In this document: one piece after another, positions 1-64,000 of the stretch
Position numbering within the stretch: the stretch's first letter is position 1
How the letters are laid out: each line of letters opens with the position of its first letter
Assembly (NCBI GenBank): GCA_035510155.1
Contig: DATKHR010000088.1
Location: 7,846-71,845 of the forward strand
DNA from: Vicinamibacterales bacterium
GTDB lineage: Bacteria; Acidobacteriota; Vicinamibacteria; Vicinamibacterales; CAVVIG01
Reading direction: 5' to 3'
DNA: 64,000 nt
Translations under genes and position numbers: made by a program
Notes under the pieces: generated by a model
What the model was told of the DNA's origin: nothing
The model's database searches: none
What the model saw: only the letters and a program-made list of their open reading frames with translations

Positions 1-330
1 AAAGGCCAACGCAAACGGGCGCTGCTGGCCGTCGGGCTCCTCACGCCGCAGCCCATCCTGCTCGCCGATGAACCCTTCGAGGGGCTGGACCTTCGGCAGA
101 CACGCGAGATCGCCCAGACGCTCCGACACTACGCTGCAGCGGGCCGCACGATGGTTCTCTCGATCCACCAGATCAGCGACGCAGCCCGCGTGTGCGATCG
201 TTTCGTCCTTTTGAGCGGCGGCCGGACTCGCGGCGAAGGCACGCTCGACGACCTCGCCCGGCTGGCCGCGTCGCGCGCGGAAGTGAGCGCCGGCACCGAT
301 CTCGAGGAGATCTTTCTTGCGCTCACCTGA
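1..330 (+). CDS. ABC transporter ATP-binding protein, C-terminal part (5' end lies outside the window)
   Basis: Frame 1 reads from nt 1 as KGQRKRALLAVGLLTPQPILLADEPFEGLD...MVLSIHQISD...EEIFLALT*. This contains Walker B (ILLADEP), the D-loop and the H-loop (SIHQ). Stop TGA is at 328-330 and overlaps the start of the next gene. Confidence 0.85.
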   Translation, partial: KGQRKRALLAVGLLTPQPILLADEPFEGLDLRQTREIAQTLRHYAAAGRTMVLSIHQISDAARVCDRFVLLSGGRTRGEGTLDDLARLAASRAEVSAGTDLEEIFLALT

Positions 331-1675
331 GGGCGCCTGGCGCTGGATTCTCGCCAAGGAATGGCGCGCTCTGGTCGCATCCCGCGCGTGGTGGGTGCTC
401 CTGCTTGCCATGGGACCGCTCGTCGGCATGTCGTTCATCGCCGCCGTGCGCACGTACGCGGAGCTCAGTGGGATGAACGGGACCGCCGTCGGCGTCGGCG
501 AGGCGTTCTCGCCTCTGATTGGCGTCTGGGCACCGACCTTCAGCGCGTGCGAGATCGCTGCCGCGTTCATGCTCCCCTTCGTCGCCATCCGCATCGTCGC
601 CGGCGACCGCCGGAGCGGCGCGCTGAAGTTGGAGCTGCAGCATTCCATGTCGTCGATGGCGCGCATGACCGCCAAAGCTGTCGTCCTGCTCGCCGGCTGG
701 ACGATCGCGCTCCTTCCGCCGGTCGTCGCCATCATGATGTGGCGCAGCTATGGCGGCTCGATCTATCCGCCCGAGCTCCTTGCCGTCGCCACGGGCCATA
801 TGCTGAATGGCGCGCTCACCATCGCCCTGGCCGCCGCAGCCGCCGCCGTCAGCGAGCATCCGTCGACGGCCGCGATCCTGACGCTGACAGTAACGGTAGG
901 CACATGGGTCATCAGCTTCATCGCCGCCGTGCAAGGCGGGATCTGGGAGCGCCTCGCGAGCTACACCCCGACCTCGATGGTGGCCGAATTCCAGCATGGC
1001 CTGGTGCGGCTCGACGTCATGCTCGTTGCCGCGACCCTTACGGTCCTCGGCCTGACCCTGGCCGCGATCTGGACGCGCCTGGGGATCGCCGTCGATCGCC
1101 GTATCTACGAATCCACCGCAGCCGGCGCGCTTGCCGCGGCGGTCATGTTCGCATCGGCGTTCGCGACGGCCAGCTGGGACGCATCGGAGAATCGCGCGAA
1201 TTCCTTCTCGAGAGCGGACGAAGCCGTATTGAGACAGATTCACGAGCCCCTGCGGATCGAAGCACACCTCGCCGCCGAAGATCCGCGGCGAGTCGACCTC
1301 GAGCGTCGCGCGCTGTCGAAGCTGCGCCGTGTGATGCCGAGGCTGCAGGTGCAGTACATCGCCGCCACGACAACCGGCCTGTTCGAACAAACGGCGTCCC
1401 AGTACGGCGAGATCTGGTATGAGCTTGGAGGACGCCGGGCGATGAGCCGCGCCACCACGGGGGAGAGCGTGCTCGAGACGATCTTCGCGCTCGCGGGCGC
1501 GGTGCCCCCTGCCGAGATCGACCGCGATGTGTTCCGTGGCCACCCGCTCGCCGTGCCGCCGCGCGGCGCCGCAGCGGTCTTTTACGGTGTGTGGCCAGCA
1601 TTAGTCGTGGCCGGCGGACTGCTCACACGTCCAGCGAGTAACGGATTGCTCACACGTTCAGGGAGTGAAAGATGA
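317..1675 (+). CDS. ABC-2-type transporter permease with a GldG-like C-terminal segment
   Basis: 452-aa ORF with a TTG start overlapping the ATPase stop. The N-terminal ~280 aa form multiple hydrophobic helices typical of ABC-2 permeases. The C-terminal soluble part (DASENRANSFS...LRIEAHLAAEDPRR) resembles the start of ABC-type auxiliary (GldG-like) proteins. Confidence 0.6.
   Translation: MRSPEGAWRWILAKEWRALVASRAWWVLLLAMGPLVGMSFIAAVRTYAELSGMNGTAVGVGEAFSPLIGVWAPTFSACEIAAAFMLPFVAIRIVAGDRRSGALKLELQHSMSSMARMTAKAVVLLAGWTIALLPPVVAIMMWRSYGGSIYPPELLAVATGHMLNGALTIALAAAAAAVSEHPSTAAILTLTVTVGTWVISFIAAVQGGIWERLASYTPTSMVAEFQHGLVRLDVMLVAATLTVLGLTLAAIWTRLGIAVDRRIYESTAAGALAAAVMFASAFATASWDASENRANSFSRADEAVLRQIHEPLRIEAHLAAEDPRRVDLERRALSKLRRVMPRLQVQYIAATTTGLFEQTASQYGEIWYELGGRRAMSRATTGESVLETIFALAGAVPPAEIDRDVFRGHPLAVPPRGAAAVFYGVWPALVVAGGLLTRPASNGLLTRSGSER
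1616..1669 (+). repeat. Two tandem 27-bp copies at the 3' end of the permease gene, just upstream of the next start codon
   Basis: ggactgctcacacgtccagcgagtaac / ggattgctcacacgttcagggagtgaa match at 22 of 27 positions. They encode GLLTRPASN/GLLTRSGSE. The second copy carries the GGGAG Shine-Dalgarno for the ATG at 1672. Confidence 0.6.
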
Positions 1676-2487
1676 CGCGTTCGATGAACACTCTGGCACT
1701 GGCGCCCGCGCTCGTCGCAACCAGTCTCTTGGCCGCTCGGCTCAAAGTCGACCTGAGCAAAGAACAGGTCGGCCGCGCGCCGGTGACGTTCGAGCCCATG
1801 GTGGGTACCTGGACGGTCGTCCAGGACGCCGGCGACAAAGTGATCATGGTCGACGGCCGCCCCTGGGTCGCAAGCAAGGACAACCCCACGAAGCTCCTGA
1901 TCGAAAGCGCGCGCAAGCTGTACGGCACGTCGAACGAAGAGCTGATGGACAACGCGAAACAATTCGCGTACTTCCCGGTCGCCGTGCTCAAGGGCCTCGA
2001 CAACTTCTCGACGGGCACGATCAGCGTCAAGTTCAAGACGATTGCCGGCGACGCCGACCGCGCCTCAGGCATTCTCTTCAACCTGAAGCCCAACGGCGAC
2101 TGGCTGGCCGTCCGCTACAACGACACCGAGAACAACGTCGCGCTCTGGGAGTTTCACAACGGGATCCGACGCAACGTGCGATTCAGCGATCGCGCCAAAA
2201 AGTTCGTGCCCGACCGCGCGCAGTGGCACGAGCTGAAGATGGCGGTCGACGCGCCTGATGGCGCGAACCGCACCGATTTCAAGGCGTGGCTCGATGGCGA
2301 GGTCGCGCTCGAGTACACGCTGGGGAGCACACCCAGCCCTGGGCGCGGCGGCGCCGCGCCTCATCCGGATCTCATCCCGGCGAACAACCCGGTCCTCCAG
2401 CCACCGGTCTCAGGGAGAGTGGGCCTCTGGGCCAAGACCGACACCACCAGCTACTTCAAGGACTTCGTCGTCACTTCTTCAAAATAA
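1672..2487 (+). CDS. Secreted protein, probable DUF1080 / LamG-like jelly-roll domain
   Basis: 271-aa ORF with GGGAG 8 nt upstream of the ATG. It has an N-terminal signal-like segment (MTRSMNTLALAPALVATSLLAA). The composition is beta-rich and ends in the W/F-rich pattern ...GRVGLWAKTDTTSYFKDFVV, typical of DUF1080-type lectin-fold proteins. Confidence 0.5.
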   Translation: MTRSMNTLALAPALVATSLLAARLKVDLSKEQVGRAPVTFEPMVGTWTVVQDAGDKVIMVDGRPWVASKDNPTKLLIESARKLYGTSNEELMDNAKQFAYFPVAVLKGLDNFSTGTISVKFKTIAGDADRASGILFNLKPNGDWLAVRYNDTENNVALWEFHNGIRRNVRFSDRAKKFVPDRAQWHELKMAVDAPDGANRTDFKAWLDGEVALEYTLGSTPSPGRGGAAPHPDLIPANNPVLQPPVSGRVGLWAKTDTTSYFKDFVVTSSK

Positions 2488-2499
2488 ATCCAGCTTTCC

Positions 2500-3060
2500 G
2501 TGCCAACTGCGATAGACGTTTCTTCCGTGTTCGGTCTCGTCGCAGTTGGCATTTTCACAGCGCAGATTCTGATTGGCCTGCTGCTTTCGGTTGGCTACAA
2601 CCCGGTCCGGAAATGGCCACGCCGGCGCTTGAAGCTTTTCACGTTCCACAACTGGCTGGGCTACATCGGTCTCGCGACCGCATTCACACATCCGCTGATC
2701 CTGCTCTTGTCATCGACCGCCGGTTTCCGGCTGTTCGACATCTTCGCGCCCGTGTGGTCTCCCACACAGCCGTTCGAGAACACGCTCGGCGCGATCGGGT
2801 TCTACCTTGTCGCCTTCATCGTGCTGACTTCCTATTTCCGCCGCGTGTTCGGCCGCCATCGCTGGAAGCAACTGCATTACACGGCCTATGCTGCCGCAGC
2901 TGTCTTCTACGTGCACGGCACGCTCGCCGATCCGCTCCTGCAGAATCGGCCGGTCGATTTCATCGACGCGGAGAAGGTGTATGTGGAGGGGTGCGCCGCG
3001 TTGATCGTCGTGGCCACGTTGTGGCGGGTGCGGGCGCGACGAAAGCCGGCCATCGCCTGA
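2500..3060 (+). CDS. Ferric-reductase-like transmembrane (di-heme b type) membrane protein
   Basis: 186-aa ORF with a GTG start, about 5-6 TM helices and conserved His in the helices (FHNWLGY, FTHPLILL, YTAYAAAAVFYVHG), as in the PF01794-type domain. Confidence 0.5.
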   Translation: MPTAIDVSSVFGLVAVGIFTAQILIGLLLSVGYNPVRKWPRRRLKLFTFHNWLGYIGLATAFTHPLILLLSSTAGFRLFDIFAPVWSPTQPFENTLGAIGFYLVAFIVLTSYFRRVFGRHRWKQLHYTAYAAAAVFYVHGTLADPLLQNRPVDFIDAEKVYVEGCAALIVVATLWRVRARRKPAIA

Positions 3061-3066
3061 GCAGTC

Positions 3067-4713
3067 TCAGCCGGAAGAAGTCCTGAAAAGACTGATCGCC
3101 ATCCCCACGAGCACAACGACGACCGCGCCGATCACGTTGTGCCACAGGAACGCGATCGGGAGCGTCCAGGCCACGGTCAGCACGACCGCCACGCCCGCAA
3201 AGAGACCCCAGAACGCCCCCGCCGCCGTGGCGCGCTTCGTCAAGATCGCGAGGATGAACACGCCGAGCAGGGAGCCATAGTAGAAGGACCCGTATCGGTT
3301 GACGACCTCGATCAACGATCCCTGGTTCGCGGCGTAAATCGCGACCACGCAGGCGAGGAGACCCCAGGCGACCGTCGCGAGCTTTGAGACGCGCAAATAG
3401 TGCGCGTCGGGCGCGTCGGGGACCCAGTGCCGCCGGTAGAAGTCGATGATGGTCGCGGTCGCGAGCGCATTGAGTTCGCCGCCGCTCGCCGACATCGCCG
3501 CGACGAAAATGGCCGCGACCATCAGGCCAACGAGACCCACCGGCATCCGCGTGGTGATGAACGTCGGAAATACATAGTTGACATCGGTGTACCGCTGGTC
3601 GCCCGTCGCTTGCTGCACGATGCCCACGGCGCGGTCCCGAATGTCCTTGACGCGCGCATCGCTCGCGAGAAACGCGCGGCGGTCGTGGCGGGCGGCCGCT
3701 TCCCGCCGTGCCGCGAATTCGCGGTCGAAGTCCTGCTGCAACCGGACGTATTCGGCAGCGCGGGGGCTCGCGGCGATCTCGGCGTCGTACGCGCGGTTGA
3801 AGAGCATCGGCGGCGTCTGAAAGAGATAGAAGACGAACACCAGCACGCCGGTCACCAGGATGAGAAGCTGCAGCGGAATCTTGACGTACGCGCTCATCAG
3901 CAGCGACTGACGCGCCTCGCCGATCGACTTCGCCGTCAGATAGCGCTGCACCTGGCTCTGATCGCACCCGAAATACGCCAGCATCAGAAAGAGGCCGCCG
4001 ATCATCCCTGACCAGAACGTGTAGGTTTCTTTCGGATCGAATGTGAAGTCGACCGCTTTCAACCGGTCCGTCGCGCCGGCGAGCTCCAGGGCCTGGCCGA
4101 CCGTGACATGCTGCAGGATCCCGTGAAGGAGAATCGCTACGGCGGCCACCATGCCGCCCACCACGAAAAACATCTGCTTGACATCCGTCCACGCGACCGC
4201 CTGTACGCCGCCGATTGTCGTGTAAACGATCATCGGCACGCAGATCACCAGCACGGTGACCGGCAGCCTCCAGCCGAGAATCGCGGACATCACGACGGCT
4301 GGCGCCGCGAGCGTGACGCCGAGCGAGGCGGCGCGCCCCATCAGAAAAATGAAGCTGGTGAGCGACCGCGTCCGCGCGTCGAACCGGCGCTCGAGGTACT
4401 CGTATGCCGTGTAAACCTGAGCGCGTGTGAAGAACGGCACCACGGTCACCGACAACAGGATCATTGCGAGCGGCAGGCCGAAGTAGAACTGAACGAACCG
4501 CAGCCCGGTGAGATACCCTTGCCCCGTGGTGGCGACCAGCGTGACGGCGCTCATCTGCGTCGCCATCACGGACAATCCAACGGCCCACCACGGCAGCGAG
4601 CGGTTCGCCAGGAAATATCCGTCGACCCGGTCGGTACCCTTCGACCGGCGTAGCCCATCGACGACAATCCAGCCGATATACGCGGCGACGACGAACCAGT
4701 CGAGGGTCGTCAC
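3067..4713 (-). CDS. Sodium:solute symporter (SSS) family transporter
   Basis: 548-aa polytopic ORF with a GTG start. SSS-type N-terminus (DWFVVAAYIGWIVVDGLRRSKG...YFLANRSLPWWAVGLSVMATQMSAVT) and 13-15 predicted helices. Confidence 0.85.
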   Translation of the reverse strand: MTTLDWFVVAAYIGWIVVDGLRRSKGTDRVDGYFLANRSLPWWAVGLSVMATQMSAVTLVATTGQGYLTGLRFVQFYFGLPLAMILLSVTVVPFFTRAQVYTAYEYLERRFDARTRSLTSFIFLMGRAASLGVTLAAPAVVMSAILGWRLPVTVLVICVPMIVYTTIGGVQAVAWTDVKQMFFVVGGMVAAVAILLHGILQHVTVGQALELAGATDRLKAVDFTFDPKETYTFWSGMIGGLFLMLAYFGCDQSQVQRYLTAKSIGEARQSLLMSAYVKIPLQLLILVTGVLVFVFYLFQTPPMLFNRAYDAEIAASPRAAEYVRLQQDFDREFAARREAAARHDRRAFLASDARVKDIRDRAVGIVQQATGDQRYTDVNYVFPTFITTRMPVGLVGLMVAAIFVAAMSASGGELNALATATIIDFYRRHWVPDAPDAHYLRVSKLATVAWGLLACVVAIYAANQGSLIEVVNRYGSFYYGSLLGVFILAILTKRATAAGAFWGLFAGVAVVLTVAWTLPIAFLWHNVIGAVVVVLVGMAISLFRTSSG

Positions 4714-4793
4714 GAAAACAGCTGCCCGAAAGCCCAGAGGACCGCGATAATCACCGCTTCGAGAACGAGCACCCTGAGATAGGTCGACGCCAT
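4710..4793 (-). CDS. Candidate 27-aa single-TM leader/small membrane peptide, translationally coupled to the symporter
   Basis: ATG at 4793-4791 is preceded by GGGGGT. The translation is MASTYLRVLVLEAVIIAVLWAFGQLFS*. Its TGA overlaps the GTG start of the symporter (GTGA at 4713-4710). It is too short for the ORF track. Confidence 0.35.
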   Translation of the reverse strand: MASTYLRVLVLEAVIIAVLWAFGQLFS

Positions 4794-4858
4794 CAACCCC
4801 CGGCCGTCATCTACGCGCCATCAGGCACGTGCCATCAGCCACTCGCCATCAACCGTCA
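4789..4858 (-). repeat. Five-unit, exactly 14-nt periodic array of TGATGGC (one unit TGACGGC) in the leader of the symporter
   Basis: The plus-strand motif gccatca occurs at 4789, 4817, 4831 and 4845, with gccgtca at 4803. On the minus strand every unit provides a TGA/ATG overlap (see findings). Confidence 0.8.
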
Positions 4859-4864
4859 CAGGTT

Positions 4865-6328
4865 TCACAACTGCGCGCTCCGTTCGCGAAGGCGTCGCTC
4901 TGCGTCGGCCAGCGCTCGCGTCGCGCTCTGCCACCATGCCTCGTCGGCGGCGAGCTGCAACCGTGAGGCTTCCGCAGCCCGCGCGGTTTCGCTGGGTGCG
5001 GGCCCGCCGAGTGTCATCCGGACTTCGACGAAGTGCCGCGGACTGAGAATCTCCTCCAACGCTCGCTCCGAGTACGACACCGGCTCGCCGGCAAGATCCC
5101 GCGACGCGGCCGCGAGCAGATCGGCCAGCGGGCGCGCCCGATCGTGCTGGCGTCCCGTGATCAATCGCGCCGCAATCGCATGGGCCGTCCTGAACGGCAT
5201 ACGGTGATCCCGCACGAGTGTGTCCGCCAGCTCGGTCAGCGTCGTCCAACCATCGGCCGCGCGAGCCTCAAGCCTGGCCGCATCGAATTCAGCCGTTGCC
5301 ATTGCCGCCGCCACGAGCTTCACCGCACGCGTCGCGTCGCGAAAAGTCGCGAAGACGAGCGGCTGGAGATCGTCCTCGGTATCGACGATGTCGCCGAACG
5401 GCGTGTTGTGCACGCAGGCCACGATCCCCTGCGCCTGCCCCAGCGCCTTGCTGCCGATCGCGCGGGCGTGCTCGAAGGCGACCGGGTTTCTCTTCTGCGG
5501 CATGATGCTGCTCGTCTGCACGAAGCCATCGCCCAGCCGGACATAGTTGAATTCGGCCGTGCACCAGAGCAGCAGGTCCTGAAGGAACCGGCCCAATCCG
5601 ACGAGCAGCACCGACGCAGCGGACGTCGATTCCAAGAGGTAGTCAACCGTCGCGATGCTCCCGTACGTATTCCCCGTCGGCCCGCAAAAACCGAGCAGAT
5701 CGGATGTCAACTGTCGGTCGATCGGAAAGCCGGTCCCGGTGATGGCGCACGAGCCCAATGGGTTGCGGTTCGTACGGTCGTACGCGCTCTTCAGCCGCGC
5801 TCCGTCGCGTTCGGCCTGCTCGATGACCGCAAGCAAGTAGTGCGCAACGGTCGTCGGTTGGGCCCGCTGCGTATGGGTATGGACCGCGAGCACGGTCTCG
5901 CGGTGCCGATCGACCACGTCCAGGAGCGATCGGCGCAGATCGAAGGTCGCCGCGATCAGCCCGAGGATCAAATCGCGCTGCCGCATCCGGTACATCGTCA
6001 TATCGATGTCGTTGCGCGATCGTGCAGTGTGCAGCCGGCCGGCCACGTCCTCGTTTCCTGGACCGCAGGCTTGGACGAGCAGGCGCTCGACATAGAAGAA
6101 CAGATCCTCGTAGGTCCCGTCGTACGTCACGCGTTGGACGTCGTCTCGCGAAATGGAATCGAGCGCGTCGCGAACCCGCCTGCCATCGGCGCGCGGGACA
6201 ATGCCCTGCTCCACGAGCATGACGAGGTGGGCGTAGTTGATCGCGATGAGCGGCGCGAGAAAGAGCTCTTTGGCGTCCTCGAAGTTCTCGTTGAGAACGC
6301 ACGCGACGTATTCCGGGGCGAATTTCAT
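4865..6328 (-). CDS. Argininosuccinate lyase / fumarate-lyase superfamily protein (ArgH paralogue)
   Basis: 487-aa ORF with the lyase_1 signature SSIMPQKRNPVAFEHARA plus TARSRNDIDMT and HTHTQRAQPTT motifs. It lacks the usual ArgH N-terminal WGGRF segment. Confidence 0.8.
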   Translation of the reverse strand: MKFAPEYVACVLNENFEDAKELFLAPLIAINYAHLVMLVEQGIVPRADGRRVRDALDSISRDDVQRVTYDGTYEDLFFYVERLLVQACGPGNEDVAGRLHTARSRNDIDMTMYRMRQRDLILGLIAATFDLRRSLLDVVDRHRETVLAVHTHTQRAQPTTVAHYLLAVIEQAERDGARLKSAYDRTNRNPLGSCAITGTGFPIDRQLTSDLLGFCGPTGNTYGSIATVDYLLESTSAASVLLVGLGRFLQDLLLWCTAEFNYVRLGDGFVQTSSIMPQKRNPVAFEHARAIGSKALGQAQGIVACVHNTPFGDIVDTEDDLQPLVFATFRDATRAVKLVAAAMATAEFDAARLEARAADGWTTLTELADTLVRDHRMPFRTAHAIAARLITGRQHDRARPLADLLAAASRDLAGEPVSYSERALEEILSPRHFVEVRMTLGGPAPSETARAAEASRLQLAADEAWWQSATRALADAERRLRERSAQL

Positions 6329-6343
6329 GGCGCTCGCTTCGTA

Positions 6344-7963
6344 TCAGCCGTCGTAGCGCACGAGGACAATCGTCAGATCGTCGCTCTGGGTCGCGTCGCC
6401 GCAGAAAGCCCGTACGTCCGCGAGCAGCCCTTCGACGAGGGCCTCCGGTGACTTGCTCTGGTGGGCACGGACCGACGCCAGCAATCGATCGTCGGTGAAC
6501 TCGTCGCCGGCGGGATTCAGCGCTTCCGTCACGCCGTCGCTGAAGGCGACGACGATGTCCCCCGGCTGGAGCGCCATCGTCTCCTCGTCAAATTGCGCGT
6601 TCTCGAAGACGCCCAGCACCATCCCGCCGGTGTCGAGGCGGCGAATCCCCGACGCCGACACGAGAATCGGAGCGTTGTGGCCGGCATTGCAATAGGTGAA
6701 GTCTCCGTCCCGGCCCACGATGCCGTAGAACGTCGTCAGGAAGCGCGACTCGATCGCGCGGCGGAACAGGCCGTGATTGAGGCGGGTGATGACGGACGCG
6801 GGGCCGGGCTGATGCATGGCTTCAGCGCTGAACATTCCGAGGACGGCGGCTGCCAGAAGCGCTGCGGGCGATCCTTTGCCGGCGACGTCGCCGACGATGA
6901 AGCCGAAACCGCCCGAAGGGAGATCGACGTAGTCGAAGAAGTCTCCGCCAACGGCGCGACAGGCGATGGAGGCGGCAGCCGTTGCGAAGAATGGACCCTG
7001 GCGCACGGGCGTCGGCAGGAGCGACTGCTGAATCGCCGCGGCGACTTTCAGCTCCTGCTCGAACTTGGCTTTGTCGAGCGCCTCGCGATACAACCGCGCG
7101 TTCTCAATCGCGATCGCGGCTTCGGCGGACAGGGTCTCGAGGGCCTGCTGCGCCGGCGTGGAGCGCAGCGTGCCGCGCTCCCGACTGTCGAGATACAGGA
7201 CGCCGATGACCTCGTCCGCGCCTTTCTGTTCGGCGCGCTCCACATAGCGCACGAGCCGGAGCGGGGTACAGAGCACGTGCCGGATGCCGAGCGCGATGGT
7301 GCCGGCGTGGAGTTGGGCGACGTCTCCGTCAAGCAGGTCTTCCACGATTCGCTGTTGACCGGCGGCGTACACCGCTTCGGGAATCTTGCGGCTGGTCTCG
7401 AATGTCCGGCCCGACAACGTCACCCGCCCGCGTCCGCGCGCGAGCCTGAATTCGAGCGCCCGCTCCCTGTTCGCCAGCATGATGAACCCGCGCTCCGCGC
7501 CCGTGACTTCGATGGCCAGATCGAGCACGAGCGCCAGGACGTCGTCGAGGACGCGGCCGGAGCCGAGCGCGCGCAAGCCTTCGAGGAGCGCCGCCATCTG
7601 GCGCAGCTCCGCGGCGGCGAGAACCGCGCTCCGCTCGACCGACGGCGCCTCGTCGTCGACCACGAAGACGATTGCCGTGTCGTCGGACTGGCCGAAACGA
7701 ATCTGGTCGCCGGGGGCGAGCGTGCGCTCGGCGATGCGCTCTCCGTTGACGAATGTGCCGAATCGCGACTCCCGGTCACGAATGACGCAGGCGCCGCTGT
7801 CGCGGTCGAGAGCAATCTCGGCGTGGAGCCGTGAGATATCCGCGCCCGGGAGTCGCAAATCCGTTTCAGTCCGGCGCCCGATGGTGAACAGCGGCTTGTC
7901 GATGTTCACAATCCGCCGGCCGAGGGAGTCGGTGACGACGAGGCGCGGACCAGCAGTGGGCAT
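6344..7963 (-). CDS. FHA-GAF-PP2C (SpoIIE-type) serine phosphatase
   Basis: I take the start at MPTAGPRLVV (ATG 7963-7961), 2 nt after the GNAT stop. The longer ORF to 8359 would overlap the GNAT gene. FHA domain: FTIGRRTETDLRLPGADISRLHAEI...FGTFVNG. Central GAF-like region. C-terminal PP2C/SpoIIE: GGDFFDY...GDVAGKG...FSDGVTE...DDLTIVLV. Confidence 0.8.
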   Translation of the reverse strand: MPTAGPRLVVTDSLGRRIVNIDKPLFTIGRRTETDLRLPGADISRLHAEIALDRDSGACVIRDRESRFGTFVNGERIAERTLAPGDQIRFGQSDDTAIVFVVDDEAPSVERSAVLAAAELRQMAALLEGLRALGSGRVLDDVLALVLDLAIEVTGAERGFIMLANRERALEFRLARGRGRVTLSGRTFETSRKIPEAVYAAGQQRIVEDLLDGDVAQLHAGTIALGIRHVLCTPLRLVRYVERAEQKGADEVIGVLYLDSRERGTLRSTPAQQALETLSAEAAIAIENARLYREALDKAKFEQELKVAAAIQQSLLPTPVRQGPFFATAAASIACRAVGGDFFDYVDLPSGGFGFIVGDVAGKGSPAALLAAAVLGMFSAEAMHQPGPASVITRLNHGLFRRAIESRFLTTFYGIVGRDGDFTYCNAGHNAPILVSASGIRRLDTGGMVLGVFENAQFDEETMALQPGDIVVAFSDGVTEALNPAGDEFTDDRLLASVRAHQSKSPEALVEGLLADVRAFCGDATQSDDLTIVLVRYDG

Positions 7964-7965
7964 GA

Positions 7966-8469
7966 CTAGAACAGGCGCTCGAAATAGACGAGCGGCACGT
8001 GACGGTAGACGACTCGCCCTACCTCGCGGAAGCCGCATGACGCATAGAATCCGGCCGCGCCGGCCTCCGCGTCGTACGCGTCGAGGCGCACGGCGTCCGC
8101 CGGCCACTCCCGGGCGATCGCCAACGCCTGCTCGACCGCGTGGCGCCCGATCCCTAAGCGCTGGAGCTCGGGATCGACCGCCATCGAGAGCAGGTACAGC
8201 GCTCTCGCACACGGGGTAAACCAGGCTGTATCGATCGCCCAGGGCTTCTTCGTGGTCAACGCGAGCGTCGCGATCGCCCGATCGCCGCGCTTGGCGACGA
8301 AAACGCGCGAGGTCCGCATCGCATTGAGGACGCCACGCTCCGTCGACTCGCGCGACCAATGCCCTTCTCCGTAGACGGCACTGAGGTGATTCGCGGCAGC
8401 CGTGAGGAGCGCTGCGACGGCCGCCGCGTCACCGGCCGAGGCGAGCATGAGCGTGTCGTCCGCAGTCAT
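7966..8469 (-). CDS. GNAT family N-acetyltransferase
   Basis: Acetyl-CoA binding motif LSMAVDPELQRLGIGRHAVEQAL and C-terminal FYASCGFREVG. The start is chosen at MTADDTL (8469) so that it does not overlap the upstream gene. The ORF is open to 8514. Confidence 0.75.
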   Translation of the reverse strand: MTADDTLMLASAGDAAAVAALLTAAANHLSAVYGEGHWSRESTERGVLNAMRTSRVFVAKRGDRAIATLALTTKKPWAIDTAWFTPCARALYLLSMAVDPELQRLGIGRHAVEQALAIAREWPADAVRLDAYDAEAGAAGFYASCGFREVGRVVYRHVPLVYFERLF

Positions 8470-8488
8470 GGTCACGTTCAGGACCCCG

Positions 8489-9469
8489 TTAGTACCCAAG
8501 CTCGACGTCGACACAATATATTAATGGCCCCCCGGCCACGAACCGCTGGTAGTTGGTCACGAACAACGGGGCGATATCCGCCGGCGCACTGAGCGCCGCC
8601 GTGTGTGAGGTGATCATCACATTCGGCGTCCGCCACAGCACATGATCGGCCGGCAGCGGCTCGGTCTGAAGGACATCGAGCACGGCAGCCGCCAGCCGGC
8701 CGCTCGAGAGCGCTCGTGCAAGCGCCGCTTCGTCGACGACTGATCCACGACCCGGATTGATGAAGACGGCTCGTGGCGGTAGCGCCGTCAGCAGCTGTTC
8801 GTCGACCAATGCTCGCGTCGCGGCCGTATCAGGGACGACCGAGACAAGGTAGTCCAGATCCGCCGCGAACGCATTGAGGGATCGGCGGCCATGACCGCCG
8901 GCCCGATCGTCGCTATGAAAATACTCGTCTACCGCGTCGCAACTCTCGCTGGCGCGCGTGTACCCTCTCACCGCCATCCCGAAGTGTTTGGCCGTCCGCG
9001 CAAGGGCGGCGCCGATCGTCCCGACGCCCAGCAGCCCGAGACGCTTGCCCCGCAACGTGCCCGGCGGTCTGGAGTCCCAGCGCCTCTCCTTCTGCGCGTC
9101 ATACTTTTCCAAGATGCGCCGCTCGTGCGCCAGCATGTAGCCGAACACGTATTCGGACATCAACGCGCCGAACACTCCTCGCGCATTCGTCAGGATGTAA
9201 TCCTGACCAGCCCGGCGGCGGAGCGCCGGATCGAGAAGCGGCTCGACGCCGGCCCACGTCGCCTGCACCCAGCGCACCGCTGGCAGGACCGGAAGCGCCT
9301 TCGCCACGAGCGACGGCTCCCCGAATACGATATCGCATGTGCTCGCCGAGGCCGGCAGCCCCGACGGATGCGTGGCCGAGACGACGTCGAGATCCGGCAG
9401 GCAGGCCGCCTCGATCAGACGGCAATACTCACCCGCATGCCTGGACAGGACGAGCACTCGGTGAGGCAC
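8489..9469 (-). CDS. D-isomer-specific 2-hydroxyacid dehydrogenase (NAD-binding)
   Basis: 326-aa ORF with Rossmann motif LGLLGVGTIGAALARTAKHFGMAVRGYTR and catalytic region FINPGRGSVVDEAAL...ITSHTA. Confidence 0.85.
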   Translation of the reverse strand: MPHRVLVLSRHAGEYCRLIEAACLPDLDVVSATHPSGLPASASTCDIVFGEPSLVAKALPVLPAVRWVQATWAGVEPLLDPALRRRAGQDYILTNARGVFGALMSEYVFGYMLAHERRILEKYDAQKERRWDSRPPGTLRGKRLGLLGVGTIGAALARTAKHFGMAVRGYTRASESCDAVDEYFHSDDRAGGHGRRSLNAFAADLDYLVSVVPDTAATRALVDEQLLTALPPRAVFINPGRGSVVDEAALARALSSGRLAAAVLDVLQTEPLPADHVLWRTPNVMITSHTAALSAPADIAPLFVTNYQRFVAGGPLIYCVDVELGY

Positions 9470-9482
9470 TGATCACGCCAGG

Positions 9483-12400
9483 TTACCGCCCCCCGCTCGT
9501 GGTTTTCCGCGCCGGCGCGATGTCCGGAGCCTTGACCGGCTGAGGCACGGTGAGCGTCAGGTTGTAGCGCGCCAGCGACGTGCTGAGCGAGGACGCCTTC
9601 GCGATGACTGCGTTGAGATCGGCGATTGCCTTCGGCGCCTGTGCCCTCGCCTCGCTGGCTGTGTTGGTCGTCTGCTCGCCGACAACCATTCCGCCCATCA
9701 GCGCGCCCTTGGCCTGACCGATCTTCGCGGGAAGGCTCTCCGTGTTGCCGCGTCCACCGCCGCCTCCGCCCCGGCCTGCCGGCTGCGTCAGTTTCGGCGC
9801 AAGGGCATCGATGTCTTTCTTGACCGCGTCGAACGAGGCCTTCACATCGGCCGGGATGTCGGTACGGCCGGCCAGATCGGTGGCCAGTTGATTGAGCTGA
9901 CGCGTCAGCGACGCATGAGCGGCCGACGCGTCCGTGACACGTCCCTGCAACGCGTGCAGCTCCATCGCCGCGTCGTACTGGCGCTTGCGCTCGGCGGACG
10001 TGAGAACGACTTCCGGATCGTCGTTCACGCGCAGGGTCTTGCTGTCGGCGACCTTGCCGTCTACGACGAGCTCAATCTTGTAGACGCCTGCAAGCACTAG
10101 CGGACCCAATGTTCCGGCTCCGCCAAAGCCAAAGCCGCCCCCGCCACCGCCGGTCGGCACGGCCGGGCAACCCGCGCCAAAGGGGCTAGTCTCCTGATTC
10201 GGGCCCTGCCCGCCAGGCCCCCCCGTCCCCTGTGCCTCCTGTCTTTCCCCTCCTGCCCTTCCTGCTCCTCCGGCCCTTCCTGGCCCTCCTGTCTCGCCCG
10301 CGGCCTGGCCGCGGCCGGCCGGAGCGGGAGGCGCCGGCGCCGGCGGCACGCGCAGATCCCAGCATGCGGTCTGAATGCCCGGCTTGTTGCTGTTGGCGAG
10401 CACGGGGCCCGAAATCTCACGAACCTGGCGGCCGGCTGCATCTGTGACTCTCAGCTTGACGTCCTCAACGGGTTTCTTGTTGATCCATGAGAGCACGGCG
10501 GCTTGCGGCGGGTTCTCGCCGTAGAAAATCTGATCGCCCCAGAACTCGTAGTTACGATCGCGCGCCGGCCGTCGATACGTCGCGTACGGGGGCGGGGAAA
10601 ACAGCTTCGCGTCCCCACCAGCGCCCTGAGCTGCGGCGTACTCCTGGATCGGTTCGAGGTGGTCCAGAATCCACAAGGCGCGCCCATGCGTCGCGAGCAC
10701 CATCGCGTTGTCCCGCGGCTGAATGGTGATTTCATCGATCCGCACCATCGGGAGATTGGCCTTGACGCGCGCCCAGCTCCTGCCGCGGTCGATCGACACG
10801 AACAGGCCGGTCTCCGCGCCGATATACAGCACATCGGCGTTCCTCTGGTCCTCGGTGAGCGTTTTGACCACCTCACCTTTGAGATTCCCCGCCGTCGACT
10901 GCCACGACTGCCCGTAGTCATGACTCACATAGACATACGTCTCGAAATCATTCTGCCGATGACCGTCGAACGTCGCATAGACAGTCGCCTCATCGAAGCG
11001 GGAGGGCGCGACTTCCGACACCCAGATGCCCTTTGGCAGATTCGGAATATTCCCGGTGACATTCGTCCACGACCGCCCGCCTTCCCGTGACACCTGCACG
11101 TTCCCATCGTCGGTTCCGGCATAGAGCAGGCCGGCACGTTTCGGCGATTCCGCGAGTGAGACGATGGTCGGCCACGCTTGAATGCCGTCGTTTTTCGCGA
11201 TCGCGACGTCGCTTCCCTTGACGCCCATCGTGACGATGTCGTCGCGGTTGGCGTTGGTCGTGATGTCGGTGCCGATGACCTCCCACGTCAGCCCGCGATT
11301 CGAAGACCGGTATACCTTGTTGGCCGCGGCGTAAATGATGCTCGGATTGTGCGGCGACATCACGAGCGGCGTGTCCCAGTTCCACCTGAGCGGCGGCTCG
11401 CCCGCCGGCGCCTGCGGCCGCATCGAGATGGATTCCCCGGTGACGCGATCGAGCCGTACCATGTTGCCATCCTGCGACTCGCTGTAGGCAACCCGGAAAT
11501 CGGTCGGATCCTGTAGCGCGACGAAACCATCGCCGCCCTGCACGGTGTACCAATGGAAGCCGGCGATGCCCGCGGCGCCGCGGACGGCGCTCGGACCGCA
11601 CCAGGCGTAGTTGTCCTGCATGCCTCCGCAGATGTTGTACGGTGTCGCGTTGTCCACGCTGACGTGATAGAAGAGCCCGACTGGCAGATTGTGCACGAAG
11701 TTCCACGTCCTGGTCTGATCCCAGCTGACGGCCACGCCGCCATCGGTGCCGATGATCACATGTTGGGGGTTCATCGGATCGATCCAGATCGCATGCACAT
11801 CGTCATGGATCGAGGTCGTGGCGTTGTTATTGACACGCTTTCCACCGTCGGTCGTGAGATGGAGCTTGACGCCGGCATAGATCACGACATCGGCATCGGT
11901 CGGGTCCACCCTGACCTGGCTGAAGTACATCGGACGAGGGTTCTCGTCATTCACCTTCTTCCAGGTCGCTCCCCCATCATCCGATCGATACAGGCCGCTC
12001 GCGATGTTGGTGACCGCCGTCGAGAAATTGCTCCGCCCGGGAGGTGGCGGCGGCGCCTCGTCGGGTTCCGGTGCGCCACCGCGGCCGCCGCGGCCTCCGG
12101 TCGGCGCCGGCGCAGGGCCTTCAACGAGCGCGTAGAGAATGTTGCCCCGCTTCCGATAGACATCGACGCCGATTCGGCCGAGGGGACCATCCGGGAAGCC
12201 GCTGCCCTTAATCTGAGTCCAGTGCTCGCCGCCGTCGGTCGATTTCCACAACCCGCTGCCGGGCCCGCCTCCGTTCATGCAACACGCGCTTCGGCGACGT
12301 TGGTACATCGACGCATAGAGGATCTGGTTATTGGTCGCATCCATCACGAGATCGTTGGCGCCGGTGTCGTCGTCCACCTTGAGAACGGGCTTCCAGGTCC

Positions 12401-12980
12401 GGCCGGCGTCGGTCGATTTGTAGACGCCACGCTCGCCTCCGGGGCCCCACAGGCTTCCGGTCGCGGCCACGAACACCACGTCGTTGTCACGCGGGTCGAT
12501 CACGATGCGGTTGATGGCGCGCGACGTCCGCAGCCCCATGTTGGTGAACGTCTTGCCGCCATCCGTTGACTTGTAGACGCCGTCGCCCCAACCGGTGCTT
12601 TGACGGTTGTTCGACTCGCCCGTCCCGACCCAGACGAGATCCGGGTTGCTCTGCGAGACGGTCACGTCCCCAATCGACATCATGCCGACCTGCTCGAAGA
12701 CGGGCTCGAATGTCGTGCCCGCATTCGTGGTCTTCCAGACGCCGCCGTGGGCCGCGCCGACGTAGTAGATCGCCGGATTGGCCTCGTACACCGCCAGATC
12801 GGCGATGCGCCCTGACATGGATGCGGGCCCGATCGGACGAAAATGCAGCGCGTCGAATGGACTCTTGCCCGGCGCGCTCGACGGAGACGAGAGCGCCTGG
12901 TCCACGCGACCGACAGCCGTCGGTCCCCCGATGACGGCAACAAGCACGGCCACAAGGAAGACGAATCGAACCAGCCTCAT
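9483..12980 (-). CDS. Large secreted sortilin/VPS10-type BNR-repeat beta-propeller protein
   Basis: The start is taken at MRLVRFVFLVAVLVAVIGG (signal peptide, ATG 12980-12978). Repeated BNR/Asp-box-like motifs are present (YKSTDGGKTF, YKSTDAGRTW, WKSTDGGEHW, YRSDDGGATW, SHDYGQSW, SIDRGRSW). There is a G/P-rich low-complexity insert near nt 10120-10330. Confidence 0.75.
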   Translation of the reverse strand: MRLVRFVFLVAVLVAVIGGPTAVGRVDQALSSPSSAPGKSPFDALHFRPIGPASMSGRIADLAVYEANPAIYYVGAAHGGVWKTTNAGTTFEPVFEQVGMMSIGDVTVSQSNPDLVWVGTGESNNRQSTGWGDGVYKSTDGGKTFTNMGLRTSRAINRIVIDPRDNDVVFVAATGSLWGPGGERGVYKSTDAGRTWKPVLKVDDDTGANDLVMDATNNQILYASMYQRRRSACCMNGGGPGSGLWKSTDGGEHWTQIKGSGFPDGPLGRIGVDVYRKRGNILYALVEGPAPAPTGGRGGRGGAPEPDEAPPPPPGRSNFSTAVTNIASGLYRSDDGGATWKKVNDENPRPMYFSQVRVDPTDADVVIYAGVKLHLTTDGGKRVNNNATTSIHDDVHAIWIDPMNPQHVIIGTDGGVAVSWDQTRTWNFVHNLPVGLFYHVSVDNATPYNICGGMQDNYAWCGPSAVRGAAGIAGFHWYTVQGGDGFVALQDPTDFRVAYSESQDGNMVRLDRVTGESISMRPQAPAGEPPLRWNWDTPLVMSPHNPSIIYAAANKVYRSSNRGLTWEVIGTDITTNANRDDIVTMGVKGSDVAIAKNDGIQAWPTIVSLAESPKRAGLLYAGTDDGNVQVSREGGRSWTNVTGNIPNLPKGIWVSEVAPSRFDEATVYATFDGHRQNDFETYVYVSHDYGQSWQSTAGNLKGEVVKTLTEDQRNADVLYIGAETGLFVSIDRGRSWARVKANLPMVRIDEITIQPRDNAMVLATHGRALWILDHLEPIQEYAAAQGAGGDAKLFSPPPYATYRRPARDRNYEFWGDQIFYGENPPQAAVLSWINKKPVEDVKLRVTDAAGRQVREISGPVLANSNKPGIQTACWDLRVPPAPAPPAPAGRGQAAGETGGPGRAGGAGRAGGERQEAQGTGGPGGQGPNQETSPFGAGCPAVPTGGGGGGFGFGGAGTLGPLVLAGVYKIELVVDGKVADSKTLRVNDDPEVVLTSAERKRQYDAAMELHALQGRVTDASAAHASLTRQLNQLATDLAGRTDIPADVKASFDAVKKDIDALAPKLTQPAGRGGGGGGRGNTESLPAKIGQAKGALMGGMVVGEQTTNTASEARAQAPKAIADLNAVIAKASSLSTSLARYNLTLTVPQPVKAPDIAPARKTTSGGR

Positions 12981-13220
12981 GAAGCAACTCCCGGAATGAT
13001 CCTGGTATTGAGCCGGATTTGACGATGCTGGCGGCAGATTACACGGAGACCGCGCTGGTTTCAATGGAGGCCGCGGCACGACGGCCTTGCCTCCGCCGAT
13101 CTCCAGTCGCGTGATGACGCAGTAGAGAATAGTCTGCTCCACGCCGCTCATGCCGCCCTGGCCCCTGAAGATCGTGGCAGAGTCGCTTCAATGACAAGAC
13201 CGGTACTATAACGTGCGCAG

Positions 13221-14855
13221 ATGTCGACACATTCCATCCGCGCGCGGTCACCTCGAGGACCTCGGAGAGAAGCCGACGGATTTGAAGATGCCGAACTGGT
13301 CACGCTGCGAACCGATCCGGATGTCCTAGCAGCGTTCAAGGAAGACGCCGCACATTTTCCAGGCGGTCATCCGCAAGCCATCGCAACGCCCGCGACGGAG
13401 GCCGGCGTTGCGCGGATCCTTCGCGCATCGAGCTCCGTGCTCGCTGTCGGGGCGCAATCGTCGTTGACGGGAGGCGCAACGCCGATGGGCGACGTGGTCA
13501 TCGCGACGTCGCGCATGAATCGGATCGTGCGAATCTACCGCGACCACGTTCGCGCGCAGGCCGGCGTCACGCTGACCGATCTCGACGCCGCCCTGCGGCA
13601 AAACGGGAGGCACTACCCGCCGGTGCCGACCTTCATGGGCGCCTGCGTCGGCGGTATTGCCGCGACCAACGCTGCCGGCGCCGCGACGTTCAAGTACGGG
13701 ACCACGCGTGCCTGGGTGCGCGGGCTGACCGTGGTGCTGGCAAACGGCGACGTGCTGGATCTCGAGCGCGGTGAGACGCGCGCTCACCCAGACGGCTATT
13801 TCGACATCGAGCTGTCGGATCGGGTCGCGCGAGTTCCGATCCCGCGCTACCGCATGCCTGCCGTCCCAAAACTATCGGCCGGCTATTTCGCCGAGCCGGA
13901 AATGGATCTCGTCGACCTGTTTGTCGGCTCCGAGGGCACGCTCGGCGTCATCACCGAGGTGGCGCTTCGCATCCTGCCCGACCGCCCGGCGCCGTGTCTT
14001 GCGCTCGTGCCGTTCGATAGACGGCGGGACGCGATCGCGTTTGTTGACGTGATCAGGCGCGCCGCGATCGAGACCCGGCGCTCGGGCGATCCGCGTGGGA
14101 TGGACATCGCCGCCATCGAGCACATGGACGCGCGATGCCTGGCGCTGCTGCGGGAAGACCGGGCGGACCGTTCGTTTGGTGTGGCGATCCCTCGGGCTGA
14201 CATGGTCCTCCTGGTCACGCTCGAGCTGCCCTCGGGCACGACAGATGCGCAGGCGTTCGATGAGATCGGCCGTTTCCGTGAGATCGACACGCCTCTCGCC
14301 CGTTTCTGTCGTGCCCTGGACGAGTGCGCCGTGCTGGAGCGCGTCGAGATCGCCGTGCCAGGGGACGAACGGCGCGCCGCACAACTCGTCGGGCTTCGCG
14401 AGGCCGTGCCCGCCGCCGTCAACCTGCGCGTCGGACGCGCCAAGTCGACGGTCGACGACAGCATCGCAAAGACCGCTGCTGACGTGGTCGTCCCGTTCGA
14501 CCGGATCGGCCAGCTGCTCGCTCTCTGTGACGAAGAGTTCACGACACGGCGGCTCGACGGCGCCGTCTGGGGACACATCTCGGACGGCAACCTGCACCCC
14601 AACGTGATCCCGAGGTCGCGTGCCGATGTGGAGTCAGGAAAAGAAGCGATCCGGCGAGTGGGTCAGGAAGCGATCCGGCTTGGTGGATCTCCGCTTGCGG
14701 AGCATGGCGTCGGCCGGAATCCGATCAAGCATGAGCTCCTCCGCGAGCTTTATGGCCCCGACGGTATCGAAGCCATGCGTGCCGTCAAGCGGGCGCTGGA
14801 CCCCGACTCCAAGCTCGCCCCCGGCGTGATATTTCGAGCGGCAAACGGCGGATGA
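13221..14855 (+). CDS. FAD-binding oxidase (GlcD / D-lactate dehydrogenase-like, PCMH-type FAD domain)
   Basis: 544-aa ORF. FAD-binding segment VLAVGAQSSLTGGATP. C-terminal FAD-oxidase_C signature GGSPLAEHGVGRNPIKHELL...MRAVKRALDPDSKLAPGV. The exact start is uncertain. Confidence 0.8.
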   Translation: MSTHSIRARSPRGPRREADGFEDAELVTLRTDPDVLAAFKEDAAHFPGGHPQAIATPATEAGVARILRASSSVLAVGAQSSLTGGATPMGDVVIATSRMNRIVRIYRDHVRAQAGVTLTDLDAALRQNGRHYPPVPTFMGACVGGIAATNAAGAATFKYGTTRAWVRGLTVVLANGDVLDLERGETRAHPDGYFDIELSDRVARVPIPRYRMPAVPKLSAGYFAEPEMDLVDLFVGSEGTLGVITEVALRILPDRPAPCLALVPFDRRRDAIAFVDVIRRAAIETRRSGDPRGMDIAAIEHMDARCLALLREDRADRSFGVAIPRADMVLLVTLELPSGTTDAQAFDEIGRFREIDTPLARFCRALDECAVLERVEIAVPGDERRAAQLVGLREAVPAAVNLRVGRAKSTVDDSIAKTAADVVVPFDRIGQLLALCDEEFTTRRLDGAVWGHISDGNLHPNVIPRSRADVESGKEAIRRVGQEAIRLGGSPLAEHGVGRNPIKHELLRELYGPDGIEAMRAVKRALDPDSKLAPGVIFRAANGG

Positions 14856-14879
14856 TGAGCCGCCAGCCCACACCGCGAG

Positions 14880-15524
14880 CTACGACAGAATCAGTGACAT
14901 CCCGACCAGGGCCAGGCCCGCGACGATTAGCCACGGGGCCACGTCACTCGTCCGGGGAAAGTGCGCGGCAGCCCCTAATGCGTCGAAATCCTCCGCCGAT
15001 TCTCCTGGCAGCACAGGGCCCTGCAGTGAACGTTGCAACGCGCGCGCGACCGCCGACTGCGCGGCGAACGACTGTGCGATCGCGCCCAACAGAAGCGCCC
15101 ATCCTCCAGCGAGCATCAGCTTGGTCCCCCACCAACTTCCGGCGCTCATGAAGCGGGGGGCGAACAGCAGCGTGCCAAGAAAACTCGCGGCCGCGAGCCC
15201 GGTCACGAGCCGCAGCCGCCCGATCTCGCGATCGCCGGCCTGACGCAACAGCTCGAGCTGCAGCGCGCGCTCCATGCGGCGCCGCTCCGCCTCGATCTGC
15301 TGGCGCTCGAGCTCCAGGCGCCTCGTATCGCGAGCGAATGCCTCCTTCAGCGAAGCGACGATCACTCCCGCGAGACGGGCCTCGAGGCCGCCGACCGCCC
15401 CGCTTTCGCGGGCGAGCGACTGCGACTCAAGGCCGCCTGCGGCAACCGCCGGGTCCCTCCGGACTCGAACGAGATCGTGAATGCCGAGAGCCGCGTCGAG
15501 GATGCGGAGCCACGGAATCGCCAT
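14880..15524 (-). CDS. Hypothetical membrane protein with a central coiled-coil-like segment
   Basis: 214-aa ORF with coding-type GC3 bias. It has a charged helical stretch (RRLELERQQIEAERRRMERALQLELLRQ) followed by about 3 hydrophobic helices. I do not recognise a family. Confidence 0.4.
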   Translation of the reverse strand: MAIPWLRILDAALGIHDLVRVRRDPAVAAGGLESQSLARESGAVGGLEARLAGVIVASLKEAFARDTRRLELERQQIEAERRRMERALQLELLRQAGDREIGRLRLVTGLAAASFLGTLLFAPRFMSAGSWWGTKLMLAGGWALLLGAIAQSFAAQSAVARALQRSLQGPVLPGESAEDFDALGAAAHFPRTSDVAPWLIVAGLALVGMSLILS

Positions 15525-15532
15525 AGACCTAA

Positions 15533-17497
15533 TTATCGAGCAACGAGCGCCACGCGCGACTTCAGCCAGCGATCGCGGAACCCTCGCTGCTCCGCCGTGA
15601 GGCCGCCCGCCGCCTCCGCGGGCACGACCTCGACATGCGGATTGCTCGCCAGCGTGATCGATGCCGTTTTCGCGCTCCCGCTCCGATCGACGAACGCAAT
15701 CGTCACAGAGTCTCCTGGTTTGTGTCGGGCGAGCACGGCAGCGACATCCGTGTCAGCATGGATCTGCTGCCCATCGATCCGGTCGAGCTGATCATCCTGT
15801 TCGAGGCCCGATGCATAGAGGGGCCAGGTAGGCGACACGAGCGATACTATCCGGGCGCGTTGGCCGGAGGAGGCCCCGGCACTGCCGCCCCTCGTCCCTG
15901 GAGCGTTCATGCCGTCACGAAAATCGAGTCGCACATCGCCGAGCCATGCGCGACCCTGGTTTGGCCGGCGGATCGCGAACCCCGCACGCGCGAGGAGCCG
16001 CGCATAATCAGCCACCTCGTGCCCCTGGATGTACTTGGCGAAGAAATCGCGAGCAAACGCCCGGTCGCCGCTTACTTCGGCCAGCGTCGTCTCGGCGTCC
16101 TCGATGGTGTACGGCCGATCGACGTAGCCTTCGCGGCTGCCGCCGGGCCGTCCGTACTTGCGCCACATTGCCCGCATGAAGTCATCGAGCGACACGCTCC
16201 CGTTCCCGCGCTCGCGCAGCGAGAGATCCATCGCGAGCGCGATCGCGGCACCAAACGGGTAGTACGAGATAACCGTATTCGACCAATTCGTGCGGTCCAC
16301 GGGGCGCCCGCCGTCGATGAACGGCGCCATCTGACTCATCTCTTTCGCCGATCTGACCGACCGCCCTGCTTCGAGCGTCACGCCGTCGACCAGGCTATTG
16401 AGCACGTTCGTCGTCGCGGGCAGGTCGGCGAAACCGGATCGCTGGAGCACAAGCGGACCGTAGTACTGCGTGAACCCCTCCGCCAGCCACAGCTCGCCCG
16501 ACAGGTTCGCGCGATCGAAATCGAACGGTTCAAGGCCCTTCGGGCGTATCCGCTCGACATTCCAGCAATGGAAGAATTCGTGCGCCACGGTGTCCAGCAC
16601 GTCGCGGCTGTCGCGCGCGAGCGATGAGCGCCCGGTGATCACGGTGCTGTTGCGATGTTCCATCCCGTCGAACTCCGCCCACGGCACATAGTCGGCGAGA
16701 AAGGTGTATGCTCCTGGCTCGTATTCCGGGAACTCTCCATAAATCGTTTCTTCTTCGCGAACGATCCGCTCCACGTCTTTCACAAAGCGGTCCAGATCGG
16801 CGTCGGTGCCCGTGTGGTGCAGGGCGACCCGGAAGCGCCGCCCGTCGGCGGTGAACTCCCGCAGCGCAATCTGACCGAACTCAACGGGGCTGTCCATGAA
16901 GTACTGAAGGTTGGCAGCGGTGAACTCGAGCGGCGAGGCTCCGGCATGGAGCTGCGTCGCGACTCGCCACGTCAGCCCGTCAGGCTGATCGAAGGCAATC
17001 GTGATGGGACGATCGTCGAAACCATGCGCCCACATCATCGCCGCGGGAATGTTGATGTGCGCGTGGGTCGAATCGACCGCCAGGTATGTGCCGTCCACAC
17101 GATCACCGTAAATCTTGTACTTGACCGTCACTCTGCCGCCGTGGGCGCGGACGTTCCACCCGGATGGGTCCGGCCGCGTCGCCGGCAGCTCGCGCAGATC
17201 CGACCCAAAAACATGCACGTCGTACACATTCTTCGCAAAGTCGTGCAGCGAGTAGCGCCCCGGCGACGAGCGGCTCATCCGCAGCTCGAGCGTCTCGGTC
17301 TCCACATCCGGGAACGTCGCTTCGATTTGCATCCATCGGTGTTGCGGCTCGGGAAAGCTCACGCGATACCGGACCGGTGACGCCGCAAGCAGGCTCGCGA
17401 CGGGCGCCCCACGAGTAATGATCCGGGGGAGGGTCGCCGCAGCAACGAACGGTCCCAGAATCGCGAGAAACAGTAGGCCAATCGTCAATCGCTTCAT
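15533..17497 (-). CDS. M61 family glycyl aminopeptidase with C-terminal PDZ domain
   Basis: Start at MKRLTIGLLFLAILGPFV (signal peptide). Zinc motif HEFFHCWNVERIRP. PDZ-like C-terminus (RIVSLVSPTWPLYASGLEQDDQLDRIDGQQI). Confidence 0.85.
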   Translation of the reverse strand: MKRLTIGLLFLAILGPFVAAATLPRIITRGAPVASLLAASPVRYRVSFPEPQHRWMQIEATFPDVETETLELRMSRSSPGRYSLHDFAKNVYDVHVFGSDLRELPATRPDPSGWNVRAHGGRVTVKYKIYGDRVDGTYLAVDSTHAHINIPAAMMWAHGFDDRPITIAFDQPDGLTWRVATQLHAGASPLEFTAANLQYFMDSPVEFGQIALREFTADGRRFRVALHHTGTDADLDRFVKDVERIVREEETIYGEFPEYEPGAYTFLADYVPWAEFDGMEHRNSTVITGRSSLARDSRDVLDTVAHEFFHCWNVERIRPKGLEPFDFDRANLSGELWLAEGFTQYYGPLVLQRSGFADLPATTNVLNSLVDGVTLEAGRSVRSAKEMSQMAPFIDGGRPVDRTNWSNTVISYYPFGAAIALAMDLSLRERGNGSVSLDDFMRAMWRKYGRPGGSREGYVDRPYTIEDAETTLAEVSGDRAFARDFFAKYIQGHEVADYARLLARAGFAIRRPNQGRAWLGDVRLDFRDGMNAPGTRGGSAGASSGQRARIVSLVSPTWPLYASGLEQDDQLDRIDGQQIHADTDVAAVLARHKPGDSVTIAFVDRSGSAKTASITLASNPHVEVVPAEAAGGLTAEQRGFRDRWLKSRVALVAR

Positions 17498-17524
17498 GCG
17501 AATCCCTAATTCCGAATCACGTCC
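17498..17524 (+). repeat. Single copy of the AATCC-type short dispersed repeat in the 19-bp gap between the M61 start and the agmatinase stop
   Basis: gcgaatccctaattccgaatcacgtcc shares ...ccgaatcacg... with the copies at 24387-24416 and 32530-32551. Confidence 0.5.
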
Positions 17525-18527
17525 TGGCAGCTCCACCAGCCATCACGCACAGCAGCTCGAACATGATGTTCGCGGCCAGGAGCGCGGTGATCTGACCCGG
17601 CCCGTCGAACGGCGGCGCGACCTCGACGATATCGCCGCCCACGAGCGAGAGACCCGCCAGGCCGCGCACCAGGCGCTGAGCCTCGTGGCTCGAGAGACCG
17701 CCCACTTCCGGCGTTCCCGTGCCGGGCGCAAACGCGGGATCGACGGCGTCGATGTCGAAAGTGACGTAAGCCGGCCCCGACGCGACCGCGTGGATGCGGT
17801 CGACCGTCCACGCGACGCCCTTTTCCTTCACTTGATCGATATCGACCACCGTGATGCCATGCTGCCGGTGGAAGTCGAAGTCATCCTCCCCGTACATCGG
17901 CCCGCGAATGCCAACCTGAACGAACCGCTTGCCGTCCACGAGCCCTTCCTCGATCGCGCGTCGGAAAGGCGTGCCGTGAAAATACTTACTGCCAAAATAC
18001 TCGTCCCATGTGTCGATGTGCGCGTCGAACTGCACGAGCGCGAGCGGGCCGTGACGCCCCGCCAACGCGCGAAGAATCGGCAGTGAAACGGAGTGATCGC
18101 CGCCGATCACGATCGGGCGCGCCCCGGCTTCTGCGATGGCGCCCACCTGTGTCTTCACGACATCGAAGCATTTCTCGATATTAATTGGCGGCGCGTCGAT
18201 GTCTCCCACGTCGGCCACGTTCAACCGATCGAAGGGCGCAACGCCTTGAAAGTAGTTGTACTGACGGATGAGCGACGACTGGGTGCGGATCTCGCGAGGC
18301 CCGAGCCGGGCGCCCGGCCGATACGACGTGCCGCCGTCGAACGGGACGCCGACGATGGCGACGTCGAGGCCGCGCGGATCTTCGACATGAGGCAGCCGCA
18401 TGAAGGTCGCTGGTTGCGCGAAGCGGGGCGATTTGAAAGAGGCGCGCGGTTGGTGCGGCATCCCGAAATTGTAGTCCTGGCGCTCGGGGCCGTTGGGCCC
18501 CGGAGTTGGGGCCCCCGAGTAATACAC
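17517..18527 (-). CDS. speB: Agmatinase / ureohydrolase (arginase family)
   Basis: 336-aa ORF with Mn-binding motifs GGDHSVSLPILRA, DAHIDTWD and VTFDIDAVDPAFAPGTGTPEVGG. The start may be the downstream MPHQ (18461). Confidence 0.85.
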   Translation of the reverse strand: MYYSGAPTPGPNGPERQDYNFGMPHQPRASFKSPRFAQPATFMRLPHVEDPRGLDVAIVGVPFDGGTSYRPGARLGPREIRTQSSLIRQYNYFQGVAPFDRLNVADVGDIDAPPINIEKCFDVVKTQVGAIAEAGARPIVIGGDHSVSLPILRALAGRHGPLALVQFDAHIDTWDEYFGSKYFHGTPFRRAIEEGLVDGKRFVQVGIRGPMYGEDDFDFHRQHGITVVDIDQVKEKGVAWTVDRIHAVASGPAYVTFDIDAVDPAFAPGTGTPEVGGLSSHEAQRLVRGLAGLSLVGGDIVEVAPPFDGPGQITALLAANIMFELLCVMAGGAART

Positions 18528-18544
18528 GTATAGTTTCCTCGCTC

Positions 18545-19987
18545 ATGACGCGTCTTCAGTCTCGGCGCCCGCAAGACGGCTTCACTGGTTCTGGCAACTT
18601 CGGCCGCCTTCATCGCGGCCTCAGCTCTCTCGAGTACTTCACGTTTGGCTTCGGGACCATGATCGGCGTCGGCTGGCTCGTCCTGATGGACGACTGGCTC
18701 ACGCGCGGCGGCCCGGCGGGCGGCATGCTCGGGTTCCTCCTCGGCGGCCTCTTCTTGTTCCCGATTGCGCGCACCTACGGCCGGTTGGTGCAGCAGATCC
18801 CGGACGCAGGGGCCGAGATTGCGTACACCGAAGGCGTGATGCCGCCGTTTGTCAGCTTCGCGGCCGGTTGGACCATGGTCCTGTCATACGCCATCGTGTG
18901 CCCGTGGGAAGCGGTCGCGACGGGAAATCTGCTCGCGCGCGTCATTCCGGCTCTTAACACGCACGAGCTGTACGCGATTGGCGGAACGCCGATCTTCGCG
19001 CCACGTGTCGCCGTCGGTGTCGGGCTCACGGCCGTCGTCGCGATCGTCAACTACCGCGGCATCAAACCGAGCGGCATTTTTCAGAACGTGATGACGTTCG
19101 GCCTGCTGTTCACATTTGCCATCTTCACGCTCCTCGGCTTTGCCCGCGGGTCTCCATCAAATCTGCAGCCGCTCTTCTCGCATGCGGGAGCTGCGGGCGC
19201 CTGGCTTTCGATTTTTCTCGTCCTTCAGATCGTCCCGTATTTCATGACGGGCTTCGAATCGGTCGCGAAAGGCTCCGAGGAGGCGCATGAAGGATTCGAT
19301 CCGCGCAACTTCGCGAAGGCCATCTACGCGGCTCTCGTCGCCGGGTTTCTTTTCTACGTGATCGTCATCGCGGTCGTCACCTGGGTGTATCCCTGGCAGG
19401 AAATTGTCTCCGGCCACGTGCGCACCGAGGTCGCCTTCGAGCGGACGTTCGGGTCGCATGCCATCGCTCAGTTGATCCTCTTCGGCGCGTTTCTCTCGTT
19501 GCTCAAGATCTTCAACGGCAATTTTGTCGCCGGCACGCGAATGATGTACGCCATGGGAAAACGCGGCGTGGTTCACCGCTCGCTTGGCTTCGTCCACCCC
19601 ACCTATGGAACCCCAGCCGTCGCCATCTCGCTCCTCGCCGCGCTCACAATTGCTTGCGCCATGATGGGCGACGCGATTCTGGTGCCGATCACCGAAGTCG
19701 GGTCGCTGACGGTTGGCATTGGCTGGCTTTCAGCATGTGCCGCGTTCATCCTGCGGGCGCGCGTCCACGCGGCCGGCACTGACATGTCCCGCGCATCTCA
19801 CGCGACCCACCTGACCCACCCGACCTATGCGGCGTGGCTCGGCGCCGCCGTCAGCCTCGCAATCGTCCTGATGAAAGTCATTCCGGCCATTCCCGGTAGC
19901 TTTACGCGGGCTGAGTGGATGGCGTTCGCCGCATGGAGCGGCGCTGGCTTCGTGTTCTGGCGGCTGAGACCCTCACTGGCGCGGTGA
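18545..19987 (+). CDS. APC-family amino acid/polyamine permease
   Basis: Start taken at MTRLQS (ATG 18545). About 12 TM helices and an APC-type N-terminal pattern (LEYFTFGFGTMIGVGWLV). It is divergent from the agmatinase. Confidence 0.8.
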   Translation: MTRLQSRRPQDGFTGSGNFGRLHRGLSSLEYFTFGFGTMIGVGWLVLMDDWLTRGGPAGGMLGFLLGGLFLFPIARTYGRLVQQIPDAGAEIAYTEGVMPPFVSFAAGWTMVLSYAIVCPWEAVATGNLLARVIPALNTHELYAIGGTPIFAPRVAVGVGLTAVVAIVNYRGIKPSGIFQNVMTFGLLFTFAIFTLLGFARGSPSNLQPLFSHAGAAGAWLSIFLVLQIVPYFMTGFESVAKGSEEAHEGFDPRNFAKAIYAALVAGFLFYVIVIAVVTWVYPWQEIVSGHVRTEVAFERTFGSHAIAQLILFGAFLSLLKIFNGNFVAGTRMMYAMGKRGVVHRSLGFVHPTYGTPAVAISLLAALTIACAMMGDAILVPITEVGSLTVGIGWLSACAAFILRARVHAAGTDMSRASHATHLTHPTYAAWLGAAVSLAIVLMKVIPAIPGSFTRAEWMAFAAWSGAGFVFWRLRPSLAR

Positions 19988-20707
19988 GCTGAGTGCCTGT
20001 TCGATGAAGGCCGCCTCGGGGAGCGCGCCAAGGATCTCGACTTCCTCGTTCACCACGGTCTTCGGCACGCCGCTCACCTGATACTTCCGCGCGAGGTCGG
20101 GGAACTCCGTCGCTTCTACTGCGGTCGCGGTGATGTGAGGACTTGCAAACGCCATCTCGTGCGCGAGGCTGACCGCCCGCGGACAGTGCGGTCAAGTCGG
20201 TGTGGTAAACACCTGCATCGTAATCGGCCTGTCGACCGCCCGCAGCCGATCGAGGCTCGCGGCCGAAAGCGCGGACTCCCGTCCGCCCGCAAGCAGGACC
20301 GCCTGCACGAGCGAGACGAACTCCCAACCGGATGGAGCGCCCAGGAACCTGATCCGCGAATCCTTCATCGTGTCCGACATCCGGCCGTCACCTGTCGAGC
20401 TCGCCTCACTCGACCCACCCGACTCACGCGACCTACCCGACTCACTCGACCCACTCCCGTACGCAATCGCGATGGCTGGCGTTCGGTCGACGCCGTACTG
20501 CTTTGCCTTGTCCCCCTCGAGCACGAGGTTGATCTCCTCTACGGAAATCCTGTCGGAAAGACCGCGGAGCTCGTCGAGAATCTGTCGCGTCTCGCCGCAC
20601 GTTTCGCACCCAATCGCCTGGGAAAAGAACAGCAGACGGACCGAACGGGTCATCCGATCGAATGCTTCGCGAAGTTTCTGCTGGTCGGCCGCCGAGAGCA
20701 AGGACAT
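19973..20707 (-). CDS. Two-domain thioredoxin-fold protein disulfide oxidoreductase (glutaredoxin-like / AhpF-N-terminal-like), candidate selenoprotein with in-frame TGA at 20194-20192
   Basis: ORFs 20707-20192 and 20155-19973 are in the same frame. Unit 1 has CETC. Unit 2 reads VFTTPT-[TGA]-PHCPRAVSLAHEMAF...EFPDLARKYQVSGVPKTVVN, so the stop falls on the first Cys of the CPxC motif. Confidence 0.65.
20170..20194 (-). promoter_or_regulatory. Hairpin at the in-frame UGA (candidate SECIS-like element)
   Basis: The minus-strand RNA is UGACCGC-ACUGUCCGCGG-GCGGUCA, a perfect 7-bp stem. An alternative fold is GCGGGC-GGUCA-GCCUCGC, with a GG-containing apical loop about 20 nt downstream of the UGA. 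Confidence 0.35.
20403..20456 (+). repeat. Three tandem 18-bp units inside the inter-domain linker of the thioredoxin-fold gene
   Basis: gcctcactcgacccaccc / gactcacgcgacctaccc / gactcactcgacccactc. The units are in frame and encode GSSESG-RSRESG-GSSEAS on the minus strand. A related copy, ctcacgcgacccacctgacccacccgacc, lies at 19797-19825. Confidence 0.8.
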
Positions 20708-20790
20708 GTGGCAATTATGTCACGCGGTGCCCGCCGGGGATTGACGCGCGCCTGCGTGATGCGCACGAGCGGCGAGCCACGAGCCGCGAG

Positions 20791-21270
20791 CTACTTGAAC
20801 AGATCGTCGAACGCTTTCCGCGCGTCACTCGACGACGGATCTGCCGTGCCGCTCGTCGATCCCGACGACGAGGGTGCCGTGCTGGTCTGCCGCTCGACGG
20901 TCGTCCGCGGCGTCATCGCCGCACAGGCATTGCGCGCGTCTTTCGGCGACACGCGCGCGGAGATCTTGTCGCTCTGCGCGCACTCCCACCGCGCGCTCGT
21001 ATCGAACGACACGCATTGGATGCAGCTGTGCAAATCGACGCCGCACCGCCCGCACGTGTCCAGCAGCCCGACGGGGACCGACAACAGGTTGCCGCACCGC
21101 GCGCACCGGAACACTTCGTGGGCGGCCATCAGATTCGGCGTTTTCGGACCTCTCTCGTCCTGCAAGACACGCCCGGGCGCCCGCTCTTTGGGTGGCGCGG
21201 GGTGGCCGCGCGGTTGCCGCTCGCGAGGGTCGTCCTGATACCCGCGCTGCCGATATTTCCGATCGCTCAT
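20791..21270 (-). CDS. Cys-rich zinc-ribbon protein with basic N-terminus and Ser/Thr-rich tail
   Basis: Start at MSDRKYRQRGY (ATG 21270-21268). Cys pairs CARCGN...CGRCG...CIQC...EC. The longer ORF to 21540 would overlap the divergent S9 peptidase leader. Confidence 0.55.
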   Translation of the reverse strand: MSDRKYRQRGYQDDPRERQPRGHPAPPKERAPGRVLQDERGPKTPNLMAAHEVFRCARCGNLLSVPVGLLDTCGRCGVDLHSCIQCVSFDTSARWECAQSDKISARVSPKDARNACAAMTPRTTVERQTSTAPSSSGSTSGTADPSSSDARKAFDDLFK

Positions 21271-21361
21271 GATGCTGGCAGACCCCTCATCCTCACATGA
21301 ATCCTGGCCGACGAGCCCCCGAGTCTCGAGCGGCGCGGCTGACAAGGGTAATATCGTTTGT

Positions 21362-23518
21362 ATGCGGCCTTTTCGCAACGCCCAGTCGCCGGCCCGCGCA
21401 TGGCGGCATGCTTCGACGATCGTCATTTTGGCAGCGACCGCAGGCGCGTGGGGGCTCGAGCCAGCCGCGAGGCTTCGAGCCTCCCCGGCAACCCTCTTGG
21501 CACAAGGCCAATCGCGGCGCGCGATGTCTCTCATGGACATCGCGGAACTCCCGCGTGCCCTCGACCCCCAGCTTTCTCCTGACGGCCGCTACGTCTTGTA
21601 CGCCCTCAGCCACGCTGACTGGAAGGCCGGCCGGCCGGTTTGGCAGATCTGGCGCCAGGAGATTGGCGGCGGCGGGCCCCTGCAGCTGACGTTTGGTGAC
21701 AACGGCGTCGTCCCTGGGTTCACACGCTGGTCGCCCGACGGAAGGACAATCCTGTTCGCCCGCGACGGTCAGCTCTCCCTTATGTCCGCAGGCGGGGGGG
21801 AGCCGACGCCGCTCACGAGGCATGCGACGAGCGCGTCGGCTCCAACCTGGTCGGCAGACGGGAGCGCCGTCTACTTCCTTGCCGCCGATGCCCGGACGGG
21901 CGAAGAACGCGAGCGCGCCCGGGTGCGGGACGATCTCTACTCCTACGAGGAGGACTTCAAGCAGCGCCATCTCTGGAAGGTGACGGTTCCAACCGGCGCT
22001 GGCGGCGCCGGTGGCCCCCGAACGGCCGGAGCCTTCGGGTGTTGTGGCGGCGAGCAGGCGATCACGTCCGGTGACTTCTCCATCGCGTCCTATCGCCTGT
22101 CCCGCGACGGCCAACACATCGCCTTCACACGCGTGCCAAGCCCCCTTCCTGGCGACGAAGACAAGAGCGAGATCTGGACGATGGATGCCAATGGCCAGAA
22201 CGGTCGTGCGCTGGTGACGAACGCTATCGTGAAGCTGGAGCCGGAGCTTTCGCCGGATAACCGGCAAGTGCTCTTTCTCGCTTCCGCGAACGCCCGCCTC
22301 GAGCCCTATTACAGTCAAAACCTCTTCGTTGTCCCGGCTACTGGCGGTACGCCGGTCCCGGTGGTGCTCGATATCCCGTACGAGTTCGACCGCGCGACGT
22401 GGGCGCCCGACGGCCGCTCGATTCTGGGCGTCGTCAATATGGGCCTGCATAGCGAAGTCTTTCGCATCAACGTCGCGGCGCGAACGTTCACGCCGTTGAC
22501 CGATGGCCGGCATTCCATTCCCTCGGCACCGGCGCCAGCCTGGAATCTCGAGCCGCGCGCCGGCAAGCTGGTGTTTCTGCTCGACGAGCCGACTCGCTTC
22601 GGCGACGCCTGGACGCTTGCGGTTGCGGCGACCGATCTCGCGCGCGTCACCCGCGTGACGGGCGTCTATGACACGCTCGAGACGACATTCGCGCTTCCCA
22701 GGCAGGAGCGATTCGAGTGGAAGGGGGCCGACGGAGCGACAGTCGACGGCATCCTGTTCTACCCGTCAGATTATCGACCCGGCGTGCGGTACCCGCTCGT
22801 CGTGCAGATGCATGGCGGGCCCGCCGAATCCGACAAGTTCGGCAGCGGCCCCGGGTTGCTCTTGAACTATGTACCTGTCCTGACCGGGAGGGGCTACGTC
22901 GTTTTGCGGCCGAACTACCGCGGCAGTGCTGGGTACGGCAACGCGTTCTATCGCGATGTGGTCGGCCACTACTTCAACAACATGGCGCCGGACGTGCTGG
23001 CCGGCGTCGACGCGCTCGTCGAGAAGGGGATTGCGGATCCGGACCGGATGGTGCTCATGGGGTGGAGCGCCGGCGCGCATCTGGTGAACAAGCTGATCAC
23101 GATGACCGATCGGTTCAAGGCCGCTTCAGCCGGCGCCAGCGCGGCCAACTTCATCTCTTTTTACGCTCAGAGCGATGTGCGGTACATCCGGACGCCTTGG
23201 TTTGGCGGCACTCCGTGGCAGAAGGACGCCCCAACCGATCTCTATTGGACTCAGTCCCCGCTGAAGGACGTTGCGAAGGTGAAGACGCCGACGCTCTTCT
23301 TCGTCGGTGAGAACGACGCGCGGGTCCCGCTCGCGCAGTCGATCGAAATATGGCGCGCGCTCAGAACAAACGGGGTGTCGACCCGTCTCTATGTCGCGCC
23401 GCGCGAGGGTCATCAGTGGGGCGAATTGCGCCATCAGATCGCCAAAGCGAACGCCGAGCTTGAATGGTTCGAGCGGTACGCTCGTGGGCGGCCGTACACG
23501 GCCGAAAAGGCGCCCTGA
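21362..23518 (+). CDS. S9 family serine peptidase (prolyl oligopeptidase/dipeptidyl aminopeptidase) with N-terminal TolB-like beta-propeller
   Basis: Start at MRPFRNAQ... with a signal-like segment. Propeller repeats (SPDGRY, SPDGRTILF, SADGSAVYF, SPDNRQVLF, APDGRSILG). Catalytic motifs GWSAGAH, GENDARVP and EGHQW. Confidence 0.85.
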   Translation: MRPFRNAQSPARAWRHASTIVILAATAGAWGLEPAARLRASPATLLAQGQSRRAMSLMDIAELPRALDPQLSPDGRYVLYALSHADWKAGRPVWQIWRQEIGGGGPLQLTFGDNGVVPGFTRWSPDGRTILFARDGQLSLMSAGGGEPTPLTRHATSASAPTWSADGSAVYFLAADARTGEERERARVRDDLYSYEEDFKQRHLWKVTVPTGAGGAGGPRTAGAFGCCGGEQAITSGDFSIASYRLSRDGQHIAFTRVPSPLPGDEDKSEIWTMDANGQNGRALVTNAIVKLEPELSPDNRQVLFLASANARLEPYYSQNLFVVPATGGTPVPVVLDIPYEFDRATWAPDGRSILGVVNMGLHSEVFRINVAARTFTPLTDGRHSIPSAPAPAWNLEPRAGKLVFLLDEPTRFGDAWTLAVAATDLARVTRVTGVYDTLETTFALPRQERFEWKGADGATVDGILFYPSDYRPGVRYPLVVQMHGGPAESDKFGSGPGLLLNYVPVLTGRGYVVLRPNYRGSAGYGNAFYRDVVGHYFNNMAPDVLAGVDALVEKGIADPDRMVLMGWSAGAHLVNKLITMTDRFKAASAGASAANFISFYAQSDVRYIRTPWFGGTPWQKDAPTDLYWTQSPLKDVAKVKTPTLFFVGENDARVPLAQSIEIWRALRTNGVSTRLYVAPREGHQWGELRHQIAKANAELEWFERYARGRPYTAEKAP

Positions 23519-23557
23519 GGCCCTAAGCCCAGCCTTCGATTTCCACCCCGGCTTTTT

Positions 23558-23586
23558 TTGACAATACGTGAAAAGTTTCACAAAAT
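23558..23586 (+). promoter_or_regulatory. Candidate sigma70-type promoter (TTGACA-17 nt-CAAAAT) with an embedded CRP/FNR-like palindrome cGTGA-N6-TCACa, upstream of actA
   Basis: TTGACA at 23558-23563 and CAAAAT at 23581-23586. The palindrome cgtgaaaagtttcaca at 23567-23582 matches the TGTGA-N6-TCACA architecture. An A/T-rich tract lies upstream. Confidence 0.3.
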
Positions 23587-23674
23587 GACCCCGGGCAACG
23601 TCGCCCCGGTTCGCTCGTCGAAAAAGGGAGTAAGCTCGGATTCACCCTCCACCTGGTCGTAATCGCAATACCCG

Positions 23675-24325
23675 ATGGCGCAGATCTTTCACCGCTCTAC
23701 GAACACGATTGCTCGGGTCAGCATCTTCGGTGCGGTTTTCTTCGTCGCCGGCCTTCTGTATCTCTTCGATCAGATCAATCGATCGTCCTGGGTGACCGAG
23801 GTCCACGTCGCCCGAGAGCAGCCAATCCAGTTCAGCCACGAGCGGCACGTCGCCGGCAACGGCATCGACTGCCGCTACTGCCACGCTTCCGTTGAAGACA
23901 GCGCGTTCGCCGGAATTCCGCCAACCAGGACGTGCATGAACTGCCACTCGCAGATCTTCGCCAACAGCCCGTACCTCGCGCCCGTTCGCGACAGTTTCCG
24001 TACAGGCACGTCGCTCCAGTGGACGCGCGTGCACGACTTGCCTGACTTCGTGTACTTCGATCACAGCATTCACGTGAACAAAGGCGTCGGGTGCACGACC
24101 TGTCACGGCCAAGTCGATCGCATGCCGCTCATGTGGCGCGAGAAATCGCTGCAGATGGAATGGTGCCTCGACTGCCACCGGCAGCCCGAGCGCTACGTGC
24201 GGCCGCGCGAAGCCGTGTTCCGGGTGGACTACGAGCCACCCCCGGATCAGCTGGAGTTGGGCCGACGCCTGGTGGAGGAGTATCAAATTCAGCGACTCAC
24301 AAGCTGCTCGACATGTCATCGTTGA
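23675..24325 (+). CDS. actA: Alternative Complex III subunit ActA, pentaheme cytochrome c
   Basis: 216-aa ORF with an N-terminal TM anchor and five CxxCH motifs (CRYCH, CMNCH, CTTCH, CLDCH, CSTCH). It is followed by actBCDEF. Confidence 0.85.
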   Translation: MAQIFHRSTNTIARVSIFGAVFFVAGLLYLFDQINRSSWVTEVHVAREQPIQFSHERHVAGNGIDCRYCHASVEDSAFAGIPPTRTCMNCHSQIFANSPYLAPVRDSFRTGTSLQWTRVHDLPDFVYFDHSIHVNKGVGCTTCHGQVDRMPLMWREKSLQMEWCLDCHRQPERYVRPREAVFRVDYEPPPDQLELGRRLVEEYQIQRLTSCSTCHR

Positions 24326-27300
24326 AACACAGCGTGATGCGGGATGCGGGATGCGGGATTCGTCATGCAATGGACTGCGTGTCCCACGAATCCCACATCC
24401 CGAATCCCGCATCACGTCCCTTCTGGCGAACGCTCGAAGAACGCGCAAACGATCCGGCCTTCCAGGAGCGCCTCTTTAACGAGTTCCCCTCGGAGATCGA
24501 AGCGATTACGGACCCGATCCAGCGCCGGACTTTTCTGAAGCTGATGTCCGCGTCAATGGCCCTGGCGGGCGTCACCGCCTGCACCCGTCAGCCTGTCGAA
24601 AAGATCGTTCCTTACGTCCGCCAGCCCGAAGAGCTGATTCCAGGACGTCCGCTGTACTTCGCCACAGCGATGGCCGTGGGCGGCGTCGCCACAGGACTGG
24701 TCGTCGAAAGCCACGAAGGCCGGCCGACAAAGATCGAAGGCAACGCCCTCCACCCAGGCAGCCTCGGCGCGGCTGACGTCTTCTCCCAAGCCGCGATCCT
24801 CGGTCTCTATGACCCCGATCGGTCGATGACGCTCACCAATCTTGGCGAGATTCGGCCCTGGTCGGTATTCCTCGGCGCGATTCGCGCTGCCCTCACCGTG
24901 CAGCAAGCGCTGAAAGGCGCCGGCCTCCGCATCCTCACGGAATCCGTGAGCTCGCCAACACTCGCCGCCCAAATCCGCGACATCCTCTCGCGCTACCCGG
25001 AAGCGAAATGGCACCAATGGGATCCCGCCAGCCGCGACAACGCTCGCGCCGGCTCGCAACTGGCCTTCGGCCAATACGTCGACGCCCAATACAAGCTGGA
25101 GAACGCTGACGTCATTCTGGCGCTCGACGCAGACTTCCTTTCCTGCGGGCCAGGCAGCCTCCGCTACGCCCGCGACTTCGCCGCACGTCGTCGTCCCGAA
25201 AACGCCGCGCGCATGAATCGACTCTACACCGTGGAGACGATGCCGACGTCGACCGGCTCGCGCGCCGATCACAGATTACCGCTCAAGCCAAGTCTTGTCG
25301 GCGCCGTCGCTCGGCAAATCGCGGCAGCCGTCGCGCCAGGCGTCGAGCACCGTGGCGGAGCAGGGGCAGGCGGCCGTGCGGCCCCACAGGATCCACGCGC
25401 CGGCATCAGGGTGAGCGCGGCCGCACAGAAGTTTGTCGACACCGTCTCGAAAGATCTTCTGGCCCACCGCGGCCGGAGCCTCGTGATCGCGGGGGACACC
25501 CAGCCGGCGTACGTCCACGCTCTCGCGCACGCCATGAACCAGACCCTCGCCAACGTAGGCCAAACAGTCATCTTTACCCAGACGGTAGAAGCCGAACCGA
25601 TCGATCAGATCGCGTCTCTCCGTGACCTTGTCACCGAGATGAGCGGAGGCAAGGTCGATCTGCTGGTCATTCTGTCGGGGAACCCTGTCTATACCGCGCC
25701 CGCAGATCTCCGATTCGATGAAGCCCTTTCAAAGGTCCCGTTGAGAGTGCGGCTCGGTCTCTACGAGGACGAGACGTCGGCGCTCTGCCACTGGCAGATC
25801 CCGGAAGCGCACTTCCTCGAGGCATGGAGCGACGCCCGCGGATTCGACGGTACGGCGTCCATCGTCCAGCCGCTCATCGCCCCGCTCTACAACGGCAAGT
25901 CGGCGCACGAGGTGCTCGCCGCCATGACCGACCGCCCCGAGCGGTCCGCCTACGACATCATCCGCGAGCAGTGGAAGATCCGGGGGGGAGGGACACCCGG
26001 AACGGACAATCCCCCCGGCGGCGACGACGACTGGCAACGATGGCTCCACGACGGCGTGATTCCGAACACCGCCTTCACGCCAAAAGCCGTCACGATCGCA
26101 TCCCCCCTCGAATCCGGAATCGAATCCGCGGCCCAATCCGCTACCCAATCCGCAGTCCGCGATCCGCAATCCGGGATCCCCAATCCGCAATCCGGAATCG
26201 AGGTGTCTTTCCACCTCGACCCCTCCGTGCTCGACGGCCGATTCGCCAACAACGGCTGGCTGCAGGAGCTGCCCAAGCCGGTCACCAAGCTGACGTGGGA
26301 CAACGCGATCTTCGTCAGCCCTGCCACCGCGGCGCGCCTCAGCGCCACGAACACGCCAGCCTATCGCGGCGGAGAGCACGGCACGATCATGAGCGACGTC
26401 TTCGAGCTTCGATCGGCGGGACGCGCTGTTCGTGGCCCGATGTTCGCGGTTGCAGGCCACCCCGACGAGTGCGCCACGGTGCATCTCGGCTACGGGCGCG
26501 CCCGTGGCGGCCATGCGGCGAAAGGCGCTGGATTCGACGCCACCGCCATTCGCCGTTCTGACGCGTTTTGGTTCGCGCCCGCCGAACTGGTCAAAACGCG
26601 CGACACCTATCCGCTCGCATGCACGCAGTATCACCATCTCATGGAAGGCCGCGACATCATCCGCGCGGTCACGCGCGACGAATATCTACGGAACCCGAAG
26701 AGCATGAGCGAGGGACCCGGCAAAGAGGAACCACCGTCGCGGGCGATCACGCTCTATCCCGAGCACGAGTACACAGGTTACAAGTGGGGCATGGCTATCG
26801 ATGTCAACGCCTGCATCGGCTGCAACGCCTGCGTTGTCGGCTGCCAGGCCGAGAACAACATCGCGATTGTCGGCAAGGATCAAGTCCTTCGCGGGCGAGA
26901 AATGCACTGGATCCGCATCGATACGTACTATCGCGGCAATGTCGAGGAGCCGGAGACCTACTTCCAACCCGTGCCGTGCATGCAGTGCGAGAACGCCCCG
27001 TGCGAGCCCGTCTGCCCCGTAGGCGCGACCGTGCATAGTGACGAGGGGCTGAACGACATGGTGTACAACCGCTGCGTCGGCACGCGGTACTGCTCGAACA
27101 ACTGCCCCTACAAGGTCCGCCGCTTCAACTATTTCTTGTACCAGGACTGGAACACGCCCAGCCTCAAGCTGCAGCGCAACCCGGACGTCAGCGTCCGCAG
27201 CCGAGGAGTGATGGAGAAGTGCACGTACTGCGTTCAGCGCATCAACGAAGCGAAGATTCGGGCTGAGAAGGAAGGCCGCAGGGTCCGGGACGGCGATATC

Positions 27301-27489
27301 CAGACTGCCTGCCAGCAGACCTGTCCCGCTCAGGCCATCTTTTTTGGCGATCTCAACGACCCGGCGAGCCGCGTCGCGAAGCTGCGGGCGGAGGAGCGGA
27401 CCTATTCCCTGCTTGCTGATCAGAACACGCGCCCGCGGACAACCTACCTCGGTGCGGTTCGCAATCTGAACCCGGAGCTGGCGGAATAA
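24313..27489 (+). CDS. actB: Alternative Complex III subunit ActB (molybdopterin-oxidoreductase-like domain fused to a 4Fe-4S ferredoxin domain), Tat substrate
   Basis: [23 protein letters not shown] followed by the twin-arginine signal [18 protein letters not shown]-terminal FeS clusters [49 protein letters not shown] and CTYCVQR...[10 protein letters not shown]. The start is ATG 24313 (overlapping the actA stop) or ATG 24370 in the loop of the inverted repeat. Confidence 0.9.
24333..24416 (+). repeat. Inverted repeat with 30-bp arms (28/30 complementary) and a 24-nt spacer at the actA/actB junction
   Basis: Left arm cgtgatgcgggatgcgggatgcgggattcg (24333-24362). Right arm cgaatcccacatcccgaatcccgcatcacg (24387-24416). 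The arms are built from GCGGGAT/ATCCCGC heptamers. Confidence 0.85.
26109..26201 (+). repeat. In-frame AATCCG-type short-repeat block inside actB
   Basis: The series gaatccggaatc gaatccgcggcc caatccgctacc caatccgcagtc ...gatccgcaatccgggatccccaatccgcaatccggaatcga has 12-nt periodicity at the start. It encodes [31 protein letters not shown]. Confidence 0.75.
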
Positions 27490-28907
27490 TGGCAGCCGCA
27501 CCTGCGCTGGGAGGGGAGAGCGGCAGGCGCTCTGGAATGGAATCGACAGTGCCTGCCTCTCCGGTCATCGCGCCCGGTCACACCTTCGCGACGGTCACCG
27601 ACAAGATCAGTGCGATCGTGCTGACCCGCAAGACGCCGCTCGGCTGGTGGGCGGGGTTCGGCATCGTTTTTTCGCTCGCGGGTCTGCTCCTTCTCTCGCT
27701 GTCGTACCTGGTGCTGAAAGGCATCGGCATCTGGGGAAACAACATTCCAGTCGGGTGGGCGTTCGATATCACCAACCTCGTGTGGTGGATCGGCATCGGG
27801 CACGCCGGCACGCTCATCTCGGCCATTCTGCTCCTGCTCCGCCAGACGTGGCGCACCTCAATCAACAGATTTGCCGAAGCGATGACGCTCTTCGCGGTCG
27901 CCTGCGCGGGCATCTTCCCGTTGTTTCATACAGGGCGCCCCTGGCTGGCGTACTGGCTGTTCCCCTACCCGAACACGATGGGCGTCTGGCCGCAGTTCCG
28001 CAGCCCCTTGATGTGGGACGTCTTCGCGATCTCGACCTACGCGACGGTGTCGTTCGTGTTCTGGTTCATCGGGCTCATTCCCGATCTCGCGACCTTGCGC
28101 GACCGGTCGCAGTCTCGGGCGGGACGCATCATTTACGGCGTCCTCGCGATGGGCTGGCGCGGCTCGGCGCAACATTGGCATCGCTACGAGACGGCGTACC
28201 TCCTGCTGGCGGGCCTCGCCACGCCGCTCGTGGTTTCGGTGCACACCGTGATCAGCTTCGACTTCTCGATCGGCATCGTCCCCGGCTGGCATACGACGAT
28301 CTTTCCGCCGTATTTCGTCGCGGGCGCCATCTATTCCGGCTTCGCGATGGTCCTCTCGCTGGCGATCCCGATCCGCGCTGTGTACGGGCTCGAGGACTTC
28401 ATCACGATGCACCATTTGCAGAACATGGCGAAGGTGATGCTCGTGACCGGTCTGATCGTCGCCTACGGGTACGGAACCGAAGCGTTCATCGCGTGGTACA
28501 GCGCGGACAAGTTCGAGATGTTCGTGGCGGTCAACCGGTCCACCGGGCCCTACTGGTGGACCTACTGGTTGCTGATCCTCTGCAACGTCCTCGCGCCGCA
28601 GGTGCTCTGGTTGAAGCGCGCCCGCACCAGCGTCATGCTGCTGTTCGTGTTGTCGCTCATCGTGAACGTCGGCATGTGGCTCGAGCGCTTCGTGATCATC
28701 GTCACCAGCCTCCACCGAGACTTCCTGCCGTCGTCGTGGGGCATGTTCAGCCCGACGTTTTGGGACTGGTCGACCTTCATCGGCACCATCGGTCTGTTCC
28801 TCACGCTGTTGTTCCTCTTCCTCCGCTTCCTTCCGATGATCTCCATTTTCGAGATGCGCGCGATTCTTCCGGGCGCAAAGGTCGACGAAGACCTGGAGAC
28901 GGCCTGA
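27489..28907 (+). CDS. actC: Alternative Complex III subunit ActC (NrfD/PsrC-like polytopic quinol-interacting membrane subunit)
   Basis: 472-aa ORF whose ATG overlaps the actB TAA (TAATG). About 10 TM helices of NrfD type ([31 protein letters not shown]). The start may be the internal MESTV (27537). Confidence 0.9.
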
Positions 28908-28908
28908 C

Positions 28909-29460
28909 ATGGCGCAGCACACCGCATCAGCGTCGCTATACGGGCTGCTGGCCGAATTCGACGATCCAGGCTCCCTCGTCGCCGCCGCGCACCAGGCGTA
29001 CGAGCACGGCTATCGAACCATGGACGCCTACTCCCCGTTTCCCATCGAGGAGCTCCATGAGGCGCTGGGCGCGAGCCACACGCGGCTCCCCCTCGTCGTG
29101 CTCATTGGCGGCCTCGTAGGAGGCCTCGGCGGCTACGCGCTGCAGTATTGGGCCGCGGCGGTGACCTATCCTCTGAACATCGGCGGCAAGCCGCTCAACA
29201 GCTGGCCCGCATTCATCCCCATCACGTTCGAGTGCACGATTCTCGTCGCCGCGCTCTCCGCGGTCCTGGGAATGCTCGCGCTGAACGGGCTGCCGCAGCC
29301 GTTTCATCCGGTGTTCAACGTCCCGCGGTTTGCGCTGGCCAGCCGCAACCGGTTCTTCCTGTGCATCGAGTCGTGCGACCCGCAGTTCCACCTCGAAGAC
29401 ACCCGACGGTTTCTCGAAACGCTCAACCCGCTCGAGGTCACCACCGTTGCAGCCGATTGA
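28909..29460 (+). CDS. actD: Alternative Complex III subunit ActD (DUF3341-type)
   Basis: 183-aa ORF. N-terminus LYGLLAEFDDPGSLVAAAHQAYEHGYRTMDAYSPFPIEEL followed by two TM helices. It sits between actC and the monoheme subunit. Confidence 0.8.
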   Translation: MAQHTASASLYGLLAEFDDPGSLVAAAHQAYEHGYRTMDAYSPFPIEELHEALGASHTRLPLVVLIGGLVGGLGGYALQYWAAAVTYPLNIGGKPLNSWPAFIPITFECTILVAALSAVLGMLALNGLPQPFHPVFNVPRFALASRNRFFLCIESCDPQFHLEDTRRFLETLNPLEVTTVAAD

Positions 29461-29500
29461 GCACCTGACCGGCCGGGGCGGCGGCCGCCCACGCCAGATC

Positions 29501-30061
29501 GTGTCGGCCCTGGCGGCCGCCTCCTTCCTGGTTCTGGCTGCCGCCTGCAGGCAGGACATGCACGATCAACCGAAGTATGTGCCGCTCCGCCAGTCGTCAT
29601 TTTTCGGCGACGAGCGCTCAGCGCGTCCACTCGTGCCCGGAACAGTCGCTCGCGGCCACCTCCGCGATGACACGCTGTTGTATACGGGCAAGATCAACGG
29701 CGCGGATGCGACGGTCTTCCCGCTCGTTGCCGACGCGCGCGTGATGGCGCGTGGACAGGAGCGATTCGATATCTACTGCTCTCCCTGCCATGGGCGCACT
29801 GGACAAGGAGACGGCATGGTCGTCCGCCGAGGGTTCCGCCGTCCGCCCTCGTTCCACGAGGATCGCCTCCGCAACGCCCCCATTGGCCATCTGTTCGACG
29901 TCATCACCAACGGCTTCGGCGCCATGCCCGATTACGCCACGCAGATTCGCGCAGAAGATCGGTGGGCGATCGTCGCTTACGTGCGCGCGCTGCAGTTGAG
30001 CGAGCATGCAACGCTCGCCGACGTGCCGGCGGACAAGCGCAGCGAGCTGGAGAAGCATTAG
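29501..30061 (+). CDS. actE: Alternative Complex III subunit ActE, monoheme cytochrome c lipoprotein
   Basis: A GTG start at 29501 gives the lipoprotein signal MSALAAASFLVLAAAC. An alternative TTG lies at 29447. Single CSPCHG heme motif and a C-terminal class-I cytochrome c fold (GFGAMPDYA). Confidence 0.75.
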   Translation: MSALAAASFLVLAAACRQDMHDQPKYVPLRQSSFFGDERSARPLVPGTVARGHLRDDTLLYTGKINGADATVFPLVADARVMARGQERFDIYCSPCHGRTGQGDGMVVRRGFRRPPSFHEDRLRNAPIGHLFDVITNGFGAMPDYATQIRAEDRWAIVAYVRALQLSEHATLADVPADKRSELEKH

Positions 30062-30076
30062 TCCGGTCACGCGACT

Positions 30077-31306
30077 ATGCCACCGTACCAGGAGACCGCC
30101 GGCGTCGCGATTCCCGAGCTCCGCAGCCTCGAGCGGCGCGCCTTCGTCGCCGCCGCTGCAACAGGGGCCATTTCCCTGGGGGGCCTGTTCCTCAACCCGA
30201 CCCAGTTTCTCCAGTCTTATGTGATGGCGTATATGTGGTGCCTTGGCGCAACGCTGGGCTGCCTGGCGCTGGGCATGATGCACCAGCTGACCGGCGGCGG
30301 CTGGGGCGTGCTGATTCGCCGCCCGATCGGCGCCGCGTCCCGCGTGCTGCCCGTTCTGACGGTTTTTTTTCTTCCCATTGCCCTGGGCGTGCACCGGCTG
30401 TACACCTGGGCCGATCCAGGCATTGTCGCCCGGGATGAAGTCCTTCGACACAAAGCCATCTATCTGAACGTCCCGTTCTTCCTCACCCGCGCCGCACTCT
30501 ATTTTCTCGTTTGGAACGCGCTCGTCTTCTTCCTGAACCGCTGGTCGCTCGAGCAGGACGTGACCGGTGACCCGAACCTCGCGCGCCGGATGCAGAAGCT
30601 GAGTGCCGCCGGCCTCCTTGCGTACGGCGTGACGATCACGTTCGCGTCGTTCGACTGGCTGATGTCGCTCGATCCGCACTGGTACTCGACGATCTACGGT
30701 GTCCTCATCATGGGCGGCCAGGGGCTCACCGCCCTCGCCGTTCTGACGATCGTCCTCGTGTGGCTCAGCCGCCGCCCGCCGCTCCAGGGCGTCGTCGTGC
30801 CGGCATATTTTCACGACCTCGGCAACCTGATGCTCGCGTTCACGATGCTGTGGGCGTACTTCGCTTTCTCGCAGTACCTCATCATCTGGTCCGGCAACCT
30901 GCCGCACGAGATCGAGTGGTATCTGCACCGCTCGTATACGAGCTGGCGCTTCGCCGCGCTCGCGCTCGTGGCCTTTCATTTTGCCATTCCCTTCGCGCTC
31001 CTCTTGTCACGTCGCGTGAAACGGCACGCCCAGTCCATTCTCCAGGTCGCGATCTGGATCCTGGGCGCGAGGCTCGTCGATCTGTTGTGGCTGATCGCGC
31101 CGGAATTCCACCACGAAGGCCTGTCGATCAGCTGGCTGGACGTGATCTTGCCGGTGGCGCTTGGGAGCCTCTGGCTCGGTACATTCATCTGGCAACTGCG
31201 CGGGCGCGCCATCCTGCCGGTCCATGATCCGCAGTTCGATGAGACGCTGGGGCGAATCATCCAACGAAGTACCGGGGGACCAACCCACCCAAGGACGGCC
31301 CATTAG
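30077..31306 (+). CDS. actF: Alternative Complex III subunit ActF (second NrfD-like membrane subunit)
   Basis: 409-aa polytopic ORF immediately after actE. The hydrophobic profile is NrfD-like. Confidence 0.8.
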   Translation: MPPYQETAGVAIPELRSLERRAFVAAAATGAISLGGLFLNPTQFLQSYVMAYMWCLGATLGCLALGMMHQLTGGGWGVLIRRPIGAASRVLPVLTVFFLPIALGVHRLYTWADPGIVARDEVLRHKAIYLNVPFFLTRAALYFLVWNALVFFLNRWSLEQDVTGDPNLARRMQKLSAAGLLAYGVTITFASFDWLMSLDPHWYSTIYGVLIMGGQGLTALAVLTIVLVWLSRRPPLQGVVVPAYFHDLGNLMLAFTMLWAYFAFSQYLIIWSGNLPHEIEWYLHRSYTSWRFAALALVAFHFAIPFALLLSRRVKRHAQSILQVAIWILGARLVDLLWLIAPEFHHEGLSISWLDVILPVALGSLWLGTFIWQLRGRAILPVHDPQFDETLGRIIQRSTGGPTHPRTAH

Positions 31307-31308
31307 CC

Positions 31309-31677
31309 ATGGTTCACCACGAGGAAAGCGACGTTAACATCCGCGGTATCCTGGTCTTTGCCGCCGCGCTCCTCGTCACCGCCGTTGGGATCGCGTTCAT
31401 CGTCTGGCTGCTCTTCAACTACTTCAACGCGCGCGAGGCGCGGCAGGGCGCGCCGGAGTTTCCGCTGGCCGCCGCCGAGGAACACCGCCTGCCGCCAGAA
31501 CCGCGGCTGCAGACCAATCCACGCGAGGATCTCCGCGAGCTGATGGACGCTGAACAACGGACGCTCACCACGTATGGCTGGGTGGATCGAAACGCGGGCA
31601 TTGTGCGCATCCCGATCGACGAGGCGATGAGGTTGACGACCCAAAGGGGGTTACCGGCGCGGGAGGCAGCGAAATGA
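31309..31677 (+). CDS. Small single-TM protein in the ActG position of the ACIII-oxidase cluster
   Basis: 122-aa ORF starting 3 nt after actF. One TM helix (ILVFAAALLVTAVGIAFIVWLLF). The stop overlaps the SCO start. Confidence 0.5.
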   Translation: MVHHEESDVNIRGILVFAAALLVTAVGIAFIVWLLFNYFNAREARQGAPEFPLAAAEEHRLPPEPRLQTNPREDLRELMDAEQRTLTTYGWVDRNAGIVRIPIDEAMRLTTQRGLPAREAAK

Positions 31678-32564
31678 AGCCCCGTTCATCGACGCTCATC
31701 GGCGCCGCGCTCGGCGCGACGATCCTGCTGATCGCCGCGTCACCCATGGCCGCCCAGAAGATGACCGGTTCACCTGCCGCAACCGGCTACCGACAGGAGC
31801 CGGGCCAGCCTTCGTCGACGCTGCCTGCGGCGCTTCGCGAGATCGGCTTCGACCAGAATCTCAACGAGCGCGTCCCCCTCGACGCGACCTTCACCGACGA
31901 GATGGGGCGGACCATTCCTCTTGGCGACTACTTCGGCCGCAGGCCGGTCGTGATGCTGTTCGCGTATTACCAGTGCCCTATGCTCTGCCCGCAGGTCATC
32001 AATGGGCTCGCCAGCGCGCTGAACGTGCTCTCGCTCGAGCCGGGCGCCGACTTCGAGATCGTGACGGTGAGCTTCGACCCGCGCGACACGCCGGCAACAG
32101 CCTCCGCCCAGAAGGCGCACTCCATTGAGCGCTACAAGCGGCAGGGCGCGGCCGAAAGCTGGCACTTTCTCACAGGCGCGCAGGCGTCCATCGATCGGCT
32201 CACCAAAGCAGCCGGATTCCGCTACGTCTGGGACACGCCCACCAATCAGTTCGCGCACCCGAGCGGCGTGATTGTGCTGACGCCGGACGGTCGATTGGCC
32301 CGCTATCTCTTCGGTATCGAATACGGCCCGCGCGATCTTCGACTCGCGATCGTGGAAGCGTCGAGCGGCCTGGTCGGCAACGCTGCGGACGCCGTGCTCC
32401 TGTATTGTTACCACTACGATCCGATGACCGGCCGCTACGGCTTCGTCATCATGCGCGCGATGCGGCTGGCGGGCGTCGGAACCGTCCTGGCCCTCGCCGC
32501 GTTCATCGTCATCATGCTGCGCAGGGAAAGATCCGCAATCCCGAATCACGCTGAAAACGCATAG
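31674..32564 (+). CDS. SCO1/SenC family copper chaperone (thioredoxin fold)
   Basis: 296-aa ORF with a signal/anchor and the CxxxC copper site YYQCPMLCPQVINGL plus a downstream His (FAHPSG). It has a C-terminal TM helix. The last codons (SAIPNHAENA) are supplied by a short dispersed repeat. Confidence 0.85.
   Translation: MKPRSSTLIGAALGATILLIAASPMAAQKMTGSPAATGYRQEPGQPSSTLPAALREIGFDQNLNERVPLDATFTDEMGRTIPLGDYFGRRPVVMLFAYYQCPMLCPQVINGLASALNVLSLEPGADFEIVTVSFDPRDTPATASAQKAHSIERYKRQGAAESWHFLTGAQASIDRLTKAAGFRYVWDTPTNQFAHPSGVIVLTPDGRLARYLFGIEYGPRDLRLAIVEASSGLVGNAADAVLLYCYHYDPMTGRYGFVIMRAMRLAGVGTVLALAAFIVIMLRRERSAIPNHAENA
32530..32551 (+). repeat. AATCC-type short dispersed repeat copy forming the 3' end of the SCO gene
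   Basis: gatccgcaatcccgaatcacgc. Compare with 24401-24416 (cgaatcccgcatcacg) and 17511-17522. Confidence 0.5.
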
Positions 32565-32566
32565 GT

Positions 32567-33511
32567 ATGTGGACCGGCATTCCCCTTTTTCCCGAAACCG
32601 CGTCGACGATGGCGTCGCGCGTGGATGCCCTGTACCTGTTCCTCCTGGGAGTCGCCGGCTTCTTCTCGCTCCTCATCGCCGGCCTCATCGTCTTCTACGC
32701 CGTGCGATACAGGCGGCAGTCGCCGCGCAGCGTTGGCGCCACGATCCACGGGAGCGTGACGCTCGAGCTGACGTGGACGATCGTTCCGTTTCTCATCACG
32801 ATGGTCATCTTCGTCTGGGGCGCCAGCGTCTTCTTCGCGATGGCGCGGCCGCCGGACGACACGCTCGATATCTACGTGGTCGGCAAGCAGTGGATGTGGA
32901 AATTCCAGCACCTCGACGGGCAGCGTGAAATCAACGAGCTGCACGTCCCGCTCGGGCGGCCAACCAAGTTGATCATGACCTCGGAGGACGTGATCCACGA
33001 CGTGTTCGTCCCGGCCTTTCGTGTCAAGGCGGACGTGCTCCCTGGACGCTACACGAACATCTGGTTTCAACCGACCAAGGCGGGGCGGTACCACTTGTTC
33101 TGCGCGGAGTACTGCGGAACCAGGCACTCCGGGATGATCGGCGAGGTCGTCGTCATGGAACCGACCGAGTACCAGGCGTGGCTGAGCGGCGGACCCGAGG
33201 GGTCGCTCGCTGAAAACGGCGCGAAGCTCTTCGAGAGCCTGGCCTGCAACACCTGCCACCGCCCGGACGCGCAGGGCCGCGGGCCGACGCTCGACGGTCT
33301 GTTCGGCAAGATGGTCAAACTCCAGAGCGGTGAAACGATCACCGCCGACGAGGCGTATGTGCGCGAATCGATTCTGAACCCGTCTGCCAAGATCACCGCC
33401 GGCTACCAGCCCATCATGCCGACGTTTCAGGGCCTGGTGACCGAGGAGCAGCTCCTGGAGCTGATCGAATACGTCAAGTCCCTGCAGGCGCCCCCACAGG
33501 CCGCACGATGA
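32567..33511 (+). CDS. coxB: Cytochrome c oxidase subunit II with fused C-terminal cytochrome c domain (caa3-type)
   Basis: Two N-terminal TM helices. CuA site HDVFVPAFRVKAD...FCAEYCGTRHSGM. C-terminal CNTCH heme c motif. Confidence 0.9.
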   Translation: MWTGIPLFPETASTMASRVDALYLFLLGVAGFFSLLIAGLIVFYAVRYRRQSPRSVGATIHGSVTLELTWTIVPFLITMVIFVWGASVFFAMARPPDDTLDIYVVGKQWMWKFQHLDGQREINELHVPLGRPTKLIMTSEDVIHDVFVPAFRVKADVLPGRYTNIWFQPTKAGRYHLFCAEYCGTRHSGMIGEVVVMEPTEYQAWLSGGPEGSLAENGAKLFESLACNTCHRPDAQGRGPTLDGLFGKMVKLQSGETITADEAYVRESILNPSAKITAGYQPIMPTFQGLVTEEQLLELIEYVKSLQAPPQAAR

Positions 33512-33541
33512 GCTCGGAAATCCCCACTCACGAGTAACGAG

Positions 33542-35153
33542 ATGTCGAGCACTGTCCTTTCCCCGCCCCGCCACTACCTGAACGACGGCTACGGCGTCAA
33601 GTCATGGCTGTTGACCCGCGACCACAAGCGCATCGCTCTGCTCTATCTCGCGGGCGTCACGTTCTTTTTCTTCGTCGGGGGCGCCATGGCCGTGCTCATC
33701 CGCCTGGAGCTCGCAACACCCCCCGGCGACCTGGTGTCCGACGAGACCTATAACAAGCTGTTCACGATGCACGGGGTGATGATGGTGTTCTTCTTCCTCA
33801 TCCCGGCCATCCCCGCCGTCATCGGTAATTTCCTCGTGCCGATCATGATCGGCGCAAAAGACCTCGCCCTCCCGAAAATCAACCTCCTGAGCTGGTACAT
33901 CTACATGGTGGGCGGGCTCTTCACGCTTTACGCGCTCATTGCCGGAGGCGTGGACACCGGCTGGACGTTCTACGCTCCGTTCAGCACAGCGTCGTCCACG
34001 ACCAACGTCATTCCGACCGCGCTCGGAATTTTCATCACCGGGTTCTCTTCCATCCTCACCGGGCTCAACTTCATCGTGACCATCCACCGGATGCGCGCGC
34101 CGGGCATGACCTGGTTTCGCATGCCGCTGTTCCTCTGGTCGATCTACGCGACGAGCTTGATCAACGTTCTCGGCACGCCGGTCATTGCCATCACGATCCT
34201 GCTCGTCGCCGCCGAACGATTGTTCCATTTCGGGTTCTTCAACCCGGCCCTCGGCGGCGACCCCGTGCTCTTTCAGCACCTCTTCTGGTTCTATTCGCAT
34301 CCAGCGGTCTACATCATGGTGCTGCCGGCGATGGGCGTCATCAGCGAGCTCGTCGCCGCCGGCTGCCGCAAGCCGGTCTTCGGCTATACCTTCGTCGCCT
34401 TCGCCAGCCTCGCGATCGCGGTGGTTGGATTCCTTGTGTGGGGCCACCACATGTTCGTCGCCGGCGAATCAGTCTACGCCGCCCTGATCTTCTCGATCCT
34501 GAGCTTCATCGTCGCCGTCCCGTCGGCCGTCAAGGTCTTCAACTGGACCGCCACGATGTATCAAGGCGCCGTTTCGTGGGAAACGCCGATGCTCTACGCC
34601 TACGGGTTCATCGGGCTGTTCACGATTGGCGGGCTGACGGGACTGTTCCTCGCGGCCATCGGCATCGATGTGCACGTGACCGACACCTACTTCGTCATCG
34701 CGCACTTCCATTACATCATGGTCGGCGGGACCATCATGGGCTACCTCGGAGGGCTCCACTTCTGGTGGCCGAAGATGACCGGTCGACTCTACAACGAGGG
34801 GCTGGCGAAGGTGAGCGCCGTAATCATCTTCGTCGGATTCAACCTGACGTTCTTTCCGCAGTTCATCCTTGGCTACCTGGGCATGCCGCGGCGGTACCAT
34901 GCGTACCCGCCGGAGTTTCAGGTGCTCAACGTGCTGTCCTCCGCCGGCGCGTCGATATTGGGGATCGGCTACCTGATTCCCATGATCTATCTCATGTGGT
35001 CGTTGCGATATGGTCGGCTCGCCGGTTCGAATCCCTGGGGCGCGGTCGGATTGGAGTGGACCACGACGTCGCCGCCGCCGACGGAGAATTTCGAAACCAC
35101 GCCCGTCGTGACTTGGGAAGCGTACGACTACGGATCGACGGTGGAGGGGCACG

Positions 35154-35161
<8 letters not shown>
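33542..35161 (+). CDS. ctaD: Cytochrome c oxidase subunit I
   Basis: 539-aa ORF with 12 TM helices and canonical motifs ([37 protein letters not shown]). Confidence 0.95.
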
Positions 35162-35850
<689 letters not shown>

Positions 35851-35861
<11 letters not shown>

Positions 35862-36156
35862 CTCGGCTCACCACATCATTCCGACACGGGTCTACTACAC
35901 CATCTTCGGGCTGCTGATCTCCTGCACGTTTCTGACCGTGCAGATTTCGTTTCTGGATCTCGGCCCCCTCAACGCCGTTGCGGCGCTCGGTATCGCCGTG
36001 TTCAAGGCGACACTCGTCGTCTTGTTCTTCATGCACGCCTGGTACAGCCCCAGGCTCACCTGGGTGGTCGTGCTCGGCAGCGTGTTCTGGTTGGGCATCC
36101 TCCTTGCGATGACGATGACCGATTACGTAACGCGAGTGTGGAGAACATACGGGTGA
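35851..36156 (+). CDS. Cytochrome c oxidase subunit IV (bacterial caa3-type small subunit)
   Basis: Start at MRTNSAHHIIPTRVYYTIF (ATG 35851, overlapping the subunit III stop). Three TM helices, about 100 aa, and it sits last in the oxidase cluster. Confidence 0.7.
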
Positions 36157-36192
36157 CGCGGGACTAGTGTCATACTCTCGGCCGGACTACCT

Positions 36193-37836
36193 GTGGATCG
36201 GCTGTCCCCCAACGAAACGATCGCGCTCCTCGAAGCAATGCTCAACGCGGTGCAAGATGCCGTCGTCGCGATTGATCTCGAGCGACGCGCCGTCGCTCAC
36301 AATCAGCGCTACCGCACATTGTTCGTCCAAATAGCCGACCCTGGTCCCGCTCAGGCCCCCTACGATCCCCTCCGGGCCGCGGAGATCCTCGGCGTTGCCC
36401 GTGCGGCGTGGCCATACATCGAAAACCTCGACGAGCTCCGCCGGACATCCGACGCCATCTGGTCTACTCTGCCTGATGAATTCGACAGCTTCGTTGACGC
36501 GGTCCGGTTCAAGGATGGCCGGGTCTGCGAGCGGCTCGTCTCCCCCTACCGGATCGGAGGCAGGGTCGCAGGAGTCATCGCCAGCTTTCGCGAGGCTGGC
36601 CACCGCGGTTTGTCCGACGACCAACTGTGGCAGTCGCAGAAGATCGAAGCCATCGGGCGCCTCGCCGGCGGCATTGCTCACGACCTGAACAATGCCTTGA
36701 CCACGATTGCGGGCTACTCCGATCTGGCCCTTGGTCAGCTGGAGCCGTCCAGTCCGGTCAGGTCCGATATTGAGGAAATCCGCCGGGGCGCCGAACGCGC
36801 GGGATCGGTGACCCGCCAGCTGCTCGCCTTCAGCCGGAAGGAACGGCTCGAGCCTCGGCTGTTCGACCTCAATCAGACAATCCAGATGCTCGGCCGGCTG
36901 CTCTCGCGCCTCCTCGGCTCCGACATCACGGTGGTCACGGAGCTGGCGCCGGCCGTGCCGGCAATCCTCGGTGATCCCGGGCAGATCGAGCAGGCGATCA
37001 TCAACCTGGCTGTCAACGCCCGCGACGCGATGCCCGGCGGCGGCCGCCTGATCCTGTCGACCTCGGTCGAAGATCTCGACGAAGGCGCGGCGCGCGTGAA
37101 CGTGCCGATGAGCCCCGGGCGGTACCTCGTGCTGCGGGTGAGCGACACCGGACACGGCATGACGGGCGAAACGCTGGCGCACATCTTCGAGCCGTTCTTC
37201 ACCACGAAGGCGCCCGGCAAGGGAACGGGGCTCGGCCTCTCGATGGTCTACGGCACGTTGAAACAGATTGGCGGGTTCATCTTCGCCGACAGCGAAGCCG
37301 GGCGAGGCACGACGTTCCGTCTGTACTTCCGCCCTACGCCTCGCCACGAGGAGCTGCACACAGCGTCGGCAATCGGCACGGCTCCGGCGGCGCCGTCCCG
37401 CCGCGACCAGCCTACGCTGCTGGTCGTCGAAGACGAAGCGGCGGTGCGCGATCTTGTCGCCGGCGCGCTCGGGCACGACGGATATCGGTTGCTGTTTGCC
37501 AAGTCGGCGGAGGAAGCGCTGGAGCTCGAAGCGACGCACAGTGGACCGATTGACCTCCTCCTCACCGACGCGATCATGCCTGGCAAGACAGGAATGGAGC
37601 TCGCCAGAACTTTACGGGCCACACGCCCGAACCTGCGGGTCATCGTGATGTCGGGTTACGCGGAGGACGCGCTGAGCGGACTCGATCAGACCCTGGATGT
37701 ACTGAGGAAGCCCTTCTCTCCGGGCGAGTTGAGACTGCGAATCCGTGAGGCGACCGACCAGATCCGCGATGTGTCGCCTCCACCATCAGGCCCTTACGCT
37801 GGAGAACCGGGCCGGGGCGGAGACAGCTCGCGGTAG
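36193..37836 (+). CDS. Hybrid sensor histidine kinase (PAS - HisKA - HATPase_c - receiver)
   Basis: H-box [24 protein letters not shown] boxes [17 protein letters not shown] and [12 protein letters not shown]-terminal receiver [13 protein letters not shown]...[14 protein letters not shown]...KPF. Confidence 0.85.
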
Positions 37837-38933
37837 ATCGCCATGGCCCGCCGGCCAATCGCATCCCAACTGCAGTGCGCTTCGAAGAACGCCTGCCCGG
37901 TTGCGCGCTGTTCTTCCAAACACGTCGACGCCATGCGATCGAGCGCGGCGGCGAGCGACGCGGGGTCGCCGGCCCGCCACAGCGCGCCGACGCGCCCGTC
38001 GGCAATCAGCCAGCGAAACGACGGAATATCGGTCAAAACAGGAACCACACCGCACGCCAGCGCTTCGAGCGCCGCATACCCGCTGCCTTCCCAATGGCTT
38101 CCAAGCACGAAGAGATCGGCGCCGCCGTACACTGCCGGCAGCCGCTCGTGCGGCACTTCACCGAGCAGGGTGACGCGCGTCCGAAGCCATTCGTCACGCT
38201 CCACCGCCGTCCTCAGCTCCTGCTCGAGATCCGCGACGTGGTAGACAAACGTCAGCGTCGCGTCCGGGCGACGTCGCGAGAACATCGCAAACCCTTCGAG
38301 CACGGTCACCGGATCCTTGTTCGCATTGAGCCGGCCCACGAAGAGAATCGCAAGGCCGTGTCGTTGAGGCGAGCGCCCGCCGGGCGCCCGCCACGTCGTG
38401 CTGCCCTCCATCACGTCGCGCACGGCGAGCCCGCCCGGTGCCAATCCGCTTGTCCGGAAGACGTCCCCCTGCGGCGGCGTCGCGACGAGAACGCCGTCGG
38501 CTGCACGCAGTCCGTAACGCATCCAGGCTTTTCGTAACGGGGAGAGCCGCTCGGGGTCGAACCCTCCATGGTCCTGAACCACGATCGCGCATCGGCTCGC
38601 GCTCGCCCGGCGAAGACGGCGTGTCAGCAGCGGGTACTCGAGCCCGTTGACGTGAACGACATCTGGAGAAAACGCAGTGACGGCGGCGCAGAGCCGTCCG
38701 CCCGAATACCAGACGGGCGGCCGCGCCGGTCCGCGATCTTCGACAAAGCAATAGTCAACGTCCTCTCGCGATATCAAACCGGGCCGGTGAAAGCGCTGGA
38801 AGCTCACGACCTTGGTCGCGCCGGCGGCCGCGAGAGCGTCGGCCCACCCGGTCAGCGTACTGAACCGATCGAGCGTCGATTCGCGCGTCGGCACCGATGG
38901 GTCCCACGTGGCGTTGACAATTGCGATCCGCAT
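37794..38933 (-). CDS. Glycosyltransferase family 4 (GT-B, glycosyl transferases group 1)
   Basis: Start at MRIAIVNATWD. C-terminal EX7E region SHWEGSGYAALEALACGVVPVLTDIPSF. The 3' end overlaps the convergent kinase gene by about 43 nt. Confidence 0.8.
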   Translation of the reverse strand: MRIAIVNATWDPSVPTRESTLDRFSTLTGWADALAAAGATKVVSFQRFHRPGLISREDVDYCFVEDRGPARPPVWYSGGRLCAAVTAFSPDVVHVNGLEYPLLTRRLRRASASRCAIVVQDHGGFDPERLSPLRKAWMRYGLRAADGVLVATPPQGDVFRTSGLAPGGLAVRDVMEGSTTWRAPGGRSPQRHGLAILFVGRLNANKDPVTVLEGFAMFSRRRPDATLTFVYHVADLEQELRTAVERDEWLRTRVTLLGEVPHERLPAVYGGADLFVLGSHWEGSGYAALEALACGVVPVLTDIPSFRWLIADGRVGALWRAGDPASLAAALDRMASTCLEEQRATGQAFFEAHCSWDAIGRRAMAIYRELSPPRPGSPA

Positions 38934-38983
38934 CTCGCCCCGCGCCGCCACGGGCAACCGCTCATGGCAACGGGCCTCAGCGG

Positions 38984-40291
38984 TCAGACCGCGCGTTCGG
39001 CGGCCCCCTCGGGGCGCTCCATCGCGCTTGCCGGCGGTGGCACCCATTCGCCGGCGCGCATGAGCGGCTCGGCGGTGCCGTCCTGTGCCACCGCGTCGAT
39101 GTCGAGCTCCCCCGATCCGATCATGAAGTCGACATGCGTCGCGCTCCGGTTCCCGCCGGCTCGCTCGAACGCGTCGTCGTTCATGGTCTCGCCGCCGCTC
39201 AATGTGAACTTGTACGCCGAGCCGAGCGCGACGTGGCTCGCGGCGTTCTCGTCGAAGAGCGTGTTGTAGAACAACAGACGCGCTTGCGAGATCGGCGAGC
39301 TGTGCGGCACGAGCGCGACTTCCCCGAGGCGCGCAGCGCCCGCGTCGGTCTCAATCAGCTGCCGCAGTACTTCGATGCCGCGCTCTGCCCGGACATCGAC
39401 GACGCGCCCCTGCTCGAAGCGAAGCGAGAAATTCTCGATCAGCTGGCCGCCATAGCTGAGCGGCTTGGTCGAACGCACGACGCCTTCGACCCGCTCCTTG
39501 TGCGGGAGGGTGAAAACTTCCTCGGTCGGAATGTTCGCGGTAAACGTGATGCCGTTCCGGCTTCGGCTCTGCGCGCTGATCCAGATGTGGTTGGCCGGCA
39601 GCCCGATCGTGAGCGCCGTCCCAGGCCCTGAGTACCGAAGCGCCGCGTACTGCTTCCGGTTGAGGAGACTCGCCCGCGCCGCCAGCGTGGCGATGTGCGC
39701 GCGCCATTCAGTGACCGGATCCGCGGCGTCGAGCCGGCACAGCCGGCTGATCATCTCCCAGAGCTGCGTCCACTGCTCGTTCGGCGATAGATGCGGAAAC
39801 ACCTTTGCGGCCCACTTCGGGCTCACGGCCGCAGCGACTGACCAGTTCGTGAGGTTGCGCGAGATCTGCTCGCGGAACGGACTCAATGCGAGCGAGGAGC
39901 TGCGCTGCATGCCGCTCACCCGCTCCATAGGCTGCCCCGCCAACAGATCCGGGTCGTTCGCGTAAATCGACAGCGTGGCATCGCCCGCCTCGACGTGCTC
40001 CACGAGAGCCTTCGGCAGCCACCGCGAGAACTGGTCGAACGACGACTGCGGCGCATGCGCGAAGCGCAGAAGCGTCAGGGCCTCATCCCCCCAGATCGAC
40101 TCGACGTACGGCGACCCTGCTTTATACGCTGCCTCGGTGACATGTCGCACCAGCGGCGCGGCATCGATCGATAACCCGCCGTATGCGAGCGGGCCGATGA
40201 TGATGAGCCGTTGGCCCGGCTGCAGATTAAGCGCGACCCGGACGATGAGCTCTGAATATGGGGGAAGCAGGCGGTCGAGATCGACGGGCAT
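38984..40291 (-). CDS. M29 family aminopeptidase (AmpS/PepS-like)
   Basis: 435-aa ORF with the M29 pattern NIPTEEVFTLPH...GVVRSTKPLSYGGQLIENFSLRFEQGRVVDV...LGEVALVPHSSPI...FYNTLFDENAASHVALGSAY. Confidence 0.8.
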   Translation of the reverse strand: MPVDLDRLLPPYSELIVRVALNLQPGQRLIIIGPLAYGGLSIDAAPLVRHVTEAAYKAGSPYVESIWGDEALTLLRFAHAPQSSFDQFSRWLPKALVEHVEAGDATLSIYANDPDLLAGQPMERVSGMQRSSSLALSPFREQISRNLTNWSVAAAVSPKWAAKVFPHLSPNEQWTQLWEMISRLCRLDAADPVTEWRAHIATLAARASLLNRKQYAALRYSGPGTALTIGLPANHIWISAQSRSRNGITFTANIPTEEVFTLPHKERVEGVVRSTKPLSYGGQLIENFSLRFEQGRVVDVRAERGIEVLRQLIETDAGAARLGEVALVPHSSPISQARLLFYNTLFDENAASHVALGSAYKFTLSGGETMNDDAFERAGGNRSATHVDFMIGSGELDIDAVAQDGTAEPLMRAGEWVPPPASAMERPEGAAERAV

Positions 40292-40334
40292 CGTGATCGA
40301 CTATTATCCGACACCCGCTCGTCCAGGGCATGAG

Positions 40335-43166
40335 TCAGCTCAGCTTGTGCCTACTCGCGGACGGCTGGACGCCGACCGCTGATGGCCGGCCGCCCGATGC
40401 CTCGCTCATGATCGCGATGAGACCGGGGAGACCGGCGCTGCCGTCGTAGTCGCCCGCGACGGAATCCACCGTGTGAATCCCAAGCGTGCGGTAGCTCTCG
40501 AACTGCGACTCGCCGAACCATTGATTGACGGTTGACTCGTGCGGAAAGTCCGGATGGGCCGCGCCGTAGTTTCTGACGTCAATCGATTCGTCGCCGGACA
40601 ATGTTGCCTTCAGGTAGACCAGCGCACCGTCCTCGACCGCGCCGTCGATCGCCGAATACCTGATGATGCCGACGGCGCCGTGGTGGTTCCCCTTGCCCGC
40701 GTGCTCGGCGTCGATCGGAACGCCCTGTGGAAAGTCAATGACGATGCCGAGATCGATGCGAATCTTGCGAATGGCGTTGCCGAGATCTTCGAACGTGTAG
40801 TGGGAGTCGCAGCCGGCGTCGCTGACGACAATGAACGCGGCGCGACGGGCGACCATCTCGTAGAGGCCGAGGTTCTCGAAGTGGCCGCCGTCCGACAGGT
40901 AAACGTAGGGATTCGCGTCGGTCGTGCGCCCGAACATTTCCCTCAAGAGAGGGCCCGCGCCAATGACCGGATCGCTCCGCCGCCACGTGAACCGCCCCGC
41001 CTCGCTGGGGTTCCCGAGCCAGGCTCCCAGCCGCGCATTGAACAGCGTCAGCAGGAACGTCACGGCCGGCGAGGAGTGGTAACCCATGTTCGGGCTGGCC
41101 GCTGCGCCCGAAAGGCTGATAGCCGTCCCGAGCGACATCCCGTCCGGTCCGCCGTATTCCTTGATGCAGCGGTACCCCAGGGTCCGCGTGCCCGCCGCCA
41201 GCGGGCTCACGGTAAAGGATTCGGCTTTGCGCTCCTGCCAGGCGAGCCGATTGTCCGCTACCAGATTCAACGCCATGTTGATCACGTGCAGCGGACGACG
41301 CGTGACGGTCAGCTCCTTCAAGAAGATGTTGTCTTTCGGATCGAACCCGGTGAAGCGATTGGGCTGCCGGGCCGCCGCGGGGCGCGACGCGCCCAGAAAC
41401 GCGCGGATCAGTCGATTGCGATACATCCCTTGCAATGAGAACTTGTTCACGGCAACCACCAACCCCATCAAGGCGCCGCCGGCCAAGAGCGAGACGAGCA
41501 GGAGCAGAATCTCGGGCAGGCCCGCGCCATCGGGATGTTCGTACGCAGGCAGGATGCCCAGCCCGTCCAACCAGCGGAGGAGCCACACGTTCGCCGATGC
41601 CACGCCCACCAGCAGCAGCACGACGAAAGCGGGCGCCGCAAGCGCGAACACCACGCGACGCCACCGTCCGCCGTTTGCATGACCGTTTCGCGCATCGCGC
41701 CCCGTGCGGGCCGCGACGCCGCCCGTCAGCGCGGTGACTGCTCCGACGATGAGCTTCCCGAGCGCCGGACTCGACAGCTTCTCGCCCAGCCAGGTCACAC
41801 CCTTCTCGAGCCCGACAGGACCCACGAACACGACGATGCTCGTGGCAAGCCAGGCGAAGATCGTGATCAGGAGCCAGGCACCAAAACGGCTCCACCACTC
41901 CCGGTCATCGTCCGTGGACTCTCCGCTGGCAACCCCAACGAACAAGGACCCGGCCCCTCCGAGGATGGCAAGAATCAACGGCACGCCGACACCCGCAAAT
42001 AGCTCGCCGCGCTGCAGAGGGTGCGCAAACGGGTGCGCCGCGAACCACCACACGCCGGCTCCGCTCACCACACCCGCCAGGGCGGCCGCGATCCAGGTCA
42101 GCGGCCGAATTTTTCGCGCGCTCATCAAGCCGAAGACGAACCAGATGGCGACATGGGCGCTCGCGCTGATGCCGACCAGCCAGGCCAAAGAGACAGGTCC
42201 CGCGTTCAACGCACGAGACCACGCCCAGTACAGTGTGAACGCTCCGGTCGCGACCACGAGCGGGAGAAAGCAGAAGCCGATGAACGCGGTCTGACCGCGC
42301 TGCCGATTGCCCGCGCTCGGCAGGTCGAGCGTGATATACGCAAGGGAAACCGCCAGAAGCCCTGAGCCCACCAGAAGCAGCTTTCCCGACCACCAGAGCA
42401 GATCTTCGCGATCAATCCAATCCTGCGTGCCGAGCACCGTGAACGAGAAATACAGGCGTGGCACCAGCAGCGCTGCGGCCAGCAGCGGAACCAGCACGAG
42501 CCAGTTCAACAACAGGTTCCTGGCCACCGTCGAAATCAGGCACCACACGTCGACCGACAACAGCCCGGTCTTCGGATCCAGGTAGTTGCTGTACTCACGA
42601 ATGCGGCGGACCGGTTCCGGTTCAGGCTCGAGCGGCCGGTTAGAGGACGACTTCGCGATGAACGTCTCGTGCGAAGCGGCCTCCCGGCTGAGAGTCGCTC
42701 GCCCCGCCCCTGCAAGCGCCTCGAAGACCTGGTCGGGGTTTTGACCGTTGGCGTGCGCATGGAAGAGCCACGCGGACAGCCAGCCGCCGGTATATCCACC
42801 CCCGGAGACGGTCGACACGTAGTCGAACCCTCCAAGCAACCCGCGCCGCGCCAAGCCTTGAAGAACGCCAAGCGCAAAGCTGGCGCTCCGGATCCCTCCG
42901 CCCGAGAGGCAGAGCGCCGCATGCCTCCGGGCATGGATGGCGGCATGAATCGCGCGGAGCCGCGCCGCCGGGTCGGAATCGCTCTCAGGGTAGTCCTCGG
43001 GAAGCTGGCCGTGCAGGTGCCTGAACTCGCATTCGAGCACACGATGATGCGGAACGGAGTGATCACCGTCAAAGAGACCACGCACGCTGGCCGCAAACCG
43101 GGCCAGCGGACCGGCGTCCCCTCCATGTCGGCCGCGCTGGGGCGGCAGCGGTTCGGCAGCTTTCAT
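40335..43166 (-). CDS. Patatin-like phospholipase with a large polytopic membrane domain inserted between the catalytic Ser and Asp regions
   Basis: Oxyanion and nucleophile motifs LCLSGGGIRSASF and VSTVSGGGYTGGW near the N-terminus. About 10 hydrophobic helices span aa 220-560. Catalytic Asp motif YLSDGGHFENLGLYEM near aa 740. Confidence 0.75.
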   Translation of the reverse strand: MKAAEPLPPQRGRHGGDAGPLARFAASVRGLFDGDHSVPHHRVLECEFRHLHGQLPEDYPESDSDPAARLRAIHAAIHARRHAALCLSGGGIRSASFALGVLQGLARRGLLGGFDYVSTVSGGGYTGGWLSAWLFHAHANGQNPDQVFEALAGAGRATLSREAASHETFIAKSSSNRPLEPEPEPVRRIREYSNYLDPKTGLLSVDVWCLISTVARNLLLNWLVLVPLLAAALLVPRLYFSFTVLGTQDWIDREDLLWWSGKLLLVGSGLLAVSLAYITLDLPSAGNRQRGQTAFIGFCFLPLVVATGAFTLYWAWSRALNAGPVSLAWLVGISASAHVAIWFVFGLMSARKIRPLTWIAAALAGVVSGAGVWWFAAHPFAHPLQRGELFAGVGVPLILAILGGAGSLFVGVASGESTDDDREWWSRFGAWLLITIFAWLATSIVVFVGPVGLEKGVTWLGEKLSSPALGKLIVGAVTALTGGVAARTGRDARNGHANGGRWRRVVFALAAPAFVVLLLVGVASANVWLLRWLDGLGILPAYEHPDGAGLPEILLLLVSLLAGGALMGLVVAVNKFSLQGMYRNRLIRAFLGASRPAAARQPNRFTGFDPKDNIFLKELTVTRRPLHVINMALNLVADNRLAWQERKAESFTVSPLAAGTRTLGYRCIKEYGGPDGMSLGTAISLSGAAASPNMGYHSSPAVTFLLTLFNARLGAWLGNPSEAGRFTWRRSDPVIGAGPLLREMFGRTTDANPYVYLSDGGHFENLGLYEMVARRAAFIVVSDAGCDSHYTFEDLGNAIRKIRIDLGIVIDFPQGVPIDAEHAGKGNHHGAVGIIRYSAIDGAVEDGALVYLKATLSGDESIDVRNYGAAHPDFPHESTVNQWFGESQFESYRTLGIHTVDSVAGDYDGSAGLPGLIAIMSEASGGRPSAVGVQPSASRHKLS

Positions 43167-43251
43167 ACGAACCCAGACCCTAGTGACGCGGGCGGGACAG
43201 ACGTTACAGATTTTCTCGCCCGTCTTGTGTGATTTCGGCGCGGCTAGTACG

Positions 43252-44970
43252 ATGCTCGCCCGGCTTGTACCACTCTCATTCTTTTGCTATCGTCCTCGTG
43301 CGATTCGCGTGAGCGCGTCCAGCCGCCCGGGATCGTCCGACCAGCTGACGCCGTGTGAGCAGTTCTACGGCCTGAATACCCCTCCGTTCAGCCTCACGCC
43401 AGACCTGCGATTCGCGTATCACAGCCGCTCGCACACAAACGCCTTCAATGAAATCGCGGCTGCGCTCCGTCGGCGCGAGGGGCTCATCGTCATCACCGGC
43501 GAAATTGGCACCGGCAAGACGATGCTCTGCCGCGCCTTGCTCGAGGAGTTTCAAGAGGCTCGTACGTTTCTCTCGGTGATCCTCGATCCCCGCCTCACGG
43601 TCGACGAGCTGCTTCATCAAGTGCTGAGGGACTTCGGGCTCATTTCACAGGCCGCTGCCTTCACGCGCCCCGCGCTCCTCGCCCAGCCCCGCACATCGAC
43701 TTTCGCCTCACGGAACGACCAGGCCGCCGCGTCATCGAGCGGCCGGCCAGCGACAACGAGCGGCCCGGAGACCGAAGCCACGCGCCACCAGCTCGTGACG
43801 GTCCTCCATCATTTTCTGGCGTCGCTCATCCCATTGAACGCGCACGCGGTGATTCTGATCGATGAGGCGCAGCACCTGGACCCGACCGTTCTCGAGCAAA
43901 TTCGTCTGCTCTCGAACTTCGAGACCGATGACGCCAAGCTGCTGCAGATCGTGCTGGTGGGCCAACCCGATCTCGACGCCGTCCTCCACCGCTCGGACAT
44001 GAGGCAGCTCAACCAGCGAATTGCTCGCCGTATCGAGCTGCACGCCTTATCGGACAGCGAAGTCGCCGACTACATTACGCGCCGTCTCACCGTCGCCTCC
44101 GAGCCCACGTTGTCGGATGGCACCGCATCCTCGCCACTCGCGCAGTTTACGCCCTCCGCGGTCGCCACCGTGTGCCAAATCTCGAAGGGCATCCCACGCA
44201 TCGTCAACATCGTCTGCGACCGCTCGCTTGACGCCGGCTGCGCGCGCCAGACGCGAACGATTGATCGCCCGCTCGTTCTGGCGGCAGCCTCACGTTTGAA
44301 GCTAGACGTGCCTGCGGCCTCAAAGCCTCCGGCCATGACCGCCGGGAAGGTCATGACCGCGGCCGCGGCCGTGTTGGTCCTTGGCATCGTCGGCGGCTTA
44401 TGGTGGGCTCAGTGCCCGTCGCAGCTGACGCTCGAGTCCCGGCAGCCTTCGTCGAGTCGGGTCGAACGTCCGGCGGCCAGAAGCGGCGCAGGTGCAGTGA
44501 ATGAGCCTGCCGCGACCGGCAATCCGACCAACGGCGACCCCGTCGGCAGCAGCGGTGCGGCCGGCGCCAGCGGAGCATCCTCTGGCAAAGGCCCCGACAG
44601 CGATCCGCCAACTGTGAGCGGCCCGTCCGGCGATCAGCCGATTCATGAGCGGCCGGCGGCGAGGGATCTCGATACCGCCGCTCCGCCGCTGACCTCGCTG
44701 CAGGACTCCGGGCGGCTTGGCGGCAGCAGAACGGACAGGTACGATATCGTCCTGGCAGCGTTTCGAACGTCGAAGCGCGCGATCGAGGTCGCCACCGACG
44801 TCGCCGCCAAAGGACTCCCCGTTACCACGCGCGCCGACTCAACCGGCAGCTGGTATCAGGTCATTGTCGGTCCGTATTCCACCGCCAGTGAAGCGGAGGC
44901 GGCGAAGCGACGGTTGGCTGGCGAAGGATTTGCCGACGCGCGCGTGTTCCCCACTCCCGGAGAACGTTAA
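43252..44970 (+). CDS. ExeA/GspA-like AAA+ ATPase with TM segment, low-complexity linker and C-terminal SPOR domain
   Basis: N-terminus FYGLNTPPFSLTPDLRFAYHSRSH. Walker A GEIGTGKT and Walker B ILIDEAQHL. One TM helix (VMTAAAAVLVLGIVGGLWW). SPOR-like end YDIVLAAFRTSKRAIEVATDVAAKG...WYQVIVGPYSTASEAEAAKRRL. The start is uncertain (43183, 43252 or GTG 43309). Confidence 0.75.
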   Translation: MLARLVPLSFFCYRPRAIRVSASSRPGSSDQLTPCEQFYGLNTPPFSLTPDLRFAYHSRSHTNAFNEIAAALRRREGLIVITGEIGTGKTMLCRALLEEFQEARTFLSVILDPRLTVDELLHQVLRDFGLISQAAAFTRPALLAQPRTSTFASRNDQAAASSSGRPATTSGPETEATRHQLVTVLHHFLASLIPLNAHAVILIDEAQHLDPTVLEQIRLLSNFETDDAKLLQIVLVGQPDLDAVLHRSDMRQLNQRIARRIELHALSDSEVADYITRRLTVASEPTLSDGTASSPLAQFTPSAVATVCQISKGIPRIVNIVCDRSLDAGCARQTRTIDRPLVLAAASRLKLDVPAASKPPAMTAGKVMTAAAAVLVLGIVGGLWWAQCPSQLTLESRQPSSSRVERPAARSGAGAVNEPAATGNPTNGDPVGSSGAAGASGASSGKGPDSDPPTVSGPSGDQPIHERPAARDLDTAAPPLTSLQDSGRLGGSRTDRYDIVLAAFRTSKRAIEVATDVAAKGLPVTTRADSTGSWYQVIVGPYSTASEAEAAKRRLAGEGFADARVFPTPGER

Positions 44971-44984
44971 GTCGAACCTCGCGG

Positions 44985-46709
44985 ATGCGCGGTAGCTCAC
45001 GCATCAGCACACACAGCACGTACCAGGTCGCGACAACGATTGCCGTCGTCGGCGCCGCAGCGCTGATCTTCTGGACATCTACCGCGCGCCCGATGTGGGT
45101 CGACGAGCAGATGCTCGCCCTCAACGTGCGCGACCGCCCGTTCCTCGGTCTCGCCGGGCCGCTCTGGCTCGATCAGAGCGCGCCTCTCGGCTGGCTGGCG
45201 CTCGAGCATTTGATGATGGTGAGCCTCGGAACCGGCGAGCGCGCCGTTCGCTTGTTGACCGTGCTCTTTGGGATCGGCACACTGGTCACGGCGGTCTGGA
45301 TCGGCCGCCGCTGGATGAGCCCGCTCGGCGCCGCGATTCTCGTTGCACTCTGCGCGTTTGGCGAATGGATCATCTTCTTCACGCTGGAGCTCAAGCACTA
45401 TTCGGCCGACACGTTCGGCGCGCTGTTCCTGCCGGCGCTGGCGGCGTGGGCATTCGACGCCGATCGGTCGACGCTTGGCGTGAATCAGGCCGCGCTGGGG
45501 AACTCCCGTCAATTTCGCCGGCGGGTGACCGTCTGGTGGCTTTGCGCCGCCGTGTGCCTCTGGTTTGCCAACGGGGCGTTGTTCGTGGCGCCCGGATGTG
45601 CAGCCGTCCTGCTGGCGAAGTGTCGGCGGCGAGACGCGCCGCGGTTCCTGGCATCAGGACTCGTGTGGCTGGCGTCCTTTGCGCTCTGCTACACGCTTGT
45701 TCTGAGGCATGCGCTGGAAAACGTGTACCTGAAGACCTACTGGGCGTTTGCGTTTCCGCCTGTCGCCGACGGCGTACGCGCGACGCTCGGTTGGCTGGCG
45801 GCCCAAGCCCGCCCATTTGCCACGAAACCGGTGGGAAGCGGACTGCCAATGTTGTTCTGGGCGGCGTATGCCGCTGGAATGACGGTGGCCATCATGAGGC
45901 GGTCCGCCTTTGCGGTGATGTTTGCCCTCGTACCGCTCTCGGCGCTCGCGCTCGCCCTGCTACACATTGTGCCGACATTCGAGCGGCTCGCATTGTGGTT
46001 CGTGCCGTCGCTGTACGTCGGCGTCGCTCTCTGTGGTGACGCGGCAGTCTGGCTTGGCCGCTGTGGTTTCCAGCGACATGTTTCAGCGGCACGGTTTGGC
46101 GCGCTTGTGACGGCCGCAGCCGTTCTGGGCGTGGTCGTCCTGGCGGTGTGCCTCGGCGTCATCAGGCGGGGCGTCTTCGCCCTCGAGCATCGGCCGCGCA
46201 GCAATTACGGCCTCGACGACCGCGCCAGCGTGCGCGCGGCGCTCGAAGCGCACCGCCCCGGAGATGCCCTTCTAAGCACGCACTATGGCCTCGCGGCGAT
46301 CTGGTGGTACGGAGGGCTGAACGTCGCCGACGCCGATCGAAGCGGCCGGCTACCGGATGGCACGCCGATCTTCGAGATACGATACGTTCCCCTCGGCGAT
46401 GAGTGCTCGCGCTGGAAGACTGAAATGGATTCCGCGCTGGAGGGACGGTCGCGCATCGTGGCGTATCTGGGATTTCGGATGAACGTCGAGCCCCCCGGCT
46501 TCGATACATTCGCGCTCGAAGAGCTCGGGCGACGCGCCGCGCTCGTCGCCTACAAGGAGTACGCTGAGGAGAGTCGCGTCGCCGTGTTCGATCTCAAAAA
46601 ACCGGGAGGCTTGCCGCTTCAGATTCCATCGAGGCCGGGCGTTCCACCGGACCCATCGTCTCGCCCGCCCGCGGGCTGCATCAGCATCACCCCGGCTCGC
46701 CGCTGGTGA
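44985..46709 (+). CDS. Polytopic membrane protein, probable GT-C fold glycosyltransferase (ArnT/PMT-like, GT39/GT83-type)
   Basis: 574-aa ORF with about 11 TM helices and an acidic motif in the first loop (MWVDEQMLALNVRD), followed by a soluble C-terminal domain. Confidence 0.5.
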   Translation: MRGSSRISTHSTYQVATTIAVVGAAALIFWTSTARPMWVDEQMLALNVRDRPFLGLAGPLWLDQSAPLGWLALEHLMMVSLGTGERAVRLLTVLFGIGTLVTAVWIGRRWMSPLGAAILVALCAFGEWIIFFTLELKHYSADTFGALFLPALAAWAFDADRSTLGVNQAALGNSRQFRRRVTVWWLCAAVCLWFANGALFVAPGCAAVLLAKCRRRDAPRFLASGLVWLASFALCYTLVLRHALENVYLKTYWAFAFPPVADGVRATLGWLAAQARPFATKPVGSGLPMLFWAAYAAGMTVAIMRRSAFAVMFALVPLSALALALLHIVPTFERLALWFVPSLYVGVALCGDAAVWLGRCGFQRHVSAARFGALVTAAAVLGVVVLAVCLGVIRRGVFALEHRPRSNYGLDDRASVRAALEAHRPGDALLSTHYGLAAIWWYGGLNVADADRSGRLPDGTPIFEIRYVPLGDECSRWKTEMDSALEGRSRIVAYLGFRMNVEPPGFDTFALEELGRRAALVAYKEYAEESRVAVFDLKKPGGLPLQIPSRPGVPPDPSSRPPAGCISITPARRW

Positions 46710-46731
46710 CTCCGGATCGCGTCTTCGTGTA

Positions 46732-47115
46732 ATGATGTTTCAGGGGGGAAGCATCGTGGACATCGAATCCTACCGGCGCCGGCTGCTGTCGCTCGAGCAG
46801 GACCTCCTGAAGCGTCTTGGTCGAGAAGTCGAGGTCGCCCGTGAAACGCGCGACGACCAGGCCGAAATCGGCGACATTGCCGTCGTCGACGAGTTGAAGG
46901 AGGAGTACTTCGCGGTGGCCGAAACCGACTCCGCGAAGTTGGCGCAAGTCCGCGCCGCGCTCAAGCGTATCGAGGACGGCACCTTCGGTCTGTGCGTCAT
47001 CGACAACGAGCCGATCGACGAAAAGCGACTCGACGCTGTGCCGTGGACGCCCTACTGTCTGAAACATCAGCAGGAGCTCGAAGAAGCTCCGCGCCTGCGC
47101 ACACCGTCAATGTGA
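46732..47115 (+). CDS. DksA/TraR family C4-type zinc-finger protein
   Basis: 127-aa ORF with a coiled-coil N-terminus and C-terminal ALKRIEDGTFGLCVIDNEPIDEKRLDAVPWTPYCLKHQ. Confidence 0.7.
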   Translation: MMFQGGSIVDIESYRRRLLSLEQDLLKRLGREVEVARETRDDQAEIGDIAVVDELKEEYFAVAETDSAKLAQVRAALKRIEDGTFGLCVIDNEPIDEKRLDAVPWTPYCLKHQQELEEAPRLRTPSM

Positions 47116-47127
47116 AAGAGAGAACGA

Positions 47128-47463
47128 ATGAAATACGTCTGCCTGGTCTACCTCGAGGAACAGAAGCTGCGCGCCGTGCCCGACTCGGAGTGTCTGGCCT
47201 GCGGTGACGCCCTCAGAAAGAACGGCGTTCTGGTGGCCGCCGAAGCGCTGCAACCGGCCGCCACCGCCCGGACCGTGCGTCTCCGCAACGGGAAGCTGTC
47301 GGTCACAGACGGCCCATTCACCGAAACGAAGGAGCATCTGGCAGGCTTTTACCTGGTCGAGGCGAACGACCTGAACGAGGCGCTCGAGTTGGCCAGCAAG
47401 ATCCCGCCGGTGCGGGAGGGAAGCATCGAGGTCCGCCCGGTCAGGGAGTTGGACGTGCGTTAG
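47128..47463 (+). CDS. YciI-family (DGPF-motif) protein
   Basis: 111-aa ORF: MKYVCLVYLEE...TDGPFTETKEHLAGFYLVEANDLNEALELASKIP. It sits upstream of an ECF sigma factor, which is the usual arrangement. Confidence 0.8.
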   Translation: MKYVCLVYLEEQKLRAVPDSECLACGDALRKNGVLVAAEALQPAATARTVRLRNGKLSVTDGPFTETKEHLAGFYLVEANDLNEALELASKIPPVREGSIEVRPVRELDVR

Positions 47464-47750
47464 CTCTTCCAGCCTCGCTCTTCCCGCCTCGATTGTCCGT
47501 CCCGGGCCTCCTCGCCCGTCATGGGTTCGAAGCCCTTGAGAAAGGGCCTTGGCTGATGGCTGAATGGCTCAGGCTATCAACGGGGTCTCGATATTCCGCT
47601 GAACACGTACAATTTCCTCGACATGACGGCGCTCGGGCGCCAAGAAGGCGAGGATCGCACGCAGTCGTGGATTCGCCATCACGACAACTACGCAGCCCGC
47701 GCTGCTGCGGCGCACTGACGCGCCAAAACGCAAGACATGAAGCGCAGCAG

Positions 47751-49043
47751 GTGAATCGAGTCACGAGGCACGAGCCCAGGGCAACGGCGCTCGACGAGCA
47801 TCTGTTCCGGCGCGAGGCCGGGCGTATGGTCGCCATCCTTGCGCGTATTTTCGGCATCCACAACCTGGCACTCGCAGAGGACGTCGTCCAGGACGCCTTC
47901 TGCCGAGCGCTTGAGGTATGGAAGCTGCGGGGCGTGCCGGACAACCCCTCCGCGTGGTTGATGGCGACGGCGAAGAACCGCGCGCTCGACGTGCTGCGCC
48001 GCGAGCGCACGGCGCGGACCTTCGCCCCCGAGCTCGGACGAATGCTCGAGAGCGAGTCGACCATGATTCCCGCTGTCGAGGAGTTGTGGGGAGCCAACGT
48101 GATCAAGGACGACCAGCTTCGCATGATGTTTTCCTGCTGCCACCCGCGGCTGTCAGAGGACGCGCAGGTGGGGTTGATGCTCAACATCATGTGCGGGTTC
48201 AGCATCGACGAGATCGCGAGCGCGTTTCTCAGCTCGCGCGCAGCCATAGAGAAGCGCATCTCGCGGGCGAAAAAGGTGCTCGCCGGTTCCAAGACGCTCT
48301 TCGAGATTGCCGGCGCCCGTGACTTTTCGACGCGCCTGACAGCTGTTCACCGCGCGCTCTATCTGCTCTTCAACGAGGGCTATCACAGCGCGTCCGCCGA
48401 GTCGGCGATCCGCGAGGAGCTCTGCCGGGAAGCCATGCGTCTCACGGCCTTGCTTCACGATCACGCGCTCGCCTCGACGCCCACGACCTACGCGCTGTCG
48501 GCGCTCCTGTGTCTCCATGCGGCGCGCCTGCCGGCCCGCACCGACGGATCGGGCAACTTGAGCTCGCTGTTCAACCAGGATCGATCGCTTTGGGATCGAG
48601 ACCTCGTGGCCGACGGGCTGCGGTTCCTCGACCTTTCCGCCGCGGGGTCGGAGCTGTCGGAGTATCACGTCGAAGCAGCCATCGCCTCGATGCACGCGTG
48701 CGCGCCGCGCGCGGAAGACACGGACTGGGCCGCCATCGTCGCGCTGTACGACAGGCTCATGACGATTCGGCCTTCTCCGGTCGTCGCGCTCAATCGCGCG
48801 ATCGCTGTTGGACAACAGCAGGGTCCGGAGCGAGGGCTGGAAGAGATCCGCGCCATTGCCGGCCAGAGCCGACTGGTCGCTTATCCGTTCTACGCGGCGG
48901 CGCTCGCCGAGTTCGAGCTCCGCTCCGGACGACCGGAGATCGCACGCACGCACTTCCGAACGGCCCTCGCGCTCGCGCGCAACGATATGGAACGGCGATT
49001 TCTCGAGCAGCGCGCAAAGGCGTGCGAAAACCCTCTCATATGA
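47751..49043 (+). CDS. ECF-type RNA polymerase sigma factor with long C-terminal (TPR-like/DUF6596-type) extension
   Basis: A GTG start at 47751 gives about 430 aa. Region 2: DVVQDAFCRALEVWKLRGVPDNPSAWLMATAKNRALDVLRRE. Region 4: LMLNIMCGFSIDEIASAFLSSRAAIEKRISRAKK. The upstream part of the 516-aa ORF looks non-coding. Confidence 0.8.
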   Translation: MNRVTRHEPRATALDEHLFRREAGRMVAILARIFGIHNLALAEDVVQDAFCRALEVWKLRGVPDNPSAWLMATAKNRALDVLRRERTARTFAPELGRMLESESTMIPAVEELWGANVIKDDQLRMMFSCCHPRLSEDAQVGLMLNIMCGFSIDEIASAFLSSRAAIEKRISRAKKVLAGSKTLFEIAGARDFSTRLTAVHRALYLLFNEGYHSASAESAIREELCREAMRLTALLHDHALASTPTTYALSALLCLHAARLPARTDGSGNLSSLFNQDRSLWDRDLVADGLRFLDLSAAGSELSEYHVEAAIASMHACAPRAEDTDWAAIVALYDRLMTIRPSPVVALNRAIAVGQQQGPERGLEEIRAIAGQSRLVAYPFYAAALAEFELRSGRPEIARTHFRTALALARNDMERRFLEQRAKACENPLI

Positions 49044-49500
49044 GCAGCTTCGGATGGCATCGAATCCGCTCCGCCGTCGAAGTCGTCAGGCGCGAGAACT
49101 GCGGGTGCCGCTGATTGATGAGAACGTTTCGCTCGAGACCTGGGGCTGCCAGCGACGGCACAAGCATTATCAGCGATCGACCTTCGTCGTACCACCGATC
49201 GCCGAACTGCCGGCTCGCGGTTTTCTCGTCCGCATCCCACCCGGGGAGGTCCTCCGCTTTGAGCTCCTCAACACTGGTCTCTGCCGGGACACCGATCCGA
49301 ATGTAAGCGACCGTTCGAGGCAGCTTGATGCTGTTGAGCTGTCCGGCTTTCTCAAGAAGCGCCGTCGCGTAGTGTTCAGCCGCGTAGATGACGTATCTCC
49401 CCTTGCTGTTCCATCGCGCGTTCTCTGCCGCCGCCGCACCGGCGCCATCGAGAAGTGGATGCGCAGGCGAGCCTATTCGATACGCCTCCATGTTGCTCAA
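49036..49500 (-). CDS. RES-domain toxin (NAD+-targeting RES family)
   Basis: 154-aa ORF (TTG 49500 or ATG 49491) with RES hallmarks (NARWNSKGRYVIYAAEHYATALLE ... LIMLVPSLAAP). It overlaps the antitoxin stop by 4 nt. Confidence 0.8.
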   Translation of the reverse strand: MSNMEAYRIGSPAHPLLDGAGAAAAENARWNSKGRYVIYAAEHYATALLEKAGQLNSIKLPRTVAYIRIGVPAETSVEELKAEDLPGWDADEKTASRQFGDRWYDEGRSLIMLVPSLAAPGLERNVLINQRHPQFSRLTTSTAERIRCHPKLLI

Positions 49501-49928
49501 GCCGGAAGACCGTGCTCGACATCGCGAAGCAGGTTCTCTACTCGCCGCGCCCCGATCTCGGTGCGCGCCACGCTCAACGGCGTTTCGTCGTCAAGGAGCG
49601 GGTGCCGCCGGTTGAGAAACGCCCGCGTCTGATATTCGTCCCTCCAAATGGCCTCAGCTAGGGCAACGACTCGCGCAAGGCGTTCAGTCCGTTCGCTCTC
49701 CTGAGCCGACAGCCTGGACCGCCGCTTGAACGTCGCAGGAGGCACGACGCTGTAGACGAACGCGCTCACTGAAGCGCCCGGTTCAACGACGCGTTTTGCA
49801 ACGAGCTGGAGCGATCGTTTCGGAAGCCCCGCCCGGACAACGTCATCGAGGTCGACCCACGTTCGAACGCGCCTGCGCAGGATAGCCGGCCCACCCAACA
49901 TCTGTGCGACCCGTTCAACGACTTCCAC
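49497..49928 (-). CDS. Xre/MbcA/ParS-type antitoxin (DUF2384 C-terminal toxin-binding domain)
   Basis: 143-aa ORF with C-terminus AIWRDEYQTRAFLNRRHPLLDDETPLSVARTEIGARRVENLLRDVEHG. It lies directly upstream of the RES gene. Confidence 0.8.
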   Translation of the reverse strand: MEVVERVAQMLGGPAILRRRVRTWVDLDDVVRAGLPKRSLQLVAKRVVEPGASVSAFVYSVVPPATFKRRSRLSAQESERTERLARVVALAEAIWRDEYQTRAFLNRRHPLLDDETPLSVARTEIGARRVENLLRDVEHGLPA

Positions 49929-50168
49929 CTTGTGCTCTCCTTGCTGATCATGCCCGCGAGCCCCGACGTCACCCGGTCATGGTCTCAAATGGGCCCTACT
50001 ATTCAACCATATGATACCACTCTTCACGCCGTGTCCAATGCGTCATGGCGGCGACCGCGTCGAGTCTCGACTCGACCCAGCCGGCTCTCCTCGATTCATC
50101 AGCATGGCGCAGTCAGCCTGCCGGGCGCATTTGACATTCAAACGGAACATCCGCCACACTTTATTCGT

Positions 50169-50534
50169 ATGCCTAATGGAGAACAGCACCGACCAGGCGA
50201 GCGCCGGAAGGCCGACGTGCTGCAGGGGACGCTGGATCTGATGGTCCTCCAGACACTGGCGACTCTGGGCCCCCTGCACGGCTACGCGATCGCAGCCCGG
50301 TTGGAGCAAGTCTCCGGCGGATCACTGCAACTCAACATGGGCACGCTGTATCCGGGGCTGATGCGCCTCGAGCAGCGCGGGTTCGTCCGCGGCGCCTGGG
50401 GCGTGACCGACAACAACCGCAAGGCACGGTTCTACGCCGTCACCGCCGCCGGACGCCGCCAGCTCGCCAGTGAGCGGGCCGAATGGACCCGCATGGCGGC
50501 CATCATGGACACGCTGTTGCACGGCGAAGGCTGA
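50169..50534 (+). CDS. PadR family transcriptional regulator
   Basis: Start at MPNGEQ (ATG 50169). Winged-helix core GTLDLMVLQTLATLGPLHGYAIAARLEQVSGGSLQLNMGTLYPGLMRLEQRGFV...RKARFYAVTAAGRRQL. Confidence 0.85.
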   Translation: MPNGEQHRPGERRKADVLQGTLDLMVLQTLATLGPLHGYAIAARLEQVSGGSLQLNMGTLYPGLMRLEQRGFVRGAWGVTDNNRKARFYAVTAAGRRQLASERAEWTRMAAIMDTLLHGEG

Positions 50535-50540
50535 CGAGCC

Positions 50541-53237
50541 ATGACTGCCATGCCCACCCTGCGCGAGTGGACCGCGCGATTGTGGGGCACGCTGTGCCGG
50601 CGTCGCGCCGATGCAGACCTCGAGGCGGAGCTGCGTTCGCATCTGGAGCTGGCTGACGGCGACGCCGGTCACGCGGCAAGCGCGTATGCCGGGGGCGCAC
50701 TCACGAAGACTCGGTTGAATCAACAACGCGGCGTCGCGCAAGCCATGGAGACGCTGCGCGATCAGCGCGGGCTCCCCTGGATCGACGACTTCATCCGCGA
50801 TGTTCGTCACGCCTTACGCCTGCTTCGTCGGAACCCGGTGTTCGCGGGTGTCGCCGTCGTGTCGCTCGCGCTCGGGATCGGCGTAAACAGCGCCATCTTC
50901 GCCCTTGCGGACGCCCTCATCCTCCGCCCGCTTCCCGTCCCCAATCCGGGCGCCCTCGTGACCGTCAACGAGAATGGCCCCGGAGACGGGCTCGCCGGTG
51001 GGAGCATGTCGTATCCGAACTACGCCGATGTGAGAAAGAGCGCCCGATCCTTCGATGGTCTGGTTGCTGCCAGGGGCGCGCTGGTCGCGTTCAGCCGATC
51101 GCGGGACGAGAGCCCTGAAATGCGCCGGGGCATGTGGGTCAGCGACAACTTCTTCGAGGCGCTTGGCGTTCGACCGTCGGTCGGGCGGAGCTTTTCGCCG
51201 GATGAAGCGCGCGTGCCGGGCCGCGACGCTGTAGTCGTGTTGAGCGATGACTTTTGGAGGGCCAGGTTCGGAGCCGACCCATCCGTGGTGAACCGCGTCG
51301 TGTTGATGAACGGCATCGATTTCCACGTCATCGGAATCACGCCGGCCGGCTTCACCACCGATCCGGTGTTCCGGCCGGCGTTCTATGTCCCGGCGGTCAT
51401 GGCCACGCGGCTCGATCAATCGACCGGGAACGTTCTGGAAAAGCGCGACGCTCGCGTCTTCGAGGTCAAAGGCCGCTTGAGATCCGGCGTCTCGCGGCGA
51501 ACCGCGCAGGCCGAGCTGACGACGCTCTGGACCGGGCTGATCCGGCAGTTTCCGGAAGCCAACGCCCACCGGACCCTCGCAGTTCGGACCGAGCTGGAGA
51601 GCCGCATTCGAGAGGATCCCTGGGACGCGGTCTTGCTGGCGCTGCTGTTCGCGCTCGTGGCGCTGGTGCTCATCATCGCGTGCGCGAACGTCGCCAACCT
51701 CATGCTGGGAAGGGCGCGCACTCGCTCACGGGAAATGGCCGTTCGCCTCGCGCTCGGCGTGAGCCGGGCCCGGCTCACTCGGCAACTGTTGACAGAGAGC
51801 CTCGTGCTGTCGTTCCTGGGCTGCGGGTTTGGGCTCGTGTTCGCGTACGGTGGTATCCACTTCCTGCGGACGCTTCCAACGGCCGATCAAATCGCCATTG
51901 TTCCCGAGCTCGATGAGCGCGTGCTGATATTCAGCCTGCTTGTCGCGATCGCGAGCGCGGCGCTGTTCGGCCTCGCGCCGGCCCGTCTGAGCCTCCAATC
52001 CGACCTCGTCCCGGCGCTCAAGACTTCGGAGTTGGGCGAGCCCACCCGTCTTCGCACAACGGGACGTAATGTCCTGGTGATCGCGCAGGTCGCGATGTCA
52101 ATGGTGCTCCTTCTCGCGACCGGCATGCTCCTTGATGGTTTTCGACAAGCCCTGGCGCTCGACCCGGGCTTTCGGACGGACCATCTCCTGATGCTGTCGC
52201 TCGACCCGTCGCTCGTTGGATATTCACCTCAAGAGACGCAAACGTTCTATCGCGATCTCGTCGATCGCGCCCGCGCCCTTCCCAACGTTCGATCAGCGAC
52301 GCTTACGAGCGAGGTGCCGCTCCAACCCGGCCAACAACACATCGAGGCGGTCTCGCCCGAAGGCTACCGGTTCCCGCCTGGGCAAGCAAGCCTCTCGACC
52401 GTGGCCGCCACTGTCGACGAACAGTTCTTCGACACGATGCAGATCAGGATGCGTCGGGGGAGGCCGTTCACCACTGCCGACAGCCGCCTCACGCGCGGCG
52501 TCGCCATCGTCAACGACGAGTTTGCCACCAGGTACTGGCCGAATCAGGATCCGATCGGCAAGCGGATAACACTCCCGGACCGCCAGAGCGCGTGGCTCGA
52601 AATCGTCGGCGTCACGCGGACCACCAAATACACGTGGATCGGAGAAGCGCCGACGCCCTTTCTGTATCTTCCGTTCGCGCAACAGCCGCGAACGCGAATG
52701 TCGCTGCTCGTTGAATCGGCGGCCGGAGACGCCGCGGAGCTCGCGACGCCATTGCGTAACGTGGTCCGCTCCCTCGACGTCAACCAGCCGATGGCGAACC
52801 TGCAGACCTTTGCGCACCTGTACCGTGAACGAGCGATCACGCTGCCGTCGATCATCGTTCAAACCGTCAGCGCAATCGGTCTGCTCGGACTGATCCTCTC
52901 GCTCGTTGGCCTGTACGGCCTCGTCGCCTATACGGTGGCTCGCCGCACGCGTGAGATTGGCATCAGGATGGCGATTGGCGCTTCCGGATCCGATGTGCGG
53001 TCGATGGTCTTACGCCAGGGCCTCATCCTCGCCTTGACGGGCGTCACGATCGGTGGTGTGGCGAGCGTCGCGGTGGCACGCGTGCTTTCTGCACTCCTGG
53101 CCGGCGTCGGGACGCCGACGCCCGCGATCTACCTCATCGTGCCAGTCGCGTTGATCGCCCTGGCGGCGACGACGAGCTATGTGCCGGCACGGCGCGCCTC
53201 ACAGGTGGATCCACTGGTCGCCCTTCGAGACGAGTGA
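50541..53237 (+). CDS. Duplicated MacB/FtsX-type ABC permease (ADOP family)
   Basis: 898-aa ORF with two MacB_PCD/FtsX modules. Each ends in an FtsX helix bundle (RTREIGIRMAIGASGSDV in the second). It follows PadR by 6 nt. Confidence 0.85.
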   Translation: MTAMPTLREWTARLWGTLCRRRADADLEAELRSHLELADGDAGHAASAYAGGALTKTRLNQQRGVAQAMETLRDQRGLPWIDDFIRDVRHALRLLRRNPVFAGVAVVSLALGIGVNSAIFALADALILRPLPVPNPGALVTVNENGPGDGLAGGSMSYPNYADVRKSARSFDGLVAARGALVAFSRSRDESPEMRRGMWVSDNFFEALGVRPSVGRSFSPDEARVPGRDAVVVLSDDFWRARFGADPSVVNRVVLMNGIDFHVIGITPAGFTTDPVFRPAFYVPAVMATRLDQSTGNVLEKRDARVFEVKGRLRSGVSRRTAQAELTTLWTGLIRQFPEANAHRTLAVRTELESRIREDPWDAVLLALLFALVALVLIIACANVANLMLGRARTRSREMAVRLALGVSRARLTRQLLTESLVLSFLGCGFGLVFAYGGIHFLRTLPTADQIAIVPELDERVLIFSLLVAIASAALFGLAPARLSLQSDLVPALKTSELGEPTRLRTTGRNVLVIAQVAMSMVLLLATGMLLDGFRQALALDPGFRTDHLLMLSLDPSLVGYSPQETQTFYRDLVDRARALPNVRSATLTSEVPLQPGQQHIEAVSPEGYRFPPGQASLSTVAATVDEQFFDTMQIRMRRGRPFTTADSRLTRGVAIVNDEFATRYWPNQDPIGKRITLPDRQSAWLEIVGVTRTTKYTWIGEAPTPFLYLPFAQQPRTRMSLLVESAAGDAAELATPLRNVVRSLDVNQPMANLQTFAHLYRERAITLPSIIVQTVSAIGLLGLILSLVGLYGLVAYTVARRTREIGIRMAIGASGSDVRSMVLRQGLILALTGVTIGGVASVAVARVLSALLAGVGTPTPAIYLIVPVALIALAATTSYVPARRASQVDPLVALRDE

Positions 53238-53258
53238 TAGCGCCGGCTCTGACAGGGC

Positions 53259-55709
53259 CTACTCTGCCCGGAGCGCTTCTACCGGATCAACCGAAGTCGC
53301 CCGCAGAGCAGGCACGTAGCTGGCAAGCAACGCAGCTGCAGCAAGTCCCAGCGACACGGCCGCGTACGTGAACGGATCGAACGGTCTCACCTTGAACAGC
53401 AGCGACGAAAGCATCTGCATGAGCGCGACCGCAGCAACCAGACCCGACGCCACGCCGATGACAGCCAGACGCAGCGCGTGGCCCAGAAACATCCGCGTTA
53501 CTTCGGCATGCCGAGCTCCAAGCGCGATGCGGATGCCGATTTCGCGCGTGCGCCGCGAGACCGAATAAGAAATCACGCCGTAGACGCCCGCGACACCGAG
53601 CAGCAGCGCCATCGCGCCGGCAATCGCCAGCAGGACGAGCGCGAAGGACGTGCGCTCGAGCGATCGATCGTAGACCTCTTGCAGCGATCTCACGTTCGCG
53701 AGCGGCAGGTTCGGATTGATCGACCACACGGCCTGGCCAACTTCTGTGATGAAGCCGCTCGATCCGGTGCGGCTGCTCCGAATCAGGTACCCCACCGACG
53801 ACTGGACGAACGGCGTTTCATCGTTGAAGTTCGACATCATCACAGGCCAGAACACAATCGCCGGTGCCGGCTGATTGAGCCCATCGTCGTACTCGTCGCT
53901 GACGACGCCGACGATTTCGCGCCATGGCGCGCCGGGCCTCTCCTGTACGCGTTTGCCGAGGGCTGCCGCGGGTTCATGCCACAGCTCGCGGGCCAGGTTG
54001 TCGGAGATCATGGCCACGTTCCGCTTGTCGTAGACGTCCGTCCATGTGAAGTCACGGCCCGCGACGAGCGAATTGCCCGCGGTCTGAAGAACGCCGGGCG
54101 ACACAAACTTGAAATGACGCACTGGCGGTATCTGTGGCGGCGAAGAGATACGATCCTCGGTGAAAATCGGGTCCTGCCATCCACTTGTCAGCGGAATCGT
54201 GCTCGCGAAGCCGACAGACGTCACGCCGGGCAGCGCGGCGATCCTGTCCGCGATCGCCTGCTCCGTGCGGACGACCTGCACCGCGTCGCTCACGAGCGAC
54301 CGCGGAATGGAAATCCGCAGCGTTTGGAGCTCTGCGGGCCGTGTGAATCCGGGTTGGACCTGCTTCAACCTCTGAAACGTCCGGATCATCAGGCCCGAAC
54401 CAACGAGCAAGACGAGCGCCAGCGCCACCTGTACAACGACGAGCGTATTTCTGGCTCGATGCCGCTCCTTGCTGTCGCTCATGCTGCGGCCGCCCGACCG
54501 GAGCGAGCCCACGAGATGGGGCCCGACATACTTGATCACCGGAATGACGCCGAACAGCAGGCCGGCGGCAATCGAGATGCCGAGTGAGAACAAGAGCACC
54601 GAGCCATCGATCGAGATCTGGTCGACCCGCGGCAGATTGGCAGGCGCGACGGCCTTGAGGAACTTGACGGCCCCCGCAGCCATGGCCAACCCGACGATGC
54701 CGCCTACGAGCCCGAGCGTCACGCTCTCCGCGAACAGCTCGCGCGCGATCTGGTCCCAGGAGGCGCCGAGCGCAGCGCGAATCGCCAACTCCTGCTGACG
54801 GACCTCCGCTCGAACGAGCAGCAGGTTCGCAACGTTCGCGCACGCGATCAGGAGCACGATGCCGATCGTTCCCATGATCACCCAGAGGACGGTCGCGACA
54901 TCGCCGGTGACGGATTCCTTCAAAGTCCGGAAGCTCGGGGCCAGTCCCGCCTCTCTGAACGTCTGGGCCGTGAACCCTGGAAACGCCGGGAAACGATCGA
55001 GGGCGGTCGAAATCATTCGTGTGGCGTCGGCTTCCGCCAGCGCCATCGTCGCGCCCGGCTTCAGCCGGGCGATGCCCGCGTAGCTGAAGTTCCCGAGGAA
55101 AGTCTTGTCGCGATCGAGTTGCAGGGGCCTGACGAGCGCCGGCTTGCGATCGAGGAAGCGGAAATCGTCGCGGAGGACGCCAATAATTTCTCGCGCGCGG
55201 CCGTCGAGAAGCAGGCGCTGCCCGACCGCGGATGGGTCAGCGCCAAATCTCGATCGCCAGTAGCCGGACGTCAGAATGACCGTTTCGGGGCTCCCCGGAG
55301 AGTCATCCTGCTGTGTGAACCCACGACCGAGCGCCGGTTGGGCGCCGAGAAGCGGAAGCAGGCTCACGCTGACATCGAGGCTGTCCACCTGCTCGGGCTC
55401 GGCCCGACCAGTCACGCTGACGGTGTTGGTGCGCCAGATGCCGACATCTTGCAGGGTGCGGCTCTCTCCGCGATAGGTGAAGTAGAGGAACGGCGCGAAG
55501 CCCGCTCTTTTGATGTTTACGCCGGGCGCCGTGTGATCGACGCTGACGAGCTCGTCGGGCCGCGGATAAACCAGCGGTTTCAGCAACACGCCTTCGATCA
55601 CGCTGAAAACGGCGGCGTTCGCTCCAATGCCCACGGCCAAGGTCATGACCGCGACGGTCGTGAACATCGGCACGTGCATGAGGCGCCGCAGGATGTGTTT
55701 GAATCGCAT
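53259..55709 (-). CDS. Duplicated MacB/FtsX-type ABC permease (ADOP family), second paralogue
   Basis: Start at MRFKHILRRLMHVPMFT. The architecture is the same as the previous gene (RQQELAIRAALGASWDQI and RTREIGIRIALGARHAEV). It is convergent with 50541-53237. Confidence 0.85.
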   Translation of the reverse strand: MRFKHILRRLMHVPMFTTVAVMTLAVGIGANAAVFSVIEGVLLKPLVYPRPDELVSVDHTAPGVNIKRAGFAPFLYFTYRGESRTLQDVGIWRTNTVSVTGRAEPEQVDSLDVSVSLLPLLGAQPALGRGFTQQDDSPGSPETVILTSGYWRSRFGADPSAVGQRLLLDGRAREIIGVLRDDFRFLDRKPALVRPLQLDRDKTFLGNFSYAGIARLKPGATMALAEADATRMISTALDRFPAFPGFTAQTFREAGLAPSFRTLKESVTGDVATVLWVIMGTIGIVLLIACANVANLLLVRAEVRQQELAIRAALGASWDQIARELFAESVTLGLVGGIVGLAMAAGAVKFLKAVAPANLPRVDQISIDGSVLLFSLGISIAAGLLFGVIPVIKYVGPHLVGSLRSGGRSMSDSKERHRARNTLVVVQVALALVLLVGSGLMIRTFQRLKQVQPGFTRPAELQTLRISIPRSLVSDAVQVVRTEQAIADRIAALPGVTSVGFASTIPLTSGWQDPIFTEDRISSPPQIPPVRHFKFVSPGVLQTAGNSLVAGRDFTWTDVYDKRNVAMISDNLARELWHEPAAALGKRVQERPGAPWREIVGVVSDEYDDGLNQPAPAIVFWPVMMSNFNDETPFVQSSVGYLIRSSRTGSSGFITEVGQAVWSINPNLPLANVRSLQEVYDRSLERTSFALVLLAIAGAMALLLGVAGVYGVISYSVSRRTREIGIRIALGARHAEVTRMFLGHALRLAVIGVASGLVAAVALMQMLSSLLFKVRPFDPFTYAAVSLGLAAAALLASYVPALRATSVDPVEALRAE

Positions 55710-55755
55710 CGATCCGGTCCGGGAGCGGCTCCCGAATGATCTTGTAGACGATTTT

Positions 55756-55778
55756 GGCGGGCCCAAGGTTTGCCCGCC
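55756..55778 (-). terminator. GC-rich hairpin downstream of the VOC gene (no U-tract)
   Basis: ggcgggc-ccaaggttt-gcccgcc forms a 7-bp perfect stem 18 nt after the stop at 55796. It lacks a canonical T-run, so confidence is low. Confidence 0.25.
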
Positions 55779-55795
55779 GGCGGACTTTGCCCGCG

Positions 55796-56899
55796 CTAGA
55801 GGTCACCGGGAGGCTTCGGTCTCACCGCATTCGGCAACGCCAACCGGTTGTCCTTCGTGACGTAGCTGATCTGGAGGTTGTACCCGTTTGGTGTGGTCGT
55901 GTGATAGCTCTTGAACGCCGCCACGTGAATCTCGTCGCCGGTGGATGTATCCACCCGAGCTCGAAGCCCCCGCTTCTCGAGCGCCTCCTTCACCGCGTCC
56001 GTGTCCCAGGGCTCGATCCCGAACGAAATGTGATCGATTCCGAGACGCCGCTCACTGCTTCCGCCGCCGCGTCCGCTTCTCAACGATCCGAAGGTGGGAT
56101 CGAGCGGGTTCCCGCCGCGAATAATGATGTCCCCGATCTCACCAATGAGGCACTCGTTCTGACTCCCTTCGTCGTAGGTTTCCTTCCATCCCAATAGATT
56201 GGTGTAAAAGGACGCGCTCCTCTTGTAATCCGTCGCGCCGAACGAGAGGTGGTCCAACCATACGGTCTTCCATCCGGTCGGCTCGAACGGCATCGGCGCC
56301 GACAGCTTGCCCGACACGGGCCTCGGGGAAGACATCCGTCGGCTTCTCGCCAGGCCGTTGCCGTTGCTGATCTGTAGATCGAATCCATCAGGATCCTTCA
56401 CGTGGAAGCTCTCGAACCCCTGGCCGTCGTTGTCCGCCACCGGCGTGAGGCCGCGCTTCCGCAGCTCGGCCTCGACCGTCTTCGCGCTCCATGGCGCGAT
56501 GCCGAAACAGAACGACTCCACCACCGCGCGCACTGGACCGCCACGACCCTCAGAAGTGGTGGCATCAAACGCCTGAGCAGGAGTCTGCTTGAAGATGACA
56601 GAGCCCCAGTCCCCGATATCCAGCACCGCCTGTGCTCCGTCATCGCTCCGAAGCTTCCACCCCATGAGGGCGATGTAGAACGCCGCTTCCTTCTGGTAGT
56701 CCGCGACGCGGAAGATCAGGCGCTCGAGCGCCACGGTCTTCCATCCCGTGGGCTCGAACACGGGCGCAACCGGTGTCGTGTTGCATGCCGGCGTCCCGAA
56801 CGAACGCATGCAGCGACCCTGCCCGAGGACCGACAACGGGGTCCCGACCGCAGCGCCTGCCAGGACTTGTACGGCTCTACGACGCGAGATTCTCACCAT
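55796..56899 (-). CDS. Tat-exported multi-domain VOC (glyoxalase/bleomycin resistance/dioxygenase) family protein
   Basis: 367-aa ORF with twin-arginine leader MVRISRRRAVQVLAGAAVG. Repeated VOC modules are present (LDHLSFGATDYKRSASFY, IDHISFGIEPWD, FHVKDPDGFDLQI). Confidence 0.75.
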   Translation of the reverse strand: MVRISRRRAVQVLAGAAVGTPLSVLGQGRCMRSFGTPACNTTPVAPVFEPTGWKTVALERLIFRVADYQKEAAFYIALMGWKLRSDDGAQAVLDIGDWGSVIFKQTPAQAFDATTSEGRGGPVRAVVESFCFGIAPWSAKTVEAELRKRGLTPVADNDGQGFESFHVKDPDGFDLQISNGNGLARSRRMSSPRPVSGKLSAPMPFEPTGWKTVWLDHLSFGATDYKRSASFYTNLLGWKETYDEGSQNECLIGEIGDIIIRGGNPLDPTFGSLRSGRGGGSSERRLGIDHISFGIEPWDTDAVKEALEKRGLRARVDTSTGDEIHVAAFKSYHTTTPNGYNLQISYVTKDNRLALPNAVRPKPPGDL

Positions 56900-56982
56900 G
56901 GGAATTCTTTTCGCGGGCCCTCATTTGCGTTTTTCACGCGTGCGCCATAGTTTACCAATTGGCGGCGTGCTACGGTGGATCC

Positions 56983-58209
56983 ATGAGACGGGCCTTCGCA
57001 CTCGCGTGTTTCGCTATCGTAGGCGGAGCGGGCATGCTCTTGGGTGCTTCCGCCCACGACCAGGACGCATCCCCGCTCGGCGGAGTGTGGACGCTCAACC
57101 GCGCGCTCAGCGAGGTGCCGCGCGAAATCGGATTCAACGTTGACTGGGTGCCCGCGCCAGGCGATGCGGGGCAGAGCTCGGGATCGAGCGCTGGCGGGCG
57201 CGGCCGGCGGGGCGGTGGCGGAGGCGGCGGCAACCGGGCCCCGGCCGCACCATTTTCCGGACGCCGCGAGAGCTATGAGGACGCTCGTCGGTTGCAGCTG
57301 GTCACCGCCGAGGCGCGCAACCCTCCCGCGCGCCTCATGATCGTCGATACACCGGCAGCCGTCACGATCACGAACGAGCTCGGCCAATCACGAGTGCTGC
57401 ATCCGGACGGCCGGCCGGGAGATAAGGCTGCGGGGAAGCTCGACGGCAACGACGAATCCATCGAGATCCAAGGCGTGCCGGTCCGCGTGACGAGCAAACG
57501 CGAAGGGGACCGGCTCGTCGTTCTCTATCACGTCGAACAAGACCGTGACGTTCGGTACACCTATTCGCGCACGGCCAGCCCGTCGCAGCTCATAGCCGAG
57601 ATCCAGTTCCTCGAACACGGTGCCGGGGACAAGGCGAAATGCGTTTACGAGCCCGGAGTCGCCACCGAGACGTCCTCCGCACCCGACAAGCCGAACGCCG
57701 CTGGACCCTCTCGGCTGCCCGGAGCCTCCGCACCCCCTGGTCCGCCCGGGACACCAGCGACACCCGGCACGCCTGGAGGATTCGACGCGCGGCCTGGCGC
57801 CGAGCTGCGCGGACTCAAGGGCCTCGGGATTCTTGTCGAGGATTTGAGCGCGCAAGCGGTCGCGTGCGGGCTGAATCACGATGCGATCGAGAGCGCGTTG
57901 ACAAGACGGCTCACCGAGAGCGGCTTTGCCGTCCGCAAGAACTCGGACGAAGACACCTACCTGTATGTCAATGTGATGACGACGAGCGTGTCGAATGGCA
58001 CGTGCGTGTCCCGGTACGACGTCTTTCTCTACACACACGCGACAGCCAACCTGTCGTACCGCGATCAACCCGTCCTGGTGCAGGTGTCGCTGATGCACCG
58101 AGGCGGCATCGGTAGCAGCGCGCCGGTGGGGCACGCGGCGGCAGTCACGCGAGGGCTCGAGAACTACGTCGATCTCTTCGTGACGCAGATCCGCGACGCC
58201 AACAAATGA
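56983..58209 (+). CDS. Secreted hypothetical protein with Gly-rich and Pro-rich low-complexity segments
   Basis: Start at MRRAFALACFAIVGGAGMLLGASA (signal peptide). GRGRRGGGGGGGN and PGPPGTPATPGTPGG tracts are followed by a structured C-terminal domain. I do not recognise a family. Confidence 0.5.
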   Translation: MRRAFALACFAIVGGAGMLLGASAHDQDASPLGGVWTLNRALSEVPREIGFNVDWVPAPGDAGQSSGSSAGGRGRRGGGGGGGNRAPAAPFSGRRESYEDARRLQLVTAEARNPPARLMIVDTPAAVTITNELGQSRVLHPDGRPGDKAAGKLDGNDESIEIQGVPVRVTSKREGDRLVVLYHVEQDRDVRYTYSRTASPSQLIAEIQFLEHGAGDKAKCVYEPGVATETSSAPDKPNAAGPSRLPGASAPPGPPGTPATPGTPGGFDARPGAELRGLKGLGILVEDLSAQAVACGLNHDAIESALTRRLTESGFAVRKNSDEDTYLYVNVMTTSVSNGTCVSRYDVFLYTHATANLSYRDQPVLVQVSLMHRGGIGSSAPVGHAAAVTRGLENYVDLFVTQIRDANK

Positions 58210-58213
58210 ACCG

Positions 58214-58233
58214 TCCAATCCGCAATCCGCAAT
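58214..58233 (+). repeat. AATCCGC heptamer repeat copy just after the stop of 56983-58209
   Basis: ccaatccgcaatccgcaatg has the same heptamer as the actB internal block (26161-26199). Confidence 0.5.
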
Positions 58234-58272
58234 GACGGGCCCCCAGGCCGGGGTCCCCCGCTCTCGACCTGC

Positions 58273-59409
58273 TTAGACCGCCGTCGCCGAACCCGGTGTC
58301 GCAAGGGACGGCGCGCGGTTGATCACGGTCGCCGGCCTGCAGTCCGGTTCAAGCGTCTTATAGCCGTCCGAACGTGTCAGCTCGAATAACAGTCCGAACG
58401 GCTTCCAGCTCAGTAATCGCGTCACGGCTACCGCGGCCGTCAGCCAGCGCGGCGGGCCATCCCAGAGGGAATCGACCGCGTGCTCTCTTCCGTCCATTTC
58501 GATGAAGACGCGCTCGGTCCATCTGCGTCGCCCGACGCGCGGGTCGGATCTGAGGATGTCGTCCGCGGTCTGGAGCACGCGTCTGACGAACGGCTCGGAG
58601 AATTCAGGGAAGACAAGGCAGTGCGCGGCGCGCCCGTCGCGCAGCTCACGCGCGAACTCGGCCAGGCATGTGGCGCGCGTGAGGTTGACGATGGCGTTCG
58701 GCGCGTACCCGTGACGATCGCCGCCGCCAACAACAGGAAGTCCAAACCCTTCGGCCAACGGCAGGACAAGTCGATTCTCCGCCCACGTGCGGTAGCCGTT
58801 CAGCTCGAGGGCGTGGATGCGATCCCGATGGCTCCGAAGAAACGCGAGGAGCGTGGAATCGTGCTGCAATTGGCCGATGCGACCGAGATCCCAGTAAGGA
58901 TGATTGAGGACGACAAAGGTCTCAGGGCATTCACCGAGCGCGTCCAGGAGCTCTCCGAGCCTGTTTGTCGCTCCGGCGGTGTAGGCCGCGAGCTCGTGCT
59001 CCATCTCGTCGAGCCGCTTGGGTGAAATGCCATGCACGCCGAGATGGAAAGCGGTTCCGTCGAAAGGCACTGACCACTCGAATGACAGAGGGACGTCGCT
59101 CCTCCCCATCGCCCTGAGCGTTTTGGGCCCGTCGAGCGTGTCGTGGTCGGTGAGCGAAACCAGCGCCTTCGAGTCGAGACGCCGCTCGATCTGCTCGCGC
59201 TCGGACCGAATCACCGCCTCCGGTGTGACAGGGGGACGCCAGTACACGGCCGAGAGATCGAGCGGCTCACCGTTCTCGCGCTCGTACTCCGCGAGGCTTC
59301 GCTGCAAGAACGCCGCGACGATCGGAATGCGGCGCGCGAACTCCGGCAGCGCGTCGAGCTTCTCCCGTGAGCAGTCCGAGTGACTGTGCAACGAGACGGC
59401 CGCTCGCAT
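58273..59409 (-). CDS. PHP-domain-like metal-dependent phosphoesterase (hypothetical)
   Basis: Start taken at MRAAVSLHSHSDCS. His/Asp motifs are spaced as in PHP domains (HSHS, TDHD, GVHG, NHPYWD, GGGDRH). The C-terminal ~100 aa have no recognisable family. Confidence 0.45.
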   Translation of the reverse strand: MRAAVSLHSHSDCSREKLDALPEFARRIPIVAAFLQRSLAEYERENGEPLDLSAVYWRPPVTPEAVIRSEREQIERRLDSKALVSLTDHDTLDGPKTLRAMGRSDVPLSFEWSVPFDGTAFHLGVHGISPKRLDEMEHELAAYTAGATNRLGELLDALGECPETFVVLNHPYWDLGRIGQLQHDSTLLAFLRSHRDRIHALELNGYRTWAENRLVLPLAEGFGLPVVGGGDRHGYAPNAIVNLTRATCLAEFARELRDGRAAHCLVFPEFSEPFVRRVLQTADDILRSDPRVGRRRWTERVFIEMDGREHAVDSLWDGPPRWLTAAVAVTRLLSWKPFGLLFELTRSDGYKTLEPDCRPATVINRAPSLATPGSATAV

Positions 59410-59862
59410 GCCGGCGGGGCACGTAAAGCGGCCCCTGCGCGAACAGACCTGAATCGCCGTACGCGAAAGTCGCATAATCTAAGCTGGAACTCTCGTGGCC
59501 AGGCTGGGGTGCTGGCCGCGCGACGCTCATTCCGGCGCCTGTTATGGGGGAGGCGGGAGGGACCAACCGTCGGGCGCGTGCCTGACCGTCCTGTCCCAAT
59601 TCCCTGACACTGTAGAGCCTGGACGTGAAATCCGTGTGAGCGCCGCGCGTCGATCCTGCAAGAAGTTTGCGACGCTTCTATCTCATCTTTTGCAAGGCCA
59701 CGCGATCGCAGATCGGCAACGTCAACCGGCTCCCATTCGATAGACGCTCTCCGCGTGAGCTCGAGTCTGCGATGAACGCCGCGGAGACGACCCCGTTTGA
59801 TCCAGCGTCACAATCGGGCCCGCCTGCGGCGAATTTCGGGCAGCGCATGTCTCACGTCCCAC

Positions 59863-60780
59863 TTATTTCCGCTGGTCTTGCTTCAGGAACGTGCCTCGCT
59901 CGAGCTCGTCGAACGCCTCCCTGAGCTGTGCCTGAGTGTTCATCACGATCGGGCCGTACCACGCGACCGGCTCCTGAAGCGGCTGTCCCGACACCAACAG
60001 GAACCGGATCCCGTTCTCGCCGCCTTGAACGACCACTTCGTCCCCCCGATCGAACAAGACGAGCGAGCGATTCTCGACCTCCGCTGGAGGCGTCGCGTGC
60101 GGCCACCACCCGACGCCTTCGGTCGGCACCGCGAGGGGCTCGGAGGCGTTGCAGAACGTCCCGGATCCGCCGAACACATACGCAAACGCGTGTCGCGCCG
60201 TCTCGACCGGCAAGGTCTTTCGCTTGCCCGGCGGGACCGAAACGTCGATGTAGGTCGGGTCGGCCGCAATACCCTCCACAGGCCCCGTCTTTCCCCAGAA
60301 GTGACCGCACACGAGCCGAACATGCGTCCCATCGTCGTCGGTGACCTCAGGGATGTCGGCCGCTTTGACTTCCTGATACCGGGGTTTCGTCATCTTGAGC
60401 GCGCTCGGCAGATTCGCCCACAACTGAAACCCGTGCATCCGGCCGGCAGGGTCGCCCTTGGGCATCTCCTGGTGAATGATGCCGCTGCCCGCCGTCATCC
60501 ATTGGATATCGCCCGCGGCGATCGCGCCGCGATTCCCCAGACTGTCTCCGTGCTCCACTGTTCCGGCGAGCACGTACGTGATCGTCTCGATCCCACGGTG
60601 CGGATGCCACGGGAAACCCGCCAGATAATCTTCCGGCACATCGTTCCGAAAATCGTCCAGCAGCAGGAACGGGTCGTAGTCAGATGTCTGGCCGAAGCCA
60701 AACGCACGCCGCAAGTGGACGCCTGCCCCTTCCAATGTCGGGCGCGACGTGATCAGCTTTTTGATGGGTCTGATAGACAT
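59863..60780 (-). CDS. Pirin family (bicupin) protein
   Basis: Start at MSIRPIKK (ATG 60780-60778). Pirin N-domain motif FPWHPHRGIETITYVLAGTVEHGDSLGNRG...QWMTAGSGIIHQEMP. C-terminal cupin domain. Confidence 0.9.
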   Translation of the reverse strand: MSIRPIKKLITSRPTLEGAGVHLRRAFGFGQTSDYDPFLLLDDFRNDVPEDYLAGFPWHPHRGIETITYVLAGTVEHGDSLGNRGAIAAGDIQWMTAGSGIIHQEMPKGDPAGRMHGFQLWANLPSALKMTKPRYQEVKAADIPEVTDDDGTHVRLVCGHFWGKTGPVEGIAADPTYIDVSVPPGKRKTLPVETARHAFAYVFGGSGTFCNASEPLAVPTEGVGWWPHATPPAEVENRSLVLFDRGDEVVVQGGENGIRFLLVSGQPLQEPVAWYGPIVMNTQAQLREAFDELERGTFLKQDQRK

Positions 60781-60892
60781 GGTCGGCTCCAATCGATCTG
60801 ATCCTATCCTTAGGCGAGGCCGCCCCACCCCGCGGTTTCCTGGCCTGAGCTGGAAAAGCTCACTGGCAGCGAGAAACTCCCGCAGCGACGAT

Positions 60893-61135
60893 GCGATCTT
60901 CGTCGACGATGAGTACCTCATCCGAAACATTCCAGCCAGGATCTTCTGGAAGGTCCTGGGCGAATCGCAGCGTACCGGACGCACGGAGTTTTCGAACCGC
61001 GAGATGAGGCTCGACGCCGGCCTGGGACTCCCGCCCGTGAAAGACAACTTCGAGAGCCGCCTGATTCTGCTGCGGCACCGCCTTCAGGAGAAGTGCCCTG
61101 ATCTGCAGATCGTGTCCACCGGCCGCGGTCGGTTT
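60893..61135 (+). pseudogene. Relic C-terminal winged-helix segment of a GAF-type regulator family, lacking its N-terminal sensor domain and lying in frame with the downstream GntR gene
   Basis: AIFVDDEYLIRNIPARIFWKVLGESQRTGRTEFSNREMRLDAGLGLPPVKDNFESRLILLRHRLQEKCPDLQIVSTGRGRF has strong GC3 coding bias. From memory it resembles the C-terminal wHTH module (YLI.G.AG.I.W.LL....GR..F.N.ELR.D..LGLP..KDNLE.RLILL.RRL......I....RGRF). I see no plausible N-terminal domain or own stop. Confidence 0.35.
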
Positions 61136-61378
61136 GCGGACGTGCCGACCTTCCCGGCGGTCTGCGCCGCGCTGCGAGACGTCACGCGGAACCCGGAATG
61201 GGCGTTCGTCCTCGAGGGCCCGACGTGGCAGGGCCGGCGGATTGCCACATGGGAAGAGCTGTTGCGTGACGCAGGGAAACCCGGTTATCGAAGGAAGGGC
61301 ATTGGAATGCCGCTTTGGCGGCACACTTTAGTGAGCCACTCGATCCAGACGCGAGTAGAATTGTGCGACTTGCGGGGA

Positions 61379-62158
61379 ATGACCAAACCGTCTCTCTCGG
61401 CGCCCGGCGGTCATCCAACCGCGACCCGCGGCGCCGATGTCGCGTCGCAGACGGGACGTGCGCTCGTCTGTGTCCGCGAGATGCTGCTCCGAGGAGAAAT
61501 CGCGCGCGGAGAACGCATCTCGGAGCTTCCACTCGTCGCACGCCTCGGCATGTCGCGCACGCCGATTCGTCTCGCGCTCGAGCGGCTGGCGCACATGGGG
61601 CTGCTCGAAGCGACCGGAACCGTCGGCTTCACCGTGCGCGAGTTCACGCTGGCCGAGGTGCGCGACGCCATCGAAGTGCGCGGCGTCCTGGAGGGGACCG
61701 CGGCTCGGCTGGCGGCCGAACGCCTCGTCGAGGCGGGCGAGCTCGATCCCCTCCGCCACTACTGCGAGCTGATGGAGGGGCTGAATCGGCTGACGGTTGA
61801 CTCTTTCGCCGACTACATGGACGCCAACGAAGGGTTTCATGGAGCGGTGCTCGACCTGGCTAAGAGCGCCATGCTCCGGCGCATGCTCGAACAGACCAAC
61901 TCCCTGCCTTTCGCCTCTCCAAGCGCCATGGTGTTCCCGACCTCCGTCTTGCCCAAGGCGGATGACACACTGACCGTCGCGCAGGAGCACCACCGCGCGA
62001 TTCTCGAAGCGATCGGAGAACGTCAGGGCGCCCGCGCCGAATCTCTCGCCCGCGAACATGCGCTGCTCGCCCGCCGGGTCCTCGACGTCGCGCTGTCAGA
62101 TCAGAATGCGCTCAGCCGCGTTCCCGGAGGTCCGCTCATCAATGTCTCGGCCCGCTAG
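61379..62158 (+). CDS. GntR family transcriptional regulator (FadR/FCD subfamily)
   Basis: Start taken at MTKPSL (ATG 61379). wHTH GERISELPLVARLGMSRTPIRLALERLAHMGLLE. C-terminal FCD domain (EVRGVLEGTAARLAAER ... FHGAVLDLAKS ... EHHRAILEAI). Confidence 0.8.
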   Translation: MTKPSLSAPGGHPTATRGADVASQTGRALVCVREMLLRGEIARGERISELPLVARLGMSRTPIRLALERLAHMGLLEATGTVGFTVREFTLAEVRDAIEVRGVLEGTAARLAAERLVEAGELDPLRHYCELMEGLNRLTVDSFADYMDANEGFHGAVLDLAKSAMLRRMLEQTNSLPFASPSAMVFPTSVLPKADDTLTVAQEHHRAILEAIGERQGARAESLAREHALLARRVLDVALSDQNALSRVPGGPLINVSAR

Positions 62159-62256
62159 GGAGCGGGGCTATCGAGGCCTAAACTCGCCGGATCCAGTTTT
62201 TTGTATGCAACGACCGTCGGTTGGCGGTTTTAGGCCCTGATTTCTCCAGTAACTCA

Positions 62257-62286
62257 TTGACATTTCACAGATCGCCTGCCTATCCT
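62257..62286 (+). promoter_or_regulatory. Candidate sigma70-type promoter for the TonB-dependent receptor gene
   Basis: TTGACA (62257-62262), an 18-nt spacer, then TATCCT (62281-62286), about 105 nt upstream of the ATG at 62391. Confidence 0.25.
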
Positions 62287-62390
62287 TGGCCGCCCTGCAT
62301 GCAGTCGTTGGACTCCTGTCTGCGGGCCCCACTCGACACACGTTCGTAACTTCTCGTTCTTTTGCGGTCCGTGTTCGAAGGAGATTGGTT

Positions 62391-64000
62391 ATGCGCACCT
62401 CGGCGAAGTGCCTGGCAATCCTCGTAGTCCTCCTCCTGCCCGGAACTGTCTTTGCCCAAGCCGCCCTCACCGGCACGGTCCATGACGCGTCGGGGGCGGT
62501 GTTACCCGGCGTCAACGTCGAAGCGGCCAGTCCGGCGCTCATCGAGAAAACACGGTCGGCAGTGACGGACGGAGCCGGGCAGTACCGGATCATCGATCTG
62601 GTACCCGGCACCTATTCCTTGACCTTCACGCTCAGCGGCTTCGCCACCGTCAAGCGCGAGAACATTGTGCTGTCCGGCACGCAGACGGTCACGATTCCAA
62701 TCGAAATGCGCGTAGGAAGCATCGAGGAATCGATTACGGTCGCCGGCGAGACGCCGCTGGTCGATGTGCAGAACGCCAAGCGCGAGATCGTGATGAACAA
62801 CGACGTCATTCAGGCGCTCCCGGTGGCGCGCGCCGTCGGGGCGCTGCTGAACGCCACGCCGGGGTTGACGGTCGATACGAACGGTCCCGCGTTGTCGCCA
62901 ACGATGACGTTCTTCAATGCCCACTCGAGCACGGCGAACTCGGCCGGCGTAGCCGGCGAAGGGCGCATGACCGTCAACGGCATGACCATCGCGGCCGCGC
63001 GGAGCGGCGGTGTGTCGTCATACGTGTACGACACACCCAACTCTGAAGAAGTGGCCATCACCGTTGGTGCCGGACTTGGCGAGAGCGACATCGGCGGCCC
63101 GGTGATGAACCTCGTGCCGAAATCGGGCGGCAACAACTTCGCGGGCATGGGGTTCGTCAACTCGGCGGGCAACTGGTCGCGCGGCAACAACCTCACGGAC
63201 CAGCTCCGCGCGATCGGCCTCACACAGACGCCCGGCATCATCCAGGCGCATGACTTCAGCGGGTCATTCGGCGGCCCGATCAAGAAGGATCGCTTGTGGT
63301 TCTACGGCAGCTACCGCAATCTCGACACGCAGACAGCGGTGGAAGGGATCAACGCCAACGCCAACGCCGGCGACCCTGCGCGGTGGGACTATGTCGGCTC
63401 ACCGATCAACGCCCGGCTCGTGCAGGACCGCCAGATGATCATCGGCCGTCTGACGGGACAAGCGGGAAAAAGCCGCCTCACGTTCAATTCCGAGTATCAG
63501 CATCGCTGCGAGGGCACGCCGCTCAAGGTCGACACGCAAGGCTGCCACAACCGCGGCGCGGACTGGATCGGCCTTGGCAACAACACTCCGCCGACGTACC
63601 AGTCGCCGGAAGCGACCCAGTCTGCGGCACGCGGTTACTTCGACGCGCCGTACTATCTGAACCAGGCTTCGTGGGCGATGCCGGCGACGAGCAAGCTGCT
63701 CCTCGAGGCCGGCTATGCCGCGTTCCGCTACAATCCCATCTTCGGTTTTCCGCCGCCGGACGGTATCACGACGCTGATCCCCGTCACCGAGCAGTCGAAC
63801 GCCGTCAATCCGGCGACGGGCCAACGCTATGTGCCGCAGCCCAACTTTACCTATCGCGGTGTCGAGCAGTGGGGGTGGGCCGTCGGCAAGACTGACGGCT
63901 GGCAGGCAACCGCGTCGTACGTCACCGGCGCGCACAACATGAAGATCGGATATCAGGGCAACCGTCTGGACCAGCTCGATCAGACCCTGACCGACTCAAC
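62391..64000 (+). CDS. TonB-dependent receptor with N-terminal carboxypeptidase-regulatory-like domain (3' end outside the window)
   Basis: GAAGGAG lies 8 nt upstream of the ATG. Signal peptide MRTSAKCLAILVVLLLPGTVFAQ. CarboxypepD_reg domain LTGTVHDASGAVLPGVNVEAASPALIEKTRSAVTDGAGQYRIIDLVPGTYSLTFTLSGF. Plug/barrel-like sequence runs open to nt 64000. It is absent from the ORF track because no stop is reached. Confidence 0.8.
   Translation, partial: MRTSAKCLAILVVLLLPGTVFAQAALTGTVHDASGAVLPGVNVEAASPALIEKTRSAVTDGAGQYRIIDLVPGTYSLTFTLSGFATVKRENIVLSGTQTVTIPIEMRVGSIEESITVAGETPLVDVQNAKREIVMNNDVIQALPVARAVGALLNATPGLTVDTNGPALSPTMTFFNAHSSTANSAGVAGEGRMTVNGMTIAAARSGGVSSYVYDTPNSEEVAITVGAGLGESDIGGPVMNLVPKSGGNNFAGMGFVNSAGNWSRGNNLTDQLRAIGLTQTPGIIQAHDFSGSFGGPIKKDRLWFYGSYRNLDTQTAVEGINANANAGDPARWDYVGSPINARLVQDRQMIIGRLTGQAGKSRLTFNSEYQHRCEGTPLKVDTQGCHNRGADWIGLGNNTPPTYQSPEATQSAARGYFDAPYYLNQASWAMPATSKLLLEAGYAAFRYNPIFGFPPPDGITTLIPVTEQSNAVNPATGQRYVPQPNFTYRGVEQWGWAVGKTDGWQATASYVTGAHNMKIGYQGNRLDQLDQTLTDS

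What the first reader, a model, noticed from the sequence alone, without database searches (positions are those of the whole stretch)
4710..4864. Exactly 14-nt periodic TGATGGC array builds a relay of stop/start-overlapped mini-ORFs leading into a Na+/solute symporter
The array lies on the minus strand between the ArgH-like stop (4865) and the symporter. The leader reads ...ggtTGATGGCgagtggcTGATGGCacgtgccTGATGGCgcgtagaTGACGGCcgggggtTGATGGCgtcgacc... . The motif recurs at plus coordinates 4845, 4831, 4817, 4803 and 4789, a period of exactly 14 nt. Every unit supplies both a stop and the next ATG. This gives ATG GCG AGT GGC TGA (MASG), then ATG GCA CGT GCC TGA (MARA), then ATG GCG CGT AGA TGA (MARR). 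Next comes ATG ACG GCC GGG GGT TGA (MTAGG), linked by an ATGA overlap. The last ATG opens a 27-codon hydrophobic ORF (MASTYLRVLVLEAVIIAVLWAFGQLFS) whose TGA overlaps the GTG start of the symporter. So there are four consecutive 4-5 codon uORFs, then a small TM peptide, all coupled by 1- or 4-nt overlaps. I know of no described leader of this form. It could be a termination-reinitiation relay, a binding array for an RNA- or DNA-binding regulator, or simply a slipped-strand tandem duplication of the original start region.
Basis: seen in the sequence. Interest (0 to 1): 0.6.

Follow-up and report, generated by a model that had tools for sequence, protein, structure and literature searches.

The report
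Seven-base repeat array at gene junction
The 14-base TGATGGC array is real, but it is one local copy of a seven-base repeat family that litters gene junctions in this soil Acidobacteria lineage; the chain of tiny stop/start-linked reading frames follows automatically from the repeat's sequence and spacing, so nothing here shows a purpose-built leader.

Summary
Window 4789-4851 (minus strand) holds TGATGGC four times and TGACGGC once, at exactly 14-nt steps, far above chance. The array lies between an ArgH-like lyase gene and a 27-codon hydrophobic ORF. That ORF's stop overlaps the GTG of an SSF symporter.

The array is really ten 7-nt units in one phase (4858-4789). It belongs to a genome-wide NNATGGC heptamer repeat family:
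- 38 two-unit hits in this Vicinamibacterales genome against 0-1 for the control.
- 25 phased arrays, mostly just after stop codons.
- The family occurs in 27 of 118 genomes of the taxonomic family.

The array is missing from all three same-genus orthologous loci. The commonest state elsewhere is a direct GTGA/ATGA stop/start overlap. Relatives carry other heptamer arrays in the same spacers. Fourteen near-identical assemblies (this window plus 13 contigs from other samples) share the array. One divergent allele rearranges it and removes the four-uORF pattern.

Any TGATG motif at period 7 or 14 gives ATG, three codons, then TGA, so the relay is arithmetic. The last unit does supply the small ORF's ATG.

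The 27-aa ORF is a real, conserved, unannotated small membrane-protein gene.

Verdict: a new member of a known kind (heptameric simple-sequence repeats). A coupling role is not excluded (about 15%).

The parts
4865..6328 (-). ArgH-like (fumarate-lyase superfamily) gene; stop TGA at 4867-4865
   Evidence: Pfam Lyase_1 plus ASL_C2; TIGR00838 argH scores 313 bits (cutoff 279.5). The C-terminus ...ERSAQL* aligns with relatives' ...ERSAAL*.
4789..4858 (-). Heptamer repeat block of ten 7-nt units in one phase: TGACGGT TGATGGC GAGTGGC TGATGGC ACGTGCC TGATGGC GCGTAGA TGACGGC CGGGGGT TGATGGC.
   Evidence: It belongs to the NNATGGC heptamer family of this genome and of related genomes.
4821..4868 (-). 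15-codon frame VKPVTVDGEWLMARA*. It starts at a GTG overlapping the ArgH-like stop (GTGA) and ends on the TGA of the third TGATGGC. It is in the same frame as the small ORF.
   Evidence: In 9 of 10 further population contigs and in L139 the GTG is ATG (an ATGA overlap). Translation is not shown.
4835..4849 (-). Formal mini-ORF 1: ATG GCG AGT GGC TGA (MASG*)
   Evidence: It is a by-product of TGATG at a 14-nt period.
4821..4835 (-). Formal mini-ORF 2: ATG GCA CGT GCC TGA (MARA*)
4807..4821 (-). Formal mini-ORF 3: ATG GCG CGT AGA TGA (MARR*)
4793..4810 (-). Formal mini-ORF 4: ATG ACG GCC GGG GGT TGA (MTAGG*). It has an ATGA overlap with mini-ORF 3 and a TGATG overlap with the small ORF.
4710..4793 (-). 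Conserved small membrane-protein gene (27 aa, MASTYLRVLVLEAVIIAVLWAFGQLFS). Its ATG (4793-4791) is supplied by the last repeat unit, and its TGA overlaps the symporter GTG.
   Evidence: The core Y-V-x-V-L-V-L-E-A-A-I-I-A-A-L-W-x-F-G-R-x-F-S* was found upstream of the symporter in 112 of 151 loci. Entropy by codon position is 0.94/0.47/1.21. The exact sequence is called as an unnamed gene on 82 JGI contigs. There is no Pfam or NCBIfam hit.
3067..4713 (-). Sodium:solute symporter family (SSF/SSS) transporter gene with a GTG start
   Evidence: PF00474; TIGR00813 scores 256 bits (cutoff 184). Orthologues occur in 38 of 41 related genomes.

Best explanation
The array is a local copy of a heptameric simple-sequence repeat family (unit NNATGGC, mostly TGATGGC or TCATGGC). 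This family colonises gene junctions in this Vicinamibacterales (Acidobacteriota subdivision 6) genome and in part of its taxonomic family.

Origin (inferred). It expanded, most likely by replication slippage in 7-nt and 14-nt steps, at the spot where the ArgH-like stop codon originally overlapped the start codon of a conserved small membrane-protein gene (ancestral ...CTGTGACG..., a GTGA overlap). The expansion pushed the two genes about 70 nt apart. It was tolerated because the last unit recreates an in-frame ATG for the small gene (M-A-S-T-Y in place of M/V-T-S-T-Y).

The mini-ORFs. Each unit contains TGATG, and 7 and 14 are not multiples of three. Stops and starts therefore fall in all three frames, and every ATG is automatically followed by three codons and the TGA of the unit 14 nt downstream. 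The 'relay' of mini-ORFs is this arithmetic by-product.

Shown: the array, its family membership, its absence from orthologous loci, its rearrangement in a divergent allele, and the coding nature of the small ORF.

Inferred: slippage as the mechanism, the operon structure, and the lack of a dedicated regulatory role.
For: 1. Genome-wide family. TGATGGC-N7-TGATGGC with up to 1 mismatch gives 38 hits in the 5.5-Mb genome, against 0-1 for the reversed control, and most hits are contiguous 7-nt tandems. There are 25 arrays of at least 3 phased ATGGC, against 0-5 for control pentamers. Another array (C209) shares a 21-nt string with ours, including the 'spacer' GAGTGGC.
2. Lineage-wide but patchy. 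27 of 118 family genomes carry the three-unit pattern, with up to 139 hits per genome and controls near 0.
3. Typical position. Arrays begin within about 0-25 nt after the stop codon of a gene, in this genome and in relatives. Intergenic period-7/14 arrays lie a median 12 nt from a gene boundary, by crude gene calls.
4. Not conserved. The array is absent from the three same-genus orthologous loci. Of 83 loci with the ArgH-like gene upstream, the commonest single state (19 distinct sequences) is a direct stop/start overlap. The longer spacers are often other heptamer arrays that start at the stop codon.
5. The spacers attract heptamers generally. Of 101 TRF hits in the two spacers around the small ORF in 112 loci, 41 have period 7, 12 period 14, 3 period 21 and 2 period 28, with different units per lineage. 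L200 independently carries (NNATGGC)6 starting at the ArgH-like TAA.
6. Divergent allele L219. It shows 1 difference in 784 nt of small ORF plus symporter, but 21 in the 71 nt of spacer plus array. Its first four units are contiguous heptamers, the third 14-spaced TGATGGC is gone, and the four-uORF pattern is replaced.
7. Arithmetic. The ATG of a TGATG unit is in frame with the TGA of unit i+2 at period 7 and of unit i+1 at period 14.
8. No sign of an RNA or transcription element. There is no Rfam match, the RNA fold z-score is -1.45, and no promoter-like or terminator-like site was found.
9. Literature. Heptameric SSRs are enriched in intergenic regions near the 5'-neighbouring ORF and vary between close relatives (PMC4692102). 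TAACTGA heptamer repeats lie just upstream of start codons (PMC4679880).
Against: 1. Uneven decay. The TGATGGC-phase units carry 1 mismatch in 35 positions. The alternate units carry 16 in 28 against TGATGGC (Fisher p = 1e-6), or 9 in 28 against their own consensus (p = 0.003). Uniform neutral decay of a 7-mer or 14-mer array does not predict this. With about 95 period-14 arrays in the genome, and a finding selected for looking regular, the second figure is not compelling. It is still unexplained.
2. Units 1 and 3 are identical in the divergent allele L219, while units 0 and 2 differ at 3 positions each.
3. In both alleles an unbroken chain of overlapping stops and starts links the ArgH-like stop to the small ORF start.
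4. The array shows no copy-number variation in this window plus 13 near-identical contigs from other samples, so it is not a hypermutable tract on that time scale.
Confidence: 0.7

Rival explanations
1. Exapted termination-reinitiation relay. The repeat separated two genes that were translationally coupled. Selection then kept every second TGATG unit, so ribosomes leaving the ArgH-like gene hop through overlapping stop/start pairs to the small ORF and then into the symporter. The route is GTGA, then a 15-codon frame, then TGATG, MARR, ATGA, MTAGG, TGATG; or the reader's route MASG, MARA, MARR, MTAGG. Coupling is preserved in an attenuated form.
For: The ancestral state is a direct GTGA/ATGA overlap, which implies coupling. 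The small ORF stop overlaps the symporter start here, and also (D-spacer -4 or -1) in many relatives. The units needed for the chain are intact while the alternate units have decayed. The one unit lacking an ATG is bridged by an ATGA. Both population alleles keep an unbroken overlapping chain, and the start overlapping the ArgH-like stop is GTG or ATG in all haplotypes. No internal promoter was detected.
Against: The chain follows automatically from TGATG at period 7 or 14. There is no conservation at orthologous loci in the same genus or family. The divergent allele replaces four mini-ORFs with one long uORF, so the specific architecture is not constrained. The conserved GC after TGATG is not needed for a relay. 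Five serial reinitiations would be inefficient (general knowledge of bacterial reinitiation). There are no expression data.
Confidence: 0.15
2. Binding-site array. The five TGATGGC units at 14-nt spacing are direct-repeat sites for a DNA-binding or RNA-binding regulator of the small ORF and symporter.
For: Exact heptamers alternate with variable 7-nt spacers. For a different heptamer (TAACTGA), binding of an RNA-binding protein has been proposed but not shown (PMC4679880).
Against: Elsewhere in the genome and in relatives the same unit occurs mostly as contiguous 7-nt tandems, directly after stop codons, in both orientations, and often paired with an inverted copy. It is not at fixed spacing in front of a gene set. 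The array is absent from orthologous loci. No promoter-like site was detected. A 14-bp spacing puts successive sites on different faces of the DNA helix (10.5 bp per turn, general knowledge).
Confidence: 0.06
3. Phase-variable contingency switch. Gain or loss of units changes which ATG is in frame with the small ORF, or changes spacing to a promoter, and so switches the symporter on and off within a population.
For: Simple-sequence repeats at gene starts act this way in host-adapted bacteria (background in PMC4692102). The divergent allele L219 changes the small ORF to a 42-aa form.
Against: This window and 13 near-identical contigs from other samples carry the same number of units, with no length variant. 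The units are imperfect, which suppresses slippage. The organism is a free-living soil bacterium in which the repeat type is found at hundreds of junctions.
Confidence: 0.04

Closest known systems
Heptameric simple-sequence repeats of bacteria: GGGAATC in Xanthomonas and GGGGA(C/T)T in Nostoc (Rehm et al. 2015, PMC4692102); the heptamer over-representation among long SSRs noted there from earlier surveys; STRR heptanucleotides of Calothrix cited in the same paper
   Same: The units are 7 nt. The same unit is present at many loci of one genome. The repeats are mostly intergenic and closer to the end of the 5'-neighbouring ORF than to the next gene. They often occur as inverted pairs. They show extensive length and sequence variation between related genomes. 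Their function is unknown.
   Different: The unit here (TGATGGC) is not G-rich and cannot form a G-quadruplex. This copy has decayed into a 14-nt pattern. It lies inside an operon at a former stop/start overlap and supplies the start codon of the downstream gene. The host is an acidobacterium, and none of my three searches that included 'Acidobacteria' found a paper describing such repeats in that phylum.
TAACTGA heptamer direct repeats of marine Beggiatoaceae, some Cyanobacteria and Bacteroidetes (MacGregor 2015, PMC4679880)
   Same: These are heptamer direct repeats in 'forward' orientation within a few nucleotides upstream of start codons. They carry stop codons, so they close all three frames. 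They lie in regions without a canonical ribosome-binding site. A translational role has been proposed but not demonstrated.
   Different: The unit is different and contains no ATG, so it makes no stop/start overlaps. Those repeats are perfect contiguous copies (2-6 per set). Here most family members sit after stop codons, not in front of starts.
Translational coupling by overlapping stop/start codons (ATGA, TGATG) in bacterial operons
   Same: Each junction in the chain is one of the two classic overlap types. The ancestral ArgH-like/small-ORF junction and the present small-ORF/symporter junction are ordinary examples (GTGA).
   Different: A series of four or five such overlaps across 4-5-codon frames is not a described coupling device. 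Here it is generated by a repeat, not conserved.
Small accessory subunits of SSS-family transporters (DUF4212/TIGR03647 with VC_2705-type symporters; YjcH/DUF485 with ActP; YhdT/DUF997 with PanF). Recalled from memory, not tested beyond the Pfam/NCBIfam scans.
   Same: A short hydrophobic protein is encoded immediately upstream of, and translationally coupled to, a sodium:solute symporter.
   Different: The 27-aa protein matches none of these families and is far shorter. An interaction with the transporter is only inferred from the conserved adjacency.

Membership tests
Heptameric simple-sequence repeat (long SSR) family | Head-to-tail units of 7 nt | tested here: met
   Ten units lie in one 7-nt phase over 4858-4789. 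Six are TGATGGC, TGACGGC or TGACGGT, and four are decayed. TRF reports period 14 because of the alternation. The divergent allele L219 has four contiguous canonical units.
Heptameric simple-sequence repeat (long SSR) family | The same unit occurs as tandem arrays at many loci of the genome | tested here: met
   38 two-unit hits against 0-1 for the control. 25 phased arrays against 0-5 for control pentamers. 27 of 118 related genomes carry the pattern.
Heptameric simple-sequence repeat (long SSR) family | Intergenic location close to the end of the upstream ORF | tested here: met
   The block starts 6 nt after the ArgH-like stop (unit 0), and the first exact TGATGGC starts 13 nt after it. Family members are mostly 0-25 nt after a stop. 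The median distance to a gene boundary is 12 nt by crude gene calls.
Heptameric simple-sequence repeat (long SSR) family | Length and sequence turnover between related genomes | tested here: met
   The array is absent from same-genus orthologues. The spacers of relatives hold other heptamer units. Allele L219 differs at 21 of 71 positions. However, the array is identical in 13 near-identical contigs.
G-quadruplex-forming heptamer repeats (Rehm et al. 2015 subtype) | G-tracts in each unit able to form G4 | tested here: not met
   The unit TGATGGC has no run of three or more G. It is therefore not a member of that subtype.
Leader-peptide / uORF regulatory leader (attenuation or reinitiation) | uORFs conserved in position and frame at orthologous loci | tested here: not met
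   There is no array or mini-ORF chain in three same-genus loci or in about 100 further loci. The chain is rearranged in allele L219.
Leader-peptide / uORF regulatory leader (attenuation or reinitiation) | Alternative RNA structures or a terminator coupled to uORF translation | tested here: not met
   The fold z-score is -1.45. There is no terminator-like site and no Rfam family.
Leader-peptide / uORF regulatory leader (attenuation or reinitiation) | Ribosome occupancy of the uORFs and dependence of downstream expression on them | not testable with these tools
The organism is an uncultured MAG.
Regulator binding-site array (direct repeats or iterons) | The motif recurs at fixed spacing in front of a set of genes and is conserved at orthologous promoters | tested here: not met
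   Other copies are contiguous tandems after stop codons, in both orientations. The orthologous loci lack the array. No promoter-like site was found.
Known small subunits of SSS transporters (DUF4212, DUF485, DUF997) | Profile match of the small protein | tested here: not met
   There is no Pfam or NCBIfam hit for the 27-aa protein or for longer relatives, even at E up to 10.

The most novel reading that the evidence does not exclude
After a selfish or slippage-born heptamer repeat split a translationally coupled gene pair, selection kept only the TGATG units that lie 14 nt apart. This would turn the insert into a chain of overlapping stop/start codons that carries terminating ribosomes about 70 nt from the ArgH-like gene to the small membrane-protein gene and on into the symporter. 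It would be a natural multi-step reinitiation relay built from a microsatellite.
Probability: 0.15. Interest if true: 0.6.

Novelty: new member of a known kind. Interest (0 to 1): 0.25.

Why it matters
The finding documents, at one well-resolved locus, how a heptamer microsatellite can invade a stop/start overlap inside an operon and be tolerated because it carries its own stop and start codons. That helps to explain why such repeats pile up exactly at gene junctions in Vicinamibacterales.

It also warns annotators that chains of mini-ORFs in these genomes are by-products of the repeats.

Two side results may be more useful than the array itself:
- A widely conserved, unannotated 27-45-aa membrane peptide is translationally coupled to an SSS-family symporter across Acidobacteriota.
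- Heptamer arrays in this lineage tend to start on the stop codon of the upstream gene.

If the relay reading were true, it would be a new natural example of serial reinitiation. The present evidence does not favour it.

Tried and rejected
- Rfam scan of 4000-5600 at E up to 1: no match.
- RNA fold of the leader: z = -1.45, so no significant structure.
- Sigma-70 promoter and intrinsic terminator scans of 4400-5300: none found.
- Pfam and NCBIfam scans for the small ORF and longer homologues: nothing. In one search one of the six sequences (number 5) was a mistyped off-frame string and should be ignored. The only hit (DAG1, E = 0.19) is noise.
- Inverted partner array: I looked for a hairpin like those of many family members. 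No GCCAT array lies near this locus.
- Copy-number variation: none in this window plus 13 near-identical contigs. These are at least 99.4% identical, so they carry no information on constraint.
The 42-aa variant and the symporter were used instead.
- Literature searches for heptamer repeats in Acidobacteria returned nothing.
- Selenocysteine or readthrough at the in-frame TGA (4823-4821) that separates the GTG frame from the small ORF: rejected for lack of any supporting feature. No test was run.
Full report
**Observation.** TGATGGC lies at 4851-4845, 4837-4831, 4823-4817 and 4795-4789, and TGACGGC at 4809-4803, so the period is exactly 14. Tandem Repeats Finder reports one array, 4788-4851, with period 14, 4.6 copies and score 58. 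With up to two mismatches, the pattern TGATGGC-N7-TGATGGC has six hits in the 64-kb window, four of them here, against 0.63 expected.

The flanking genes are as described. An ArgH-like lyase lies at 4865-6328(-), with Lyase_1 plus ASL_C2 domains and a TIGR00838 score above cutoff. A sodium:solute symporter lies at 3067-4713(-), matching PF00474 and TIGR00813. The mini-ORFs MASG, MARA, MARR and MTAGG and the 27-codon ORF all appear in the three-frame translations. The small ORF's TGA overlaps the symporter's GTG.

I add two points. First, the repeat block is really ten heptamers in a single 7-nt phase (4858-4789): TGACGGT TGATGGC GAGTGGC TGATGGC ACGTGCC TGATGGC GCGTAGA TGACGGC CGGGGGT TGATGGC. 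The 'spacers' still resemble the unit (NNNTGGC). Second, a GTG overlapping the ArgH-like stop opens a 15-codon frame that ends on the third unit's TGA and lies in the frame of the small ORF.

**The organism and the locus.** Titles of the best-matching public contigs place the window in an uncultured Vicinamibacterales bacterium (Acidobacteriota subdivision 6). The symporter has orthologues in 38 of 41 related genomes.

A short ORF lies immediately upstream of the symporter in essentially every relative I inspected, across the order and in Pyrinomonadaceae and Gemmatimonadales contigs. Its core is Y-V-x-V-L-V-L-E-A-A-I-I-A-A-L-W-x-F-G-R-x-F-S-stop. A regular expression for the core found it in 112 of 151 loci. 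Across 94 distinct nucleotide versions the mean column entropy is 0.94, 0.47 and 1.21 for codon positions 1, 2 and 3, which is the signature of a protein-coding sequence. The exact 27-aa sequence is called as an unnamed gene on 82 JGI contigs. It matches no Pfam or NCBIfam family.

The hydrophobic ORF is therefore a real, conserved, unannotated small membrane-protein gene. Its stop often overlaps the symporter start: the spacer is -4 or -1 nt in many loci.

**The array is not conserved.** In the three same-genus genomes the junction between the ArgH-like gene and the small ORF has no such array:
- G004 has ...GCCCTGTGACGTCTACATAT..., so the stop TGA overlaps the small ORF's GTG.
- G003 has an 8-nt spacer.
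- G001 has a 41-nt spacer up to its first in-frame ATG, containing two AATGGCTG units 21 nt apart; the second supplies an M-A-G-T-Y start.

Among 83 loci with the ArgH-like gene upstream, the commonest single state (19 distinct sequences from many lineages) is the direct GTGA or ATGA overlap followed by T-x-T-Y. Our locus reads ...CAGTTGTGAAACCTGTGACGG[array]GTCGACCTATCTC.... The left edge keeps a CTGTGACG junction like G004's. The last unit plus its flank (GATGGCGTCGACCTATCTC) differs by one base from the start region of relatives such as L107 (GATGACGTCGACCTATCTC). The simplest reading is that a block of about 70 nt expanded at the ancestral stop/start overlap, and that the last unit now provides the ATG (M-A-S-T-Y in place of M/V-T-S-T-Y).

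**The unit belongs to a repeat family.**
- In the window's own genome (5.5 Mb, 65% G+C), TGATGGC-N7-TGATGGC with up to one mismatch occurs 38 times, against 0-1 for the reversed control. Most hits are contiguous heptamers such as TGATGGCTCATGGCTGATGGC.
- Requiring three or more ATGGC in phase at 7, 14 or 21 nt gives 25 arrays, against 0-5 for seven control pentamers.
- TRF on the whole genome shows several heptamer families (GCGGATT, CGGGATT, GGTCCTT, GATGGCT/CATGGCT, CGAGNNN). It also shows an excess of periods 7 and 14 over neighbouring periods that are not multiples of three.
- With crude GC3-based gene calls, 94 of 158 period-7/14 arrays are mostly intergenic, and these lie a median 12 nt from a gene boundary.
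- Members of the ATGGC family usually begin 0-25 nt after the stop codon of the upstream gene. They often have an inverted GCCAT array just downstream that could form a hairpin. Our copy has no inverted partner.
- Another array (contig C209) shares a 21-nt identical string with ours, including the 'spacer' GAGTGGC.
- Across the taxonomic family, 27 of 118 genomes carry the three-unit pattern, with up to 139 hits per genome and reversed-pattern controls near zero. Almost all of these hits are plain (TGATGGC)n. Some genera instead show many hits to the reversed control pattern.
- In 30 loci from those genomes, the arrays again mostly sit just after a stop codon in sense orientation.

**The two spacers around the small ORF attract heptamers generally.** In the 112 orthologous loci, TRF found 101 repeats in the spacers upstream and downstream of the small ORF. 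Of these, 41 have period 7, 12 period 14, 3 period 21 and 2 period 28. The units differ from lineage to lineage (GAACCCT, AGCCCTC, AGCCCCC, AAGTTAG, GGAATTA, CCTGATC and others). Many start on the stop codon itself (TGAACCC, TGAGCCC, TGATCCC, TAAGCCC).

L200 is an independent case of our family. There, TAATGGC TGATGGC TCATGGC TAATGGC ... TGATGGC begins at the TAA of the ArgH-like gene, and an inverted GCCAT array follows the small ORF. Several other loci carry GCCATNN arrays in the downstream spacer.

**Population data.** Three JGI metagenome contigs (L139-L141, at least 99.4% identical over 3-4 kb) carry the same five units with no length change. So do ten ENA contigs from different samples that encode the identical symporter. 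Ten of these 13 contigs (L139 and nine of the ten ENA contigs) differ from the window only at three positions just upstream of the array. One of those changes turns the overlapping GTGA into ATGA. The tract is therefore not hypermutable on that scale. The contigs are too similar to say anything about constraint.

A 42-aa variant of the small protein in the protein collection led to a divergent allele, L219. Compared with the window it has:
- 1 difference in 784 nt of small ORF plus symporter;
- 9 differences in the last 72 nt of the ArgH-like gene;
- 21 differences, including indels, in the 71 nt of spacer plus array.

Its array reads TCATGGC TGATGGC TTATGGC TGATGGC ATTCAGA GTCATGA CGC TGACGGC CGGGGGT TGATGGC. 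It has four contiguous canonical heptamers and no third 14-spaced unit. The reading-frame layout also differs: a 23-codon frame runs from an ATGA overlap with the ArgH-like stop to the TGATG at the small ORF, and there is an N-terminally extended 42-aa small ORF. This shows that the alternate 'spacers' are decayed heptamers and that the specific four-uORF architecture is not held constant.

**Why the relay is arithmetic.** In TGATG the ATG starts at offset 2. Its frame reaches offset 14 after four codons. That position is offset 0 of the next unit at period 14, or of the next-but-one unit at period 7, and so it is a TGA. Every (TGATGGC)n array in these genomes therefore encodes overlapping M-A-x-x-stop frames in all three phases. 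The bridging ATGA at the one imperfect unit needs only an A at one position. There is no Rfam match, no significant RNA structure (z = -1.45), and no promoter-like or terminator-like site in the leader.

**What remains unexplained.** The five units in the TGATGGC phase carry 1 mismatch in 35 positions. The four alternate units carry 16 in 28 against TGATGGC (p = 1e-6), or 9 in 28 against their own consensus GCGTGGC (p = 0.003). Units 1 and 3 are also identical in allele L219, while units 0 and 2 differ at three positions each. Uniform neutral decay does not predict this. A constraint with a 14-nt step, such as the relay, would.

Against giving this much weight:
- The finding was selected for its regularity.
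- The genome has about 95 period-14 arrays, so a p of 0.003 is expected somewhere by chance.
- The conserved GC after TGATG is not needed for a relay.
- Both alleles do keep an unbroken chain of overlapping stops and starts from the ArgH-like stop to the small ORF, but given the motif this is close to automatic.

I therefore keep the relay as a live minority reading (about 15%).

**Comparison with known systems.** The closest described class is the heptameric simple-sequence repeats. These are over-represented in intergenic regions of some bacteria, lie nearer to the end of the 5'-neighbouring ORF, and vary in length and sequence between close relatives (Rehm et al. 2015, PMC4692102). The unit here is not G-rich, so it does not belong to their G-quadruplex subtype.

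They are heptamer direct repeats with stop codons in forward orientation, lying within a few nucleotides of start codons. A translational role was proposed for them but never shown.

Earlier notes of this scan on the same genome and on other Vicinamibacterales reached the same classification for other junctions. I treated them as leads and re-derived the family evidence independently.

**Verdict.** The feature is a new member of a known kind, of modest interest. The conserved small membrane peptide, and the habit of heptamer arrays of starting on stop codons, are the more reusable observations.

Noticed in passing
window 4710-4793 (-); loci L029-L108 and L139-L218 upstream of the symporter match: A conserved, unannotated small membrane protein (27-45 aa, core YVxVLVLEAAIIAALWxFGRxFS) is encoded directly upstream of the SSF symporter and is often stop/start-overlapped with it. 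It occurs across Vicinamibacterales and in Pyrinomonadaceae and Gemmatimonadales contigs. It has no Pfam or NCBIfam family. Many lineages have an N-terminal extension with a conserved E-R-D-T-P-M-T motif.
   Followed up: partly
loci with the ArgH-like gene upstream: In 39 of 55 non-minimal junctions, the distance from the ArgH-like stop to the conserved Tyr codon keeps the stop-overlapping GTG/ATG in frame with the small ORF (binomial p = 1e-8, not corrected for phylogeny). This suggests that many lineages translate the spacer as an N-terminal extension of the small protein.
   Followed up: partly
L034, L043, L047, L051, L090, L009 (upstream of the small ORF): Where the ArgH-like gene is not the upstream neighbour, the small ORF's GTG is preceded at about 7-10 nt by a TATACT-like hexamer (...TATACTCCTCCCGTGAC...). 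This suggests a leaderless or very short-leader transcript.
   Followed up: no
L035, L037, L038, L043, L100, L107, L108, L154 and others: Heptamer arrays in relatives frequently begin exactly on the stop codon of the upstream gene (TGAACCC, TGAGCCC, TGATCCC, TAAGCCC, TGAATTAAG...), as if the stop codon plus four bases seeded the repeat. Sense-strand units in the spacer downstream of the small ORF are C-rich. Those upstream are more purine-rich.
   Followed up: partly
L200 and L043: Inverted heptamer arrays bracket the small ORF: ATGGCTG upstream with GCCATCA downstream in L200, and AGGTTCA with TGAACCT in L043. They could fold into a long hairpin enclosing the whole small gene.
   Followed up: no
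own genome, e.g. G000 C59:27476-27558, C122:32730-32832, C285:13002-13070, C290:4010-4090: Paired arrays of the ATGGC family are nearly always arranged 5'-(NNATGGC)n ... (GCCATNN)n-3'. In 12 cases the GCCAT copies are downstream and in 2 they are upstream; the mirror arrangement is rare.
   Followed up: no
genomes G066-G069: One genus shows many hits to the reversed control pattern (up to 12 forward and 11 reverse) and none to TGATGGC. Different genera appear to have amplified different heptamers.
   Followed up: no
window 4866-4868 and 4852-4864; L139, L220-L229: Three SNPs cluster in the 17 nt between the ArgH-like stop region and the first unit. The majority haplotype (L139 and 9 of 10 ENA contigs) has TTATGA (ATGA overlap), where the window has TTGTGA (GTGA overlap). 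A start codon overlapping the stop is kept in both.
   Followed up: partly
L141 versus window about 4143-4192: One near-identical metagenome contig lacks 48 nt inside the symporter gene relative to the window. This is either an in-frame deletion or an assembly difference.
   Followed up: no
window 24332-24413, 26134-26199, 1615-1666: The window holds other repeats. A GCGGGAT heptamer array with an inverted partner lies at 24332-24413. A CAATCCG array of 9.7 copies lies at 26134-26199. A 27-nt tandem duplication lies at 1615-1666.
   Followed up: no

Follow-up and report, generated by a model that had tools for sequence, protein, structure and literature searches.

A split reading frame on the minus strand

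In the 64-kb stretch of Vicinamibacterales DNA analysed here (the window), the minus strand holds a reading frame of 244 codons (20707..19973) with a single internal TGA at 20194-20192. The public annotation divides it into a 171-aa hypothetical protein (VMS04_05805) and a separate 60-aa ORF, a mis-call common to all retrieved loci of the species. The longer ORF (20707..20192) has the C-terminal end ...VFTTPT and stops at the TGA. From there, 12 sense codons (PHCPRAVSLAHE) lead in the shared frame to the ATG of the shorter ORF (20155..19973). A first-pass annotation, made from the letters of the window, had described two minus-strand ORFs in one frame separated by a TGA and 12 sense codons; this was confirmed exactly, with a read-through product of 244 aa. 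The good coding bias that it ascribed to the segment after the TGA is also found, with a GC3 of 0.81 on either side. Judged by sequence, the split pair is one gene and not two. One curated family model covers both ORFs as its two halves, and the same split occurs in at least 120 species, so the pattern is far beyond chance. The features of the gene are collected in Table 1. Among them is a repeat insert whose copy number varies among strains, giving N-terminal fragments of 159 to 183 aa that differ almost only there.

Table 1. Features of the interrupted gene (window positions; nt are counted from the U of the internal UGA)
Feature	Position	Strand	Basis or remark
Complete CDS, predicted to be recoded; 244 codons, Sec at codon 172	19973..20707	-	Sequence and translation, TIGR02187.2, PDB PDO matches
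Start ATG of the recoded CDS	20707-20705	-	
True stop TGA of the recoded CDS	19975-19973	-	
CETC motif of the N-terminal thioredoxin-fold unit, codons 34-37	20597..20608	-	Aligns with CESC of the Aquifex PDO
In-frame 9/18-nt tandem repeat, Gly/Ser/Glu-rich insert in the N-terminal unit	20405..20456	-	Tandem Repeats Finder
In-frame TGA, putative Sec codon 172, first residue of the U-P-H-C redox motif	20192..20194	-	
TGT, Cys175, resolving cysteine of the UxxC motif	20183..20185	-	Invariant in homologues
C-terminal thioredoxin-fold unit, residues 164-239, spans the TGA	19991..20218	-	Pfam Thioredoxin_3, E = 2.4e-20
SECIS-like hairpin, nt 14-33, 7 bp, U29 bulged	20162..20181	-	-11.7 kcal/mol
Competing hairpin UGACCGC/GCGGUCA, nt 1-25, pairs the UGA itself	20170..20194	-	-14.6 kcal/mol

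A two-unit protein disulfide oxidoreductase

With U172 entered as Cys, the read-through protein scores 241.9 bits against the NCBIfam model TIGR02187.2 (PDO_seleno_TRX, glutaredoxin-like protein disulfide oxidoreductase, PDO), above the curated equivalog cutoff of 185. The PDOs 2ywm, 2ayt and 1a8l in the PDB match it at E values of 1e-32 to 1e-33, and the TGA is aligned on the Cys of their ...TSCGYCP motif. In the alignment to 2ywm/2ayt, query residues 11-81 match chain residues 10-87 and query residues 115-236 match 91-213, and two tandem thioredoxin-fold units are predicted for the protein. The C-terminal unit carries U172-P-H-C175, of the form C/U-P-x-C, and the N-terminal unit carries the CxxC motif C34-E-T-C37, the normal CETC already noticed in the first reading. 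C34 and C37 are kept throughout 47 homologues, and in the 46 Cys-form homologues both redox-motif positions, in the C-terminal C/U-P-x-C and in the N-terminal CxxC, are invariant Cys. The earlier proposal placed the TGA at the first Cys of the C-terminal CxxC in a PDO/AhpF-N-terminal-like protein, and TIGR02187.2, the PDB matches and the homologue alignments agree with it. Full-length AhpF (TIGR03140) was considered as well and rejected, since the score of 73.4 bits is far below the cutoff of 502.9, the length is only 244 aa and only model positions 67-190 are covered.

The PDOs of P. furiosus (1A8L), P. horikoshii (1J08) and A. aeolicus (2AYT/2YWM) likewise consist of tandem thioredoxin-fold units with CxxC-type sites (E of 1e-30 to 1e-33). 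Unlike the window gene, these Cys-type enzymes have Cys at the position of the TGA and lack the low-complexity insert; their hosts, Pyrococcus furiosus, Pyrococcus horikoshii and Aquifex aeolicus, are hyperthermophiles. The N-terminal domain of AhpF (1HYU, 1ZYN, 4O5Q) aligns with E values of 1e-13 to 1e-15. It is a homologue with the same double thioredoxin fold, and the CxxC of its C-terminal unit passes electrons to a peroxiredoxin. AhpF also has a fused FAD/NADH thioredoxin-reductase-like domain, which is absent from the window protein. The Sec-containing thioredoxin and glutaredoxin of Treponema denticola and Clostridium oremlandii also have a thioredoxin fold with Sec in place of the attacking Cys of CxxC, but these UxxC proteins are single-domain, belong to other Pfam families and, unlike the window protein, have been experimentally characterised.

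Predictions of selenoproteins in this family go back to the early 2000s, and its UxxC motif is already catalogued. Reviews place it among the predicted selenoproteins and not among the experimentally verified ones. A 2006 survey named Carboxydothermus hydrogenoformans (ABB15282.1) and Symbiobacterium thermophilum as carriers, and Acidobacteria are recorded as having selenoproteins. Sulfobacillus thermotolerans Kr1 (CP019454, locus L049) is another cultured organism with the Sec form. The window gene shares with the catalogued Sec-type family the TIGR02187.2 model and the Sec at the first position of the C-terminal UxxC. It differs from the carriers of the 2006 survey in its host, a soil Vicinamibacterales (Acidobacteriota) MAG, and from the catalogued family in the strain-variable Gly/Ser/Glu repeat insert of the N-terminal unit and in a record that annotates a truncated hypothetical protein. 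Because the family has been counted among the predicted selenoproteins for so long, and is one even in the name of the NCBIfam model, the Sec call is correct but ordinary.

Conservation of the TGA and of the segment behind it

The TGA is kept in 10 of 10 strain loci of the same Vicinamibacterales species, a set that leaves aside the most divergent same-species variant (P0035), and no frameshift or stop is found downstream. The ten loci have nine variable sites after the TGA, seven of them at third-codon positions. At a greater distance, a scan of GTDB species representatives with the pattern FxTPT-TGA-P[HY]CP recovered at least 120 species-level genomes; the matches listed come from Acidobacteriota, Chloroflexota, Methylomirabilota, Actinomycetes, Bacillota, Armatimonadota and others. 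Wherever the retrieved DNA reaches far enough, these TGA-form loci continue into a conserved thioredoxin fold, with 68-101 more in-frame codons and a conserved EFP.L..Y.V..VPK motif; in five loci the retrieved DNA itself stops before that. The aligned codon encodes Cys in 120 metagenome loci, where it is TGY, and in 46 proteins. The column is thus either TGY or TGA, which answers the question that the first-pass annotation had put to an alignment of homologues.

When the window gene is compared with other Vicinamibacteria-like Sec forms, the 62 codons after the TGA have a dN/dS of 0.08-0.19 (0.33 in one comparison) at a dS of 0.7-1.6. These rates point to strong purifying selection on the downstream segment. 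Decay of this segment in relatives, which had been named as an observation that would speak for a pseudogene, is the opposite of what was found: dN/dS is about 0.1 and the frames are intact. TGA is the usual stop here, ending 11 of 19 long ORFs as well as the gene itself, so any recoding would be site-specific. No second gene with an in-frame TGA was found in the window; four other candidates do not resemble recoding sites, and two of these are clearly adjacent genes that share a frame.

RNA hairpins downstream of the UGA

Two pairings had been proposed around the UGA in the first reading, and both exist, at -14.6 and -11.7 kcal/mol. In the SECIS-like hairpin, nt 14-20 pair with 26-28 and 30-33, leaving the apical loop GGUCA at nt 21-25 (20174-20170). 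It is mutually exclusive with the hairpin of nt 1-25, which is the more stable of the two. Since about 11 nt are occluded in the ribosomal mRNA tunnel (PMC4513850), the nt 1-25 hairpin is probably unable to form during decoding of the UGA.

Taken by itself, the hairpin region of the window gene does not stand out from shuffled versions of its GC-rich sequence (z = +0.23). Across the family, Sec forms fold more stably than Cys forms by 2-2.7 kcal/mol in three of four GC bins, with no significant difference in the highest bin. A perfect hairpin of at least 6 bp is present in 79% of Sec forms and 38% of Cys forms, and the hairpin loop starts at nt 20-22 in 79 of 118 Sec forms as opposed to 12 of 120 Cys forms (Fisher p = 1e-20). 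Where the two forms encode identical 7-residue peptides, the values are -9.97 kcal/mol for Sec forms and -6.70 for Cys forms (p = 2e-7). The stems themselves differ by lineage (GCGAGC/GCUCGC, GCAAGC/GCUUGC, CCGUGC/GCACGG, CCAGUC/GACUGG), and eight Sec-form relatives show no synonymous variation at codons 5-9 after the TGA. A covariation count in a single fixed register gave 38-79% pairing per pair over all Sec forms, because lineages use several registers; it was replaced by the register-free and peptide-matched comparisons. The stem-loop with a G-rich loop some 20 nt downstream of the UGA, as initially proposed, is therefore not only present but enriched in TGA forms over Cys forms. By RNA folding and by the Sec/Cys comparison, the downstream stem-loop, with G and U in its apical loop, is SECIS-like. 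No Rfam family, SECIS models included, gave a match at gathering score anywhere in the 64-kb window.

The SECIS of E. coli fdhF is a coding-sequence hairpin that starts some 11 nt beyond the UGA; its apical loop is small and exposes G and U, and a single U is bulged from the stem. The window hairpin is similar in lying inside the CDS at about 11 nt from the UGA, in exposing a G and a U and in having one bulged U. However, its sequence is unrelated and its bulge lies on the 3' side. In the PDO family at large, unlike in fdhF, the registers differ by lineage and the loops have 3-8 nt; binding by SelB is predicted.

Selenocysteine machinery and gene neighbourhood

A tRNA scan found no tRNA genes in the 64-kb window, and neither selA, selB nor tRNA-Sec is present there or in the approximately 8 kb beyond its left end, where purE/purK, peptidases and an ABC transporter are found instead of sel genes. 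A tblastn search with E. coli SelA and SelB over the window and about 240 loci gave nothing in the window; elsewhere, a selA adjoins the gene in one Anaerolineaceae MAG (L080), and locus L044 has a weak SelB-like match. Aragorn found no tRNA-Sec among these loci. Clustering of the neighbourhoods of the 120 Sec-form loci listed gave no common operon partner; the most frequent neighbours were an ECF sigma factor upstream (16) and an OsmC-like gene downstream (12), and no conserved reductase or peroxiredoxin neighbour was found among them.

Alternative readings of the TGA

A sequencing or assembly error (TGC to TGA) would need just a single-base difference, but the identical TGA in dozens of independent assemblies from different samples has already refuted it. 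A true nonsense mutation of TGC/TGT, with a killed Cys-form PDO and a decaying downstream segment, would agree with the truncated public annotation and with the lack of selA, selB and tRNA-Sec at the locus. This pseudogene reading is effectively refuted by the recurrence of the TGA in at least 120 species with intact frames behind it wherever the DNA allows, by a dN/dS near 0.1 at near-saturated dS, by the mostly third-codon changes among the ten strain loci and by the constraint on synonymous sites in the hairpin. Equally improbable is the production of two separate polypeptides, a 171-aa N-terminal unit and a 60-aa C-terminal piece starting from the ATG at 20155. This is exactly what gene callers predict, and some truncated N-terminal product is expected anyway, since Sec insertion in E. 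coli is only 30-40% efficient (PMC4513850). Yet the 12-codon stretch that separates the TGA from that ATG specifies a conserved PHCPRAVxLAH, in frame, in the species retrieved, and the 60-aa piece would have no redox motif and lack half of a thioredoxin fold.

More weight, while still small, falls to read-through without Sec, in which an opal suppressor or tRNA(Sec)-like tRNA inserts Cys or another residue, or a near-cognate tRNA reads the codon. Acidobacteria are reported to have allo-tRNAs that resemble tRNA(Sec) and may, it was proposed, act as nonsense suppressors; in other phyla a SelC*-type tRNA(Cys), a proposed opal suppressor, is reported (PMC5389517). Together with the absence of selA, selB and tRNA-Sec from the window and the 8 kb to its left, these reports favour such a reading. 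Against it, the TGA occupies the redox Cys position of a UxxC motif, and the family is already catalogued among the selenoproteins; the hairpin of the TGA forms also presents G/U in its loop at the spacing one would expect for SelB. Most ORFs of the window that end normally do so at TGA more often than at any other stop, which would make a general suppressor costly, and the window contains no suppressor-type tRNA. Slightly less probable still is dual decoding, in which the UGA is not solely a Sec codon and a suppressor of the Acidobacteria allo-tRNA or SelC*-type tRNA-Cys kind also inserts Cys or another residue. If this were true, the enzyme could alternate between a Sec and a Cys form according to the selenium available, and the competing nt 1-25 hairpin, which sequesters the UGA and uses the SECIS loop GGUCA as its 3' arm, might tune termination against recoding.

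Probable selenocysteine at the active site

The Sec reading is strongly supported by homology, by conservation of the TGA, by purifying selection downstream and by a hairpin specific to TGA forms. As far as can be judged from sequence, the product is a thioredoxin-like enzyme, and the internal TGA is almost certainly the codon for a selenocysteine in its redox-active site. For the full reading we estimate a probability of about 0.9: a 244-residue, two-unit PDO homologous to the AhpF N-terminal domain, in which Sec would replace the attacking Cys of the C-terminal CPxC (U172-P-H-C175). The Sec interpretation of the first-pass annotation is thus supported, and every testable element of it held.

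A plausible course of events can be outlined. As the ribosome reaches the UGA, the hairpin 11 nt further on (nt 14-33, GGUCA) would recruit SelB-GTP-Sec-tRNA(Sec). This complex would outcompete RF2, and translation would run on to the real stop at 19975-19973. The resulting protein would alternate between selenol/thiol and selenenylsulfide forms and, by analogy with archaeal and Aquifex PDOs and the AhpF N-terminal domain, would probably be reduced by a flavoprotein of the thioredoxin-reductase type and hand the electrons on to thiol peroxidases or protein disulfides. Within this outline, we infer the dependence on SelB, the incorporation of selenium and the redox partners.

Nothing changes in principle for a family whose UxxC motif was already catalogued; what is new is a mis-annotated member, which becomes a complete redox enzyme once the annotation is corrected. 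The comparison of Sec and Cys forms over the same peptide also offers a clean computational signature of a SECIS in the coding region. Finally, the occurrence of the Sec form in at least 120 species-level genomes, many from soil and groundwater phyla (Acidobacteriota, Chloroflexota, Methylomirabilota), suggests that the PDO family is a widespread selenoprotein in soil and groundwater bacteria and a handy marker of Sec decoding in MAGs.

An in-frame TGA in a PDO gene

From a minus-strand ATG at 20707, the gene runs for 171 sense codons, ending in ...RPITMQVFTTPT, before it meets the internal TGA, and 72 further in-frame sense codons (PHCPRAVSLAHEMAFASPHITATAVEATEFPDLARKYQVSGVPKTVVNEEVEILGALPEAAFIEQALSSPRQ) then lead to a closing TGA at 19975-19973. 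A mechanical ORF list breaks the gene into 20707..20192 and 20155..19973, and the sequence of 19973-20707 is exactly as the first-pass annotation had described it, with two minus-strand ORFs in one frame split by TGA. GC3 is 0.81 both before and after the internal TGA. Since TGA is the most frequent stop among the window's long, high-GC3 ORFs (11/19) and also terminates the PDO gene itself, there is no genome-wide reassignment of this codon.

For protein searches, residue 172 was set to Cys. The 244-aa product then scores 241.9 bits against NCBIfam TIGR02187.2, "PDO_seleno_TRX, protein disulfide oxidoreductase" (curated cutoff 185), which bears out the PDO-type identity first proposed, and falls far short of the full-length AhpF model (73 vs a cutoff of 503). 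Pfam Thioredoxin_3 covers residues 164-239, across the TGA. The solved PDOs of Aquifex (2ywm, 2ayt) and Pyrococcus (1a8l, 1j08) align over both thioredoxin-fold units (E 1e-30 to 1e-33); their N-terminal CESC aligns with the window's CETC, and the first Cys of their C-terminal CxYC site falls at the TGA, which was thus correctly placed on the N-terminal redox Cys of the second active-site unit. C34, C37, C172 and C175 are invariant in 46 full-length homologues (59-73% identity).

Features of the window discussed in the text (nt counted from the U of the UGA, nt 1)
Feature	Position	Strand	Details
Recoded gene	19973-20707	minus	One frame, internal TGA 20194-20192
SECIS-like hairpin	20181-20162	minus	nt 14-20 with nt 26-28 and 30-33, U29 bulged, loop GGUCA, -11.7 kcal/mol
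Competing hairpin UGACCGC/GCGGUCA	20194-20170	minus	nt 1-25, -14.6 kcal/mol, buries UGA, overlaps SECIS-like hairpin
9/18-nt tandem repeat, in frame	20405-20456	minus	Codons ~85-101, N-terminal thioredoxin-fold unit; source of Gly/Ser/Glu-rich insert
ORF directly upstream of PDO gene	20791-21540	minus	84 nt from PDO start; 211 aa called in related contigs
Multihaem cytochrome c7-like protein	23675-24325	plus	Alternative complex III-like cluster

Conservation of the TGA and selection downstream

The TGA is kept in 10/10 loci from strains of the window's species, which derive from independent assemblies and share the window's gene order. Nine sites vary among them 3' of the TGA, seven of these at third-codon positions, and none of the ten loci has a frameshift or a new stop there. 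One genome per GTDB species was scanned with the pattern TTYNNNACNCCNACNTGACCNYAYTGYCC (F-x-T-P-T-TGA-P-[H/Y]-C-P), which at least 120 species match, and all 120 of the matches listed are true homologues. By label, the matches listed belong to Acidobacteriota (Vicinamibacteria, Terriglobia, Blastocatellia), Chloroflexota, Methylomirabilota/Rokubacteria/NC10, Actinomycetes, Bacillota (including the isolate Sulfobacillus thermotolerans Kr1), Armatimonadota, Ignavibacteria, Binatia and others. The Sec/Cys alternation suspected at this column is found among homologues, with TGA in these species, TGY in 120 metagenome loci and Cys in the 46 proteins. In the 115 loci with DNA reaching far enough, 68-101 in-frame codons follow the TGA and hold the conserved ...EFP.L...Y.V..VPK..IN... 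half of the fold.

Over the 62 codons 3' of the TGA, comparison of the window with nine other Sec forms of Vicinamibacteria-like sequence gave dN/dS of 0.08-0.19 in eight cases and 0.33 in one (dS 0.7-1.6); the downstream segment, for which decay in relatives had been considered, is intact. An untranslated segment could not keep such a pattern, and the selection data thus indirectly require translation through the UGA in the window's lineage. The gene might otherwise be a pseudogene, or be split to give two polypeptides. The low dN/dS effectively excludes both for this lineage; the TGA shared by all strain loci and so many species argues further against a pseudogene, and the in-frame continuation in the 115 loci against a split gene. 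A sequencing error is likewise effectively excluded, the TGA being common to ten independently assembled loci.

RNA structure downstream of the UGA

The SECIS-like hairpin has a geometry that we take to resemble that of the E. coli fdhF SECIS. It starts ~11 nt past the UGA, matching the roughly 11 nt that the ribosome occludes (PMC4513850). Both pairings noticed in the first-pass annotation exist; the one spanning nt 1-25 is the stabler, yet it is ruled out as the fold in place during decoding, since it shares bases with the SECIS-like hairpin and takes in the very codon that is being read. The two are mutually exclusive since GGUCA in the loop is perfectly complementary to UGACC, made up of the Sec codon and the two leading bases of the Pro codon. 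GGTCA occurs at nt 21-25 in 15/119 Sec forms vs 6/120 Cys forms.

Considered by itself, the hairpin region of the window does not stand out from shuffled versions of its GC-rich sequence (z = +0.23), and no Rfam model matches in a scan of the window. The case for a functional RNA element rests instead on the comparative contrast with the 120 metagenome loci that have TGY in place of the TGA. Mean folding energy over nt 12-46 past this codon is -11.9 kcal/mol for Sec forms vs -8.0 kcal/mol for Cys forms; the Sec forms are 2.0-2.7 kcal/mol stabler in three GC bins spanning 0.5 to 0.8, with no significant difference in the highest bin (0.8-0.9). Perfect hairpins of 6 bp or more are found in 79% of Sec forms vs 38% of Cys forms, and the start of the apical loop lies at nt 20-22 in 79/118 vs 12/120 (Fisher p = 1e-20), in agreement with the GG-containing apical loop predicted about 20 nt downstream. 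The commonest Sec-form loops are CGUGC, GGUC(A) and CGUGNU. The cleanest test holds the same 7-residue peptide constant: the mean is -9.97 kcal/mol in Sec forms vs -6.70 kcal/mol in Cys forms (p = 2e-7). Sec forms therefore select those synonymous codons that allow the stem to form.

Stems are lineage-specific with pairing kept (GCGAGC/GCUCGC, GCAAGC/GCUUGC, GCCGGC/GCUGGC, CCGUGC/GCACGG, CCAGUC/GACUGG), and a single fixed register gives 38-79% pairing per pair over all Sec forms. In the window's clade, codons 5-9 after the TGA (CCG CGG GCG GTC AGC) show no synonymous variation across eight Sec forms, in contrast to the adjoining codons; in five Cys-form relatives with nearly the same peptide, codons 5-9 are variable. 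In a few Cys-form genes (L187, L227, L208, L230) the hairpin differs little or not at all from the one in Sec forms with the same peptide; L187, for instance, has the same bases as actinobacterial Sec forms throughout nt 12-36. Such hairpins have the look of fossil SECIS elements that outlasted a recent replacement of Sec by Cys.

Sec machinery and gene neighborhood

A tRNA scan found no tRNA gene in the 64-kb window, tblastn with E. coli SelA and SelB found no homologues there, and the window holds no convincing second in-frame-TGA gene. The ~8 kb past its left end contain housekeeping genes only. Selenoproteins are on record for Acidobacteria (PMC1794560). Among the 120 Sec-form genes, just one was found with a clear Sec-machinery gene nearby, a selA homologue in an Anaerolineaceae MAG (L080, 4394-5716; 41% identity with E. 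coli SelA over 457 residues), which shares an 8-kb locus with the PDO gene.

No universal neighbor or conserved operon partner lies within 3.5 kb of the gene in the 120 Sec-form loci. An ECF-type sigma-70 factor is upstream on the same strand in 16/120, and an OsmC-like gene, possibly a thiol-peroxidase partner, is just downstream on the same strand in 12/120. The ORF directly upstream in the window has several CxxC pairs (…CARCGN…CGRCG…CIQC…) and no Pfam match; it is conserved in all strains of the species and is not conserved in other lineages. Farther along, the plus-strand alternative complex III-like cluster (~23675-31000) also includes a Fer4 subunit, an NrfD-like protein, ActD and a cytochrome c, and at 33509 two adjacent genes in one frame read as probable cytochrome oxidase subunits. 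On the opposite flank are an amino-acid permease, which shares 15 nt with the 3' end of the PDO gene, an arginase-family gene and an M61 peptidase.

Interpretation and annotation

The observation is confirmed, and we put the probability of the selenoprotein interpretation at about 0.9. The UGA could also be read through by an agent other than SelB with Sec-tRNA(Sec); for Acidobacteria and other phyla, suppressors resembling tRNA(Sec) have been put forward (PMC5389517). Such read-through is unlikely here, given the SECIS-like hairpin and the selenoprotein record of the PDO family. For a selenoprotein, SelB with Sec-tRNA(Sec) would bind the nt 14-33 hairpin and deliver Sec to UGA172, while some ribosomes probably terminate and release the 171-aa N-terminal unit. 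The full-length enzyme would work through a U172/C175 selenenylsulfide couple in the C-terminal unit and, by analogy with PDOs and the AhpF N-terminal domain, may take electrons from a thioredoxin-reductase-type flavoprotein and pass them to protein disulfides or thiol peroxidases.

GenBank lists the 171-aa fragment, without a single difference, as "hypothetical protein VMS04_05805" of a Vicinamibacterales MAG, and near-identical truncated proteins of 159-183 aa all finish ...VFTTPT, differing almost only in the length of the Gly/Ser/Glu-rich insert. Repeat copy number varies among strains of the species, the remaining protein being nearly identical, and Cys-form relatives have unrelated low-complexity inserts at the same place. 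Gene callers give a 171-183-aa 'hypothetical protein' without a Pfam match and a separate 60-aa Thioredoxin_3 ORF (VMS04_05805, loci L001-L010), a split mis-annotation common to all retrieved loci of the species. Since a 2006 survey (PMC1794560) already tabulated the PDO selenoprotein family for Carboxydothermus hydrogenoformans and Symbiobacterium thermophilum, and the NCBIfam model name itself carries "seleno", the finding is a correct rediscovery, a mis-annotated additional member of an already known selenoprotein family. Its worth is one of annotation and ecology rather than of concept.
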